Positions 1-64,000 of a stretch of 64,000 nt of DNA are shown here, piece after piece. The DNA comes from Escherichia phage vB-Eco-KMB23. The stretch's first letter is position 1. Each line of letters begins with the position of its first letter. A program made the translations under genes and the position numbers. Location of the stretch: sequence record OR525702.1; one strand, given 5' to 3'. The notes under the pieces are model-generated. The model worked only from the letters and a program-made list of their open reading frames with translations. It was not told the origin of the DNA and made no database searches.

Positions 1-73
1 ACCTGGTGCAGAAGATATTGTAAGTGTATATGCGAAAGTCGCATCTCGTTTCTAATTTTAAAGGTTAACACAA

Positions 74-1639
74 ATGACTATCAAAACTAAAGCTGAACTT
101 TTGAACAAATGGAAGCCATTACTGGAAGGTGAAGGTTTACCGGAAATTGCTAATAGCAAACAAGCGATTATCGCTAAAATCTTTGAAAACCAGGAAAAAG
201 ATTTCCAGACAGCTCCAGAATACAAAGACGAAAAAATCGCTCAGGCGTTCGGTTCTTTCTTAACAGAAGCTGAAATCGGTGGTGACCACGGTTACAACGC
301 TACTAACATCGCTGCTGGTCAGACTTCTGGCGCAGTAACTCAGATTGGCCCAGCTGTTATGGGTATGGTACGTCGTGCTATTCCTAACCTGATTGCTTTC
401 GATATTTGCGGTGTTCAGCCGATGAACAGCCCGACTGGCCAGGTATTCGCACTGCGTGCAGTATATGGTAAAGACCCAATCGCTGCTGGTGCTAAAGAAG
501 CATTCCACCCAATGTATGGTCCAGATGCAATGTTCTCTGGTCAGGGTGCTGCTAAGAAATTCCCAGCTCTGGCTGCTAGTACACAAACCGTTGTGGGTGA
601 TATCTATACTCACTTCTTCCAGGAAACTGGTACTGTGTATCTGCAAGCTTCCGCTGTAGTAACAATCGATGCTAGTGCTAACGATGCAACTAAACTGGAT
701 GCTGAAATTAAGAAACAAATGGAAGCTGGCGTACTGGTAGAAATCGCTGAAGGTATGGCTACTTCTATCGCTGAACTTCAGGAAGGTTTCAACGGTTCTA
801 CCGATAACCCATGGAATGAAATGGGCTTCCGTATCGATAAACAAGTTATTGAAGCTAAATCTCGTCAGCTGAAAGCTGCTTACTCTATCGAATTAGCACA
901 AGACCTCCGCGCTGTTCACGGTATGGATGCTGATGCTGAACTGTCTGGTATTCTGGCTACCGAAATCATGCTGGAAATCAACCGTGAAGTTGTTGATTGG
1001 ATTAACTACTCAGCTCAGGTTGGTAAATCTGGTATGACCCTGACTCCGGGTTCTAAAGCTGGTGTATTTGACTTCCAGGATCCGATTGATATTCGTGGTG
1101 CTCGCTGGGCGGGTGAATCCTTTAAAGCTCTGTTGTTCCAGATTGACAAAGAAGCAGTTGAAATTGCTCGTCAGACCGGTCGTGGTGAAGGTAACTTCAT
1201 TATCGCTTCCCGTAACGTAGTTAACGTTCTGGCTTCAGTTGATACTGGCATTTCTTATGCTGCACAGGGTCTGGCTACCGGCTTTAACACTGATACTACC
1301 AAGTCAGTATTTGCTGGTGTTCTGGGTGGTAAATACCGTGTATATATCGACCAGTATGCTAAACAGGATTATTTCACTGTAGGTTATAAAGGTCCGAACG
1401 AAATGGATGCTGGTATTTACTATGCTCCATATGTAGCTCTGACTCCGCTGCGTGGTTCCGATCCGAAGAACTTCCAACCGGTAATGGGATTCAAAACTCG
1501 TTACGGTATCGGTATCAACCCATTTGCGGAATCCGCTGCTCAGGCTCCGGCTTCTCGCATCCAGAGCGGTATGCCTTCTATTCTGAATAGCCTTGGTAAA
1601 AACGCTTACTTCCGCCGTGTATATGTTAAAGGTATCTAA
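74..1639 (+). CDS. 23: major capsid protein gp23 precursor (521 aa)
   Basis: Full ORF with ATG start; sequence and length match T4 gp23 (MTIKTKAELLNKWKPLLEGEGLPEIANSK...); strong hairpin terminator follows. Confidence 0.97.
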   Translation: MTIKTKAELLNKWKPLLEGEGLPEIANSKQAIIAKIFENQEKDFQTAPEYKDEKIAQAFGSFLTEAEIGGDHGYNATNIAAGQTSGAVTQIGPAVMGMVRRAIPNLIAFDICGVQPMNSPTGQVFALRAVYGKDPIAAGAKEAFHPMYGPDAMFSGQGAAKKFPALAASTQTVVGDIYTHFFQETGTVYLQASAVVTIDASANDATKLDAEIKKQMEAGVLVEIAEGMATSIAELQEGFNGSTDNPWNEMGFRIDKQVIEAKSRQLKAAYSIELAQDLRAVHGMDADAELSGILATEIMLEINREVVDWINYSAQVGKSGMTLTPGSKAGVFDFQDPIDIRGARWAGESFKALLFQIDKEAVEIARQTGRGEGNFIIASRNVVNVLASVDTGISYAAQGLATGFNTDTTKSVFAGVLGGKYRVYIDQYAKQDYFTVGYKGPNEMDAGIYYAPYVALTPLRGSDPKNFQPVMGFKTRYGIGINPFAESAAQAPASRIQSGMPSILNSLGKNAYFRRVYVKGI

Positions 1640-1654
1640 TCTTTGACGATTTAA

Positions 1655-1684
1655 GGGACCTTCGGGTCCCTTTAGTTGTTTTTA
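1655..1684 (+). terminator. intrinsic terminator after gene 23
   Basis: Hairpin GGGACC-TTCG-GGTCCC followed by T-rich run, directly after the gene 23 stop. Confidence 0.7.
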
Positions 1685-1687
1685 TGG

Positions 1688-1695
1688 TATAAATA
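1688..1695 (+). promoter_or_regulatory. T4-type late promoter (TATAAATA) for gene 24
   Basis: Exact TATAAATA about 28 bp upstream of the gene 24 ATG. Confidence 0.6.
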
Positions 1696-1722
1696 AATCA
1701 TATAAACCAAAAGGAAAGCGCA

Positions 1723-3006
1723 ATGGCTAAAATCAACGAACTTCTGCGCGAATCAACCACAACGAATAGCAACTCAATCGGTCGCCCAAATCTCGTTGCT
1801 TTGACTCGCGCTACCACTAAATTAATATATTCTGACATTGTAGCAACGCAAAGAACTAATCAACCTGTTGCTGCTTTTTATGGTATCAAATACCTTAACC
1901 CGGATAACGAATTTACATTTAAAACTGGTGCTACTTACGCTGGCGAAGCTGGATACGTAGACCGAGAACAAATCACAGAATTAACAGAAGAGTCTAAATT
2001 AACTCTCAATAAAGGCGATTTATTCAAATATAATAATATCGTTTATAAAGTATTAGAAAATACACCATTTGCTGATATTGAAGAAAGTGATTTAGAATTA
2101 GCTCTTCAGATTGCAATTGTTCTTTTAAAGGTTCGTCTATTTTCTGATGCTGCAGTAACAAGCAAATTTGAAAGCTCTGATAGTGAAATTGCGGATGCTA
2201 GATTCCAGATTAATAAATGGCAAACCGCAGTTAAATCTCGTAAACTTAAAACTGGCATCACAGTTGAATTAGCACAAGATTTAGAAGCAAACGGATTCGA
2301 TGCTCCTAATTTCTTGGAAGATTTGCTTGCAACTGAAATGGCGGATGAAATCAATAAAGATATTCTGCAGTCTTTGATTACAGTGTCAAAACGCTATAAA
2401 GTTACAGGAATTACTGATACTGGATTCATTGATTTGAGTTATGCATCTGCCCCTGAAGCTGGTCGTTCATTATACCGAATGGTGTGTGAAATGGTTTCAC
2501 ATATCCAGAAAGAATCAACTTATACAGCAACGTTCTGTGTTGCTTCAGCTCGTGCCGCTGCGATTCTTGCTGCATCAGGTTGGTTAAAACATAAACCGGA
2601 AGATGATAAATATCTTTCACAAAATGCCTACGGGTTCTTAGCTAATGGTTTACCGCTTTATTGCGATACCAACAGCCCATTAGATTATGTAATCGTTGGC
2701 GTAGTAGAAAATATCGGTGAAAAAGAAATTGTTGGATCAATTTTCTATGCTCCGTATACAGAAGGTCTTGACTTAGATGACCCTGAACATGTAGGTGCAT
2801 TTAAAGTTGTAGTTGATCCAGAAAGTTTGCAGCCATCTATCGGTTTATTAGTTAGATATGCTTTATCTGCAAATCCTTACACTGTAGCAAAAGATGAAAA
2901 AGAAGCAAGAATAATTGATGGTGGAGACATGGATAAAATGGCGGGTCGTTCAGATTTGTCTGTTTTATTAGGTGTTAAGCTACCAAAAATTATCATTGAT
3001 GAATAA
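1723..3006 (+). CDS. 24: head vertex protein gp24 (427 aa)
   Basis: Length and position after gene 23 as in T4; capsid-fold paralogue of gp23. Confidence 0.95.
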   Translation: MAKINELLRESTTTNSNSIGRPNLVALTRATTKLIYSDIVATQRTNQPVAAFYGIKYLNPDNEFTFKTGATYAGEAGYVDREQITELTEESKLTLNKGDLFKYNNIVYKVLENTPFADIEESDLELALQIAIVLLKVRLFSDAAVTSKFESSDSEIADARFQINKWQTAVKSRKLKTGITVELAQDLEANGFDAPNFLEDLLATEMADEINKDILQSLITVSKRYKVTGITDTGFIDLSYASAPEAGRSLYRMVCEMVSHIQKESTYTATFCVASARAAAILAASGWLKHKPEDDKYLSQNAYGFLANGLPLYCDTNSPLDYVIVGVVENIGEKEIVGSIFYAPYTEGLDLDDPEHVGAFKVVVDPESLQPSIGLLVRYALSANPYTVAKDEKEARIIDGGDMDKMAGRSDLSVLLGVKLPKIIIDE

Positions 3007-3011
3007 AACAA

Positions 3012-3036
3012 AGGGACCTTTCGGTCCCTTTTTATT
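3012..3036. terminator. bidirectional hairpin terminator between 24 (+) and rnlB (-)
   Basis: AGGGACC-TTTCG-GTCCCT hairpin flanked by an A-run upstream and T-run downstream, between convergent genes. Confidence 0.65.
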
Positions 3037-4040
3037 TAACTTACCAATTCAATCCAAGCCGGACGAAGTACATCTTGTACCATTTTAACTAATTCCTTTT
3101 TAATCAAAGAAGGATTATCCGCTTGAGTTAGAGTAATACCTTCACGAGAAGTTTCTTCCAAAATATCTTGAACAGTTAGTCCCATCACCTTTCCAAAATC
3201 TTTTGGACCAATTTCGCCAATTTTAGAAATAACGTTATTTACTCGGTTCAGTGTAACATAACAAGCTAAAATTCCCAGCAATTTATTATCAGCTTCTGAC
3301 AACTCAACTTTAGCTTTAATAGGCTTATCAGACTTTTTCTTTTCACTAAATTTAGAGTTCTTGCATTTGATGGCTACACGATTGCGATTAGGCAGCCAAG
3401 AAGGATAACAAGGTTTCAATACATATCCTTCAGCAGTAAATACTTCGCCTTTTGCTTCAGCATTCCAAACGCATTTATTTGCATCAACTAATCCAGCATG
3501 GTCTACTGTAAAATTATAATCTTGGACGACAGAATCTAAATCATTTGGCAATTTAATAAGTTCTTCAAATTTACCGCGACCTAAAAGTGGAGCCATTTTA
3601 AATTTAAATGTATTACAAAATGATTCCATCATATAATCATCGACATAAGTTACATCACCACTTTCTGTAGTAACAATAATGTCAAATACATAAAAATCTT
3701 TATCGCCATAATCGACATTCTTCTGAATGCCAGGTCCAGCGAATTCGCCAAAAACTTGATAAGATACAACCGCTGAAGTTTCCATAATATCTTGTACTGC
3801 TTTAATAGAATCAGCGTAATTCTTTAAAATAATTTCATACCCAAAGAAATCTTCAGCAGGAAGAATAGGACCAGTTCGTTTAGCACAAGTTACTTTATCA
3901 CGCTCAATAATCAATGAGAAATTTGTGCCATGAATCTTTTCACGAGCTACCCATTCGCCGCCAGTCAATCCTAAACTGTAAAGTTTTTCAATGAATTTAG
4001 AATTGTAATGATTTTCAAGACTGCTATACTTTTTAAACAT
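3036..4040 (-). CDS. rnlB: RNA ligase 2 (Rnl2, 334 aa)
   Basis: 334 aa; nucleotidyltransferase KxHGxN motif ([10 protein letters not shown]) near the N-terminus; position after gene 24 as in T4. Confidence 0.93.
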
Positions 4041-4049
4041 AATTAATCC

Positions 4050-4328
4050 TCAAAATGTAATTTCTAACCAATCACCATCACGCTGATCACTATTGACTTT
4101 AAAGCTAAATCCTTCTTTTCTCAGCCAATCACCAATTTCTTCAGTAATCAATTTATCGCGAGCAGTACAATAATAACTAAAATATGTTTTACCTTGTTCA
4201 GCTGCTTTATTAGCAAGTTCCGAAAAATCTTTAATAAAACACTCTAGCTTAAACTGTTTACTTTTAAGTGCTTTTTCACGTAATTGATTAGCAAAAGATT
4301 CATTTTCATAAAGATCATACTGTTCCAT
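4050..4328 (-). CDS. hypothetical protein (T4 24.2 position)
   Basis: 92-aa ORF with ATG start in the T4 24.2 slot; tightly packed with neighbours. Confidence 0.6.
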   Translation of the reverse strand: MEQYDLYENESFANQLREKALKSKQFKLECFIKDFSELANKAAEQGKTYFSYYCTARDKLITEEIGDWLRKEGFSFKVNSDQRDGDWLEITF

Positions 4329-4530
4329 TTTTCACCTTTTTATTAATATGCCTTTTTCTATAGACAACTTTTTCTCGAGTTTCAAATTTATTCTTAGCAG
4401 TCATAGCTCGAGCCCATAATACAGCCACTTCCTTTGCCTGTAAGTTCAATTCACGAGCAATTTCAATGAATGACTTTCCAGACTCATGAAGAGTAAACAC
4501 CACAACCTCAGTTCTCATAATCAATCTCAT
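4315..4530 (-). CDS. hypothetical small protein with possible HTH (T4 24.3 position)
   Basis: 71-aa ORF; segment SFIEIARELNLQAKEVAVLWARA resembles a helix-turn-helix; alternative ATG at 4518. Confidence 0.5.
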   Translation of the reverse strand: MRLIMRTEVVVFTLHESGKSFIEIARELNLQAKEVAVLWARAMTAKNKFETREKVVYRKRHINKKVKNGTV

Positions 4531-4589
4531 GTTATCGAGTTGGTGCCATTATATACATCATTTTCTGAGTGTGTTTTGTGTGCTTTCAA

Positions 4590-4615
4590 AATGAAGAAAG
4601 GGGCCGAAGCCCCTT
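4590..4615 (-). terminator. intrinsic terminator downstream of hoc
   Basis: GGGGC-TTCG-GCCCC hairpin followed on the - strand by a T-rich run, just after the hoc stop. Confidence 0.6.
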
Positions 4616-4619
4616 ATGA

Positions 4620-6038
4620 TTATGGATAGGTATAGATGATACCAGTTTCTAAAGCAGTTTTATGAATGATGTATCCATTACGTGATTCTTGAACATCAAC
4701 TTCTGGATAGTCTTTCATCATCTTCTGAAGGGTGTAACGATGCAGGTAGTATTTACTATCTGGATCTTCAGTTTTCCAATCTTTACCTTCTTCGGTCATT
4801 TTTTGGATTTCATCCATAACCCACCAACCGCACCAGATATAAGCCGAAGTACGATGTGGAAGAGGATGAACATAAGGCAATTCACCTTCTGGTTCTGGAG
4901 CAACTTTATCAGTTACCTGAACTTGACCTTCTGCTGTGATAGTTTTGCTATCATAATCAGTAGCAGTAACAGTTGCAGTAACTTCAATAGTTTGACTTCC
5001 AATAGATGATGTATCAACAGTGTATACATTAGTTGACCCTTCTACTGGAGAAGAATCTTTCTTCCATGAATATTCGATTTGTGCTTCTTCTGGAGCATCC
5101 GTAACATTAGCAGTAAATGTAGCCGAAGCATCTTGCTGAACGTTAATAGAAGGAGGAGTCAATGTAACCTGTGGATTCATTGTCTTCTTATTAACTGTTA
5201 ATGATACTTCATTAGAAGTAACTGTTTTTGCGTCATAATCTGTTGCTGTTACTTGCGCTACGCATTTAATTCTTTTTACTCCACTTGTAGTTGGAGTATA
5301 GCTAAATGTAGCAGAAGTCGCTTCACCAATTTGAGAATCATCTACATACCACTGATACGTAGCAGATGCCCCATCAGGTTGAGAAGCTAAGGCAGCGGTA
5401 AATTCAACGGCTGTTCCAATCACTCCAGCTGGAGGACTATCAGGAGTTACTGCCAAGGTAGTCGTCTGCGTCTTTTTATTAACAGTCAATGATACTTCAT
5501 TAGAAGTAACGCTTAGTGCATCATAATCTGCCGCAGTTACTTGAGCTACACACTTGATTTTTTTAACTCCGCTTGTGTCAGGAGTGTAATTGAATGTAGC
5601 GTCAGTTGCTTCGTCTACAGGAGAACCGTCAACGTGCCATTGATACGTAGCGTTTGCACCTGATGGCTGTGAAGCTAAGGCAGCGGTAAATTGAACGGCT
5701 GTTCCGATTACTCCTTCCGGAGGACTAGCAGGAGTTACGGCTAATGTAGTTGTCTGTGTCTTATTTTGAACCGTGATAGTTGTCGTAGTTTCTGCTGTTT
5801 CAGGTTCAGATTCTGCAACTTGATTGGTTGCAACTACTTTAATAGTCTTTTGACCGGCAGGTCCTTTTAGTACATAACTAAAAGTTGCTGACGTTTCTTC
5901 CTGTGGAGCGTCGTCTACAGTCCAAGCATATGTAATAGGTCCATCTCCAGTTTGACCACTGGGTGTAGCAGTAAACTGCTGAGTCTGATCTATAACTCCA
6001 GTAGGTGTTTTAGGAGTTATATCAACTGTAAAAGCCAT
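4620..6038 (-). CDS. hoc: highly immunogenic outer capsid protein Hoc, expanded form (472 aa)
   Basis: Repeated Ig-like modules plus C-terminal capsid-binding region; T4 hoc position; about 96 aa longer than T4 Hoc as I recall it (376 aa). Confidence 0.88.
   Translation of the reverse strand: MAFTVDITPKTPTGVIDQTQQFTATPSGQTGDGPITYAWTVDDAPQEETSATFSYVLKGPAGQKTIKVVATNQVAESEPETAETTTTITVQNKTQTTTLAVTPASPPEGVIGTAVQFTAALASQPSGANATYQWHVDGSPVDEATDATFNYTPDTSGVKKIKCVAQVTAADYDALSVTSNEVSLTVNKKTQTTTLAVTPDSPPAGVIGTAVEFTAALASQPDGASATYQWYVDDSQIGEATSATFSYTPTTSGVKRIKCVAQVTATDYDAKTVTSNEVSLTVNKKTMNPQVTLTPPSINVQQDASATFTANVTDAPEEAQIEYSWKKDSSPVEGSTNVYTVDTSSIGSQTIEVTATVTATDYDSKTITAEGQVQVTDKVAPEPEGELPYVHPLPHRTSAYIWCGWWVMDEIQKMTEEGKDWKTEDPDSKYYLHRYTLQKMMKDYPEVDVQESRNGYIIHKTALETGIIYTYP
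5176..5763. repeat. tandem duplication (2 x 288 bp) inside hoc encoding two near-identical Ig-like domains
   Basis: Direct repeat with period 288 bp (e.g. TTATTAAC(T/A)GT(T/C)AATGATACTTCATTAGAAGTAAC at 5188 and 5476); encoded 96-aa units are roughly 85 percent identical. Confidence 0.85.
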
Positions 6039-6047
6039 AAGTTATCC

Positions 6048-6728
6048 TTATTTTAATGTTACGAAAGAAGAATTACGTGTTTCACGAATTAGAACTGATC
6101 CGTCGCGATTAATGTAATAAATTAAGCTAAATAAAGTTTGGTGTGCTGACGCATGCTCAAAACTAGTTGGGTGAGATTTCCAATCCGGAGTTTCAGCAAT
6201 CCACTGGTAAATCCACCAAGGAACAGTGCAGAATCCTGGATTTTTTCCAATCAGCTGAAGATTCGGACTAAAGTTTTCCGGAAGAGTAAATACAGACGGC
6301 TTCTCAGATTCAATAATCTCAGCTACAGCCTGTTCGAATTTTTCTTCAACAAAAGGAGTATCTTCAATCAAAACATCGGTATTTTCAGGAATTTTATCCG
6401 TTTCTACTACTTCAATTTTAATGTCAGATTTAACCGGAGAATCAATCAGAAGTGCTGCCTCTGGATTGACTTCTTCATCGTCATATTTTAATCCGTCTGC
6501 AGCATCAGCAGCATCAATTAAGTCTTTAATAGATAACCCATCAGTCTCTGGCATAGGTTCACTAGCGAGCTTCTGGAGGGCTTCTTCAATATCATTAACG
6601 ATATTATCAAAAGATTTATTCTTTTTGACTTTTATACCAAACTGTTCAGCATATTCAGCTAATTTAGCTTTAGCTTCTTTATTATCATCAAGAGCCTTCA
6701 GCTCTGCAATATAATCTTTATCTATCAT
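6048..6728 (-). CDS. inh: inhibitor of prohead protease Inh (226 aa)
   Basis: 226 aa, acidic; position between hoc and uvsW as in T4. Confidence 0.8.
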   Translation of the reverse strand: MIDKDYIAELKALDDNKEAKAKLAEYAEQFGIKVKKNKSFDNIVNDIEEALQKLASEPMPETDGLSIKDLIDAADAADGLKYDDEEVNPEAALLIDSPVKSDIKIEVVETDKIPENTDVLIEDTPFVEEKFEQAVAEIIESEKPSVFTLPENFSPNLQLIGKNPGFCTVPWWIYQWIAETPDWKSHPTSFEHASAHQTLFSLIYYINRDGSVLIRETRNSSFVTLK

Positions 6729-6778
6729 AATATTTCCTCAGTATAAATATAGATATATTTATTACATGGTATTTAGAC

Positions 6779-8290
6779 ATGACTGACATTAAAGTACATT
6801 TTTATGATTTTAGTCACGTGAGAATTGATTGTGAAGAAAGTACATTTCATGAACTCCGTGATTTCTTTAGCTTTGAAGCTGATGGGTATCGTTTTAATCC
6901 GAAGTACAAATATGGCCACTGGGATGGACGAATTCGTCTTTTAGATTATAATCGCCTTCTTCCATTCGGCTTAGTCGGGCAAATTAAAAAGTTCTGTGAT
7001 AACTTTGGCTATAAAGCCTGGATTGACCCACAAATTAACGAAAAAGAAGAATTATCAAGAAAAGATTTTGATGAATGGCTTTCTAAATTAGAAATCTATT
7101 CAGGAAATAAAAGAATTGAACCGCACTGGTATCAAAAAGATGCAGTGTTCGAAGGATTAGTTAATCGTCGTAGAATTCTTAATCTTCCAACATCCGCTGG
7201 TAAATCGTTAATTCAAGCTTTGCTTGCGCGATATTATTTGGAAAATTATGAAGGTAAAATTCTTATCATTGTTCCAACAACTGCCTTAACAACTCAGATG
7301 GCTGATGACTTTGTTGACTATCGTTTATTCAGTCATGCAATGATAAAGAAAATTGGTGGCGGAGCATCAAAAGATGATAAATATAAAAATGATGCACCGG
7401 TCGTTGTTGGTACATGGCAAACTGTAGTAAAACAACCAAAAGAATGGTTCTCACAGTTTGGAATGATGATGAATGATGAATGCCATCTTGCTACAGGAAA
7501 AAGTATTTCATCTATCATATCTGGTTTAAATAACTGCATGTTCAAATTCGGTTTGTCCGGTTCATTACGTGATGGCAAAGCTAATATCATGCAGTATGTT
7601 GGAATGTTTGGTGAAATATTTAAGCCAGTAACGACTTCTAAGTTAATGGAAGATGGACAAGTAACTGAGCTAAAAATTAATAGTATTTTTCTTCGCTATC
7701 CCGATGAGTTCACTACTAAATTAAAGGGAAAAACTTATCAAGAAGAAATAAAAATTATTACGGGGCTTAGTAAAAGAAATAAATGGATCGCTAAATTGGC
7801 TATTAAGCTTGCACAAAAAGATGAAAACGCTTTTGTCATGTTTAAACATGTATCACATGGTAAAGCTATTTTCGATTTAATTAAAAATGAATACGATAAA
7901 GTTTATTACGTATCAGGGGAAGTTGATACCGAAACCCGCAATATAATGAAAACCTTAGCTGAAAACGGTAAAGGAATAATTATAGTCGCTAGTTATGGTG
8001 TATTTTCTACTGGTATTTCAGTTAAAAATCTGCATCACGTTGTTTTAGCGCACGGTGTTAAATCAAAAATCATTGTATTACAAACAATCGGTCGTGTATT
8101 ACGTAAGCACGGTTCTAAGACAATAGCAACCGTCTGGGACCTCATCGATGATTGTGGTGTTAAGCCAAAATCTGCTAATACGAAAAAGAAATACGTTCAT
8201 TTGAACTATCTTTTAAAACATGGCATTGATCGTATTCAGCGCTACGCAGATGAAAAATTTAATTACGTAATGAAAACAGTTAATTTATAA
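6779..8290 (+). CDS. uvsW: UvsW DNA/RNA helicase (503 aa)
   Basis: SF2 helicase motifs: Walker A LPTSAGKS and DExH-like MMNDECH; T4 position and length. Confidence 0.95.
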   Translation: MTDIKVHFYDFSHVRIDCEESTFHELRDFFSFEADGYRFNPKYKYGHWDGRIRLLDYNRLLPFGLVGQIKKFCDNFGYKAWIDPQINEKEELSRKDFDEWLSKLEIYSGNKRIEPHWYQKDAVFEGLVNRRRILNLPTSAGKSLIQALLARYYLENYEGKILIIVPTTALTTQMADDFVDYRLFSHAMIKKIGGGASKDDKYKNDAPVVVGTWQTVVKQPKEWFSQFGMMMNDECHLATGKSISSIISGLNNCMFKFGLSGSLRDGKANIMQYVGMFGEIFKPVTTSKLMEDGQVTELKINSIFLRYPDEFTTKLKGKTYQEEIKIITGLSKRNKWIAKLAIKLAQKDENAFVMFKHVSHGKAIFDLIKNEYDKVYYVSGEVDTETRNIMKTLAENGKGIIIVASYGVFSTGISVKNLHHVVLAHGVKSKIIVLQTIGRVLRKHGSKTIATVWDLIDDCGVKPKSANTKKKYVHLNYLLKHGIDRIQRYADEKFNYVMKTVNL

Positions 8291-8315
8291 GGGCTTCGGC
8301 CCTTTGGAGAAAAAG

Positions 8316-8546
8316 ATGTTACTAGAATTTAAACAATTTCTTTATGAAGCTTCTATTGATGAATTTATGGGTAAAATTGCCTCTTGTCAAACAATAGAAG
8401 GTCTAGAAGAACTTGAAGCTTATTATAAGAAAAGAGTTAAAGAAACTGAATTAAAAGATACTGATGACATCTCTGTGAGAGATGCTTTGGCAGGAAAAAG
8501 AGCTGAATTAGAAGATTCAGACGATGAAGTAGAAGAAAGCTTTTAA
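8316..8546 (+). CDS. uvsW.1: UvsW.1 small acidic protein (76 aa)
   Basis: ORF track begins at TTG 8304; first ATG at 8316 gives 76 aa as in T4 UvsW.1. Confidence 0.7.
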   Translation: MLLEFKQFLYEASIDEFMGKIASCQTIEGLEELEAYYKKRVKETELKDTDDISVRDALAGKRAELEDSDDEVEESF

Positions 8547-8601
8547 ATTAAAAAAGGCCCAACCGAAAAGGAAGGGCCAAAACTATAGACTAAAGGTCAC
8601 A

Positions 8602-8769
8602 CTATAGCAAAAGTTGTGTTTCATTTAATTGTTCTTCCGAACTTTCTGAAACTGGTAGTTCTTTAATGTAATTATAACAAGGCCCAGGATGTACAGGACC
8701 TTTGTCTGTTTCAACAACCAATGCAGAATCGATTGGAGTTTTACAGACAACGCAAATCTTATCTGACAT
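8602..8769 (-). CDS. small Cys-containing protein (55 aa), uvsY.-1 position
   Basis: Below the ORF-track cutoff; hand translation MSDKICVVCKTPIDSALVVETDKGPVHPGPCYNYIKELPVSESSEEQLNETQLLL; ATG start, TAG stop; CxxC plus a downstream Cys. Confidence 0.45.
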   Translation of the reverse strand: MSDKICVVCKTPIDSALVVETDKGPVHPGPCYNYIKELPVSESSEEQLNETQLLL

Positions 8770-8797
8770 GATTGTCTCCTCTAAATTATATATCTAT

Positions 8798-9022
8798 TTA
8801 TATAACTCTCATATGCATATCAATGCCCATATCTTTAGAATAAAAATATTCATCAAGATATCCGGCAAATTTTCCTTTAACATAAAGTACATCTTCACCG
8901 CATGGGTGGTCGGCCAGGATACGAATATCCTGACGCTTAAGATTATACTTTTTCATTAAGAATTGAATTTCCGTTTCGAATTCTTCTTCATAATTAAAAG
9001 CATCATCAATGCTATATCTCAT
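8798..9022 (-). CDS. hypothetical protein (uvsY.-2 position, 74 aa)
   Basis: ORF whose stop overlaps the uvsY start region; T4 synteny. Confidence 0.6.
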   Translation of the reverse strand: MRYSIDDAFNYEEEFETEIQFLMKKYNLKRQDIRILADHPCGEDVLYVKGKFAGYLDEYFYSKDMGIDMHMRVI

Positions 9023-9435
9023 TATTTTCCAGCCTCAAATGCCCGCATGTCTTGAATATGCTTAATAGCAAATCCACGTGATTTAATAGCATCAAGAGCT
9101 CCGCTACAGAAATCTAATAAAATCCCCCAATACTGTAACGAGGTATCAACCTTTAAAACATCCTTATCAGCCGATAGAACTGTCTTCATTTCTGATTTCT
9201 CGTAACGATCCATACTAAATTCATCACCATCTCCTCGTCCCGAGTAGTAGTCTAATTTAGCTTTAAGAGCAACTTTTTTCTGTGCGTCAATTCTAAGCAT
9301 TTCCTTTTTAATACTTGAATGCTTATTGAGCCATTTACTATATAACATCACATTATTAGCTGCTTCATACTGTAATTTAGTCGAATCTATAAACACATCT
9401 TTCTTCAATTCTTCTTGAAGATCTTCTAATTTCAT
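9022..9435 (-). CDS. uvsY: UvsY recombination mediator (137 aa)
   Basis: Sequence and length match T4 UvsY (MKLEDLQEELKKDVFIDSTKLQYEAANNVMLYSKWL...). Confidence 0.95.
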   Translation of the reverse strand: MKLEDLQEELKKDVFIDSTKLQYEAANNVMLYSKWLNKHSSIKKEMLRIDAQKKVALKAKLDYYSGRGDGDEFSMDRYEKSEMKTVLSADKDVLKVDTSLQYWGILLDFCSGALDAIKSRGFAIKHIQDMRAFEAGK

Positions 9436-9469
9436 ATTGTTCTCTATTCAATTGTTATTGGATGGACTT

Positions 9470-9505
9470 AGATTCATTATACCACGTTTATACGTGAAGC
9501 ATTAT
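9470..9505 (-). promoter_or_regulatory. candidate MotA-dependent middle promoter for uvsY
   Basis: On the - strand: MotA-box-like AATGCTTCA, 13-nt spacer, then TATAAT; lies in the 3' end of gene 25. Confidence 0.45.
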
Positions 9506-9900
9506 ACTCTGTTACTGGAAGCCAGTTGTAGTTTTATCTGCTCAATATCATCAGGGTTATCGATGACTGAAAAGCGTATTTCTACTATCAGAGTATAATC
9601 ATCATAAACTGGTATTACATTAACTGCTAATTTATCAATACGTGGCTCGTAGTTTCTTACTGCGCTTTCAATGTTACGCTCAACGGTATCAGCAGTAAGA
9701 GGAGTCATATTCTCAAAAAGCTGATCAGATAAATCGCATCCAAATTCTGGGTCAAATGGCCTTGACCCTTTCCTAGTTGTAATAATTCCTAAAAGGCTAT
9801 TTTTAATTGACCTTAATCCAAGAGATCTGGAAACGTCTTTGTCCCAATCCATTTTCATTTCTGGGTCAATGTCAGAATAAAGCTTATTAATATTTGCCAT
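9502..9900 (-). CDS. 25: baseplate wedge protein gp25 (132 aa)
   Basis: 132 aa, T4 gp25 length and position. Confidence 0.93.
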   Translation of the reverse strand: MANINKLYSDIDPEMKMDWDKDVSRSLGLRSIKNSLLGIITTRKGSRPFDPEFGCDLSDQLFENMTPLTADTVERNIESAVRNYEPRIDKLAVNVIPVYDDYTLIVEIRFSVIDNPDDIEQIKLQLASSNRV

Positions 9901-10526
9901 TACAATAGCTCAAAGAATTCTTTGAGTCCTCTTATTACATGAGCGTGAGTTTTTCCACACTCTGGACACTTAATTGGAACAGCCAAATAAACAGTAGGCT
10001 TTAAAAGCATATCTTTTATAGCTACAATATCTGACTCTGTGATGATAGAATATAAATCTTCCAACTCTTTTTCATTTAAGTCTTCAATTGGAATGCTTTC
10101 ACCGTTAGCATGAATCGTTTCTATACATGATACTATCATGTGGGCTATATTTTTATCATCAAAAATTTTAGGATAATGGAACTTAATTTTAATGTCACCC
10201 AGTGTATACCAGAGGTCTTCTGGTGCATCTATTTGTGTATGTAATAGATTTATATGGGTTGGTATTTCAGTTCCACAGATGCACTTCCAGGAGTTTTCGT
10301 GATTAACTTCTCCAAGAGAATGTGCCCATAAATGAATCAGCAGTAGTTCTGATTCTTGACGGTTTAAATCTTTTGCATTTGTACAGTCTTTAATTAGTTT
10401 TTTAACGATCTCTTCTACTGAACCGTTCTTTTTAGCAGTAATAAGTTCTAGATATTCTTTAAGAGTAAATGCGCGACAGTTGATTATTTTAGAACCAACT
10501 CTCACATCAAATTTGTATTCATACAT
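9900..10526 (-). CDS. 26: baseplate hub protein gp26 (208 aa)
   Basis: 208 aa; T4 position, divergent from gene 51. Confidence 0.9.
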
Positions 10527-10547
10527 ATTTAGCTCCTTTATTTATCA

Positions 10548-10559
10548 TATTTATAAATA
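10548..10559. promoter_or_regulatory. divergent overlapping late promoters for gene 26 (-) and gene 51 (+)
   Basis: ATATTTATAAATAG contains TATAAATA on both strands between the divergent starts. Confidence 0.5.
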
Positions 10560-10576
10560 GAATAAAAGGAGCATCT

Positions 10577-11326
10577 ATGGCAAACATTATTCGTTGTAAA
10601 TTACCAGATGGTGTTCATCGTTTTAAACCATTTACGGTAGAAGATTATCGAGATTTTTTGTTAGTTCGAAACGATATAGAACATCGGTCACCACAAGAAC
10701 AAAAAGAAATAATTGCTGATTTAATTGCCGATTATTTTGGAGACTATCCGAAGACTTGGCAACCATTTATATTTTTGCAGGTATTTGTAGGGTCAATAGG
10801 TAAAACTAAAGTACCGGTCACATTTGTATGTCCAAAATGTAAAAAAGAAAAGACAGTTCCATTTGAAATATATCAAAAAGAATTAAAGGAACCTGTTTTT
10901 GATGTAGCTAATGTTAAAATTAAATTAAAGTTTCCTTCTGAGTTTTATGAAAATAAAGCAAAGATGATTACTGAAAATATTCATTCCGTTCAAGTAGATG
11001 AAATGTGGTATGACTGGAAGGAAATTAGCGAATCAAGTCAAATAGAACTTGTTGATGCCATCGAGATAGAAACATTAGAAAAAATTCTCGATGCAATGAA
11101 TCCTATTAATTTAACATTACATATGTCATGTTGTAATAAGTATGTAAAAAAATACACTGATATAGTAGATGTGTTTAAGCTATTAGTTAACCCAGATGAA
11201 ATATTTACTTTTTATCAAATTAATCACACACTCGTAAAAAGTAATTATAGCTTAAATTCAATAATGAAAATGATTCCTGCTGAGCGCGGATTCGTATTAA
11301 AACTGATTGAGAAGGATAAACAATAA
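10577..11326 (+). CDS. 51: baseplate hub assembly protein gp51 (249 aa)
   Basis: 249 aa, T4 gp51 length and position. Confidence 0.9.
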
Positions 11327-12501
11327 TGAGTATGTTGCAACGCCCAGGATATCCAAATCTCAGCGTTAAATTATTTGATAGCTACGACGCTTGGAGTAAT
11401 AATAGATTTGTTGAATTAGCTGCTACTATTACCACATTAACTATGCGGGATTCTCTTTATGGCCGAAATGAAGGAATGCTGCAGTTTTATGATTCTAAAA
11501 ATATCCATACAAAAATGGATGGAAATGAAATAATTCAGATTTCTGTAGCTAATGCAAACGATATTAATAATGTTAAAACACGAATTTATGGATGTAAGCA
11601 TTTTTCAGTGTCAGTAGATTCAAAGGGTGATAACATCATTGCTATTGAATTGGGAACTATTCATTCTATAGAAAATCTTAAATTTGGCAGACCGTTTTTC
11701 TCTGATGCAGGTGAATCTATAAAGGAAATGCTTGGTGTCATTTATCAGGATCGCACGTTATTAACTCCAGCAATAAATGCTATAAATGCTTATGTTCCTG
11801 ATATTCCATGGACTAGCACATTTGAAAACTATTTGTCGTATGTTAGAGAAGTTGCTCTAGCTGTAGGAAGTGACAAATTTGTATTTGTGTGGCAAGACAT
11901 CATGGGAGTTAACATGATGGACTATGATATGATGATAAATCAAGAACCGTATCCAATGATTGTCGGTGAGCCATCTTTAATAGGTCAATTCATCCAAGAA
12001 TTAAAATATCCATTAGCATATGATTTCGTTTGGTTGACTAAATCGAATCCTCATAAACGCGACCCAATGAAAAACGCTACTATCTATGCTCATTCATTTT
12101 TAGATTCTTCATTGCCAATGATTACTACAGGAAAGGGAGAAAACTCTATTGTAGTGTCAAGGTCAGGTGCTTATTCTGAAATGACTTATAGGAATGGATA
12201 TGAAGAAGCTATTCGTCTTCAAACTATGGCACAATACGATGGCTATGCTAAATGTTCTACTGTCGGTAATTTTAACTTGACTCCTGGCGTTAAAATTATT
12301 TTTAATGATAGTAAAAACCAATTTAAAACAGAATTTTACGTTGATGAAGTTATCCACGAATTATCTAATAATAATTCAGTAACTCATCTATATATGTTCA
12401 CTAATGCAACGAAACTGGAAACAATAGACCCAGTTAAGGTTAAAAATGAATTTAAATCTGATACTACCACTGAAGAAAGTAGTTCTTCCAATAAGCAATA
12501 A
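11326..12501 (+). CDS. 27: baseplate hub protein gp27 (391 aa)
   Basis: 391 aa, T4 gp27 length; start overlaps the gene 51 stop. Confidence 0.93.
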
Positions 12502-12979
12502 AGAAGTTTCTATTCCTAAAATGGGTCTTAAACATTATAACATTTTAAAAGATGTTAAAGGTCCTGATGAAAATTTAAAACTTCTTATTGATTCTATTTG
12601 CCCGAATTTATCACCGGCAGAAGTTGATTTCGTTTCCATTCATTTATTAGAATTTAATGGAAAGATTAAATCTCGTAAAGAAATAGATGGTTATACTTAT
12701 GACATTAATGATGTTTATGTATGCCAAAGATTAGAATTTCAATACCAAGGAAATACATTTTATTTTAGACCGCCTGGAAAATTTGAACAATTTTTAACTG
12801 TGAGCGATATGTTATCCAAATGCTTGCTTAAGGTCAATGATGAAGTTAAAGAAATTAATTTTCTTGAGATGCCAGCATTCGTTTTAAAATGGGCAAATGA
12901 TATTTTTACAACTTTAGCAATTCCTGGCCCTAATGGTCCAATAACCGGAATTGGCAATATTATTGGATTATTTGAATGA
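12446..12979 (+). CDS. 28: baseplate hub distal protein gp28 (177 aa)
   Basis: 177 aa; overlaps the gene 27 3' end as in T4. Confidence 0.88.
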
Positions 12980-14748
12980 AAAAGCCACAAGAAATGCAAA
13001 CGATGCGTAGAAAAGTTATTTCAGATAATAAACCAACACAGGAAGCGGCTAAATCCGCTTCTAACACTTTATCTGGACTTAACGATATATCTACGAAATT
13101 GGATGATGCTCAAGCTGCTTCTGAATTAATTGCTCAAACTGTCGAAGAAAAATCGAATGAAATAATTGGAGCAATTGACAATGTAGAAAGCGCAGTGAGT
13201 GATACTACTGCTGGTTCTGAGTTAATTGCTGAAACTGTCGAAATTGGCAATAATATTAATAAAGAAATCGGTGAATCGCTCGGAAGTAAATTAGATAAAT
13301 TAACGAGTTTACTCGAGCAAAAAATTCAGACAGCTGGAATTCAACAAACAGGAACTAGTTTAGCTACGGTTGAAAGCGCTATTCCTGTTAAAGTTGTTGA
13401 GGACGATACAGCTGAATCTGTGGGTCCTTTATTACCGGCTCCTGAAGCAGTTAATAATGATCCTGATGCTGATTTTTTCCCTACCCCTCAGCCAGTTGAA
13501 CCTAAACAAGAATCGCCAGAAGAAAAACAGAAAAAAGACGCATTTAACTTAAAATTATCTCAAGCTTTAGATAAATTAACAAAGACTGTTGATTTCGGAT
13601 TTAAGAAATCTATTTCAATTACTGATAAAATATCAAGCATGCTATTTAAGTATACTGTCAGTGCTGCTATTGAAGCTGCTAAAATGACTGCAATGATATT
13701 GGCTGTTGTTGTTGGAATAGATCTGCTGATGGTTCACTTTAAATATTGGTCAGATAAATTTTCACAGGCATGGGATTTGTTTAGTACAGACTTTACTAAA
13801 TTCTCTAGCGAAACCGGAACATGGGGTCCTTTATTACAGAGCATCTTTGGTTCTATTGATGAAATTAAAAAATTCTGGGAAGAGGGAGATTGGGGCGGTT
13901 TGACGGTAGCTATTGTAGAAGGGCTTGGAAAGGTTCTTTATAATTTAGGAGAACTTATTCAGCTTGGAATGGCTAAATTATCTGCTGCAATTCTTCGAGT
14001 CATTCCTGGCATGAAGGATACCGCTGATGAAGTAGAAGGAAGAGCACTAGAAAATTTCCAAAATTCTACTGGAGCATCTCTCAATAAAGAAGACCAGGAA
14101 AAAGTTGCAAATTATCAAGATAAACGAATGAACGGAGACCTTGGTCCGATAGCAAAAGGATTAGATAAAATTGCTAATTGGAAAACTCGTGCATCTAACT
14201 GGATTCGTGGCGTTGATAATAAAGAAGCACTAACTACCGACGAAGAACGTGCAGAAGAAGAAGAAAAATTAAAGCAACTTTCACCAGAAGAAAGAAAAAA
14301 TGCTTTAATGAAGGCTAATGAAGCCCGTGCCGCGATGATTCGTTTTGAAAAATACGCTGATTCGGCTGATATGAGTAAAGACTCAACGGTTAAATCAGTT
14401 GAAGCTGCCTATGAAGACCTTAAAAAACGGATGGATGACCCGGATTTAAATAATTCACCGGCAGTTAAAAAAGAACTTGCTGCTAGATTTTCTAAAATTG
14501 ATGCTACTTATCAAGAGCTCAAGAAAAATCAGCCTAATGCCAAACCTGAAACTTCTGCTAAATCGCCAGAAGCAAAACAAGTCCAGGTAATAGAAAAGAA
14601 CAAAGCACAGCAAGCTCCTGTTCAACAAGCATCTCCTTCAATCAATAATACTAATAATGTTATTAAGAAAAATACTGTCGTTCATAATATGACACCCGTA
14701 ACGAGCACGACTGCTCCTGGTGTATTTGATGCGACCGGAGTTAATTAA
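12976..14748 (+). CDS. 29: tail length tape-measure / baseplate hub protein gp29 (590 aa)
   Basis: 590 aa, low-complexity coiled regions; T4 gp29 length and position. Confidence 0.93.
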   Translation: MKKPQEMQTMRRKVISDNKPTQEAAKSASNTLSGLNDISTKLDDAQAASELIAQTVEEKSNEIIGAIDNVESAVSDTTAGSELIAETVEIGNNINKEIGESLGSKLDKLTSLLEQKIQTAGIQQTGTSLATVESAIPVKVVEDDTAESVGPLLPAPEAVNNDPDADFFPTPQPVEPKQESPEEKQKKDAFNLKLSQALDKLTKTVDFGFKKSISITDKISSMLFKYTVSAAIEAAKMTAMILAVVVGIDLLMVHFKYWSDKFSQAWDLFSTDFTKFSSETGTWGPLLQSIFGSIDEIKKFWEEGDWGGLTVAIVEGLGKVLYNLGELIQLGMAKLSAAILRVIPGMKDTADEVEGRALENFQNSTGASLNKEDQEKVANYQDKRMNGDLGPIAKGLDKIANWKTRASNWIRGVDNKEALTTDEERAEEEEKLKQLSPEERKNALMKANEARAAMIRFEKYADSADMSKDSTVKSVEAAYEDLKKRMDDPDLNNSPAVKKELAARFSKIDATYQELKKNQPNAKPETSAKSPEAKQVQVIEKNKAQQAPVQQASPSINNTNNVIKKNTVVHNMTPVTSTTAPGVFDATGVN

Positions 14749-14756
14749 GGAATAAT

Positions 14757-15851
14757 ATGGCAATTGTTAAAGAAATAACTGCTGATTTAATTAAAAAGTC
14801 CGGTGAGAAAATTTCAGCCGGACAGAGTACTAAATCAGAAGTAGCAACTAAAACATACACTGCCCAGTTTCCAACTGGGCGTGCTAGTGGTAATGACACT
14901 ACAGGGGACTTCCAGGTAACAGATCTATATAAGAATGGATTATTATTTACTGCATACAATATGTCATCTAGGGATTCTGGAAGTCTTAGATCGATGAGAT
15001 CTAACTACTCTTCTTCATCTTCGAGTATTTTAAGTACAGCTAGAAACACTATTAGTAGTACAGTATCAAAACTATCAAATGGATTAATATCAAACAATAA
15101 TTCAGGAACAATAAGTAAAGCTCCTGTGGCAAATATTCTTTTACCGAGATCTAAATCTGACGTTGATACATCATCACATAGATTTAACGATGTCCAAGAA
15201 AGCCTTATCAGCAGAGGCGGAGGTACTGCTACTGGCGTGTTAAGTAATATTGCTTCAACTGCAGTATTTGGGGCACTGGAAAGTATAACGCAAGGTATAA
15301 TGGCTGATAATAATGAACAGATTTATACGACAGCTAGAAGTATGTATGGCGGTGCTGAGAATAGAACTAAAGTGTTTACATGGGATTTGACGCCACGTTC
15401 AACAGAAGATTTAATGGCTATTATTAATATCTATCAATATTTTAACTATTTTTCTTATGGTGAAACGGGTAAATCTCAATATGCTGCTGAAATAAAGGGG
15501 TATTTAGATGATTGGTATCGTTCTACGTTAATTGAACCTTTATCTCCGGAAGACGCAGCTAAAAATAAAACACTATTTGAGAAAATGACATCGAGTTTAA
15601 CTAACGTTCTAGTAGTTTCAAACCCGACAATTTGGATGGTGAAAAACTTTGGCGCAACATCTAAGTTTGATGGAAAAACGGAAATATTTGGCCCATGCCA
15701 AATACAGAGCATCAGATTTGATAAAACACCTAATGGTAACTTTAACGGATTAGCTATTGCTCCAAACCTCCCTAGTACATTTACTCTTGAGATTACTATG
15801 AGAGAAATTATCACGTTAAACCGTGCTTCTTTATATGCGGGGACTTTTTAA
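14757..15851 (+). CDS. 48: baseplate tail-tube junction protein gp48 (364 aa)
   Basis: 364 aa, T4 gp48 length and position. Confidence 0.93.
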   Translation: MAIVKEITADLIKKSGEKISAGQSTKSEVATKTYTAQFPTGRASGNDTTGDFQVTDLYKNGLLFTAYNMSSRDSGSLRSMRSNYSSSSSSILSTARNTISSTVSKLSNGLISNNNSGTISKAPVANILLPRSKSDVDTSSHRFNDVQESLISRGGGTATGVLSNIASTAVFGALESITQGIMADNNEQIYTTARSMYGGAENRTKVFTWDLTPRSTEDLMAIINIYQYFNYFSYGETGKSQYAAEIKGYLDDWYRSTLIEPLSPEDAAKNKTLFEKMTSSLTNVLVVSNPTIWMVKNFGATSKFDGKTEIFGPCQIQSIRFDKTPNGNFNGLAIAPNLPSTFTLEITMREIITLNRASLYAGTF

Positions 15852-16816
15852 TGTATTCTTTAGAGGAATTTAATAATCAAGCAATAAACGCAGATTTTCA
15901 ACGTAATAATATGTTTAGCTGCGTTTTTGCGACAACTCCATCAACTAAAAGCTCTTCGTTGATAAGTTCAATTAGTAACTTTTCTTATAATAACTTGGGT
16001 CTAAATTCAGATTGGTTAGGATTGACTCAAGGCGATATTAATCAGGGAATTACCACGCTAATTACTGCTGGCACACAAAAACTGATAAGAAAATCAGGGG
16101 TTAGTAAATATCTTATTGGTGCCATGAGTCAACGTACAGTTCAAAGTTTATTGGGCTCATTTACAGTTGGTACATATTTAATTGACTTCTTTAACATGGC
16201 ATATAACTCATCTGGATTGATGATATATTCTGTAAAAATGCCAGAGAATAGATTATCCTATGAAACTGACTGGAACTATAATTCTCCTAATATTCGTATA
16301 ACTGGGAGAGAATTAGACCCTTTGGTTATTTCATTTAGGATGGATTCAGAAGCTTGTAACTATCGTGCGATGCAAGACTGGGTTAACGCTGTTCAAGACC
16401 CAGTAACTGGATTGCGTGCTTTGCCACAAGATGTCGAGGCAGATATTCAGGTTAATCTTCATGCTCGTAATGGATTACCTCATACTGCGGTGATGTTCAC
16501 TGGATGCATTCCAATATCAGTGAGCGCTCCTGAGTTATCATATGATGGAGATAACCAAATAACTACATTTGATGTTACTTTTGCGTATAGAGTGATGCAG
16601 GCTGGAGCAGTTGATAGACAAGCTGCGCTTGAATGGCTTGAATCTGCTGCTATAAATGGTATTCAAAGCGTTCTCGGAAATAGTGGAGGTGTTACTGGAC
16701 TATCTAATTCGCTTTCACGACTCAGTAGATTAGGTGGAACTGCAGGAAGCATTTCAAACATTAATACTATGACAGGAATTGTCAATTCGCAAAGTAAAAT
16801 ATTAGGAGCAATATAA
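15851..16816 (+). CDS. 54: baseplate tail-tube initiator gp54 (321 aa)
   Basis: 321 aa; start overlaps the gene 48 stop; T4 synteny. Confidence 0.93.
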   Translation: MYSLEEFNNQAINADFQRNNMFSCVFATTPSTKSSSLISSISNFSYNNLGLNSDWLGLTQGDINQGITTLITAGTQKLIRKSGVSKYLIGAMSQRTVQSLLGSFTVGTYLIDFFNMAYNSSGLMIYSVKMPENRLSYETDWNYNSPNIRITGRELDPLVISFRMDSEACNYRAMQDWVNAVQDPVTGLRALPQDVEADIQVNLHARNGLPHTAVMFTGCIPISVSAPELSYDGDNQITTFDVTFAYRVMQAGAVDRQAALEWLESAAINGIQSVLGNSGGVTGLSNSLSRLSRLGGTAGSISNINTMTGIVNSQSKILGAI

Positions 16817-16820
16817 CAAC

Positions 16821-16850
16821 GGGGACCTTTCGGTCCCCATATTTTTATTT
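16821..16850 (+). terminator. intrinsic terminator after gene 54
   Basis: GGGGACC-TTTCG-GTCCCC hairpin followed by ATATTTTTATTT. Confidence 0.7.
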
Positions 16851-17135
16851 GCGGAATGAAATGAAAGCAGAAACTGAAGCAACTAAACTATCTTCAATAT
16901 AAACTTCAATTTTTACCGGAGCTTCTGACTCAAATTTACCTGTTACTACACCTTGGAAAATACTTTCAGTTTGTTCTGGCTTTGAAAAATTTTCAGAAGG
17001 AAAAATTCCGAACTTTTTATCTGTTCCAAAAATTTTAATAAATTCATCGTAAACTGCTTCATTAAAAGCATTATCAACAGGAATAACGCCTTCAACTACA
17101 AGTTCTTGACCTAAAAAGCGTAAAGAAGATTTCAT
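16845..17135 (-). CDS. hypothetical protein (alt.-3 position, 96 aa)
   Basis: ORF with ATG and GAGGA RBS, downstream of an early promoter cassette. Confidence 0.6.
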   Translation of the reverse strand: MKSSLRFLGQELVVEGVIPVDNAFNEAVYDEFIKIFGTDKKFGIFPSENFSKPEQTESIFQGVVTGKFESEAPVKIEVYIEDSLVASVSAFISFRK

Positions 17136-17159
17136 TTTGTGTTCCTCATGTTATGTCAG

Positions 17160-17196
17160 TAAGACTACTATAACACAACACGAGGGACTTGTAAAC
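17160..17196 (-). promoter_or_regulatory. T4-type early promoter (GTTTAC -35, TATAGT -10) for the alt.-3-like ORF
   Basis: - strand GTTTAC, 18-nt spacer, TG-n-TATAGT; part of a 54-bp cassette identical to 32464..32520. Confidence 0.55.
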
Positions 17197-19253
17197 TACA
17201 TTTTGAACTTTTTAGACATTCCGTTGATGTTAACCAAAGAAGCTAAGATTTGAGAAACTTCGTTTTCCTCTTCTTTTGATTCTTCTACAAGGAATTGATT
17301 AAATCCAGTCATTGGACGAACTTCACCAGTTTCCATTAAATGGTCGCCATCATATACTGATTCTTCTAATTGTTCAGAAGGAGGAACGATTGTGCCTTCG
17401 ATTAAATACTTGTTATAAGCAGTTTCTTTCATCATGTACGTGCTCACTTTATTAATCTTCAGCAAAATTCCACGCGGTAAAATAACTTCAGCTTCTGATG
17501 GAAATCCTGATAAATGACCTGGAACGATAACTTTGATTCGCTCAGCCCCTTTAATTACCATACCTACGCTAGTTTCAGCATCTTCATTAGCATATGCGGA
17601 ATGACTACCCATATGCATTAAATCTTCAGCATCAACTGAACCTTCTCCTTCACCAGAAAATACTGCACTGGAATCATCTAAAGCCATATAGTTTTTACCA
17701 TACTCACCGAAGATATTTGGTTTAAGCGATGTTGATACGAAGTTCTTGAAATAGAACATTTTATTTTCAATATTATGGCGTAAAGTTTTAAAAGTAACTT
17801 CTTGTCCACGATAAAGCGTAGTTCCTGGAGGAAGAACTGATCCTTTGGCGAATGCAGAATCCAGCGTCTCGATGTGTTTAATAGCTCGTTCCATGTATTC
17901 TTCACGAGTAGAATCTGGTTTACCCAAGAGGAACGAGTTCATTTCAACATATGAATCTGCACAATAATCTTCAATTACATCGGACTCAGCCTGAGTTAAT
18001 CCTTTTGGGGGTACTTCAGTACTTGCATATTCATACGCTTGAGAAGCAGACTCATTAATCAATTTATAAATGCCATTCATGACAAATTGAATAATAGCTA
18101 CCTTTTCATCTGGCGTGGCTTTAGAACCTTTAACTAAATCATTGACAATTTTCTTAATAACATCAAAGCTATTAGAAATATTAATGTCAGCAAGATCGCT
18201 CAAAATTTTATCGGTTTTATAATCAAAGAATTCTTTATTCTTTAAATATTCCTGAGAACCTTGATATGTTATATCGCTCTGTAATTTAATAGATGGATCA
18301 CGTAAACGCGCATGGGCCAATGCAATATGATTTCGGAAGCTTTCTAGTTCATAATCGTTAGATTTAAAACGAGAAGCACTCCTCATACCACCGATAGCTC
18401 CTTTGCTGAAGTTTGAACCAATCTGAATAACGCCAGAGTTCATTGGTCCTTCTGCTTTATATACCGGAACTTTAGATTCAAACTCTTGATATTTCTTAGC
18501 GGCGAAGCTATCACCCTGAAGTGAAGCATCAACAGTAGAATATTGAGCTTGTGCTGCTAATCGACGACTAATTTTAGTTTTCTGAATAACAGCTTGATCC
18601 GTGCGCTTATCATTTTCTAAAGCAATAGAAGCAGCAACAGCAACAGCTTTAGGAACAGCATTACCTGTTTTAACATCTACATAAACATCACCAACCTTTG
18701 ATTCAACTTTTGTGAATAACTCAGTTGAAATAGGAGGTACACCTGGAATGTCTTCTAAATTGGCATTTTTACGGTAAACCATAATATATGCATACTTTTT
18801 ATCATAATCCCAGATTTCCTTTAAAAGAACATATCGACCTGCTCCTTTAGTACGTACTAAACGGTCAGCAATAACTTGCATTTGACGAGCAGCGCCATTT
18901 GTTTTACTTTTTAGTACGCGGAATAGGCATGCGTCAATTTTATACTGTTTCATTGTTTGAAGAGCAGTATCAAAAACCGCATTAATGACACCAATTGGAT
19001 TTCCACCCAAGTTTTTAAGTTTAACTAATGATAGTTTCTCATTAACACCTATCATTACGATATGCATCATTTTATCGCCTGGCTTAACGTTTTTATTTGT
19101 ATCACCGCCAGAGGTGTATGTACAAAATCTAAATCCAGGAAGCACGCTTTCTTCACCAGCTTGAATAGCAAAAATTTGAGGTATTTTATGCTTAGGATTT
19201 AAGTTAACAACCGGCGCCGAAGCGCCGTCAAATAATTCTGTAATAAGTTCCAT
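17196..19253 (-). CDS. Alt-like ADP-ribosyltransferase paralogue (685 aa)
   Basis: N-terminal ~230 aa closely parallel the adjacent alt product (MELITELFD...); ART-like motifs LYRGQ, FVSTSL, SEAEVILPRG. Confidence 0.85.
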   Translation of the reverse strand: MELITELFDGASAPVVNLNPKHKIPQIFAIQAGEESVLPGFRFCTYTSGGDTNKNVKPGDKMMHIVMIGVNEKLSLVKLKNLGGNPIGVINAVFDTALQTMKQYKIDACLFRVLKSKTNGAARQMQVIADRLVRTKGAGRYVLLKEIWDYDKKYAYIMVYRKNANLEDIPGVPPISTELFTKVESKVGDVYVDVKTGNAVPKAVAVAASIALENDKRTDQAVIQKTKISRRLAAQAQYSTVDASLQGDSFAAKKYQEFESKVPVYKAEGPMNSGVIQIGSNFSKGAIGGMRSASRFKSNDYELESFRNHIALAHARLRDPSIKLQSDITYQGSQEYLKNKEFFDYKTDKILSDLADINISNSFDVIKKIVNDLVKGSKATPDEKVAIIQFVMNGIYKLINESASQAYEYASTEVPPKGLTQAESDVIEDYCADSYVEMNSFLLGKPDSTREEYMERAIKHIETLDSAFAKGSVLPPGTTLYRGQEVTFKTLRHNIENKMFYFKNFVSTSLKPNIFGEYGKNYMALDDSSAVFSGEGEGSVDAEDLMHMGSHSAYANEDAETSVGMVIKGAERIKVIVPGHLSGFPSEAEVILPRGILLKINKVSTYMMKETAYNKYLIEGTIVPPSEQLEESVYDGDHLMETGEVRPMTGFNQFLVEESKEEENEVSQILASLVNINGMSKKFKM

Positions 19254-19256
19254 GAT

Positions 19257-21353
19257 TTATCCTTGAACGAACTTGTAAGGCATGTTTGTAATATCTATGC
19301 AAGACGCAATAATTCCAAGAGATGATTCTACTTTTTGTTTAACATTTGATGAAACAAATGATGCAAAATCAACTCTGTCTTCTATTTCAATATCACCTGT
19401 CATTGCAACTACTTCACCAGTTTCCATTAGACGATCACCGTCATAAATTACTGATTCGGTGAGTTCTTCCGTAGTCATAACTTCAGCTTGAATGAGTTTT
19501 GTATTATTAGATGTTGTTCCGTCATTATTAGAAGCATCAGTTATTTTATTAACTTTGACCATCAATCCGCGTGGTAGAATAACTTCAGCTTCTGTTGCTA
19601 TTCCGAGACTTCCTGGATATACAACATTAACTTTATGAGCTCCATCAATTGCCCATCCTATTTGAACTTTAACGTATTCAGGATTTTCTTTATACGCTCT
19701 TATTTCGTTTGGATTAATAGTTATTCCTTCTTCATTTTTATCAACTGTCAATTCATTACGAGCTTCTGGTTCTAAAAGACCAATACCAGCATGTGTAATT
19801 CCAAAACGTCCAAAAATGATAGGAGTTAAAGAAGTAGATACAAAATTTCTGAAATAGAATACTTTATTTTTAACTAGTGCTTCGTATATAGGAGCAGTCA
19901 TACTTTGAGCACGATAAACTGTAATGCCTTCTGGTATACGGTCACCATTTTCAAAAGCTGAATCTAAGTTATTTATAGCAGATTCAATTTCTTTTTCACT
20001 CATTACATCATATCGTTCTGGATTGTAGCGTCCTAAAAGAAGATTATTGATGTCAGTATATCCTGAACCACAATACTCTCTAATACCACGCTTTTGTGAT
20101 GGAGTATATTTAGAACCATCACGAGCAATAGTAATATCAATCATTGGACCTGCACCAATTCCAGAAAAGCTATAAATCATTCGTTTGAGGAATTTAGTTT
20201 TTGCTGCGTTCCAGGAATTTTTAGTTATTTCTTCCCAGACTTCATCTGACTGCCCTTTACGAGTTTTATTATGTTTATCAAGCCAATTATCTTTATATTC
20301 TTCAAAGAATTGATTAACAGCTGCTGCGTATTTCTCTAAACATTTTATTGAAGTAGTTGGTTCATTTTTAATCGCATTAAGAATTACATCTTTAATTTTT
20401 TCAGAAACTTCATTAACCTCACTTTTTGAAAAGAATTTATAGTCATAATGAAGTTCATCTGCAGTTCCTTCAGCAATAATTTTTGCTGCTTTAGTTTTAG
20501 AAGCCAATGAATTAATTCCAAGTTTCATTTCTTCTGCTTCGGGAATTAAAGGAGCGGTAGCAGGTTTATTGAAATTAGCTGCGGTAGATTCATACTTCTG
20601 GAATAATTCACTTTCAAATCTAGAAGATTCTAATGATTGACTTTGTGCAATTGCTCTACGGGAAATTTTAACTTTAACGATTACAGCTTGGTCAGAACGT
20701 TTATCATTTTCTTGCGCAATAGATGCAGCAATTGCCTCATTTTTAGTTACTTGAGCTCCAGTATCTTTATTGATATAAACATCACCGACCTTCGATTCAA
20801 CTTTAGTAAAGAGCTCGGTACTAATTTCCGGAACTCCTGGAATGTCTTCTAGTGATACATTTTTGCGATGTATAAGAATATATGCATACTTTTTATCGTA
20901 ATCCCAGAGTTCCTTAAGAAGGACGTATCTGCCACCTGAACGACTGCGGATAAGTCTATCAGCAATAAGTTGAATTTGACGAGCTTGACCAGCAGTTTTA
21001 GACTTAAGAATACGGAGCATACAGGCATCAATTTTATACTGACGCATCGTCTGCATCGCAACAGTAAAAACTGAATTGATGTAATTAATTGGGCTTGGAC
21101 CGAGACCTTTTAATTTAGCAATTGAACCTTTAGCAGTTAATGTAAAAGGAACAATATGCATCATTTTATCGCCCATCTTTAAATCGCGATTAGTATCACC
21201 TCCAGATGTATAGGTACATAAACGAAAGCCTGGTTGTTCAATTGCGTCATCAACATGAACTGAAAAAATTTGTGGTATTTTCTTCTTTGGATTTAAGTTT
21301 GTAATCGGAAGAGTAGTATCTTCGTCAAATAATTCTGTAATGAGTTCCATCAT
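19257..21353 (-). CDS. alt: Alt ADP-ribosyltransferase, head-packaged (698 aa)
   Basis: Matches T4 Alt as recalled; N-terminal MELITE capsid-targeting region; motifs VYRAQ, FVSTSL, TEAEVILPRG; late promoter upstream. Confidence 0.92.
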   Translation of the reverse strand: MMELITELFDEDTTLPITNLNPKKKIPQIFSVHVDDAIEQPGFRLCTYTSGGDTNRDLKMGDKMMHIVPFTLTAKGSIAKLKGLGPSPINYINSVFTVAMQTMRQYKIDACMLRILKSKTAGQARQIQLIADRLIRSRSGGRYVLLKELWDYDKKYAYILIHRKNVSLEDIPGVPEISTELFTKVESKVGDVYINKDTGAQVTKNEAIAASIAQENDKRSDQAVIVKVKISRRAIAQSQSLESSRFESELFQKYESTAANFNKPATAPLIPEAEEMKLGINSLASKTKAAKIIAEGTADELHYDYKFFSKSEVNEVSEKIKDVILNAIKNEPTTSIKCLEKYAAAVNQFFEEYKDNWLDKHNKTRKGQSDEVWEEITKNSWNAAKTKFLKRMIYSFSGIGAGPMIDITIARDGSKYTPSQKRGIREYCGSGYTDINNLLLGRYNPERYDVMSEKEIESAINNLDSAFENGDRIPEGITVYRAQSMTAPIYEALVKNKVFYFRNFVSTSLTPIIFGRFGITHAGIGLLEPEARNELTVDKNEEGITINPNEIRAYKENPEYVKVQIGWAIDGAHKVNVVYPGSLGIATEAEVILPRGLMVKVNKITDASNNDGTTSNNTKLIQAEVMTTEELTESVIYDGDRLMETGEVVAMTGDIEIEDRVDFASFVSSNVKQKVESSLGIIASCIDITNMPYKFVQG

Positions 21354-21373
21354 ATCCTCTCTAGTGTTTATTC

Positions 21374-21381
21374 TATTTATA
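21374..21381 (-). promoter_or_regulatory. late promoter TATAAATA for alt
   Basis: TATAAATA on the - strand about 20 bp upstream of the alt ATG. Confidence 0.55.
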
Positions 21382-21388
21382 AAATTAA

Positions 21389-21402
21389 AGGCCCGAAGGC
21401 CT
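21389..21402 (-). terminator. hairpin terminator between the gene 30 operon and alt
   Basis: AGGCC-CGAA-GGCCT hairpin followed on the - strand by a T-rich tract. Confidence 0.5.
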
Positions 21403-21591
21403 TTAATAATCTATTGGTAAGAGAGTACGATATATTTCAAACTTTGGACCTTTTTCATAAGCATCAAATGTTTCTGTGAATTTATTATAAGCATATGCAT
21501 CTATAAATTCAATCATAATTTGTGATACAGAAGTAGAAACATCTCCACCTTCTTTTTGAGCAACGACAATTGTTTCTAAGTAAGCTTTCAT
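21403..21591 (-). CDS. hypothetical small protein (62 aa) coupled to the gene 30 stop
   Basis: ATG overlaps the gene 30 stop (ATGA); acidic protein; no recognisable motif. Confidence 0.5.
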   Translation of the reverse strand: MKAYLETIVVAQKEGGDVSTSVSQIMIEFIDAYAYNKFTETFDAYEKGPKFEIYRTLLPIDY

Positions 21592-23051
21592 AGACCAGTT
21601 ACCTCATGAAAATCACCAAATACATCCTCGAATGTATTAGCTTTAGTTTTATCTTCACGTAAACGAATCGCAATTGGAAGAAATAATTTTACATAATCGG
21701 TGCGGCCATCAGATTTTAGCCAACCGTTGCATTCGCACTCTAGAATTTTTCCAATATAATAATTTTGGTTTTCCATAATGCGAGTACGGTCAAGTTCATG
21801 TGATTTTACACCGGCTTTATCTTTTAAGCCTGAACCAGCATTTACTTTAATTTTTCCACACTCTGATTCAAGAATAAATCCACCTGCTTTAGTAGGGTCT
21901 TTACGGTGAGGATAAATTCCTACAATTTTTAAATCAACATCAATTACTTCTTTAAATTTATAGAGATTTTTTGAACGAGCATTTTCCCACAATCCATCGG
22001 TATTTTTGAGAATAATACCTTCAAGACCTTGGTCAATATATTTTTTATAAATTACCTTAGCTTCATCTAGGTTATTTACTACCTGGTTTTCAATTAAAAT
22101 TACTTTATCATAGCCTGATGTCATTTGTTCTAGTTTAGAAAAACGTACATCATATTTTAAACGAAACGCCGGAAGACCATATATTTCTACTAATGGAACA
22201 TAGTCCCAGACCTGAAACTTCATGCATTGTGCTTCTTTTTCAGAAATGGTTCCCTTTAAAGATTTATTAGCGATTCCATTAGAAGTAGTACGTGATTCAG
22301 CTACTTCAGCGAATTCTTTAGCTTTACTAATTTCAGGATAAGCATCAAAAAGAAAATCTAGGCCTTCTGGTTCCTTTTCAACTTGCTCATGGTATACCAA
22401 TTCGCCATCAATTAACACACCTTCTGGATGAATCTGGCGGGCTTCAGCGGTCATTTTGATTAACTCTTCTTTAAGAAGATCTAATCCTAGATATTCATTA
22501 CCAGCTCGTGATAAAAGACGAACATCATCTAATTCATCACCTCTGACTTCAGCAAAGCACCGAGCTCCATCAGCTTTTAATTGGGCAAAGGCTGGAAATT
22601 TGATATTCTTATTAATGCCTTTTTCATCATAAGAACTTGCCAGCATTTGAGGTTGTTCAGGAATTAAACCTGGCCAAACTTTGTTTGCAATAGATACTGA
22701 AGCACCGCATTCAAGGTCTCGCATCATCACTCGACGCAAAACTTCAACATCATCTTTTTTACCATCGGTGATATATCCAATTAATTCCTCAATTGCCGCA
22801 TTTCCAGTCAATTTCCGAGTAGCTAACGTGAATTCAATGAAGTCAAGCATATCGGTAATAGTCAGCATCCCAAAACTCTGGGTAGCAATACCGGGTTTAG
22901 GCCATTTCTTTATATAATACTGTAACCCACGAGAATAAGTCAGACGATATACTCGTTTGAGCAATTCATTATCTTTATTCTTTTCAAGAATTGCTTGCTT
23001 CTGCTTAGTTGAACCAATAGATGCTATTTCGTTCAGAATTTTAAGAATCAT
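21588..23051 (-). CDS. 30: ATP-dependent DNA ligase gp30 (487 aa)
   Basis: 487 aa as in T4; adenylation motif KADGAR (LKADGARCFAEV). Confidence 0.96.
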   Translation of the reverse strand: MILKILNEIASIGSTKQKQAILEKNKDNELLKRVYRLTYSRGLQYYIKKWPKPGIATQSFGMLTITDMLDFIEFTLATRKLTGNAAIEELIGYITDGKKDDVEVLRRVMMRDLECGASVSIANKVWPGLIPEQPQMLASSYDEKGINKNIKFPAFAQLKADGARCFAEVRGDELDDVRLLSRAGNEYLGLDLLKEELIKMTAEARQIHPEGVLIDGELVYHEQVEKEPEGLDFLFDAYPEISKAKEFAEVAESRTTSNGIANKSLKGTISEKEAQCMKFQVWDYVPLVEIYGLPAFRLKYDVRFSKLEQMTSGYDKVILIENQVVNNLDEAKVIYKKYIDQGLEGIILKNTDGLWENARSKNLYKFKEVIDVDLKIVGIYPHRKDPTKAGGFILESECGKIKVNAGSGLKDKAGVKSHELDRTRIMENQNYYIGKILECECNGWLKSDGRTDYVKLFLPIAIRLREDKTKANTFEDVFGDFHEVTGL

Positions 23052-23317
23052 TGTTCATCCTTTAGAGTTTGGTTTACAGCTCTATTATAAATCAATTCAT
23101 CATTAAGCTCAGTCAAAGACCTATGGTACGTGGTTCTAACTTTATTTCCTTGCATCCAATGCTTGACGTAAATGAAACCTTGCTCTACACATTTTTTAAA
23201 AATTCGTTCGTCTTTTTGAGCTCGGAATTCTGGATTGCATCTAAAAAATTGATTTACGTGACCGTAATCACGTGTAGTATTACCTTCATTTTCATAAATA
23301 GTGTGAACAACAAACAT
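23048..23317 (-). CDS. hypothetical protein (30.1 position, 89 aa)
   Basis: ORF overlapping the gene 30 start by 4 nt. Confidence 0.6.
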   Translation of the reverse strand: MFVVHTIYENEGNTTRDYGHVNQFFRCNPEFRAQKDERIFKKCVEQGFIYVKHWMQGNKVRTTYHRSLTELNDELIYNRAVNQTLKDEQ

Positions 23318-24153
23318 TAGAATGCTCCTTGGAAAATATTATCACCACTAGTAGGTCTATTATACAAATACTCTATACCACCGGGTTTAATATAGTTCCA
23401 TGTCTGAAACGGATGCGTCTGATATGGATGATATGGATTATAAGGATTAAATCCAGGAGTTCTCCAGGTAGTGTTCCAACGAAAAGAATCATTTTTAATC
23501 ATCTTTTCAATTACATCTTTTATAGCTTTTTCACTATCAAAACTTTCTTTATTTTCCTTCGGTGAAAAAAGCTTATTCTCTACATCGTTCCATGTATAAA
23601 CTCGCTGAGCGGTTTTTGGAATACTGTCACGTTCCCCTCGAGCCATCCAATACACAGGAACACGTAATATTTCACTCGCATGATCGCAGTGGTGAGCGAG
23701 ATCGTCAATATAACAAATTACGTTATATTTCTCTTTTGCCTTTTTGAACAACTCTTCTTTTGAAGAATCATGACCACACATCATTACTTCTGAGAAGGCA
23801 CCAGGAAAAAGAGCATTCAAATTAAATTGACGATTCAACAGAGCGTCAATAGAATCACCCAATGCTGTAACAGCTACAAAATTATAATCTTCTTTTAATT
23901 TGTTAATTACACACAGAGCATCTTTATATGGAGACAAGTAACGAATAAAATCTGATCGATTGTATTTTTCAATTAGCTTAACGCCAAGTTCTTCATCACA
24001 GTTAAAGAGTTTACCAGGAGAAATAAATTTCTCATCCTGGATCATTTTTAAAATATGTTCTAACGGAAGATTATATTTCTGAGCAAAATAAGGAAGGCCT
24101 GATTGCCAGCTTAAACATACTCCATCAATATCAGTTAAAATAGTAAGCTTCAT
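23317..24153 (-). CDS. HAD-superfamily-like hydrolase (30.2 position, 278 aa)
   Basis: N-terminal ILTDIDGV fits HAD motif I (DxDG); C-terminal Pro/Tyr-rich tail. Confidence 0.6.
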   Translation of the reverse strand: MKLTILTDIDGVCLSWQSGLPYFAQKYNLPLEHILKMIQDEKFISPGKLFNCDEELGVKLIEKYNRSDFIRYLSPYKDALCVINKLKEDYNFVAVTALGDSIDALLNRQFNLNALFPGAFSEVMMCGHDSSKEELFKKAKEKYNVICYIDDLAHHCDHASEILRVPVYWMARGERDSIPKTAQRVYTWNDVENKLFSPKENKESFDSEKAIKDVIEKMIKNDSFRWNTTWRTPGFNPYNPYHPYQTHPFQTWNYIKPGGIEYLYNRPTSGDNIFQGAF

Positions 24154-24614
24154 AGAGAGTCTCTTAATAGGTTTAACACATCAATAAATTCAGCTTCGGT
24201 TAGTATTGTATCATCTTTTGTTAGACCACTAGCCATGCTGTGCTTCAAAACTTTTCCTTTCGAGGCTTGTAATGCATCACGAAAGCCCCTGTTTTGGATC
24301 GCTGCTTCAAAATATGCATTTGTGTATAATTCTTTCCACGCTGGGGAGTATCTTGAAAACGGAACTCCAAGCCAGAAGAGGGTCCCACGGTCCTGAGCTC
24401 TTGCATAAGACCTTCCAGCTTGTTGGGCGGCAAGACCGGATAACCCAAATATACGACGTTGTTGTTCAACATTTTTCACCTTGCACCCTTGGAGGAATCC
24501 TTCAAGACCTCCAAATTGAATACCATCCATAACGAAAGGCCATTGGGCGAAATTACTTAATGCACATGATGGCCACCTAAAATTGCTTCTAATCTCTAAC
24601 TCAGACATTTTCAA
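24150..24614 (-). CDS. NADAR/YbiA-like (DUF1768-like) protein (30.3 position, 154 aa)
   Basis: LSNFAQWPFVMDGIQFGGLEGFLQGCK resembles the YbiA/NADAR N-terminal motif (FSNFAAWP..DG....E.FQ..K); assignment by eye only. Confidence 0.5.
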   Translation of the reverse strand: MKMSELEIRSNFRWPSCALSNFAQWPFVMDGIQFGGLEGFLQGCKVKNVEQQRRIFGLSGLAAQQAGRSYARAQDRGTLFWLGVPFSRYSPAWKELYTNAYFEAAIQNRGFRDALQASKGKVLKHSMASGLTKDDTILTEAEFIDVLNLLRDSL

Positions 24615-24807
24615 TGCTTATAATTTCAACATCAGCCCAATGACCATAGCAAGGAAGACGAAATTCAACTGGCCAGTTAGGGTCCTTTTCTAATATAATA
24701 GACTCAACTTGTGGTTCTTCATGTTCATCAGTATATGGATTTTTATCTGTTACTTTATATGTGACCTTAATGTACTGAATTCCAAAAATCTTATTAATTA
24801 TATTCAT
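24601..24807 (-). CDS. hypothetical protein (30.4 position, 68 aa)
   Basis: ORF in the operon array with overlapping stop/start. Confidence 0.5.
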   Translation of the reverse strand: MNIINKIFGIQYIKVTYKVTDKNPYTDEHEEPQVESIILEKDPNWPVEFRLPCYGHWADVEIISIENV

Positions 24808-25001
24808 ACTAATTCCTTTAATCCGTAGATAGGAGATAATTCATCACCCATACGAAGGTCTTCATTTCCATCTACCCAGGAAACAATATAAGCCTCTTTT
24901 ATTTGAATACCACTCCATTTAAATGGAGGTAGAACCTTAGAAATTAATCCAGGTATACCAACTCCCTTTAATTCAACAGTTTGACCTAAAAAGAATTTCA
25001 T
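24804..25001 (-). CDS. hypothetical protein (30.5 position, 65 aa)
   Basis: ORF in the operon array with overlapping stop/start. Confidence 0.5.
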   Translation of the reverse strand: MKFFLGQTVELKGVGIPGLISKVLPPFKWSGIQIKEAYIVSWVDGNEDLRMGDELSPIYGLKELV

Positions 25002-25288
25002 TAGAACCTCATCTGAAAACCGTGCGATTTAACATTACCGCCGCCAATATCAGAAATGTTAATTTCACGCGCAATTGAAGGGTCAATGTCAATTTCGCGA
25101 TTGAGTTTAGTGATAGCTAAAGTATCACGCCCATTTACAGTACGAAACTCTAAAGGACAAACCACATCAACGTAGTTTTTAATCGATTCGCTAGTAGGTT
25201 GCAAATGTGCAGGAAGGTCTTTAGGCGACTTTGAGAAAACTACTTCGCAGAAGTTTTTACGGGTATCAAAATAAGTAGTCATAAACAT
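25001..25288 (-). CDS. hypothetical protein (30.6 position, 95 aa)
   Basis: ATG with GAGGAAAA RBS. Confidence 0.55.
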   Translation of the reverse strand: MFMTTYFDTRKNFCEVVFSKSPKDLPAHLQPTSESIKNYVDVVCPLEFRTVNGRDTLAITKLNREIDIDPSIAREINISDIGGGNVKSHGFQMRF

Positions 25289-25329
25289 AACATTTTCCTC
25301 AGTAAGGGGCCAAAGCCCCTCATTTTATT

Positions 25330-25695
25330 TTAAATATCAAATTCGTTAAGAACTACATCAAAGATTGCTTCAAGATGCTCAGGTTTAGCTCTGTTACTCA
25401 GAATATGACGAATCCAAGTTTTAACCAAAAGCTTGCGATTAGAACCATTCCAGCAAGGATGAGTCCCTAAATCACGTTGACGAAAATCATCATCCAGAGC
25501 GATTTTGAAGTTTGAACCTTCCATTGTGATTGAAACCGTGATTCCATTTTCAAATCGCATATAAACGTAATTAGGAGTCATATACTGCTCAATTTCGCAT
25601 ACTGATCCATTTTGATGTTTCCAAAGGCAAATAGTATCAATAGAACCTGCAATACAATTAGAAACATATTTACGTTCAAAATTGGTGTAGTTCAT
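25330..25695 (-). CDS. hypothetical protein (30.7 position, 121 aa from ATG)
   Basis: ORF track starts at TTG 25707; ATG at 25695 is preceded by GGAGAATAAA and an early promoter. Confidence 0.55.
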   Translation of the reverse strand: MNYTNFERKYVSNCIAGSIDTICLWKHQNGSVCEIEQYMTPNYVYMRFENGITVSITMEGSNFKIALDDDFRQRDLGTHPCWNGSNRKLLVKTWIRHILSNRAKPEHLEAIFDVVLNEFDI

Positions 25696-25714
25696 TTTAT
25701 TCTCCAAGATGTTT

Positions 25715-25760
25715 AATTGCGGTACAGGTATATAATATCATATCCTGTACCAAAGTAAAC
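25715..25760 (-). promoter_or_regulatory. early promoter with inverted repeat enclosing the -10
   Basis: - strand GTTTAC -35 and TATTATATAC -10; inverted repeat GGTACAGG...CCTGTACC (25721..25751). Confidence 0.5.
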
Positions 25761-25762
25761 AA

Positions 25763-26095
25763 TTATTTTACTACTTTCCAATGCTGCATGTCAAGTTTAC
25801 CAACTTTTTTCATCTTCTCAATTAAGCGTTCGGCACGTTGGCGAGCTGTAACATAATACCATTCACCTAATTCATTTTGTTCAATTTTTCCAACGATTAC
25901 TGTATTCAATTCATAAATCCAACCAGTAAAGAAATTATGAACTTGAATTGTAAAGGTGAAATCTGTTCCCATACCTTCTGTTGTTTCTACTTCAATAATA
26001 TCACCTTCAACTGCCATTAAGAACCACATAGTTTCATCATATTTACCATTGAAGCATTTAGTTTTAACTGTAGCGTTCAGATTAATCGTTTTCAT
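25763..26095 (-). CDS. hypothetical protein (30.8 position, 110 aa)
   Basis: ATG start, RBS AAGGAGA. Confidence 0.6.
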   Translation of the reverse strand: MKTINLNATVKTKCFNGKYDETMWFLMAVEGDIIEVETTEGMGTDFTFTIQVHNFFTGWIYELNTVIVGKIEQNELGEWYYVTARQRAERLIEKMKKVGKLDMQHWKVVK

Positions 26096-26114
26096 TTTAT
26101 TCTCCTTTGTTTGT

Positions 26115-26154
26115 GTAAGATAATACTATCACAAAGGAACCGTACTGTAAACAA
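26115..26154 (-). promoter_or_regulatory. early promoter for the 30.8-like ORF
   Basis: - strand A/T-rich upstream tract, GTTTAC -35, TAGTATTAT -10. Confidence 0.45.
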
Positions 26155-26182
26155 CTTTGTGCAATCTTTGGAAAATAAAAAA

Positions 26183-26200
26183 GGACTCCCGAAGGAGTCC
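26183..26200 (-). terminator. intrinsic terminator after the 30.9-like ORF
   Basis: GGACTCC-CGAAG-GGAGTCC hairpin followed on the - strand by TTTTTTATTTT. Confidence 0.6.
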
Positions 26201-26205
26201 TCAAC

Positions 26206-26382
26206 TTATGCTTTCTGCTTACCAAAACGAGAAGCATCATCTCGAAGAACCGCACGTGCTCGGCGCATGATCTTCTCAACAGTTTGATTGATACGAGAGT
26301 TCGACCCACGCTTGTAACCAGCGCGTTTAGAATCACCAACTTTCTTTTCAACTGCTTTCTTTGCTTTAACTTGTTTTGCCAT
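26206..26382 (-). CDS. small basic protein (30.9 position, 58 aa from ATG)
   Basis: ORF track offers a longer 72-aa form; internal ATG gives MAKQVKAKKAVEKKVGDSKRAGYKRGSNSR..., Lys/Arg-rich. Confidence 0.5.
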   Translation of the reverse strand: MAKQVKAKKAVEKKVGDSKRAGYKRGSNSRINQTVEKIMRRARAVLRDDASRFGKQKA

Positions 26383-26414
26383 TATAAATTCTCTTTTAAA
26401 TGAAAATGCAGGAC

Positions 26415-26603
26415 TTATTGGCATTGCCTGCGCAAGCCCTCAAAGGGGTACTTAGGTTTTGAATATTTACCGACAGGATAACCATAAACCTCGTCATCAT
26501 ACCACCAAGACTTACACAGATAACACTTTTCTGACGCATGATAGTAACATTCAAGAGGTACACCATAAAACTGCCGGGGTCTTAAAACTATAATGATTCG
26601 CAA
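26415..26603 (-). CDS. possible small Cys/aromatic-rich protein (62 aa)
   Basis: ORF between rIII and 30.9 with several Cys and Tyr/Trp residues (CYYHASEKCYLCKSWWYDDEVYGYP); weak start context. Confidence 0.3.
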   Translation of the reverse strand: MRIIIVLRPRQFYGVPLECYYHASEKCYLCKSWWYDDEVYGYPVGKYSKPKYPFEGLRRQCQ

Positions 26604-26671
26604 ATCATTAATCAGACAGTTCGATGGCTCCTCGATTTTAGCTCACACTAAGGCAGTGAATCTCCAATAAA

Positions 26672-26920
26672 TTACTTCAATGTTACCACAAAGTGACGAA
26701 CTGCTTTTCGTGCAGCAGAAGCCAGAGGCTTAGCATACTTAAGTTCATCTTTTTCCTGAAGCTCAGCAGCTAATGCAGTTTGAGCAGGATTCAGATGTTT
26801 GAAATAACGCAGGATTTCAAGAGCTTCGGCTTCAACATCAATAGATGCGCCATAGTTTTCGTGACCATTATTCCATGCGTTTCGTTGCAGTTCAAGAGCG
26901 TGTTGTAATTGTTTAATCAT
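26672..26920 (-). CDS. rIII: rIII lysis-inhibition accessory protein (82 aa)
   Basis: 82 aa as in T4 rIII; position upstream of 30.9 and downstream of 31. Confidence 0.8.
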   Translation of the reverse strand: MIKQLQHALELQRNAWNNGHENYGASIDVEAEALEILRYFKHLNPAQTALAAELQEKDELKYAKPLASAARKAVRHFVVTLK

Positions 26921-27067
26921 TTAAAAATTCTCGTTAGAGATTAAAACTCGGTAGTCACGTTCTTCTGAATTTCATCTTCTTTCGACAGATCTCTCAGTTG
27001 TAGACTACCACATAGAATTGTTCGGTTAACTTATTATTCCGACACCCAATTCATATTATTATTTATA

Positions 27068-27403
27068 TCACTTATAAAGACATGGAATAGCTTTATAGTG
27101 ACAAGTAACGAATTTTTGTTTAATTTCTTTTGGCTGTTTAAGACCCAGAGCTACAAAAGGATGCGGAACATTTCGAATTTGACCAACTGGAAGAGAAGTC
27201 AAATCACCAACTTCGCAGAAACCTTCAGGAACATCAGGACCGACAGAGTGAACTACACACAGTTCAGGAACTTCACCTTGAACACGTTTACCGATAATAA
27301 GTCCTGATTCTGTAACTTCTTCATCACCAGCCTGTGCAGGTTCAGAAACTAAAATAACATATTCACCGACAGCACGAATTGGTAGCTGTTGTACTTCAGA
27401 CAT
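27068..27403 (-). CDS. 31: co-chaperonin gp31 (GroES-like, 111 aa)
   Basis: 111 aa; matches T4 gp31 ([41 protein letters not shown]...). Confidence 0.94.
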
Positions 27404-27459
27404 CGTTTTTCCTTTTTGTTAACAGATGAATTAATAATAACAAATAATTCTTAAAGCAT

Positions 27460-27768
27460 TTATTTACCAATAAATTGGAGCAAATGCTCAACTTTCATAC
27501 CATTAACGGAAATCAATTTGTCAATAGAAAAACCTCGCCATGTACCAAGTTCAACATCAAATACTGGAATCATATCAGTAGATTCTTTCCGGGTAGATTC
27601 AGTCAATTTACCAGTTTGCATGGTTGGCATAAAGTCTGCGTCGCGAGTACCTTTCATAGTACGAATAGTACCATCAGACTTTTCAAAAACTACGTTTGAA
27701 ACACCCATGGACAATTTAGTTTTCAAAATTTCACGAATTGCTACTTTCTGCTCAGTTGTCAGTTTCAT
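27460..27768 (-). CDS. hypothetical protein (31.1 position, 102 aa)
   Basis: ORF with ATG in the T4 31.1 slot. Confidence 0.6.
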   Translation of the reverse strand: MKLTTEQKVAIREILKTKLSMGVSNVVFEKSDGTIRTMKGTRDADFMPTMQTGKLTESTRKESTDMIPVFDVELGTWRGFSIDKLISVNGMKVEHLLQFIGK

Positions 27769-28005
27769 TTATTTACCTATTACAGTTTTAATATGAGTTG
27801 TTCCACGTTCTTTAAGGGTGGAAAGTAATTTTTGGCATTTTTCTAAATCAGATTTCCAACTATATGGTCTATCAATACAAACCCAATTTGTCTTATAATA
27901 CTGTTTCCATTTAGAGAAAAAATACTTCTTATACTCTACAGCAAACGAGATGTTCTCATTAGAATAAGAACTAATTGCTGTAAGCTTTACCAAACGAAAT
28001 TTCAT
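27769..28005 (-). CDS. hypothetical protein (31.2 position, 78 aa)
   Basis: ORF abutting cd start and 31.1 stop. Confidence 0.55.
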   Translation of the reverse strand: MKFRLVKLTAISSYSNENISFAVEYKKYFFSKWKQYYKTNWVCIDRPYSWKSDLEKCQKLLSTLKERGTTHIKTVIGK

Positions 28006-28586
28006 TATTCACCACAGAATTCGTTGATATTTTCCCAGTTTAACTTATTCAAGTTTTTCTTAGGAACATTAAACACTTCAATACCCGCATTTCGCAGAAT
28101 ATCATCCCAACCAGGTTTATTTTTATCGTATGTTTCGCAATAAACCAGCTTTTTAATACCAGATTGAGCTATCGCTTTTGCACAATCTGGGCAAGGAGAA
28201 AGTGTTACATACATAGTAGCACCTTCAATAGAAGAACCATTTCGTGCAGCAAACAAAATTGCGTTTAGTTCAGCATGAATTTCATTTTTAGATGACCATT
28301 CCGAGTGAGCACTACGATGTTCTTTCGCCAAGACAAAACGATCAGTTGAACCAAATGATACACATTCGGGCTTATGACCTTGAATGATAGTGTGTTTAGG
28401 CTTATTCAACAACCAACCTTGCTCAGCAGCATAATCACAACAGTTCACACCCCCTGCGGGTGAACCATTATATCCGGTAGAAATAATACGTCCATTCTTT
28501 TCAATTACTGCTCCTACTTTCCAGGAGCAACATTTTGATTCTTGTGATACTAAATATGCAATTTGAAGTACTGTACTCGCTTTCAT
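28005..28586 (-). CDS. cd: dCMP deaminase (193 aa)
   Basis: Cytidine/dCMP deaminase zinc motifs H-A-E (SAHSEW...HAELNAI) and PCPDC; 193 aa as in T4. Confidence 0.95.
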   Translation of the reverse strand: MKASTVLQIAYLVSQESKCCSWKVGAVIEKNGRIISTGYNGSPAGGVNCCDYAAEQGWLLNKPKHTIIQGHKPECVSFGSTDRFVLAKEHRSAHSEWSSKNEIHAELNAILFAARNGSSIEGATMYVTLSPCPDCAKAIAQSGIKKLVYCETYDKNKPGWDDILRNAGIEVFNVPKKNLNKLNWENINEFCGE

Positions 28587-28921
28587 TTCATAATCACCAG
28601 ATAAGCAGATTTAGCAGTTTCAACACGATAAATTTCGTGACGAAGTTTAGTTATACTTTTAATAACAGAACTAATTATATTCTGCCCATCTTTAAAGCGG
28701 TTTTTCTTATCAATAAAAATTGCGCCAACCATCTTTTTGTGAAGCTCAACTGGATACTTCGTCACAATAATAGCATCATATACAGAAGGATGAATACTAT
28801 TCACTAGAGTGTCATTCATTAAAGTTATTCTAATGAACTGTGCTGTTTCAGAATCAAGCGCTCTATGATCGCCAGTATCATTTTCAAGACAATTATCAAT
28901 TATATCAGTTAAATTCATCAT
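28583..28921 (-). CDS. hypothetical protein (cd.1 position, 112 aa)
   Basis: ORF with overlapping stop/start in the operon. Confidence 0.55.
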   Translation of the reverse strand: MMNLTDIIDNCLENDTGDHRALDSETAQFIRITLMNDTLVNSIHPSVYDAIIVTKYPVELHKKMVGAIFIDKKNRFKDGQNIISSVIKSITKLRHEIYRVETAKSAYLVIMK

Positions 28922-29154
28922 AGTACGCCATACACCCTTTGTGCTTCAACTAATCCATCAAAATCCAATTTGAGATGTGTTATTTGGTCACCATCACCTG
29001 GATTCACAATTACTAATACTGAACGAGGAGTTTCGGTAATAACACGAACCGATGTTTCAGGAAATCGTTCAGAAACCTTATTTACCAATTCCTGCGCAAA
29101 TAGTTTAACTTTTTCTTGGAATTCTTTAACAGTAATTGGTTTTTCACTTAGCAT
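28918..29154 (-). CDS. hypothetical protein (cd.2 position, 78 aa)
   Basis: ATG start downstream of an early promoter and stem-loop. Confidence 0.55.
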   Translation of the reverse strand: MLSEKPITVKEFQEKVKLFAQELVNKVSERFPETSVRVITETPRSVLVIVNPGDGDQITHLKLDFDGLVEAQRVYGVL

Positions 29155-29175
29155 TTTGTTTTCCTCATTTGTTTT

Positions 29176-29214
29176 GGTAGAGCTATAATATCACAACTCT
29201 ACCATAAAGTAAAC
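29176..29214 (-). promoter_or_regulatory. early promoter with stem-loop (GGTAGAG...CTCTACC)
   Basis: - strand GTTTAC -35; the -10 (TATTATAG) lies within a 7-bp inverted repeat. Confidence 0.45.
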
Positions 29215-29216
29215 TG

Positions 29217-29498
29217 TTAAATTGCCTTGAATTCTGATGTCTGTGATTCAAAACGAATATCGCCTTTGATGACTAGCTCAGCATCAAGACCAAATACGAC
29301 AATGATATGCGCGGAACCCGGATACAGCGTAATTGCAATAGAATCCACCTGGTCTGGAAGCAAAGTGTTCAATACATGAGTCACTTGAGCATGAATTCGA
29401 AGCTCGGCTGCGTTATCAAGCTTTTCAAACATATTATTAGCGATAATTTGACTAAACACTACTTCTACGATTTTAGAATAAGTCGGAAACATATTCAC
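29217..29498 (-). CDS. hypothetical protein (cd.3 position, 93 aa)
   Basis: ORF in synteny. Confidence 0.55.
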   Translation of the reverse strand: MNMFPTYSKIVEVVFSQIIANNMFEKLDNAAELRIHAQVTHVLNTLLPDQVDSIAITLYPGSAHIIVVFGLDAELVIKGDIRFESQTSEFKAI

Positions 29499-29687
29499 CT
29501 CACATAATTTTCTTCAAGCCAATTAATAACATCCAACGCATTATCAAAAGTTGAACCATCTACTATGTCTTCTGTTTCATAATCAAGAATATCTAAGTCT
29601 ACTCTTCCATCAACAATAGGCCATAAACAAAATAGATATTTCTTTTCTTTTTCAATTTTATCACAAAGTCGATAAATCTTTTCTATG

Positions 29688-29695
<8 letters not shown>
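29495..29695 (-). CDS. hypothetical protein (cd.4 position, 66 aa)
   Basis: ORF in synteny, overlapping stop/start. Confidence 0.5.
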
Positions 29696-31092
<1,397 letters not shown>

Positions 31093-31320
31093 TTATTTTT
31101 TCTCAACTAATGATTGAATATAATCATGTAGGTCTTTAGATGCTTTACCCCACTTATTTTGATATTCATTTTTGAGATTAGCACGTGATTGAGCTAATAA
31201 AACATCATTAGTTGGAGGTAAAGATTCTAACCGCTGAATCTGGCGTCCATAAATCATTGCAGCCATCTCGGATTCATAAATCAATCCTTTGAGATGTTCA
31301 AATTGATGCCATGAAATCAT
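31093..31320 (-). CDS. hypothetical protein (75 aa)
   Basis: ORF in the operon array. Confidence 0.5.
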   Translation of the reverse strand: MISWHQFEHLKGLIYESEMAAMIYGRQIQRLESLPPTNDVLLAQSRANLKNEYQNKWGKASKDLHDYIQSLVEKK

Positions 31321-31616
31321 TTACATTTATCCTCTTTTAGCTCTTGACGATAATAACATATCATAGTTTTCTGATCATGCACATATCGTTTTACATCATT
31401 AAGCCAAATACGAAATTCCTGGGAATCTTCAAATGGCATACCGACCCAAGCTTTACCATCAATAACTTTAACTTGCCAAGATAGTTTAGCTTCGTCATAT
31501 GACTTTATTTGCACAGGCCAATTAGGATGAACTGTTTCTTTCTTTACTTCTAGAGGCTTTGTCGAACAACCAACTAGAAGACCAATAGATAATATTACTG
31601 CTGATAGTTTAATCAT
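31317..31616 (-). CDS. o-spanin, outer-membrane lipoprotein (Rz1 equivalent, 99 aa)
   Basis: Signal peptide ending in lipobox LVGC then Cys; overlaps the upstream i-spanin stop; matches the T4 pseT.2 role. Confidence 0.75.
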   Translation of the reverse strand: MIKLSAVILSIGLLVGCSTKPLEVKKETVHPNWPVQIKSYDEAKLSWQVKVIDGKAWVGMPFEDSQEFRIWLNDVKRYVHDQKTMICYYRQELKEDKCK

Positions 31617-31966
31617 TTAGAAAGGTCCTGGATGTCTTCTGCGAACTTGTTGAAGGAGTTGTTGATTTGTTTTTCAACCAATCCTGGCTTATGAGCCACC
31701 ACATCCGCCTTCTTTGCATCTTTGCGCAGTTTTTCATTTTCACGCTCAATAGCAGCAATTGCCTCACGATTTTTATTATTCATCGCATCAATATAATTAT
31801 ACTGAATTCGCAAATTATTTAATGCTAAGGCGTTTTCATTGGCCGTTTTTGTAATTTCAGTAACCGATGTTTCTAATCTTTCTACCTTATTTTTTAAAAT
31901 AATAGATGTTCCGCCAAATACTATTACAAGTAATAGCAAACCTGCTGTCGTATTACTTAATTGCAT
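31613..31966 (-). CDS. i-spanin, inner-membrane (Rz equivalent, 117 aa)
   Basis: N-terminal transmembrane segment (GLLLLVIVFGGTSIIL) followed by a charged coiled-coil-like region; matches the T4 pseT.3 role. Confidence 0.75.
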   Translation of the reverse strand: MQLSNTTAGLLLLVIVFGGTSIILKNKVERLETSVTEITKTANENALALNNLRIQYNYIDAMNNKNREAIAAIERENEKLRKDAKKADVVAHKPGLVEKQINNSFNKFAEDIQDLSK

Positions 31967-32463
31967 AAAGTTTTAATAACCTCTATAATATCGTCTTGAG
32001 AAAGACCGTTAATTAAAATATGATGTTCCGCCGGAGATTTAGAAATTTTAAAGCATGCCGCAACATCTTCTGCCATATCCGATGCGCTACGATTTGGATT
32101 ACTAATTCCAAGACGATGTTTTCCCGTTAAAGGATTAACGATGATATAGCATTTACAGCTATTGATATGAACATTAGGTTGAGTCTGATTAATGAATACA
32201 TCACAATCATATTTCGCAAGCTGATTTTCTAAAAAGACTTTCATCTCCTCAACCGCATCAGGAAGCATATCACGGGCTTGCTCAAGACGACGATTTCGAT
32301 ATTCTTTAATGGTCGTTTTCCGCTTGACTTGCTTAGCTAAATCTTTCTTAAGATCGGTGATATATCCAACTCGACGATTTCCTTTAAATACAGAAATCCC
32401 ATCTGTAGTATCACCGTATGCTTCAACGACCATTTCAGTAGTAATAAGCTGCAAATCCATCAT
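31957..32463 (-). CDS. alc: Alc, inhibitor of host transcription
   Basis: 167-168 aa in the T4 alc slot between the spanins and rnlA; early promoter upstream. Confidence 0.8.
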   Translation of the reverse strand: MMDLQLITTEMVVEAYGDTTDGISVFKGNRRVGYITDLKKDLAKQVKRKTTIKEYRNRRLEQARDMLPDAVEEMKVFLENQLAKYDCDVFINQTQPNVHINSCKCYIIVNPLTGKHRLGISNPNRSASDMAEDVAACFKISKSPAEHHILINGLSQDDIIEVIKTLCN

Positions 32464-32484
32464 AAAGTCCTCATGTTATGTCAG

Positions 32485-32521
32485 TAAGACTACTATAACA
32501 CAACACGAGGGACTTGTAAAC
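32485..32521 (-). promoter_or_regulatory. early promoter for alc (second copy of the 54-bp cassette)
   Basis: Cassette CCTCATGTTATGTCAGTAAGACTACTATAACACAACACGAGGGACTTGTAAAC identical to the one at 17141..17195. Confidence 0.55.
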
Positions 32522-32524
32522 AGC

Positions 32525-34112
<1,588 letters not shown>

Positions 34113-34139
34113 AATAAAATGGGCCTTGCGGCCCACTCC

Positions 34140-35309
34140 TTAAAAGTATTTTTTAAAACTCATCATAACTTTATCATCAACATCATTATCAATCTGTGCA
34201 ACAAGGTAAGATGACAGTTCTACTTCTTGTGGCGCGGATTGAACATTATCAGAATTAAGATATTCACGAATCCAAGGATATGGATGTTTAACCGGAGCAT
34301 CGGTAATTGGGCATGGAAGACCACACTGCTTCATACGAGATACAGTTAAGTAATCAATAAAGCTCCACATGCTATTTGTATTTAATCCAGGAACATCGCC
34401 ATCTTTAAATAAATGAACTGCCCAATCTTTTTCTTGGCGGTTAACTTCCATGAAAATATCAACTGCTTCTTGTTCACACTCTTGAGCAATTTTAACCCAT
34501 TCATCGCCATCAGTACCGGATTGAAGCTGACGAATAATATATTGGGTGCCTTTAAGGTGAAGCTGCTCATCACGTGCAATGAACTTCATAATCTTGGCAT
34601 TACCTTCCATGATTTCCATATTCTTATGGAAGTTAAAGGTACATGCGAAAGATACATAAAAACGAATAGCTTCTAAGGCATTAATAACGTGCAAACAGAG
34701 GTAAAGAGATTTCATTAAAGCACGTTTAGTACATGCAACAACTTTGCCTAACTCTTCTTTACGAAATCCTTCTGATAAAATTCCTTCATATTCTTCTTTA
34801 GCATTTTCCCATTCACGGGTTTTAGTCAGAACATCATCATAATAACGTCCAATTGATTCAGCACGTTTCATAATAGCTTCATCTAATACAATCTCATCAA
34901 ATACCTTTGACGGATCAGTATAAAGATTTCGCATAATATGAGTATATGAACGACTATGAATAGTTTCACTAAAAGTCCATGTAGCAACCCATGTATCAAG
35001 ACTTGGGTCTGAAATTAATGACATAAGTACAGCAGATGGCGCACGACCCTGAATGCTATCCAAAAGTGATTGATACTTCAGGTTATTAGTAAAAATATTT
35101 TGCTGATACTGAGGAAGCTTATTAAATTGTGCAGCATCCATCATTAAGTTTACTTCTTCAGGACGCCAGAAAAATGATAATTGCTTTTCGGTTAAATCTT
35201 CAAAAACTTTATGGCGTTGAATATCATAACGCGCAATACCAAGACCTGAACCAAAAAACATAGGTTCTTTTAAAACATCAACTGGATTTGTATTAAAAAC
35301 TGTGCTCAT
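34140..35309 (-). CDS. nrdB: ribonucleotide reductase small subunit NrdB (389 aa), uninterrupted
   Basis: Continuous ORF of class I RNR beta length; N-terminus MSTVFNTNPVDVLKEP as in T4; no intron. Confidence 0.95.
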   Translation of the reverse strand: MSTVFNTNPVDVLKEPMFFGSGLGIARYDIQRHKVFEDLTEKQLSFFWRPEEVNLMMDAAQFNKLPQYQQNIFTNNLKYQSLLDSIQGRAPSAVLMSLISDPSLDTWVATWTFSETIHSRSYTHIMRNLYTDPSKVFDEIVLDEAIMKRAESIGRYYDDVLTKTREWENAKEEYEGILSEGFRKEELGKVVACTKRALMKSLYLCLHVINALEAIRFYVSFACTFNFHKNMEIMEGNAKIMKFIARDEQLHLKGTQYIIRQLQSGTDGDEWVKIAQECEQEAVDIFMEVNRQEKDWAVHLFKDGDVPGLNTNSMWSFIDYLTVSRMKQCGLPCPITDAPVKHPYPWIREYLNSDNVQSAPQEVELSSYLVAQIDNDVDDKVMMSFKKYF

Positions 35310-35360
35310 AAATTTTCCACTTAGTTAATAGATAGTGACTCGTCCATGAGTCAAATTATA

Positions 35361-37625
35361 TCATAATTTACAGGATGAACAATCTTCAGCTTTTGGAGTT
35401 TCTATTTCATAATCATCAGTACCAGAACCATCGCGGGTATTATGATAATAGAAATTTTTTCCGCCAAAATACCAGAAATACAAAAGGTCATCAATCATTA
35501 TTGACATTGGAACCTTTCCTTTTGGAAAAATCTGCGGGTCATAGTATGTATTCGCTGAAGCTGATTGACATACCCATTTCAGCATAATAGCTACTTGCGT
35601 AAGATAAGGTTTATTACCTTTCTTAGCTAATTTCCACGTATAATCATAGAGGTCTATGTTATGCTCAATATTGGGCACGACTTGATTAAAGGAGCCCTCT
35701 TTTGATTCTTTAACAGAGACTGGTCCACGTGGAGGCTCGATACCGTTTGTACTGTTAGAAACTTGGGAAGATGACTCACATGGCATAAGTGCTGATAATG
35801 TGCTATTACGGATGCCAAAGAGCTTAAGGTCTTCCCGCAGCGACGACCAGTCACAAACGTATTTTGGAGCTGCGATTTGGTCAATCTTTTTATTGTACCA
35901 GTCGATAGGTAATTCGCCTCGAGACCAACGAGTGTCTGAATAATATTCGCAAGGTCCTTTTTCTTTGGCGAGCTTAATGGATGCTTTAATGAGTCCATAC
36001 TGTAATCTCTCAAATAGTTCATGTGTTAAATCGTTAGCATCTTCATAAGAAGCAAAGTTACTTGCCAGCCAAGCTGCATAGTTAGTAACACCTACACCAA
36101 GGTTACGACGCTTTTTAGCTTTTTCTGCTTCAGGAACTGGATATCCTTGGTAATCCAAAAGATTATCAAGAGCGCGAACTTGAACTTCTGCCAATTCATT
36201 AATTTTATCTTGGTCTTGCCAGTCAAAATTATCTAGTACGAATGCAGAGAGAGTACACAATCCAATTTCCGCATCAGGACTATTCACATCATTTGTTGGA
36301 ATAGCAATTTCACAGCACAAGTTACTTTGACGAATAGGTGCCTTTTCACGAATAAACGGAGTATAGTTATTCGTATTATCAATGAACTGCACATAAATCC
36401 TTGCTGTTCCTGAACGTTCAGTCATGAGCAATTCAAATAGTTCACGAGCTTTAATACGCTTTTTACGAATATTAGGGTCTTTTTCTGCTGCTTCGTATAA
36501 TTCACGGAAACGGTCTTGGTCTTTAAAATAAGAATAATAAAGCTCGCCACCCATTTCATGCGGACTGAACAAAGTAATGTAATCGTTCTTTCCGAATCGT
36601 TCCATCATCAAATCATTCAGTTGAACACCATAATCCATATGACGAATGCGGTTTTCTTCTACGCCTTTGTTATTTTTCAAAACGAGAAGATTTTCAACTT
36701 CCAAATGCCAAATAGGATAATAAGCAGTAGCAGCGCCGCCACGAATTCCACCCTGTGAACATGATTTAACTGCAGTCTGAAAATGTTTCCAAAAAGGAAT
36801 AACACCAGTATGGCGTACTTCACCCATGCCAATCTTAGAACCTTCAGCACGAATCATACCAACGTTAATACCAATTCCAGCGCGTTTAGAGATATATTCA
36901 ACAATTGAAGCGGAAGCCTTATTGATAGACTTCAATGAATCTCCTGCCTCAATAACAACACATGAACTAAACTGTCGAGTCGGAGTACGGCAACCAGCCA
37001 TAATAGGAGTTGGCAGTGAAATCTGTCGGGTTGATACCGCTTCATAAAAACGGATAACATGTTTTAATCTATCAACAGGTTCATCTTGATGCAATGCCAT
37101 TCCAATAGCCATAAATGCAAACTGCGGAGTTTCATAAATTTGACCAGTGGTTTTATCTTTAACTAGATATTTTTCTTTTAATTGCATCGCCCCGGAATAA
37201 GTAAATTCCATATCCCGTTCGTGCTTAATTTTTGATTCTAAAAATGTAATTTCTTCTGCTGAATATTTTGACAATAATTCAGGGTCATATTTCCCTTCAT
37301 TTACGCAATAAGAAATATGGTCAATAAATGAACGCGGTTCATACTGCCCGTAAACATGCTTACGAAGAGCAAACATTAAACAGCGTGCAGCTACATATTG
37401 ATAATCAGGCTCTTCAACCGAAATAGAATTCGCAGCAGCCTTAATGACAATAGTCTGAATATCATCAGTTGTCATTCCATCACGGAGATAAGATTTAATA
37501 TTTTCATATAATTCATAAGGATCTACTGATGTTCCTTCAGCTGCCCAAGATAAAACTTTAATAATTTTTTGTGGGTCGAAGCTCTGAGAAACACCACTAC
37601 TTTTGATAACATTAATTAATTGCAT
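35361..37625 (-). CDS. nrdA: ribonucleotide reductase large subunit NrdA (754 aa)
   Basis: 754 aa as in T4; active-site region NLCCEI and C-terminal redox cysteines (CSSCKL). Confidence 0.96.
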   Translation of the reverse strand: MQLINVIKSSGVSQSFDPQKIIKVLSWAAEGTSVDPYELYENIKSYLRDGMTTDDIQTIVIKAAANSISVEEPDYQYVAARCLMFALRKHVYGQYEPRSFIDHISYCVNEGKYDPELLSKYSAEEITFLESKIKHERDMEFTYSGAMQLKEKYLVKDKTTGQIYETPQFAFMAIGMALHQDEPVDRLKHVIRFYEAVSTRQISLPTPIMAGCRTPTRQFSSCVVIEAGDSLKSINKASASIVEYISKRAGIGINVGMIRAEGSKIGMGEVRHTGVIPFWKHFQTAVKSCSQGGIRGGAATAYYPIWHLEVENLLVLKNNKGVEENRIRHMDYGVQLNDLMMERFGKNDYITLFSPHEMGGELYYSYFKDQDRFRELYEAAEKDPNIRKKRIKARELFELLMTERSGTARIYVQFIDNTNNYTPFIREKAPIRQSNLCCEIAIPTNDVNSPDAEIGLCTLSAFVLDNFDWQDQDKINELAEVQVRALDNLLDYQGYPVPEAEKAKKRRNLGVGVTNYAAWLASNFASYEDANDLTHELFERLQYGLIKASIKLAKEKGPCEYYSDTRWSRGELPIDWYNKKIDQIAAPKYVCDWSSLREDLKLFGIRNSTLSALMPCESSSQVSNSTNGIEPPRGPVSVKESKEGSFNQVVPNIEHNIDLYDYTWKLAKKGNKPYLTQVAIMLKWVCQSASANTYYDPQIFPKGKVPMSIMIDDLLYFWYFGGKNFYYHNTRDGSGTDDYEIETPKAEDCSSCKL

Positions 37626-37942
37626 AAGTCCTCAACTTGAAAATCGTCTTTAAACAATCGGTTAACTATATGAGCTATTATATCACCATGACACGGCTTT
37701 GGTTTACATGTGCATCCTAGCCTCATTCCACGTAAAGGCTCTAAATGTGCTTTAGTTATTTCTCCGGATTTAATTCGACGTATAAAATCTTTTTTGAATA
37801 ATTCAATGGCAGCCTCCCGGCTGCCAGCATCTTTACCGACGTAATTTCCCCAAAATGTACCGCGGTGAATATTAACATCAAAGTCGGATTTGTATTTATT
37901 CACTACCCGGCATAGACGGCCCACGCTGGAATAATTCGTCAT
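37616..37942 (-). CDS. hypothetical Cys/His-motif protein (nrdA.1 position, 108 aa)
   Basis: ORF with [11 protein letters not shown] motif; T4 synteny. Confidence 0.55.
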
Positions 37943-38159
37943 ATTGTTTTTCCGTTAATACAGTAATATCATAGTAACAATCGGAAGAAGTTTTAACTGT
38001 GGAAATTTTATTATCAAAATACTCACGAGTCATTTTATGAGTATAGTATTTTTTACCATAAATGGTAATAGGCTGTTCTGGTCCTGGAACTTCTAACTCG
38101 CTTGGGTTAGGAAGTGTAAAAAGAACAACGCCAGAAGTATCTTTAAATCGTAAAATCAT
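37896..38159 (-). CDS. hypothetical protein (nrdA.2 position, 87 aa)
   Basis: ORF between td and nrdA.1. Confidence 0.5.
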
Positions 38160-39016
38160 ATTGCCATTTTCCCTTTAATTGCTGGATGCGATTCATAATT
38201 TTCAAGGATAAAATCTTTCGGTTTCATGTATTCAGTTAACCAGTAAAGCTGTGTTTCGGTGTCACAATTTCCAAACTCTATAGGCCAATCAATTTTAAGT
38301 TCACACAGTTCTTTAGGCTCACGACGTAAAATTTCTTTACATTGCGCAGTATGATTCATATAGATGTGAGTATTACCACCAGAAAATATCAAATCTCCTG
38401 GGATAAGATTACACATCTTAGCCACAATATGCGTCAAGGCAGCGTACGAGGCAATGTTGAATGGCAAGCCCAAGAAAACATCTACACTTCTTTGGTACCA
38501 TTGTAAATCAAGATAACCATTACGCACATTAAACTGATAGAACATATGACAGGGCGGTAATGCCATTTGATTGATTTCAGCTGGATTCCATGCTGAAACG
38601 ATTTGACGTCGATCAGTTGGTAATTTTTTAATACGATCAATAGTTTCAACTAATTGATCCACACCACCGAAATCACGCCATTGTTTACCATATATAGGAC
38701 CAAGTTCACCACTATGATATCCTAGGTCTTTAGCTTGGTTTTCATAATTGTCATCCCAGATAGTTTTACCTTGAATAAGACTACCGTGAGTAAGAAGACG
38801 TAAATCATTAACATTGGTAGAACCGGAAATAAACCATAAAAGCTCAGCAATGCATGCATTCCAGGCGAGCTTCTTAGTTGTTACTGCAGGAAAACCTTTA
38901 GTTAAATCCCAGCGTAATTTAGTACCGAACAGAGCAATTGTTCCTATGCCTGTTCGGTCATCGGTTTCATAGCCATTTTCAAAAATGTCTTTAATTAAAT
39001 CTTGGTATTGTTTCAT
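38156..39016 (-). CDS. td: thymidylate synthase (286 aa), uninterrupted
   Basis: 286 aa continuous ORF; TS active-site region ALPPCH; no intron. Confidence 0.96.
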
Positions 39017-39061
39017 TTAGTACCTTATATAAATTATAATACATTTTATGAAGCTGAATAA

Positions 39062-39409
39062 TCAATACGGTTTAGCATCAAATTTTCTTTCAATTTCAGG
39101 CGTGAAATATAATTCTTTACCGCGTTTGGAAAAGCGACCAATAATATGATAATTATTCTCATCAAACGTGATATTACCAATATCCATAGCTTTCAACCAA
39201 ATATCGATATTTCTATCCAGCTTTATGTCAAAATTCCAATACGGAGAACTATTACCGAAAATACTGCAAGCGGATTCAGTAAAACAACTACTATAAATCT
39301 TATCTTTAGGAACTACTAATTGATAGACACCTTTAATAAACTGAGGACCCTGCCACTTTGGCTGTTTCGCGTCTTTTTCTAATAGAATAGGGTAATAATT
39401 AAAATTCAT
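39062..39409 (-). CDS. hypothetical protein (115 aa) at the frd/td junction
   Basis: ATG start 19 nt after the frd stop; ends 45 nt before the td ATG; no recognisable motif. Confidence 0.5.
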   Translation of the reverse strand: MNFNYYPILLEKDAKQPKWQGPQFIKGVYQLVVPKDKIYSSCFTESACSIFGNSSPYWNFDIKLDRNIDIWLKAMDIGNITFDENNYHIIGRFSKRGKELYFTPEIERKFDAKPY

Positions 39410-39428
39410 ATTTTCCGCCAGTGTTATT

Positions 39429-40258
<830 letters not shown>

Positions 40259-40269
40259 ATTATCTCCTA

Positions 40270-40602
40270 TTAAAAAGGATCAGGAACATATCCGCTAGCT
40301 TTAATCATTTTAATTAACGTTAACATTCCTTTGTTAACTGCTCGTGAGATTTCATCAAAAACTTCATCACTAAAAAGTTCTAACACACCCTTCTGAACTT
40401 TTAATTTACAGCCAACAATTTCGTCATCGCCTATAGTAAATTCATTACCACCAATTCCTCCGAAAAACTTAATTACACCAGTTAACTGTCTTCCACGAGA
40501 ATATGGGTCGTGTGATAAAGTAATATGAGTCACCCCGGGTACAGTTTTAAATTGGCAGCGAATATTTACTTGGGAAATTCCAGTTACATGAATATCAGAC
40601 AT
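40270..40602 (-). CDS. hypothetical protein (110 aa)
   Basis: ATG with GAGGAAAA RBS. Confidence 0.5.
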   Translation of the reverse strand: MSDIHVTGISQVNIRCQFKTVPGVTHITLSHDPYSRGRQLTGVIKFFGGIGGNEFTIGDDEIVGCKLKVQKGVLELFSDEVFDEISRAVNKGMLTLIKMIKASGYVPDPF

Positions 40603-40612
40603 AATATTTTCC

Positions 40613-40855
40613 TCAAACAGACTTTTTCACAATTTTCCAATCAGCTTTAAACTGTTCAACGTCAGAATGGTAAATCCAGAATCCTGCGCTTTCTCCATCC
40701 TCATAAAGAGGGCATCCATCACATTCATCTTCCCATCCCATATCACGCAAAAGACGTTCAGCTTTTTCAACAAGTTCAGAATCTTTACCAATAATATTAA
40801 AATACCATTTACCTCTAACTTCTGAATCTTTGATACTCTGACGTTGTAATCTCAT
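40613..40855 (-). CDS. hypothetical protein (80 aa from ATG)
   Basis: ORF track begins at TTG 40912; ATG at 40855 is preceded by AAGGAGA and an early promoter. Confidence 0.45.
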   Translation of the reverse strand: MRLQRQSIKDSEVRGKWYFNIIGKDSELVEKAERLLRDMGWEDECDGCPLYEDGESAGFWIYHSDVEQFKADWKIVKKSV

Positions 40856-40912
40856 TTTATTCTCCTTAGTTGATAAGGCTATAGTATCACTACCATAGCC
40901 TGTTGTAAACAA

Positions 40913-41173
40913 TTATTTTTGAATTTTATCGAGCCACTTACCAAGCTTAATCATTTCTTTAGTAGCCTTTTCCATACTTCTGAACTTAACCAATAGAGGA
41001 TAGGTATCGACACCCATAACTAAACTGGTTACAAGACTGTGTTCACCCACAAGCCATAACGAATACGTTTGAATATCGAGCCCGTAATTTCTGTCTTTGT
41101 GGACCCGTACACCCATCACTTCAAATTTCTCACTAGCTTTTTCTACCGCATTCAGGAAATCATCTTTAGTCAT
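40913..41173 (-). CDS. hypothetical protein (86 aa from ATG)
   Basis: ORF track begins at TTG 41206; first ATG at 41173 lies 1 nt from the upstream ORF stop. Confidence 0.4.
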   Translation of the reverse strand: MTKDDFLNAVEKASEKFEVMGVRVHKDRNYGLDIQTYSLWLVGEHSLVTSLVMGVDTYPLLVKFRSMEKATKEMIKLGKWLDKIQK

Positions 41174-41174
41174 A

Positions 41175-41555
41175 TTAGGCCTTAAAAGTTTTTCGCAAAA
41201 GTTCAATGATTTCGTCTACATTGTTTTCATCTACAATGCAGTGAATTTTTGTTACGCCAGAAACCTTGTCTTTGACTTCATCTTCTTCAGAAGTCGGTTC
41301 TTTATACTCACGAAAACAATGAAATTCGTCTTCGCAAATTTCTAAAAGTCTATCTTTGAGGTAAAAATGCTTTCCATTTGCGCATTCAATGTGTTTTACT
41401 GCTTTATATCCGTTAGCGACGGAAACTTCTTTAACTTCAAACCATCCGCCATTATCTCGAATGGCTTTAACTATTGATGAATTAGAACGTGGGCTATAAT
41501 TAATAAATGTATCAATAAGTCTTGGAACAAGTTCATACTTTTTACCGATATACAT
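41175..41555 (-). CDS. hypothetical protein (126 aa)
   Basis: ATG with GAGGAAAA RBS; several Cys/His residues. Confidence 0.5.
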   Translation of the reverse strand: MYIGKKYELVPRLIDTFINYSPRSNSSIVKAIRDNGGWFEVKEVSVANGYKAVKHIECANGKHFYLKDRLLEICEDEFHCFREYKEPTSEEDEVKDKVSGVTKIHCIVDENNVDEIIELLRKTFKA

Positions 41556-41599
41556 TATGTTTTCCTCATTTTAACGGGGCTGTAATAGCCCCTTGATAA

Positions 41600-41827
41600 T
41601 TATTGTTCAATCAATCCCATGTAAAATTCTGCGTCTTCAGAATCCATACCATCACAATATTCATTAGCCATAAAGCGGGTGAGGTCTTCAAGAGGACCTT
41701 CAATAACGATTTGAATACTCCAAAACTTAGAATCTTGCACGCTTGTGATACTAAGTTCAGGATAACGATTACGAATAATTTCTTCGATATATTCAAAATC
41801 AACGATGTCAATATCAACTTTAGCCAT
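41600..41827 (-). CDS. hypothetical acidic protein (75 aa from ATG)
   Basis: ATG at 41827 with AAGAGGAAAA RBS, immediately downstream of an early promoter. Confidence 0.45.
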
Positions 41828-41867
41828 ATTGTTTTCCTCTTTAATCATCAGCAGTATTGCCGATAGT

Positions 41868-41902
41868 TGTATAGTACCATGGAAGAACAAGGATGTAAAC
41901 AG
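41868..41902 (-). promoter_or_regulatory. early promoter (GTTTAC ... TGGTACTAT)
   Basis: - strand AAAAATTTTTCACAAAACTGTTTAC -35 region and TGGTACTATACAACTATC -10 region. Confidence 0.5.
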
Positions 41903-41910
41903 TTTTGTGA

Positions 41911-41949
41911 AAAATTTTTAAAATAAAAAAGGGGACCTCTAGGGTCCCC
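41911..41949 (-). terminator. intrinsic terminator after gene 32
   Basis: GGGGACC-CTCTAG-GGTCCCC hairpin followed on the - strand by TTTTTTATTTTAAAAATTTTT. Confidence 0.65.
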
Positions 41950-41971
41950 AATTAATTAGTAATATAATCTA

Positions 41972-42880
41972 TTAAAGGTCATTCAAAAGGTCATCCAGGT
42001 CCGTGTCATCAGCACTAGATGAACTGCCAGAGCTTGAGCTCATAAAATCATCTTCAGTTTTTGTATTGAAGTCATCAACATTGAATGCATCCAAATCATC
42101 AGCAACTTTATCAGCTTTCTTAGCAGCAGTTGCAGCGGCACCGCCCATCACAGCAGTTCCCATAACTTGACTGAATTTAGTGCTCAGTTCTTCAAACGAT
42201 TTGAATTTATCTTTAGAAGTCATTTCAGAAAGGTCAACCATTTGTTCGAACAGTTCTTTCTGGAAAGATTCATCATCAATGTTTGGAATCGCAGATTGAT
42301 TCAGGAATTTAGATTCGTCGTAGTTACTAAAACCAGAAACTTGTTTAACTTTCAGTACAAAGTTAGCACCTTCCCACGGACAAGTTACATCAACCGGAGT
42401 TTCACCCATTTCAACATCAACGGCAATCATTGCATTGATTTTATCCCAGATTTTCTTACCGAAACGGTATTTAAATACTTTACCTTCATTTTCTGGAGCA
42501 GCTGGGTCTTTTACTACAAGAATGTTAGCCCAGTAAGAAGTTTTACGTTTAACAAGACCGTACTCTTTATTGTCAGTGTTGTACAGATCATTTTTACTGA
42601 TGTACTGACATACTGGACAAGAATCGTAATCACCGTGGGTAGATGAGCAATTTTCGATATACCATTTACCGTTTTTCTTGAAACCGTGATTTACAAGAAT
42701 TGCGAATGGTGCTTGTTCATCATTTTTAGACGGAAGAAAACGAATTACTGCTTGACCGTTACCCGCATTGTCGAGTTTCAGTTTCCACTCGCCTTTATCT
42801 TCAGAAGAAAAACCACCTTTATTTCCAGCCAGTTTAGCCATTTGTGCAGCGAGTTCAGCAGTAGATTTACGTTTAAACAT
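41972..42880 (-). CDS. 32: single-stranded DNA-binding protein gp32 (302 aa)
   Basis: Matches T4 gp32 ([37 protein letters not shown]...); zinc ligands H..C..C..C; acidic Ser/Asp-rich C-terminus. Confidence 0.97.
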
Positions 42881-42950
42881 TTTTATTTCCTTTTTAATTT
42901 AATTAACAGTTGGTGCTATGACGATGTATGACCTCATAGCTGGTCAGTGA
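42881..42950 (-). promoter_or_regulatory. gene 32 translational operator (autoregulatory leader)
   Basis: Leader ...TGAGGTCATACATCGTCATAGCACCAACTGTTAATTAAATTAAAAAGGAAATAAAAATG: structured element then unstructured A/T-rich tract, as described for T4 gene 32. Confidence 0.6.
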
Positions 42951-42963
42951 GATAATTATAATC

Positions 42964-42971
42964 TATTTATA
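42964..42971 (-). promoter_or_regulatory. late promoter TATAAATA upstream of gene 32
   Basis: TATAAATA on the - strand in the 59/32 intergenic region. Confidence 0.45.
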
Positions 42972-42979
42972 ATAAGCAA

Positions 42980-43633
42980 TTAATACTTGCAAGATTTCAC
43001 AGTTTCAATAAAAACATTTTTAGCTTTCTGTGAATCAATATTTAAAATTTTTCTATAAGCCTTTAACTTTATAGAATAATTATTCCAGACTAAATTATCA
43101 GTCTGTTCATCATGTTTATCAATTATATTTAAAAACGAATCAAGCAAGATAAACGTTTCAAACGAAATTATATTCGACTGAAGCAGTTTAAAAATATAAC
43201 TTGATTGAACCTTTGGATTATATTCAAAGATTTCTTTAAAAGCAGAAACTTCAACTTTTTTACTAAAATAATAAATGTTGCGAATATCTTCTTCAAACTT
43301 AAATTTAATTTGCTTTAAGCGTCCGATATATTCACGATAAAACACAAGTGCATCAGCGTCAGAGATGTCACCAATCCAAGCATCTTGGTTAGCAACCAAA
43401 TTACTTATAAAAATTAAAGCAAGTTCCTTTAATTTATATTTTTCTGATAACTTCTGGAAAAAATACTTATCCCTTCGCTTTTGATAAGCGGCATCAGACA
43501 CCCGCATGCACCAATTATACTTAATTACATCATACTTTCCATTCATATGTTGTTTTATCATTAAGTATAATTTATAAACTGATTTACCATCAATGTATCT
43601 TTCACCACCAGCAGGCATGCGGAGTTTAATCAT
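42980..43633 (-). CDS. 59: helicase loader gp59 (217 aa)
   Basis: 217 aa as in T4; position between 32 and 33. Confidence 0.92.
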   Translation of the reverse strand: MIKLRMPAGGERYIDGKSVYKLYLMIKQHMNGKYDVIKYNWCMRVSDAAYQKRRDKYFFQKLSEKYKLKELALIFISNLVANQDAWIGDISDADALVFYREYIGRLKQIKFKFEEDIRNIYYFSKKVEVSAFKEIFEYNPKVQSSYIFKLLQSNIISFETFILLDSFLNIIDKHDEQTDNLVWNNYSIKLKAYRKILNIDSQKAKNVFIETVKSCKY

Positions 43634-43968
43634 AGTAGAAAATCTAATGTATTAGTTTTTTCACAACGAACAACAGAAGGACGTAAAAGATTTTCGTCGA
43701 TAGCTTCTGACTGAATTTTTTCAATTATACCCGAAGGAATAAATTTAGCAAATTGAGTTTCAGGAATAGAATTTTCTTCTAAGAACGCTGTTGTAGCTTC
43801 AAGATAACTCATTCCAAACTCTTCTACCATTTTTTCAATAATAAATCCATTTTCTTGGCGGTCAAGAAGCTTTGCTATTTCATCCTTTTCTTTCTTAATT
43901 GAAAGTTCTTTTTCTGAAAGACCGGTCTCATCGACCGGACGAATATCATTTAGAGAAAACTGTGTCAT
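43630..43968 (-). CDS. 33: late transcription co-activator gp33 (112 aa from ATG)
   Basis: ORF track begins at TTG 43977; ATG at 43968 gives MTQFSLNDIRPVDETGLSEKELSIKKEKDEIAKLLD... and the T4 length. Confidence 0.85.
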   Translation of the reverse strand: MTQFSLNDIRPVDETGLSEKELSIKKEKDEIAKLLDRQENGFIIEKMVEEFGMSYLEATTAFLEENSIPETQFAKFIPSGIIEKIQSEAIDENLLRPSVVRCEKTNTLDFLL

Positions 43969-44215
43969 AAAGTTCAACTACCTCTTCAGTTTCAGCTTCA
44001 AACACATCACGGTTATCTTTATGATACAAAGCTAATAGACGATTAAACATCTTACCATCAACGCCAAGTTCATCTTTAGCACGAATTCGAATATCTTTAA
44101 TCAGTTCATTATAACCGGAAATTTTCAGTTTATGATCAGATGCTTCTTTAATAAATTTAGCCAAGTCTTCGCCATGGATAGCTTCATCAAATTCAACCAT
44201 TTCTTTTTTAGCCAT
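43946..44215 (-). CDS. dsbA: DsbA double-stranded DNA-binding protein (89 aa)
   Basis: 89 aa as in T4; overlaps the gene 33 start. Confidence 0.85.
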   Translation of the reverse strand: MAKKEMVEFDEAIHGEDLAKFIKEASDHKLKISGYNELIKDIRIRAKDELGVDGKMFNRLLALYHKDNRDVFEAETEEVVELYDTVFSK

Positions 44216-44223
44216 TATTCACC

Positions 44224-45141
44224 TCAAAATTCATTAATGCTATTAGTTAATTTAGAAAGACCCGCTTTTACAAAATATGAATAAATTTTGCCACGCGGTG
44301 GTAATTTATATGAATTATAGTAATTCACAATGTTTGAAGCAATATTATCAGGAATATAATCAAAATCAATTAGAACTAAATTTTCTTTATAACGATTATA
44401 TTCAGATTCTGTGAGAAGCACCTTAGCTTGCTCACGGTCATTAGCAATAGCTTCAACGATTGAAGTTTTCATTGAAGGAGTTCGTTCACCTTCAACTTTG
44501 GTAAACCAAAAGTCAGATCGTACTTTAACTGAAGCAACGTTATCCTTTTTGTCACCTTTAAGGATTTTAGTCATACAGTCAATTTCAGCAGAACCGCTTT
44601 TAATTTTAACCCATTTCTTGTGCATCGGTGACCATTGCTTAACATTTGGGTATTTGTGAAGTTGAGTAAAGTCACCATCCGACGAAATTATTAAAATCTT
44701 GTGTCCTTCTAAAGAGAACTTTTTAACAAGAACAGCAATATGGTCATCTGCTTCATACTTATCAATATCCATAACAATGTATGGCATATAAGCTTTCAAT
44801 TCATCTATAACTTTATGACTGGATTCAAAATAACCTTCCCAGTCCCAAGTAGATTCTTCTCGTGCTTTTCCACGGTTTTTCTTATAATAATAAGCGAAAT
44901 CACGACGCCAATATCCAGATTTCGCGTTATCAATACACAATACAATTTTAGTGTATCCAAGAGCTTTTGCTTTTTTGACATTAAACTTAATTGAGTTCAA
45001 TATCAAATGACGAACCATTGATAAATTAATTTTTTCTTTATCTGGGAAGTTTACTAAAGCAGTTGAAAGCGCAATTTGACTAAAGTCAATAAAGCAAATT
45101 CCTTCTTTGTAATCTTCATCCAACATCATTTCTAAATCCAT
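44224..45141 (-). CDS. rnh: RNase H / 5'-3' exonuclease (305 aa from ATG)
   Basis: ORF track begins at TTG 45156; ATG at 45141 gives MDLEMMLDEDYKEGICFIDFSQIALSTALV..., FEN-family, T4 length. Confidence 0.93.
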   Translation of the reverse strand: MDLEMMLDEDYKEGICFIDFSQIALSTALVNFPDKEKINLSMVRHLILNSIKFNVKKAKALGYTKIVLCIDNAKSGYWRRDFAYYYKKNRGKAREESTWDWEGYFESSHKVIDELKAYMPYIVMDIDKYEADDHIAVLVKKFSLEGHKILIISSDGDFTQLHKYPNVKQWSPMHKKWVKIKSGSAEIDCMTKILKGDKKDNVASVKVRSDFWFTKVEGERTPSMKTSIVEAIANDREQAKVLLTESEYNRYKENLVLIDFDYIPDNIASNIVNYYNSYKLPPRGKIYSYFVKAGLSKLTNSINEF

Positions 45142-45203
45142 ATGAACCTCGTTCAATTAGTGAGATTTCTATTATATACCATCCAAATCTTAAAGTAAAC
45201 AAG

Positions 45204-45211
45204 TATAAATA
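45204..45211 (+). promoter_or_regulatory. late promoter TATAAATA for gene 34
   Basis: TATAAATA about 35 bp upstream of the gene 34 ATG. Confidence 0.6.
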
Positions 45212-45245
45212 CTTATTATTGAAAACACAATAGGAGCCCGGGAGA

Positions 45246-48200
45246 ATGGCCGAGATTAAAAGAAAGTTCAGAGCAGAAGACGGTCTGGACGCAGGTGGCG
45301 ATAAAATAATCAACGTAGCTTTAGCTGATCGTACCGTAGGAACTGACGGTGTTAACGTTGATTACTTAATTCAAGAAAACACAGTTCAACAATATGATCC
45401 AACTCGTGGATATTTAAAAGATTTTGTAATCATTTATGATAACCGCTTTTGGGCTGCTATAAATGATATTCCAAAACCGGCAGGAGCTTTTAATAGCGGG
45501 CGCTGGAGAGCATTACGTACAGACGCAAACTGGATTATGGTTTCATCTGGTTCATATCAATTAAAATCCGGTGAAGCTATTTCGGTTAATACTGCAACTG
45601 GAAATGACATCACGTTTACTTTACCATCTTCTCCAATTGATGGAGATACTATCGTTCTCCAAGATATTGGAGGAAAACCTGGAGTTAACCAAGTTTTAAT
45701 TGTAGCTCCAGTACAAAGTATTGTAAACTTTAGAGGTGAACAAGTACGTTCAGTACTAATGACTCATCCAAAGTCACAGCTAGTTTTAATTTTTAGTAAT
45801 CGTCTGTGGCAAATGTATGTTGCTGATTATAGTAGAGAAGCTATAGTTGTAACACCAGCGAATACTTATCAAGCGCAATCCAACGATTTTATCGTGCGTA
45901 GATTTACTTCTGCCGCACCGATAAATATTAAACTTCCAAGATTTGCTAATCATGGAGATATTATTAATTTCGTCGATTTAGATAAACTAAATCCACTTTA
46001 TCATACAATTGTTACTACATACGATGAAACGACTTCAGTACAAGAAGTTGGAACTCATTCCATTGAAGGCCGTACATCGATTGACGGTTTCTTGATGTTT
46101 GATGATAATGAGAAATTGTGGAGACTGTTTGACGGGGATAGTAAAGCACGTTTACGCATTATAACGACTAATTCTAATATTCGTCCAAACGAAGAAGTTA
46201 TGGTATTTGGTGCGAATAACGGAACAACCCAAACAATTGAGCTTCAGCTTCCTACTGATATTTCTGTTGGTGATACTGTTAAAATTTCCATGAATTACAT
46301 GAGAAAAGGACAAACAGTTAAAATCAAAGCTGCCGGTGAAGATAAAATTGCTTCTTCAGTTCAATTGCTGCAATTCCCAAAACGCTCAGAATATCCGCCT
46401 GAAGCTGAATGGGTTACAGTCCAAGAATTAGTTTTTAATGGTGAAACTAATTATGTTCCAGTTTTACAGCTCGCTTATATTGAAGATTCTGATGGAAAAT
46501 ACTGGGTTGTACAGCAAAATGTTCCAACTGTAGAAAGAGTAGATTCTTTAAATGATTCTACTAGAGCAAGATTAGGCGTAATTGCTTTAGCTACACAAGC
46601 TCAAGCTAATGTCGATTTAGAAAATTCTCCACAAAAAGAATTAGCAATTACTCCAGAAACGTTAGCTAATCGTACTGCTACAGAAACTCGCAGAGGTATT
46701 GCAAGAATAGCAACTACCGCTCAAGTAAATCAGAACACCACATTCTCTTTTGCAGATGACCTTATCATTACTCCTAAAAAGCTGAATGAAAGAACTGCTA
46801 CAGAAACTCGTAGAGGTGTTGCTGAAATTGCTACGCAGCAAGAAACTAATACAGGTACTGATGATACTACAATCATCACTCCTAAAAAGCTTCAAGCTCG
46901 CCAAGGTTCTGAATCATTATCTGGTATTGTAACTTTTGTATCTACTGCAGGTGCTACTCCAGCTTCTAGTCGTGAATTAAATGGTACGAATGTTTATAAT
47001 AAAAACACTAATAATTTAGTTGTTTCACCTAAAGCTTTGGATCAGTATAAAGCTACTCCAACACAGCAAGGTGCAGTAATTTTAGCAGTTGAAAGTGAAG
47101 TAATTGCTGGACAAAGTCAGGAAGGATGGGCAAATGCTGTTGTAACGCCAGAAACGTTACATAAAAAGACATCAACTGATGGAAGAATTGGTTTAATTGA
47201 AATTGCTACACAAAGTGAAGTTAATACAGGAACTGATTATACTCGTGCAGTCACTCCTAAAACTTTAAATGACCGTAGAGCAACTGAAAGTTTAAGTGGT
47301 ATAGCTGAAATTGCTACACAAGTTGAATTCGACGCAGGCGTCGACGATACTCGTATCTCTACACCATTAAAAATTAAAACCAGATTTAATAGTACTGATC
47401 GTACTTCTGTTGTTGCTCTATCTGGATTAGTTGAATCAGGAACTCTCTGGGACCATTATACCCTTAATATTCTTGAAGCAAATGAGACACAGCGTGGTAC
47501 ACTTCGTGTAGCTACACAAGTTGAAGCTGCTGCAGGAACATTAGATAATGTTTTAATAACTCCTAAAAAGCTTTTAGGTACTAAATCTACCGAATCACAA
47601 GAAGGTGTTATTAAAGTTGCAACTCAGTCTGAAACTGTGACTGGAACGTCAGCAAATACTGCTGTATCTCCAAAAAATTTAAAATGGATTGTGCAGAGTG
47701 AACCTACCTGGGCAGCTACTACTGCGATAAGAGGTTTTGTTAAAACTTCATCTGGTTCAATTACATTCGTTGGTAATGATACAGTCGGTTCTACCCAAGA
47801 TTTAGAACTGTATGAGAAAAATAGCTATGCGGTATCACCATATGAATTAAACCGTGTATTAGCAAATTATTTGCCGTTAAAAGCAAAAGCTGCTGATACA
47901 AATTTATTGGATGGTCTAGATTCATCTCAGTTCATTCGTAGGGATATTGCACAGACGGTTAATGGTTCACTAACCTTAACTCAACAAACGAATCTGAGTG
48001 CCCCTCTTGTATCATCTAGTACTGCTACGTTTGGCGGATCAGTTTCGGCAAACAGCACATTAACTATTTCTAATACTGGAACGGCAACTCGTCTGATTTT
48101 TGAGAAAGGACCTCAAACTGGAACTAACCCAGTACAGACGATGACTATCAGAGTTTGGGGAAATCAGTTTGGTGGCGGTTCAGATACAACACGTTCTACT

Positions 48201-49115
48201 GTATTTGAAGTTGGTGATGAAACGTCTAATCACTTTTATTCTCAACGCAATAAAGCTGGGAATATAACGTTTAGTATCAATGGTACTGTAATGCCAATAA
48301 ATGTTAATGCTTCGGGTTCTTTGAATGCGAACGGCGTTGCAACATTTGGTAGTTCAGTTACAGCCAATGGCGAATTCATCAGCAAGTCTGCAAATGCTTT
48401 CAGAGCAATAAATGGCGACTATGGATTCTTTATTCGCAATGATGCTGCTAACACCTATTTTATGCTTACTGCATCGGGTGATCAGACTGGCGGATTTAAT
48501 GGATTACGTCCTTTAGCTATTAATAATGCATCTGGTCAAGTAACTATTGGTGAAAGCTTAATCATTGCCAAAGGTGCTACTATAAATTCAGGTGGTTTAA
48601 CTGTTAACTCGAGAATTCGTTCTCAGGGCACTAAAACCTCTGACTTATATACCCGTGCGCCAACATCTGATACCGTAGGATTCTGGTCAATTGATATTAA
48701 TGATTCAGCTACTTATAACCAGTTCCCAGGTTATTTTAAAATGGTTGAAAAAACTAATGAAGTGACTGGGCTTCCGTACCTAGAACGTGGCGAAGAAGTT
48801 AAATCTCCTGGTACACTGACACAGTTTGGTAACACACTTGATTCGCTTTACCAAGATTGGATTACTTATCCAACGACACCAGAAGCGCGTACCACTCGCT
48901 GGACACGTACATGGCAGAAAACCAAAAACTCTTGGTCAAGTTTTGTTCAGGTATTTGACGGAGGTAACCCTCCTCAACCATCTGATATCGGTGCTTTACC
49001 ATCTGATAATGCTACAATGGGGAATCTTACTATTCGTGATTTCTTACGAATTGGTAATGTTCGCATTATTCCTGACCCAGTGAATAAAACTGTTAAATTT
49101 GAATGGGTTGAATAA
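45246..49115 (+). CDS. 34: long tail fibre proximal subunit gp34 (1289 aa)
   Basis: 1289 aa as in T4; repetitive beta-rich fibre sequence. Confidence 0.96.
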   Translation: MAEIKRKFRAEDGLDAGGDKIINVALADRTVGTDGVNVDYLIQENTVQQYDPTRGYLKDFVIIYDNRFWAAINDIPKPAGAFNSGRWRALRTDANWIMVSSGSYQLKSGEAISVNTATGNDITFTLPSSPIDGDTIVLQDIGGKPGVNQVLIVAPVQSIVNFRGEQVRSVLMTHPKSQLVLIFSNRLWQMYVADYSREAIVVTPANTYQAQSNDFIVRRFTSAAPINIKLPRFANHGDIINFVDLDKLNPLYHTIVTTYDETTSVQEVGTHSIEGRTSIDGFLMFDDNEKLWRLFDGDSKARLRIITTNSNIRPNEEVMVFGANNGTTQTIELQLPTDISVGDTVKISMNYMRKGQTVKIKAAGEDKIASSVQLLQFPKRSEYPPEAEWVTVQELVFNGETNYVPVLQLAYIEDSDGKYWVVQQNVPTVERVDSLNDSTRARLGVIALATQAQANVDLENSPQKELAITPETLANRTATETRRGIARIATTAQVNQNTTFSFADDLIITPKKLNERTATETRRGVAEIATQQETNTGTDDTTIITPKKLQARQGSESLSGIVTFVSTAGATPASSRELNGTNVYNKNTNNLVVSPKALDQYKATPTQQGAVILAVESEVIAGQSQEGWANAVVTPETLHKKTSTDGRIGLIEIATQSEVNTGTDYTRAVTPKTLNDRRATESLSGIAEIATQVEFDAGVDDTRISTPLKIKTRFNSTDRTSVVALSGLVESGTLWDHYTLNILEANETQRGTLRVATQVEAAAGTLDNVLITPKKLLGTKSTESQEGVIKVATQSETVTGTSANTAVSPKNLKWIVQSEPTWAATTAIRGFVKTSSGSITFVGNDTVGSTQDLELYEKNSYAVSPYELNRVLANYLPLKAKAADTNLLDGLDSSQFIRRDIAQTVNGSLTLTQQTNLSAPLVSSSTATFGGSVSANSTLTISNTGTATRLIFEKGPQTGTNPVQTMTIRVWGNQFGGGSDTTRSTVFEVGDETSNHFYSQRNKAGNITFSINGTVMPINVNASGSLNANGVATFGSSVTANGEFISKSANAFRAINGDYGFFIRNDAANTYFMLTASGDQTGGFNGLRPLAINNASGQVTIGESLIIAKGATINSGGLTVNSRIRSQGTKTSDLYTRAPTSDTVGFWSIDINDSATYNQFPGYFKMVEKTNEVTGLPYLERGEEVKSPGTLTQFGNTLDSLYQDWITYPTTPEARTTRWTRTWQKTKNSWSSFVQVFDGGNPPQPSDIGALPSDNATMGNLTIRDFLRIGNVRIIPDPVNKTVKFEWVE

Positions 49116-49123
49116 GAGGTATT

Positions 49124-50239
49124 ATGGAAAAATTTATGGCAGAGTTTGGACAAGGATATGTCCAAACGCCATTTTTATCGGAAAGCAATTCAGTAAGATA
49201 TAAAATAAGCATAGCGGGTTCTTGCCCGCTTTCTACAGCAGGACCATACGTTAAATTTCAGGATAATCCTGTAGGAAGTCAAACATTTAGCGCAGGCCTT
49301 CATTTAAGAGTTTTTGACCCTTCCACCGGAGCATTAGTTGATAGTAAATCATATGCTTTTTCGACTTCAAATGATACTACATCAGCTGCCTTTGTTAGTT
49401 TCATGAATTCTTTGACGAATAATCGAATTGTTGCTATATTAACTAACGGAAAGGTTAATTTTCCTCCTGAAGTAGTATCTTGGTTAAGAACAGCAGGAAC
49501 GTCTGCTTTTCCATCTGACTCTGTATTGTCAAGATTCGACGTATCATATGCTGCTTTTTATACTTCTTCTAAAAGAGCTATTGCATTAGAGCATGTTAAA
49601 CTGAGTAATAGAAAAAGCACAGATGATTATCAAACTATTTTAGATGTTGTATTTGACAGTTTAGAAGACGTCGGAGCTACCGGGTTTCCAAGAAGAACGT
49701 ATGAAAGCGTTGAGCAATTTATGTCAGCGGTTGGTGGAACTAATAACGAAATTGCCCGTCTACCTACAGCATCTGCAATAAGTAAATTATCTGATTATAA
49801 TTTAATTCCTGGCGATGTTCTTTATCTTAAAGCTCAGTTATATGCTGATGCCGATTTACTTGCTCTTGGAACTACAAATATATCTATCCGTTTTTATAAT
49901 GCATCAAATGGATATATTTCCTCGACACAAGCTGAATTTACCGGACAAGCTGGGTCATGGGAATTAAAGGAAGATTATGTAGTTGTTCCAGAAAACGCTG
50001 TAGGATTTACGATATATGCACAAAGAACTGCTAAAGCTGGCCAAGGTGGCATGAGAAATTTAAGCTTTTCTGAAGTATCAAGAAACGGCGGTATTTCAAA
50101 ACCTGCTGAATTTGGCGTCAACGGTATTCGTGTTAATTATATCTGTGAATCCGCTTCACCTCCGGATATAATGGTACTTCCTACGCAAGCATCGTCTAAA
50201 ACTGGTAAAGTGTTTGGGCAAGAATTTAGAGAAGTATAA
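49124..50239 (+). CDS. 35: long tail fibre hinge protein gp35 (371 aa)
   Basis: 371 aa; T4 position. Confidence 0.93.
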   Translation: MEKFMAEFGQGYVQTPFLSESNSVRYKISIAGSCPLSTAGPYVKFQDNPVGSQTFSAGLHLRVFDPSTGALVDSKSYAFSTSNDTTSAAFVSFMNSLTNNRIVAILTNGKVNFPPEVVSWLRTAGTSAFPSDSVLSRFDVSYAAFYTSSKRAIALEHVKLSNRKSTDDYQTILDVVFDSLEDVGATGFPRRTYESVEQFMSAVGGTNNEIARLPTASAISKLSDYNLIPGDVLYLKAQLYADADLLALGTTNISIRFYNASNGYISSTQAEFTGQAGSWELKEDYVVVPENAVGFTIYAQRTAKAGQGGMRNLSFSEVSRNGGISKPAEFGVNGIRVNYICESASPPDIMVLPTQASSKTGKVFGQEFREV

Positions 50240-50244
50240 ATTGA

Positions 50245-50270
50245 GGGAGCCTTCGGGTTCCCTTTTTCTT
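50245..50270 (+). terminator. intrinsic terminator after gene 35
   Basis: GGGAGCC-TTCG-GGTTCCC hairpin followed by TTTTTCTT. Confidence 0.65.
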
Positions 50271-50278
50271 TATAAATA
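50271..50278 (+). promoter_or_regulatory. late promoter TATAAATA for gene 36
   Basis: TATAAATA about 24 bp upstream of the gene 36 ATG, immediately after the terminator. Confidence 0.6.
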
Positions 50279-50301
50279 CTATTAAAATAAAGGGGCATAC
50301 A

Positions 50302-50967
50302 ATGGCTGATTTAAAAGTAGGTTCAACAACTGGAGGCTCTGTCATTTGGCATCAAGGAAATTTTCCATTGAATCCGGCCGGTGACGATGTACTCTATAAA
50401 TCATTTAAAATATATTCAGAATATAACAAACCACAAGCTGCAGATAACGATTTCGTTTCTAAAGCTAATGGTGGTACTTATGCATCAAAGGTAACATTTA
50501 ACGGCGGCGTCCAAGTCCCGTATGCTGTAAACAACACAAACCCATGCGGTATTTATCCAGGTAACGGTGATAATGCTACTTTTGCTGTAGCAAATATTGA
50601 TATTGTTTCGTGGAATGGTATTGGTTTTAAATCATCGCAGGGTTCAGCAGCCCGAACTGTTGTAATTAATGCACGTAATGGTGATATTAGCACAAAAGGT
50701 GTTGTGTCTGCGGCAGGTCAAGTAAGAAGTGATGCAGCTGCTCCTATAGCAGCGAATGACCTTACTAGAAAGGACTATGTTGATGGAGCAATAAATACTG
50801 TTACAGCAAATGCGAACTCTAGAGTGTTGCGTTCTGGCGACACTATGATAGGTAATTTAACCGCGCCAAACTTTTTCTCACAGAATCCTGCGTCTCAACC
50901 TTCTCACGTTCCGCGATTTGATCAAATCGTAATTAAGGATTCTGTTCAAGATTTCGGCTATTATTAA
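50302..50967 (+). CDS. 36: long tail fibre distal connector gp36 (221 aa)
   Basis: 221 aa as in T4. Confidence 0.93.
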
Positions 50968-50975
50968 GAGGACTT

Positions 50976-53900
50976 ATGGCTACTTTAAAACAAATACAAT
51001 TTAAAAGAAGCAAAACTGCAGGTCAACGTCCTGCTGCTTCAGTATTAGCCGAAGGTGAATTGGCTATAAACTTAAAAGATAGAACAATTTTTACTAAAGA
51101 CGATTCAGGAAATATCATTGACTTAAGCATTACCGCTGGCGGTAATATCAGTGGTAATATCACTCAAACTGGTGATTATACACAGACTGGAAAATTTAAT
51201 TTAATTGGCCCGCAGATTATAGCAAGTGGTGGATATATTGAGTTTAATTATCGTACTACTGGAAGTGGGGCTTGGTCCGGTCAACACACTGCAAAGGCTC
51301 CAATTTTTGTAGATTTAAGCTCAGCTACTTCCACATCTGAATATAATCCTATAATTAAACAGCGCTTTAAAGATGGAACTTTTTCATTAGGTACTTTAGT
51401 TTCTGAAGGTTCGTTGAAGATTCATTATATTGATGAAACTGGTCAATCTAAATATTGGACATTTGCGCGCTCAGGTAATTTTCAAGTTGATTCTGGTAAT
51501 TTATTAGTATCTGGTGGGTATTTAGTCGCTCAGAGTAATATTGAAACAAGAACAGGTTCTTTGATTGGTCCATCTGTTGTAACTAAAAATATTTCATTTG
51601 ATACGAAAGCGTTTGGACAATACGATTCGCAGTCATTAGTTCAATATGTTTATCCTGGAACTGGTGAAACAAACGGAATTAATTACCTTCGTAAATTCCG
51701 TGCAAAATCTGGTGGTACGATTTATCATGAATTAGCTTCTGCACAAACCGGAAAAAGTGATGAACTGTCTTGGTGGACCGGTAATACAGCCGTTAATAAA
51801 CAAATGGGCCTTCGCAATGATGGGTCTTTAGTGTTGCGACGCTCACTCGCAATTGGTACAATTACAACAGATGAAAACATTAATAATTACGGCTCCACTG
51901 GAGCAATGGGTGAATGCTATATAGTCATTGGAGATGCCGCAACTGGTGTATCATATAAAAGATCTGGTGTATATGATTTAGTTGCTAATGGTCTTTCTAT
52001 CGCGTCTATTACTCCTGACAGTTTCCGTAGTACTCGTAAAGCATTATTTGGACGTTCAGAAGACCAAGGCGGAACATGGATTATGCCTGGAACGAACGCT
52101 GCTTTTTTATCGGTTCAAACACAGGCTGATGAAAACTCTGCTGGAGATGGTCAAACCCACATTGGATATAACTCTGGCGGTAAAATGAACCACTATTTCC
52201 GTGGTAAAGGAAAAACTAATATTAATACTCAAGAAGGCATGGAAGTTAACCCAGGTATTTTGAAATTGGTAACTGGCTCTAATAATGTAATGTTTTATGC
52301 TGATGGCGGTATTACATCTGTTAAGCAGCTTTCAATATATAACGGCATATATTTAGCAGCTAATAATTCTACTGCTGGGCTAACATTCGCTCCAACTACT
52401 ACAATTGATGGCACTAAGCAAATTTTGTGGGAAGGCGGTACTCGTGCTGGTCAGAATAAAAGCTATGTAACTGTTAAAGCATGGGGTAATTCATTTAACG
52501 CATCTGGCGATCGTAATCGTGAAACGGTTTTTGAAGTAGCTGATGGACAAGGATATTATTTTTATTCACAGCGTGTGGCTCCAAGTGGCTCTGAAACTAC
52601 TGGGCCTGTTGTAACCCAGTTCAATGGACAAGTTAATGCTAGAGGAAGTATTATTACTGACGGAAGTTTTAAAGTTAATGGATTAAGCACTTTAGTCGGT
52701 AATGTTACCATGTCTAATGGTTTGTTTGTCCAAGGTGGTTCTTCTATTACTGGACAAGTAAAAATTGGTGGAACTGCTGATGCATTAAGAATTTGGAATG
52801 CCGAATACGGTGCTATTTTCCGTCGCTCAGAAACAGCATTACATATTATCCCGACTCCTAAAGATGCCGGTGAAAGTGGTGGAATAAGTAATCTCCGCCC
52901 ACTTAGTATTAGTCTTAATAATGGTATGGTACAAATGCGCCATTCTGTTACGTTAGGCGATGATGGCGCTGGCGGTAATATGATTACTGTGGACAACGAT
53001 ACCAAACTTGTTGTTGTTACTAGTAATAGTCGCATTTCTCCTAATTACCGTATGCAGGTAGGACAAGCAGCTTATATTGATGCTGAATGTACTGACACAG
53101 TTCGCCCGGCTGGTGCAGGGTCTTTTGCTTCACAAAATAATGAAAACGTTCGTGCTCCATTCTATATGAATATTAATCGTACAGATACAAGTACTTACGT
53201 TCCTATTTTGAAACAACGATATGTCCAAGGAAACAGTTGTTATTCTCTGGGAACTCTAATTAACGGCGGTAACTTCAGAGTTCATTATCATGAAGGCGGC
53301 GATGGCGGTTCGACTGGCGCTATTATAAAGGATTTAGGTTGGGAATTTAACAAAAATGGTGATTTTATATCTCCTAAGCGTGTTTCTGCTGGGGGTTCAG
53401 TTTATTTAGGTACAGACGGCAATATTACAGGTGGTTCTGGCAATTTTGCTAATTTAAACAGTACAATTGAATCACTTAAAACCGATATTGTATCGAGTTA
53501 CCCAATCGGTGCTCCTATTCCATGGCCAACGGATACTCCTCCTGACGGTTACGCTATTATGGAAGGTCAGACTTTTGATAAGTCTGCATACCCAAAATTG
53601 GCTATGGCTTACCCATCTGGCGTAATTCCAGATATGCGCGGGCAAACTATTAAAGGTAAACCAAGTGGTCGAGCTGTATTAAGCGCAGAAGCCGATGGTG
53701 TTAAGGCTCATAGCCATAGTGCATCGGCTTCAAGTACTGACTTGGGTACTAAAACTACGTCGAGTTTTGATTATGGTACTAAGACGACAAGTAGCTTTGA
53801 CTATGGCACTAAGACTAGCAATACCACAGGTAACCACTCTCATACTGTAAGCGGTACTACGAGTTCTGCTGGTGCACACCAACATGCGCGCTCAGGTCCT

Positions 53901-54254
53901 CAGTTACAAGCCGGCATACCCAATAACATATTCTATGACGGATATAATAGTGTAGGTGCAAACGCCAACGCTAAAATCACCGGATCTGTGAGCGGTGCTA
54001 CTGCAGGGTCGAATATAGCCAAAACTTCTTCAGACGGTGCTCATACTCATACTTGGTCTGGTACTACAAGCACTACAGGTAACCATGCTCACACAGTAGG
54101 TATCGGTGCTCATACCCATACTGTAGGTATCGGTGCTCATACCCACACGGTAGCAATTGGCTCGCATGGTCATACTATCACTGTAAATAGTACAGGTAAT
54201 ACAGAAAACACGGTTAAAAACATTGCTTTTAACTATATCGTTCGTTTAGCATAA
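50976..54254 (+). CDS. 37: long tail fibre distal subunit / receptor-binding protein gp37 (1092 aa)
   Basis: T4 gp37-like with C-terminal His-box array ([32 protein letters not shown] x2, GSHGHTITV) and conserved C-terminus [11 protein letters not shown]; longer than T4 gp37 as I recall it. Confidence 0.95.
53745..53820. repeat. 30-bp tandem repeats inside gene 37 ([10 protein letters not shown] units)
   Basis: GGTACTAAAACTACGTCGAGTTTTGATTAT and GGTACTAAGACGACAAGTAGCTTTGACTAT plus a partial third unit; copies differ at synonymous positions. Confidence 0.8.
54096..54149. repeat. 27-bp tandem repeat inside gene 37 (VGIGAHTHT His-box units)
   Basis: GTAGGTATCGGTGCTCATACCCATACT repeated as GTAGGTATCGGTGCTCATACCCACACG. 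Confidence 0.8.
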
Positions 54255-54258
54255 GGAG

Positions 54259-54274
54259 AGGGGCTTCGGCCCCT
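54259..54274 (+). other. stable hairpin between genes 37 and 38
   Basis: AGGGGC-TTCG-GCCCCT with no downstream T-run; likely an RNA structure or attenuator rather than a full terminator. Confidence 0.4.
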
Positions 54275-54281
54275 TCTGAAT

Positions 54282-54833
54282 ATGAAAATATATCATTATT
54301 ATTTTGACACTAAAGAATTTTACAAAGAAGAAAATTACAAACCGGTTAAAGGACTCGGTCTTCCTGCTCATTCAACAATTAAAAAACCTTTAGAACCTAA
54401 AGAAGGATACGCAGTTGTATTTGATGAACGTACTCAAGATTGGATTTATGAAGAAGACCATCGCGGCAAACGAGCATGGACTTTTAATAAAGAAGAAATT
54501 TTTATAAGTGACATTGGAAGCCCGGTTGGTATAACCTTTGATGAGCCCGGCGAATTTGATATATGGACTGATGACGGTTGGAAAGAAGACGAAACATATA
54601 AACGCGTTTTAATTCGCAATAGAAAAATTGAAGAATTATACAAAGAATTCCAAGTTTTAAATAATATGATTGAAGCTTCTGTCGCGAATAAAAAGGAAAA
54701 ATTCTATTATAAAAACCTTAAGCGGTTCTTTGCTCTTTTAGAAAAGCATGAGCATTTAGGTGGTGAATTCCCTTCATGGCCTGAAAAAGAACGGAAACCT
54801 TGGTATAAGCGTTTATTCAAGCATTACGTATAA
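54282..54833 (+). CDS. 38: gp38 tail-fibre assembly chaperone, T4 type (183 aa)
   Basis: 183 aa; sequence matches the T4-type gp38 chaperone (MKIYHYYFDTKEFYKEENYKPVKG...) rather than the T2-type adhesin. Confidence 0.93.
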   Translation: MKIYHYYFDTKEFYKEENYKPVKGLGLPAHSTIKKPLEPKEGYAVVFDERTQDWIYEEDHRGKRAWTFNKEEIFISDIGSPVGITFDEPGEFDIWTDDGWKEDETYKRVLIRNRKIEELYKEFQVLNNMIEASVANKKEKFYYKNLKRFFALLEKHEHLGGEFPSWPEKERKPWYKRLFKHYV

Positions 54834-54853
54834 ATATCTTAAAAGGAGGGTCT

Positions 54854-55510
54854 ATGGCAGCACCTAGAATATCATTTTCGCCCTCTGATATTCTGTTTGG
54901 TGTTCTAGATCGCTTGTTCAAAGATAACGCTACCGGGAAAGTTCTTGCTTCCCGGGTAGCTGTCGTAATTCTTTTATTTATGATGGCGATTGTTTGGTAT
55001 AGGGGAGATAGTTTCTTTGAGTACTATAAGCAATCAAAGTATGAAACATACAGTGAAATTATTGAAAAGGAAAGAAATGCACGCTTTGAATCTGTCGCCC
55101 TGGAACAACTCCAGATAGTTCATATATCATCTGAGGCAGACTTTAGTGCGGTGTATTCTTTCCGCCCTAAAAACTTAAACTATTTTGTTGATATTATAGC
55201 ATACGAAGGAAGATTACCTTCAACAATAACTGAAAAATCACTTGGAGGATATCCTGTTGATAAAACTATGGATGAATATATAGTTCATTTAAATGGACGT
55301 CATTATTATTCTGACTCAAAATTTGCTTTTTTACCAACTAAAAAGCCTACTCCCGAAATAAACTACATGTACAGTTGTCCATATTTTAATTTGGATAATA
55401 TCTATGCTGGAACGATAACCATGTACTGGTATAGAAATGATCATATAAGTAATGACCGCCTTGAATCAATATGTGCTCAGGCGGCCAGAATATTAGGAAG
55501 GGCTAAATAA
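54854..55510 (+). CDS. t: holin T (218 aa)
   Basis: 218 aa; one N-terminal transmembrane segment (VAVVILLFMMAIVWY) plus a large periplasmic domain. Confidence 0.93.
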   Translation: MAAPRISFSPSDILFGVLDRLFKDNATGKVLASRVAVVILLFMMAIVWYRGDSFFEYYKQSKYETYSEIIEKERNARFESVALEQLQIVHISSEADFSAVYSFRPKNLNYFVDIIAYEGRLPSTITEKSLGGYPVDKTMDEYIVHLNGRHYYSDSKFAFLPTKKPTPEINYMYSCPYFNLDNIYAGTITMYWYRNDHISNDRLESICAQAARILGRAK

Positions 55511-55783
55511 TTATTTGTTCGTATACATCTCTAGATATCGATATACACCCTCAAAACCCTCGTTGAATTCGTCGATGAGGGTTTTCTTATCTTCTTGAGT
55601 TAATTCAGAAACAATTTTACGGAATGAATTCTGATTTAATTTTCTACCTTCATGCGTTACTCCAATCTCATTCAGAAATGCAATAAAATTAGCACGATTT
55701 TCAACAATATCTTCTCTGGAAAATTTAATCAAAATAGACGCAACAGTAATAATTTCACGAACTGTATCAATGTTTTTATTCAT
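55511..55783 (-). CDS. asiA: anti-sigma-70 factor AsiA (90 aa)
   Basis: 90 aa; matches T4 AsiA (MNKNIDTVREIITVASILIKFSREDIVENRANFIAFLNEIG...). Confidence 0.94.
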   Translation of the reverse strand: MNKNIDTVREIITVASILIKFSREDIVENRANFIAFLNEIGVTHEGRKLNQNSFRKIVSELTQEDKKTLIDEFNEGFEGVYRYLEMYTNK

Positions 55784-55795
55784 TAACTATACCAC

Positions 55796-55948
55796 TCAAT
55801 TAGTTGACTTTGTTATAATATCATCAGACGCTTGATTTGTAAACTGGTCTGTGTTATTTTCTTCAAAAATTTTTTCTACGAATTCCTTGAACGACTTACG
55901 TTCCTGAGCTACATTATGCTCGATTACCTTTTCAAGATTATGACTCAT
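55796..55948 (-). CDS. small hypothetical protein (50 aa, asiA.1 position)
   Basis: Hand-translated MSHNLEKVIEHNVAQERKSFKEFVEKIFEENNTDQFTNQASDDIITKSTN; ATG overlaps the arn stop (ATGA); below the ORF-track cutoff. Confidence 0.4.
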   Translation of the reverse strand: MSHNLEKVIEHNVAQERKSFKEFVEKIFEENNTDQFTNQASDDIITKSTN

Positions 55949-56223
55949 TCGAAATAATCTTCAATTTCATAATCATGGACATAAATCATTATAGTTTTTA
56001 ATACATCATCAATACTTTTTCCTGGAGCTGGAATTACGTAAAAATACCCTGCTTTTGAGAGGTCTTTATAAGTTCCAATCAAGAAATCATTATTCTCAAG
56101 ATGTAGTTCTTCAACTAATTCATTAACAATTGAGTGGTATAAATTTGGTAGAAACTTATATAGCTTTTCTAGAATATCAATTTTGATTGTGTATTGAACC
56201 ACAGACTGAGAATCAATAATCAT
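55945..56223 (-). CDS. arn: Arn anti-restriction protein (92 aa)
   Basis: 92 aa, acidic; T4 arn position between asiA and motA. Confidence 0.85.
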   Translation of the reverse strand: MIIDSQSVVQYTIKIDILEKLYKFLPNLYHSIVNELVEELHLENNDFLIGTYKDLSKAGYFYVIPAPGKSIDDVLKTIMIYVHDYEIEDYFE

Positions 56224-56306
56224 AGACCTTCCCCTTATGTTTCTGTTTGCGATTAGATTCTTTAAACGCTTTCTTCTTATCCTTATGAACAGAAGCTTTA
56301 TTGAAA

Positions 56307-56525
56307 TTATGTTTTGCGACTAAATTGTTCATAGTGCTGAATTACCTCTCTCAAACATTTGCATGTGAATGAAAACTTTTTAGCTACACCACATTCAAAT
56401 ATATGTTCTCTTAAATCGCGTGTATCGGTATATCCCATCTCAACAATAAAATGCCGTATTAGATTTTTATCTTTATCATTGAGAGAATTAAAATAATCAG
56501 ATTTTGAATTAATTTCCCTGGCCAA
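56307..56525 (-). CDS. hypothetical protein (72 aa)
   Basis: ORF in the arn-motA interval; several Cys (FSFTCKCLREV). Confidence 0.45.
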   Translation of the reverse strand: MAREINSKSDYFNSLNDKDKNLIRHFIVEMGYTDTRDLREHIFECGVAKKFSFTCKCLREVIQHYEQFSRKT

Positions 56526-56805
56526 ATTGAATCACCTTCAGTTGACGTTTTAATTCTTTTATCATTTCTTCGTTCATCGCAATATAAAGATCGCGTAAAG
56601 CAGGTTTTAGCATTCCATTTACTGGAGAACTAAATGGACATACATAATCTTTTCCTACAAGCTTTTTGGCAAATTCCATATCACAAAATTTAAATGCCGG
56701 CTCATTCGCATAAATTCCCCAATTAGTTGACATCATTTTATTGGCATATTCCAGTGCCTGGATTTGATTCATAATTCCATCGATTTGAAACTTTTTAATA
56801 TTCAT
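56509..56805 (-). CDS. hypothetical protein (98 aa)
   Basis: ORF in the arn-motA interval. Confidence 0.5.
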   Translation of the reverse strand: MNIKKFQIDGIMNQIQALEYANKMMSTNWGIYANEPAFKFCDMEFAKKLVGKDYVCPFSSPVNGMLKPALRDLYIAMNEEMIKELKRQLKVIQFGQGN

Positions 56806-57266
56806 TAGTAAAGGTCCTCAGAGTAAAGTTCTTTTTCACTACCACCACGTTCAATACGTACTTGTCCAGCGTAAGTTGCAATAATCATTGCTTCTTCACG
56901 TGTCCAATAATTACTGTATTGGTCAATAAACCCTTGGTCATCATCACAAACTTGTTGAGTAACTAATTGAGGTTTAACTACATCTAAAACTTCGGCCATA
57001 TCTTTAGAATAATGACGAGCACCTGGAATAATAAGAGTTCGTCCATCTTTTAATTTAAAACGGTTGGCTGCGCAAACAATTCGTCGTTGATACTTTTGGT
57101 TTTCATCCCAGTACGCAGTCTGCCAACAGATTTCAGGAACTTCTTTCAGAATATCTTCTTCTGTGCATTTATAACCATGCGTTTTAAATTTTTCAACAAG
57201 ACTTTCTGGAGTTTCACGAGATAAAGGAACATTCAGCATTTTTAAACGATTGATAAATGGGTTCAT
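56805..57266 (-). CDS. hypothetical protein (153 aa)
   Basis: ORF with stop/start overlap to its neighbours. Confidence 0.55.
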
Positions 57267-57592
57267 TTAAACCATCCTTTAATACGTTGCCACAAAGTTT
57301 TCTGCTGAGCTCTGTTAACACCAATTGAACGAATAACCGGTTGAGATTCCTGGAATTCTTTATAATCAGCAAGGTAAATTTCGTAAGCTGCATCCGTAAA
57401 TGAACTTATCGCTGCCATAAAATTATTACGAATACCTACTGGAGCATCTTTACTTTCACGAATAATCATGTATTTACCAGTCTTAATCTTTACGATAGTT
57501 CCAAGATAAGCTCCATGATACCAGATGTCCCAACCCTCTTGTGTAGGTTCTGCACAACGACGAAGTTCATTAATAATTTCTAACTTGTTCAT
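57263..57592 (-). CDS. hypothetical protein (109 aa, motA.1 position)
   Basis: ORF immediately downstream of motA. Confidence 0.5.
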
Positions 57593-57602
57593 TATTTATT
57601 CC

Positions 57603-58238
57603 TCACAGTTCAGATGCTACAGTGATTACTGCTTCAATGTTTTCTGCTGAGCGTTTAATGTCAAGATACACATTACCGTTTTTAGCGATTTTACATGACA
57701 TTCCGATATCAGTAAATTTCTGAATATGATGTTCCATCATTTTGTATCCAAAAATTCGCATATTTCCATTGTTGTTAATTTCAAAATTACGAATTCCGTG
57801 AGTGCGTTTTTCTAAAATAGCGAGATAGTTACTGCGGTAAGTTTCAACCTTTTTAAGAACAAATCCATTTTCATCTAAAAGTTTTAACATGAGGTCTTTA
57901 TCTTCTTCCATATCAGAAGTAATCTCGCGAGCTTTACGAGTTGCTCGTTTTTTCAGCAGTTCCGGAGCATTTTCCTGTGCGTATAAAGTTGCTGCGTTTG
58001 AAATAATATCCTGAGCTTCACCTGTAATGATTAATCCATCACCAGATTTCTCCACCAGGCCCTTTTTAATCAATACCCCAATATTACTATTAACTACTGC
58101 GTTACCTAAATCTGGATGCACCTCACGAACTTCTGCAGCTGTAATGAAATCTTTCTTAGCAATGGTAATTAAAATCGCAGCAGTTTTTTCATTCAGAACA
58201 TCGTTAGAAGCTTTGATGATGTAAGTTACTTTAGACAT
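57603..58238 (-). CDS. motA: MotA middle-transcription activator (211 aa)
   Basis: 211 aa; matches T4 MotA (MSKVTYIIKASNDVLNEKTAAILITIAKKDFITAAEVREVHPDLG...). Confidence 0.94.
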   Translation of the reverse strand: MSKVTYIIKASNDVLNEKTAAILITIAKKDFITAAEVREVHPDLGNAVVNSNIGVLIKKGLVEKSGDGLIITGEAQDIISNAATLYAQENAPELLKKRATRKAREITSDMEEDKDLMLKLLDENGFVLKKVETYRSNYLAILEKRTHGIRNFEINNNGNMRIFGYKMMEHHIQKFTDIGMSCKIAKNGNVYLDIKRSAENIEAVITVASEL

Positions 58239-58274
58239 TTTCTAATCTCCGTAATTCTGTATCAGTAGTTGATA

Positions 58275-58312
58275 GTTGTATAGTACCACAGTATGCTTTG
58301 GTTGTAAACCGT
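58275..58312 (-). promoter_or_regulatory. early promoter for motA
   Basis: - strand TTTTTTCACAAAACGGTTTAC -35 and TGGTACTATACAACTATCAACTAC -10 region. Confidence 0.55.
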
Positions 58313-58329
58313 TTTGTGAAAAAATTTTA

Positions 58330-58357
58330 AAATAAAAAAGGAGAGCCGAGGCTCTCC
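58330..58357 (-). terminator. intrinsic terminator upstream of the motA promoter
   Basis: GGAGAGC-CGAG-GCTCTCC hairpin followed on the - strand by TTTTTATTTTA. Confidence 0.6.
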
Positions 58358-58363
58358 CTAAAA

Positions 58364-58513
58364 TTACTGCGTGACAGTTATTACAGTCATGATAACACGT
58401 TGAATTCCGAACGCAAGAAGACCTCCTGCTACGGCTGGAACAACGCCTAACCCTGCCAGTAAAACGCTACCAGATACTAATGCAGCGCTTGTAATACCAA
58501 TGAATGGACTCAT
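58364..58513 (-). CDS. small hydrophobic membrane protein (49 aa)
   Basis: Hand-translated MSPFIGITSAALVSGSVLLAGLGVVPAVAGGLLAFGIQRVIMTVITVTQ; ATG overlaps the gene 52 stop (ATGA); below the ORF-track cutoff. Confidence 0.45.
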   Translation of the reverse strand: MSPFIGITSAALVSGSVLLAGLGVVPAVAGGLLAFGIQRVIMTVITVTQ

Positions 58514-59838
58514 TTGATTTCCTCTAAATCTTTGGTGTATTCTGTAACTACATCAGTAGTTTTCCAATATTCGTTTTCTTCTTTTTTAGCTTTAGCTTCT
58601 TCAGCAAGTTTCTTTGCTTCATCGGAAGTCATATGAAAAATATTCATTCCAACTAGTTTATCAACATAAGAAGAATACATATCGATTTTCGAAAGTTCTT
58701 CGGTCAGTTCTTTACGAGTTTTACCCTGTACAACAATTTCACCTGAAATTACTTTCTTAATGAAATGTGCCTTGGCAAAGGCTAAACGAAAAGCTGACTC
58801 AGTTTCTTTAATTTTGTTATCAATTCGTTTTTGGACATAAGTTTTACGAACTTCAACAAAGTCTTTAATTAAATCAACTACGTTATCGTAAACTTGTAGT
58901 TTTCCTTTCTCATTAATAACCGTAATATTCTGAGAACGACGCTCAATCAGTCCGAAGTCTTTCATAATTTTTGCATGGCGTTCTTCTTCATTATCGCTCA
59001 AAGAATATTCTTTGCGGAATTTAACTTTGAATCCAAAACCGTGCTCACCGCAAGCATCATCCCATGTAATGAAGCCTTTATCTTCAAGTGGGTCTAAGAT
59101 TTTACTCACATAAGTTTCACGATCATACTTATATGGAATCTCAGTGATATGCATTTGAGTTCGTGAAGTAAACTTATATGTTCCACGAATTTCATACTGC
59201 CCATCAATTTCAACAACTTCACCACGAAATTCTGGGAATTCTACCTTCGGTTTAGTTACTTTCTTTCCTTGAAGAGCTTGCAGTACAGCTTTCTTGACAG
59301 AAGAAACACTATGAGGAAGAATGTAAGTTGCATAACCAGTTGCAATACCGGAAACACCATTAAGAAGAACGGTAGGAATAATAGGCAAATAGAAAGCAGG
59401 CGGAATGTGTTCTTTATCTTGATGTACCGGAGCATATTCAGTATCTTTATATACGTTATAGAAATTTTTACTTACACGAGCAAAAATATAACGACTTGCC
59501 GCTGCTTTTTGAACGGTACGAGAACCGAAGTTTCCTTGACCATCTAACAGAGGAAAGTTATTATTCCAAGTATTAGCCATCAAAGCACCTGCGTCTTGCG
59601 CAGAGTTTTCACCATGATGATATCCAAGGTCCGCTACACCGCCTGCGATAGAAGCGAGTTTGTGAAACTTATCTTTATTTCCTCGTGCTAAATCAAGAGC
59701 TCGAGCAATAACAAATCGTTGAACTGGCTTAAATCCGTCAATCATATTTGGGATAGCACGATTTTCAACCGTGTACATAGCATAAGCCAATGCTTCATTA
59801 TCAATGATACTTTTTAAATCGCGATTATTCAGTTGCAT
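58510..59838 (-). CDS. 52: DNA topoisomerase II medium subunit gp52 (442 aa)
   Basis: GyrA/ParC-like N-terminal region (AYAMYTVENRAIPNMIDGFKPVQRF); 442 aa as in T4. Confidence 0.94.
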   Translation of the reverse strand: MQLNNRDLKSIIDNEALAYAMYTVENRAIPNMIDGFKPVQRFVIARALDLARGNKDKFHKLASIAGGVADLGYHHGENSAQDAGALMANTWNNNFPLLDGQGNFGSRTVQKAAASRYIFARVSKNFYNVYKDTEYAPVHQDKEHIPPAFYLPIIPTVLLNGVSGIATGYATYILPHSVSSVKKAVLQALQGKKVTKPKVEFPEFRGEVVEIDGQYEIRGTYKFTSRTQMHITEIPYKYDRETYVSKILDPLEDKGFITWDDACGEHGFGFKVKFRKEYSLSDNEEERHAKIMKDFGLIERRSQNITVINEKGKLQVYDNVVDLIKDFVEVRKTYVQKRIDNKIKETESAFRLAFAKAHFIKKVISGEIVVQGKTRKELTEELSKIDMYSSYVDKLVGMNIFHMTSDEAKKLAEEAKAKKEENEYWKTTDVVTEYTKDLEEIK

Positions 59839-59842
59839 AAAT

Positions 59843-59983
59843 TTACCATACTAGTGAATGTAGTGCCATAATAACATCAGAAATGAAAAGCACGACTTGA
59901 ATTAATCCGAACATTATTCCGTAATATAATGCTATCAATAAAATAGCAAGGGCTAATGAATAGCCCAAGATTTTCTTAATCAT
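59843..59983 (-). CDS. small hydrophobic membrane protein (46 aa), ac/52.1 region
   Basis: Hand-translated MIKKILGYSLALAILLIALYYGIMFGLIQVVLFISDVIMALHSLVW; below the ORF-track cutoff. Confidence 0.4.
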   Translation of the reverse strand: MIKKILGYSLALAILLIALYYGIMFGLIQVVLFISDVIMALHSLVW

Positions 59984-60134
59984 TAGTAGATAACAACACA
60001 AATGTTAAATATGCACACATACCCTGAGCTAAAGCTTGCGAAAACACACTGCTGGCATCAATACAGATAGTTAAAACACATGCTACTATCCAACAAATAA
60101 ATGAAATAACTCCTAATAATTTTGCAATATTCAT
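59976..60134 (-). CDS. small hydrophobic membrane protein (52 aa), ac/52.1 region
   Basis: Hand-translated MNIAKLLGVISFICWIVACVLTICIDASSVFSQALAQGMCAYLTFVLLSTND; overlaps the next ORF start by 8 nt. Confidence 0.4.
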   Translation of the reverse strand: MNIAKLLGVISFICWIVACVLTICIDASSVFSQALAQGMCAYLTFVLLSTND

Positions 60135-60141
60135 ATTTTCC

Positions 60142-60222
60142 TCACTGGCGTCCGAAGACGCCTTTGGTTTTAAGATTGTTACGATAGAACTGCATCACAT
60201 GTTCGTTATGGAAATTACTCAT
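60142..60222 (-). CDS. stp: Stp peptide (26 aa), activator of the host PrrC anticodon nuclease
   Basis: Hand-translated [26 protein letters not shown], matching T4 Stp as recalled; ATG overlaps the ndd stop; absent from the ORF track. Confidence 0.75.
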
Positions 60223-60680
60223 TAATATGCCTGCAAAACAAATTTAAAGTTATCAGCCAACATACGGTTCATTTCTTCAAGTGTTTGATACTCAGAATGA
60301 TGATTACGAGTAAACGCTAAAGCTAACTGTCCTTTTCCAAATCCCGTCGTCAGAGGTTTCATCTTAGAAGCAGGCAGATAAAATACTGTGTATGGAACAT
60401 TGTTATTTGCAATAGTACGTGCAAGCTGAGACCGACGTTGACGAATATGACTTAGAACTGCGCTGAATCCTTGCTTAGAACGTTGATTACCTACATAAAA
60501 TCGTGCAGACACACATGGATTACTAAATGGACGACCATCTAATTTACTCACTAAAAAGTAAAATCCAGGTTTAGACAAAATGTCTTTGTGCGGAGTTCCC
60601 AAAAACCATTCACCACCCTTGATTGTACCAATAACAGTTGCGCCTGCGTTGTTCAGATCAGTAACAGTCATGTATTTCAT
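60222..60680 (-). CDS. ndd: Ndd nucleoid disruption protein (152 aa)
   Basis: 151-152 aa basic protein in the T4 ndd position after stp. Confidence 0.85.
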
Positions 60681-60739
60681 TTTAATTTCCTCTAATTATT
60701 TTCTACTCCAAGGCCGCATGAATACACGCGGCCATTAAA

Positions 60740-60955
60740 TTAATCGTCGCAGTCGACGCTCAATTCCCAGAATTCTTCTACGGTGTAAGTTTCAGTATCA
60801 TTTTCAATACAGAAACGTTCATTACTATTATTTGCTAAAGTAGCATTAACTGTCGGTTTCTCGCTAGTGCTCTTAAGAGGTGAAATACGAATTAACTGAT
60901 CACCATTATCTAAACAGAAAATTTCACCAACTTTTACATCTTTAAAACTTTTCAT
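60740..60955 (-). CDS. hypothetical protein (71 aa, ndd.1 position)
   Basis: ORF with ATG start. Confidence 0.5.
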   Translation of the reverse strand: MKSFKDVKVGEIFCLDNGDQLIRISPLKSTSEKPTVNATLANNSNERFCIENDTETYTVEEFWELSVDCDD

Positions 60956-61070
60956 AATTCACCTCAAGGAGTATAAAATCCAAATGCAGTTGTTGACCAT
61001 CCCATCCAATATGGGAAATTTGCGCCAATGTAAAACATAAGAATATAAAACCAAATGTTTAGTAAATTCA

Positions 61071-61289
61071 TCATTTTACACCATTCCAAATTGTTTCAAC
61101 TACGGATTTTAAACCATTTTGATGAATATCCATTCCGACTACCGCCATCAAATAGATTCCAACTACAACTGAACCTAAGGCAAAAATCAGCATGAAAATG
61201 AATAAAGCCGGAAAAATATTATCGAAAAACCATTCAATAAATGTAAAAGCACTGCGTTTACGCTTCATATTTTCCTCACATAAATCCAA
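61071..61289 (-). CDS. hypothetical membrane protein (72 aa)
   Basis: Hydrophobic segment FPALFIFMLIFALGSVVVGIYLMAVVGM. Confidence 0.5.
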   Translation of the reverse strand: MDLCEENMKRKRSAFTFIEWFFDNIFPALFIFMLIFALGSVVVGIYLMAVVGMDIHQNGLKSVVETIWNGVK

Positions 61290-61389
61290 AGTAAGCGTTT
61301 AATACATCAATCATTAAAACGATTGGGAATATACTCAAAACTATTAATATTATAACTACATTCCATATAGCTTTAATAATCTTTTTCAT
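61276..61389 (-). CDS. small membrane peptide (37 aa from ATG)
   Basis: ATG at 61389 downstream of an early promoter; MKKIIKAIWNVVIILIVLSIFPIVLMIDVLNAYFGFM. Confidence 0.4.
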   Translation of the reverse strand: MKKIIKAIWNVVIILIVLSIFPIVLMIDVLNAYFGFM

Positions 61390-61454
61390 TTTCTGTTCCT
61401 CCGTAGTTGATAGAGTAATAATACCACGGAAGAACAGTCTTGTAAACAACTTTT

Positions 61455-61553
61455 TTAAAAATATTCGTAATAAATGTGAATACCAACTACTACCGCTGAA
61501 ACCTGTGCAACCCACCACGCGCAAGCAATAAGTACAGAATTCAAAATTTTCAT
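61455..61553 (-). CDS. small membrane peptide (32 aa)
   Basis: Hand-translated MKILNSVLIACAWWVAQVSAVVVGIHIYYEYF; GAGG RBS; ATG overlaps the upstream peptide stop. Confidence 0.35.
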   Translation of the reverse strand: MKILNSVLIACAWWVAQVSAVVVGIHIYYEYF

Positions 61554-61636
61554 AATAACCTCATTACAAAAGTAAATGTTAAACAAATTACTGGAATACT
61601 AATTAACCAAATAAAACACCACCATAATGAACTCAT
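61550..61636 (-). CDS. small membrane peptide (28 aa)
   Basis: Hand-translated MSSLWWCFIWLISIPVICLTFTFVMRLL; ATG overlaps the stop of the 61633..61896 ORF. Confidence 0.35.
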   Translation of the reverse strand: MSSLWWCFIWLISIPVICLTFTFVMRLL

Positions 61637-61896
61637 AGCTCAATCTCAGCGATTTTCATTTCATTACTATTAATAGCCGCTTTAAGACTATCTGAAAGAA
61701 TTACATTCCAGTGGTCATTCATATGACCATTAATTAAGCGTGTAATTTCTTCGGGAGTTGAAAAATAAGGCTGATCAGACTCCCAATGCGATAATCCTAA
61801 GCGAGTATAAATCATGCCTTCATCATCGCTAGAATATTCAACTGACACAAACTCATCAGTTATTTTATGTTTAGCGTAATAAAATTTAAATTTCAT
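61633..61896 (-). CDS. hypothetical protein (87 aa from ATG)
   Basis: ORF track begins at TTG 61908; ATG at 61896 is preceded by TTGGAGAATAAA, the same leader as the 30.7-like ORF. Confidence 0.5.
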   Translation of the reverse strand: MKFKFYYAKHKITDEFVSVEYSSDDEGMIYTRLGLSHWESDQPYFSTPEEITRLINGHMNDHWNVILSDSLKAAINSNEMKIAEIEL

Positions 61897-61929
61897 TTTA
61901 TTCTCCAAATCCGTATCAGTAGTTGATAG

Positions 61930-61965
61930 TTGTATAGTACCACGGTCCTTGTGGTATGTAAACTG
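61930..61965 (-). promoter_or_regulatory. early promoter (GTTTAC ... TGGTACTAT family)
   Basis: - strand TTTCACAAAACAGTTTAC -35 and GTGGTACTATACAACTATCAACTAC -10 region, shared with the motA and 41868 promoters. Confidence 0.5.
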
Positions 61966-61980
61966 TTTTGTGAAATTTTT

Positions 61981-62538
61981 TTAAATGGAAAGATACCATC
62001 CGTTGTAGTTGCTTTTTCTTACAACCCTACGAAGGTCTTCTCTGTCACCGATGAACTTCGGAGTGTACTGGATGACACCTGGATGAATTTCTTTAGTGTT
62101 GAATATAATTATACAGTCAGCGACTTGATGATTTAGAATGGGCCCTAAATTTATTCCAGAACCATATGGATACTCTCCGCTGCATCCCGTTGTTACCGAA
62201 ATCCAACGCGAGTCAGTTTGATGTGTTTTGACTTCTACACGAAGCCCGCAATATTTTGGATGCGCTAAAACATCCCATGCATACGTGTACGGATCATCGA
62301 CATTTTCTTGGCCTTTATTGACATATCCGCTTAGCCAATCTGCCACAAAAAACTCTGCGTACACAGCGATACGGCATCTTTCGATAACTTCTGCTTTATC
62401 CTGGTTCGGGTTTTGTTTTAAAGAGTATCTTGCTGTATCAGCAATTTTGACCTTCATTTCACTAGTCAAGTCACTGTTCGATAGGGTAAATGTCGGAATC
62501 TGAAATAGTCTCTGTAAACCCGGATTCGTTTTCTGCAT
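61981..62538 (-). CDS. denB: endonuclease IV (185 aa)
   Basis: 185 aa in the T4 denB position between ndd.x and rIIB; assignment by length and synteny. Confidence 0.75.
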   Translation of the reverse strand: MQKTNPGLQRLFQIPTFTLSNSDLTSEMKVKIADTARYSLKQNPNQDKAEVIERCRIAVYAEFFVADWLSGYVNKGQENVDDPYTYAWDVLAHPKYCGLRVEVKTHQTDSRWISVTTGCSGEYPYGSGINLGPILNHQVADCIIIFNTKEIHPGVIQYTPKFIGDREDLRRVVRKSNYNGWYLSI

Positions 62539-62800
62539 TTAGACTTTCCTTTTTACCGCTGAGATAAGCGTTATATACTTTAAGAGTGCCGTAATAAATT
62601 CGGTCATTTTCATCTAAAGACTCACGGTCAAGTTCATCGAGTTCCTTTTTATCCATGACTATAATATCATTGCAGTAAAGAAACCCAAGTTTTTCGTGAC
62701 CAAACTCAAATTTATTGCAGTACACAATATTAGCGTGATGATTTCCGTGCAGTTTAATCTCTTTTATGTCGGAATCACCGATATTCATACAATAAATCAT
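62471..62800 (-). CDS. hypothetical protein (109 aa)
   Basis: ATG start; acidic C-terminus; overlaps the denB 5' end by 68 nt. Confidence 0.5.
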   Translation of the reverse strand: MIYCMNIGDSDIKEIKLHGNHHANIVYCNKFEFGHEKLGFLYCNDIIVMDKKELDELDRESLDENDRIYYGTLKVYNAYLSGKKESLNAENESGFTETISDSDIYPIEQ

Positions 62801-62818
62801 AATTTTTCCTTAAAACAA

Positions 62819-62840
62819 AAGGGCCGAAGCCCTTTATTTT
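62819..62840. terminator. bidirectional hairpin terminator
   Basis: GGGC-CGAA-GCCC hairpin with an A-run upstream and T-run downstream. Confidence 0.55.
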
Positions 62841-63033
62841 ATTTGAATTGTGCAATTCTTTTCTCTAAACAATCTGCGTAAGATTTCATTGAGATGAATT
62901 GTGAAAGCAGTAATTCTTGCTCAACTTCATTAATCGTTATAAACTTTGTGCTTTCTAAAAATTTGCTCAGCGCATTAATTTTGAGCATTAATTGATCGTA
63001 TTCTTCTTTTACTCGTGCTTGATAACCTAACAT
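62839..63033 (-). CDS. hypothetical protein (64 aa)
   Basis: ORF downstream of rIIB with ATG and RBS AAGGAAAATT. Confidence 0.5.
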   Translation of the reverse strand: MLGYQARVKEEYDQLMLKINALSKFLESTKFITINEVEQELLLSQFISMKSYADCLEKRIAQFK

Positions 63034-63061
63034 AATTTTCCTTAGTTAAGGGCCGAAGCCC

Positions 63062-64000
63062 TTATTTGAATTGTTCAGTAACGTCTTCAACTACTTCGTA
63101 TTGGCAGGTACGCATTTTAGCATCGTTGTAATCAATCGGAATTGATACTACATCGCGAGGATGTACTTTAACTTTTACAACTCGGCTGGTTGAACTGCCA
63201 AAGTGACGAATATAAGATTTAGAACACACATGCAGACCACGAGAACAAGTTTGTGTATCATCGTCATTCACACGAGTACGTGGCATTTTAACTACTTTAC
63301 CAGGACTGTTATCAAAAGTATTTGAATGGCAGTCAAAGTAATTACTGCGAACTACTTTCCAAGCATAGAAGTAACCGTCTTCTGTAATTTCAATATCGTT
63401 TGCTACCAAGAAATCAAAGAGTCGAGATACCGCTTTCTGGCTTGGGTTTTCCAGCAGATTTTCCAAGAACGGAAAATAAAATTCAAAGTTTTCACCTTTT
63501 TCCATCGAATCGAGAATACGATCAACTAAACCAGACCGTAATTCGATATTTTGATAGAACAAGCTTCCGCCTTCAATTCGAACATCGCCGGAAATATATT
63601 TTTCAACAGCGCGACGAACGTTAATTTTTTGTGCCGCTTCTTCCAACTTATCTGCTACAAGCAGATTAAGAATTTCCTGGAAGTTTGAATGAGTATTAGG
63701 AGTTGCGTTATAAGTTACGCCGTCAACGGTAATTGAAATGAATTTTTTAGATGCATTCCAAATAATGTCAGATTTAGCAACTGGAGCAATAACTGCATCG
63801 CTATTAACTTTAATTGTAATATCACCGCTAATAGTAACTTTAGAGCGTTTAGCTTCTTCAGCATTTTTCAAAACACGACGAATTGTGTCAACCGATACAC
63901 CTTGCCAATCAGCCAATTCCTGTTGGGTGTAATTACCACTTGAATACAGCTTAACAATTTCAGCTTGTTCGTTTTTGGTCAGGCATTTAATATTGTACAT
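63062..64000 (-). CDS. rIIB: rIIB protein (312 aa), start codon at the window edge
   Basis: 312 aa as in T4; ATG is the last three bases of the window (MYNIKCLTKNEQAEIVKLYSSGNYTQQELADW...), HTH-like N-terminus. Confidence 0.9.
   Translation of the reverse strand: MYNIKCLTKNEQAEIVKLYSSGNYTQQELADWQGVSVDTIRRVLKNAEEAKRSKVTISGDITIKVNSDAVIAPVAKSDIIWNASKKFISITVDGVTYNATPNTHSNFQEILNLLVADKLEEAAQKINVRRAVEKYISGDVRIEGGSLFYQNIELRSGLVDRILDSMEKGENFEFYFPFLENLLENPSQKAVSRLFDFLVANDIEITEDGYFYAWKVVRSNYFDCHSNTFDNSPGKVVKMPRTRVNDDDTQTCSRGLHVCSKSYIRHFGSSTSRVVKVKVHPRDVVSIPIDYNDAKMRTCQYEVVEDVTEQFK

Follow-up and report, generated by a model that had tools for sequence, protein, structure and literature searches.

A TuIb-type gp37 tip with a predicted extra needle rung in Escherichia phage vB-Eco-KMB23

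The DNA analysed here is a stretch of 64,000 nucleotides (hereafter the window) from Escherichia phage vB-Eco-KMB23 (OR525702.1). Its backbone is that of an ordinary Tequatrovirus, with about 97% identity to teqsoen, ESh33 and PhiZZ6 across 24 kb, and the order of the genes around the distal tail fibre gene is the canonical T4 one: gp34 (45246..49115), gp35, gp36, gp37, gp38 (54282..54833) and the holin t, followed by asiA on the opposite strand. Gene 37 (50976..54254, on the + strand like all the features located below) was assigned from its open reading frame and by homology; it codes for the distal subunit of the long tail fibre, which ends in a C-terminal adhesin domain. The protein is 1092 aa long against 1026 aa in T4, and the first-pass annotation, made from the sequence by itself, was thus right both to call it gp37 and to call it larger than its T4 counterpart. 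Over its full length the gene is about 95% identical in nucleotides to gene 37 of teqhad, FelixPlatter, Ozark and others, the best match reaching only about that value. Neither Rfam families nor tRNAs were detected when the window was scanned.

Gene 38 (54282..54833) codes for a protein of 183 aa that is identical to TuIb gp38 at 183 of 183 positions and to T4 gp38, annotated as 'tail fiber assembly', at 182 of 183. No Pfam model matched it, and its assignment as a tail-fibre assembly chaperone rests on the identity to T4 gp38; this agrees with the earlier proposal that the partner of gp37 is a T4-type chaperone and not a T2-type adhesin. The T2/T6 type of fibre, in which gp38 is an adhesin of some 260 aa that caps the processed C-terminus of gp37 (the family with a separate gp38 adhesin is described in PMC3157838), is ruled out here by the 183-aa chaperone together with the adhesin domain that gp37 itself carries. 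The spacer between genes 37 and 38 contains a GGGGC-UUCG-GCCCC hairpin (54260..54273), seen in the sequence and on folding, whose stability does not significantly exceed that of shuffled sequence (z=-1.89).

Alignment with T4 gp37 shows where the 66 additional residues are located. The C-terminal domain accounts for 37 of them and the shaft for a net 29, so that the description of the tip as enlarged holds for the first part of the excess and not for the second. In the C-terminal domain, the gain is made up of 10 residues (the second copy of a 10-aa repeat, see below), 15 and 3 residues in the head, and 9 residues (the second VGIGAHTHT). In the shaft, it comes from a module at about aa 63-200 (51162..51575), from 11 residues inserted near aa 654-664 and from some single-residue indels. 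The module has been swapped: in the alignment it is unrelated to that of T4 and common to FelixPlatter, the identity over two 60-column blocks that span most of it being 13% with T4, 13-23% with the Shigella phage ESh17 and 62-98% with FelixPlatter. In the next alignment block, identity with T4 and ESh17 is 33-38%.

The last 278 residues (aa 815-1092) match chain 2xgf_A, residues 2-242, with E=3.8e-96 (phmmer against PDB); the 2XGF structure corresponds to residues 785-1026 of T4 gp37. Within this part, aa 845-892 (53508..53651) were recognised as a collar domain (Pfam PF07484, E=2.2e-11, 44 bits for a cutoff of 24). In the T4 tip, each chain ascends through the needle, makes the head and then returns to the collar, which results in a six-stranded needle whose axis carries iron coordinated by seven HxH boxes (PMC12609058, PMC6957217); it has been proposed that the number of HxH boxes may scale with needle length (PMC12609058). 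The tip of vB-Eco-KMB23 shares with that of T4 the collar, the HxH needle, the head and a conserved tail of 29 aa that follows the last HxH; the gp38 chaperone is likewise common to both phages. Homology to 2XGF, a collar, HxH boxes on both strands of the needle and the chaperone place the tip, as judged from sequence, in the T4-type gp37 tip family. An AlphaFold2 monomer model of the 278-aa tip, built from an alignment of 31 sequences, had a mean pLDDT of 52.3, a pTM of 0.23 and a needle almost without secondary structure; such a poor model is to be expected, because an obligate intertwined trimer that depends on iron and on a chaperone was modelled as a monomer.

Two short tandem arrays lie in the needle part of the gene, and both Tandem Repeats Finder and the translation confirmed that they are in frame, as had been noted. 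The first, at 53738-53817, has a period of 30 nt (2.7 copies, 74% match). In the protein it appears as [10 protein letters not shown] at aa 924-933 and again at aa 934-943 (53745-53774 and 53775-53804), followed by a partial GTKT at aa 944-947 (53805-53816), the whole set of units covering 53745..53816. The second, at 54090-54153 and with a period of 27 nt (2.4 copies, 89% match), gives VGIGAHTHT at aa 1041-1049 and aa 1050-1058 (54096-54122 and 54123-54149), then a diverged third unit, VAIGSHGHT, at aa 1059-1067 (54150-54176; 54096..54176 for the three). Between the two complete 30-nt units there are 8 differences in 30 nucleotides, all synonymous and including a TCG/AGT serine switch, and between the two VGIGAHTHT units 2 in 27, both of them synonymous. 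Since these differences accumulated without a single amino-acid change, the repeats are old and under purifying selection; they are not fresh slippage products, in accordance with the earlier reading.

The count of seven His-x-His boxes given in the first-pass annotation is that of T4, which has seven in its C-terminal domain and one upstream. Here we found eight in the C-terminal domain (at aa 912, 954, 968, 1023, 1037, 1046, 1055 and 1064) plus one in the shaft (aa 770). The distribution is three on the ascending strand and five on the descending one, against three and four in T4. Box 1 (H912/H914, 53709..53717), which aligns with T4 H883/H885, is at the base of the ascending strand of the needle. 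On the basis of the spacing pattern, boxes 2 and 3 (H954/956 and H968/970, 53835..53885) form an ascending 14-aa module, and boxes 4 and 5 (H1023/1025 and H1037/1039, 54042..54092) a descending one; boxes 6, 7 and 8 belong to the three 9-aa units of the second array. The 10-aa repeat thus follows box 1 and precedes box 2 on the ascending strand; on the descending one, the stretch from box 5 to the last box holds the 9-aa HxH repeat. Written as the distances between successive boxes, with the distance across the head in square brackets, the tip reads 42,14,[55],14,9,9,9 with 8 HxH, against 32,14,[37],14,9,9 with 7 HxH for T4. The T4 protein has one full ascending 10-aa unit and one descending 9-aa HxH unit fewer, which show up in the alignment as gaps of 10 and 9 aa; it is thus one rung shorter. 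The T4 head is, in addition, 18 aa shorter and divergent.

The contacts G921-F970 and H929-G964 reported for T4 (PMC6957217) imply an antiparallel register in which the sum of the paired positions, i+j, is about 1892. If this register is constant along the needle, then the T4 unit at 895-904, [10 protein letters not shown], should lie opposite residues 988-997, which are inside [18 protein letters not shown]. If the two repeats of vB-Eco-KMB23 make up one rung between them, then their copy numbers must co-vary. We examined this in natural sequences by measuring the HxH spacing after the collar motif in 120 homologues from a database clustered at 90%, in 80 IMG/VR loci and in 147 representatives at 50% identity. 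Among the 199 unique complete tips, a first gap of 32, 41/42, 52, 62 or 73 aa goes with 2, 3, 4, 5 or 6 trailing 9-aa HxH gaps, respectively; 198 of them obey this match, and there is one real exception. The 14-aa modules are likewise equal in number on the two strands, i.e. none on either side in 90 tips, one on each in 108 and two on each in a single tip. When each distinct combination of architecture and head length was counted once, 56 of 58 obeyed both rules, a match reached in none of 100,000 permutations.

The variety of spacings is illustrated by 52,14,[41],14,9,9,9,9, by 62,14,[41],14,9x5, by 73,[59],9x6 and by 42,14,14,[43],14,14,9,9,9, as well as by tips without a 14-aa module such as 32,[34],9,9 and 42,[35],9,9,9; the window, TuIb and FelixPlatter all have 42,14,[55],14,9,9,9. 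One apparent second exception, P0214, was set aside: what it has lost is a single ascending HxH, and the numbers of its units agree with the rule. The real exception, L005, is an IMG/VR contig of 78% nucleotide identity which has two ascending units and from which exactly one 27-nt descending unit is missing; it may be an evolutionary intermediate or code for a defective fibre. Part of the co-variation could come from co-inheritance of the whole tip as a cassette. The 42/9,9,9 architecture, on the other hand, occurs with many sequences whose heads range from 33 to 58 aa, and the finding of the same unit counts with so many heads argues for a structural constraint over simple co-inheritance.

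From these data, we consider it likely that a strict grammar governs the needles of gp37 and Stf proteins: each ascending 10-aa GTKxxSxFDY unit would go with a descending 9-aa VxIGxHxHT unit, the 14-aa modules would pair in the same manner, and natural needles would vary by whole rungs, their iron sites numbering from about 5 up to 10 or more. We did not find this matched-rung rule stated in the accessible literature. It is a modest addition that follows naturally from two points already published, the hairpin topology and the suggestion that HxH number may scale with needle length. If the two repeats are halves of a rung, then they are scaffold and not a binding surface, eight irons per trimer are expected and specificity should reside in the head.

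As to the identity of the tip, the top megablast match to 53500-54254 was X55191.1 (99.5% nucleotide identity), entitled 'Bacteriophage TuIb 37 gene for receptor-recognizing protein 37 (partial cds), 38 gene, and t gene'. It is the sequence behind the 1990 work of Montag, Hashemolhosseini and Henning on a "receptor-recognizing area". This record covers only the 3' end of gene 37, and the comparison with TuIb is one of tips, not of shafts. Over the C-terminal fragment, 266 of 267 residues and 800 of 804 nucleotides are the same, as are the repeats, the eight HxH boxes and the head; the sole amino-acid difference is the conservative L977 here for I977 in TuIb, and the whole 1556-bp record departs from the window at 5 nucleotides. 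At least 95% nucleotide identity in the tip was found for 29 phage records. ESh17 (ON528727) has a gp37 of 1064 aa whose last 300 aa or so are identical to ours, joined to a T4-like N-terminal shaft module, a combination with a TuIb-type tip that illustrates the usual mosaicism of gene 37. The gp37 of FelixPlatter (Bas40 of the BASEL collection, MZ501065) is of the same length class (1091 aa) and has the shaft module of the window; its gene is about 95% identical overall, and its tip differs at five residues (D942N, L977I, I1001F, S1004T and S1006N), four of them in the head.

Taken together, these observations make it very probable that the tip is a T4-type collar-needle-head domain in its TuIb form, with one extra rung, eight predicted irons and a bigger head that binds OmpC. 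According to this model, three chains would rise from the collar, form the head and descend again, giving a six-stranded needle that iron ions hold together; every chain would contribute one HxH box to the binding of each ion. The extra rung relative to T4 would consist of one ascending 10-aa unit and one descending 9-aa HxH unit, bringing the predicted iron sites from seven in T4 to eight. The head, 18 aa larger and assisted in its folding by the T4-type gp38, would bind OmpC as primary receptor. The pairing of the two repeats in space and the iron at the eighth site are what we infer from the sequence; the matched-rung rule explains why the two repeats occur jointly and predicts that eighth site.

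The repeats lie among the His boxes of the adhesin domain, which is also what would be expected if they were host-range-expanding duplications that by themselves alter receptor specificity. Duplications of this kind in T4 gene 37 were reportedly selected in the laboratory by Tetart and colleagues (1996). We regard this origin as very unlikely. A recent duplication of the Tetart type, which would have left identical or near-identical DNA copies, is ruled out by the synonymous divergence described above (8/30 and 2/27, with zero amino-acid change) and by an arrangement that is fixed in many phages. Moreover, the same unit counts are found across many head sequences and lengths, and the ascending and descending units come as a matched pair, which is expected of a structural rung and not of a binding surface.

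Under the preferred reading, a TuIb-type tip with a scaffold of matched rungs, specificity should reside in the head and not in the repeats. The head lies between boxes 3 and 4, at aa 971-1022 (53886..54041), and was delimited from the alignments. In the work of Henning, TuIb reportedly received its name from its use of the outer-membrane protein Ib, i.e. OmpC. The residues critical for receptor binding in T4 map to the stretch equivalent to aa 971-1022 (PMC6957217), and single substitutions in the head change the receptor use of T4 (PMC5221442). Infection by FelixPlatter depends on ompC, as verified by complementation (PMC8594841), and a secondary source lists the receptor of TuIb as OmpC(/LamB) (PMC9659904). 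By analogy with these two phages, vB-Eco-KMB23 would use OmpC. The proposal that specificity lies in gp37 itself thus stands in so far as the match to 2XGF and the literature place receptor binding in the gp37 C-terminal domain for this class of fibres; the repeats and His boxes to which it had drawn attention are needle scaffold. According to the 'Ferrojan horse' idea, the iron of tail fibres acts as a bait for siderophore receptors (PMC11705849); nothing in the present data bears on it, and the receptor of this allele is a porin.

The first-pass annotation had also presented the tip as the likely host-range determinant. As a new determinant it does not hold: the tip is, as far as its sequence tells, the TuIb allele, known since 1990, present in dozens of GenBank phages and essentially identical to that of a characterised gp37 whose receptor was assigned experimentally in a near-identical phage. 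The one to five residues at which the heads differ could nevertheless matter for receptor use. A new specificity variant, in which L977, or the combination of the tip with a different shaft module, would shift the receptor or the host range away from those of TuIb and FelixPlatter, seems to us slightly less plausible still than a host-range duplication. It would fit with the one residue that separates the tip from TuIb and the five, four of them in the head, that separate it from FelixPlatter, with the effect of single head substitutions in T4 (PMC5221442), and with a full-length gene only about 95% identical to its best match. However, the ESh17 tip is identical over its last 300 aa or so, the L/I difference at 977 is conservative and there is no known contact between the shaft module and the receptor. 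The practical value of the assignment to the TuIb form is that OmpC can be predicted with confidence as the receptor of vB-Eco-KMB23 from a catalogued allele.

That the repeats could be a sequencing or assembly artefact, or the product of very recent replication slippage, is almost certainly to be discarded: short tandem repeats are classic trouble spots for both, and L005 does differ by exactly one 27-nt unit, but the identical arrangement is present in the independent TuIb record of 1990 and in the 29 phage records with tips at least 95% identical, which excludes the sequencing error evoked initially, the copies can be told apart by their synonymous differences and the frame is intact up to the conserved C-terminus.

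The finding is otherwise an ordinary one, the matched-rung rule being a refinement of a known architecture. If real, the rule would tell which in-frame indels a gp37 or Stf needle tolerates and would provide a simple recipe for setting the length of fibre tips and for designing chimeric tail fibres. The same collar/needle/head domain, which obeys the same grammar and has between 2 and 6 nine-aa units, is found in the Stf-like side-tail-fibre tips of lambdoid prophages of Enterobacteriaceae, which differ from the tip described here by their unrelated shafts, their siphovirus or prophage contexts and their other heads.

The N-terminal shaft module of gp37, the distal subunit of the long tail fibre, lies at window positions 51162-51575 (aa ~63-200) and is shared with the gp37 of the BASEL phage FelixPlatter. 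The shaft modules of T4 and of Shigella phage ESh17, in contrast, are unrelated to it, with 13-23% identity in two 60-column blocks that cover most of the module. In ESh17, a T4-like shaft module is joined to a C-terminal tip of the TuIb type that is identical to the one in the window; this pairing indicates that the shaft and tip modules of gp37 have recombined.

Natural needles were found to spread widely in length, as illustrated by the homologous tip proteins P0177, P0217, P0094 and P0058. Up to 5-6 of the nine-residue HxH units are present per needle (P0177, P0217), and in P0058 the 14-aa modules occur as a doubled pair. Within the family, such variation would correspond to ~5 to 10 or more predicted iron sites in each trimer.

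The matched-unit rule, by which each 10-aa unit added to the ascending strand comes with one 9-aa HxH unit on the descending strand, was broken by only one tip out of 199, that of an IMG/VR locus (L005:1501-2307, IMGVR_UViG_3300030021_000020). Its ascending side carries two GTKT(T/S)SSFDY units, but it is short of the window's set of 27-nt VGIGAHTHT units by exactly one. This tip may represent an intermediate stage in evolution or a mismatch of register that the needle tolerates; it may also be a copy that is defective or has slipped.

Several E. coli database proteins with the collar/needle tip (P0030, P0035, P0039, P0055, P0056 and P0064) bear the name 'phage terminase large subunit family protein' or 'phage tail tape measure protein', and carry extra Pfam domains (PF05876, PF09718) that agree with those names. 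These names are probably mis-annotations or the result of chimeric gene calls in prophage regions.

Downstream of gp37, a spacer of 27 nt separates the stop codon of gene 37 from the start codon of gene 38. It contains a GC-rich hairpin capped by a UUCG tetraloop (GGGGC-UUCG-GCCCC, 54260-54273), immediately preceded by a Shine-Dalgarno-like GGAG. The stability of the hairpin was not in significant excess over that of shuffled sequences (z=-1.89).

T4 nrdB contains a group I intron. Across the whole window no Rfam family reached its gathering score, so that the part of the nrd/ligase region lying in it gave no sign of a group I intron; there were no tRNAs either. The best genome matches to window 20000-44000 were split into 2-5 aligned pieces; these span ~24-28 kb of record against a query of 24 kb, suggesting insertions in some relatives, e.g. 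homing-endonuclease genes, that are missing from the window.
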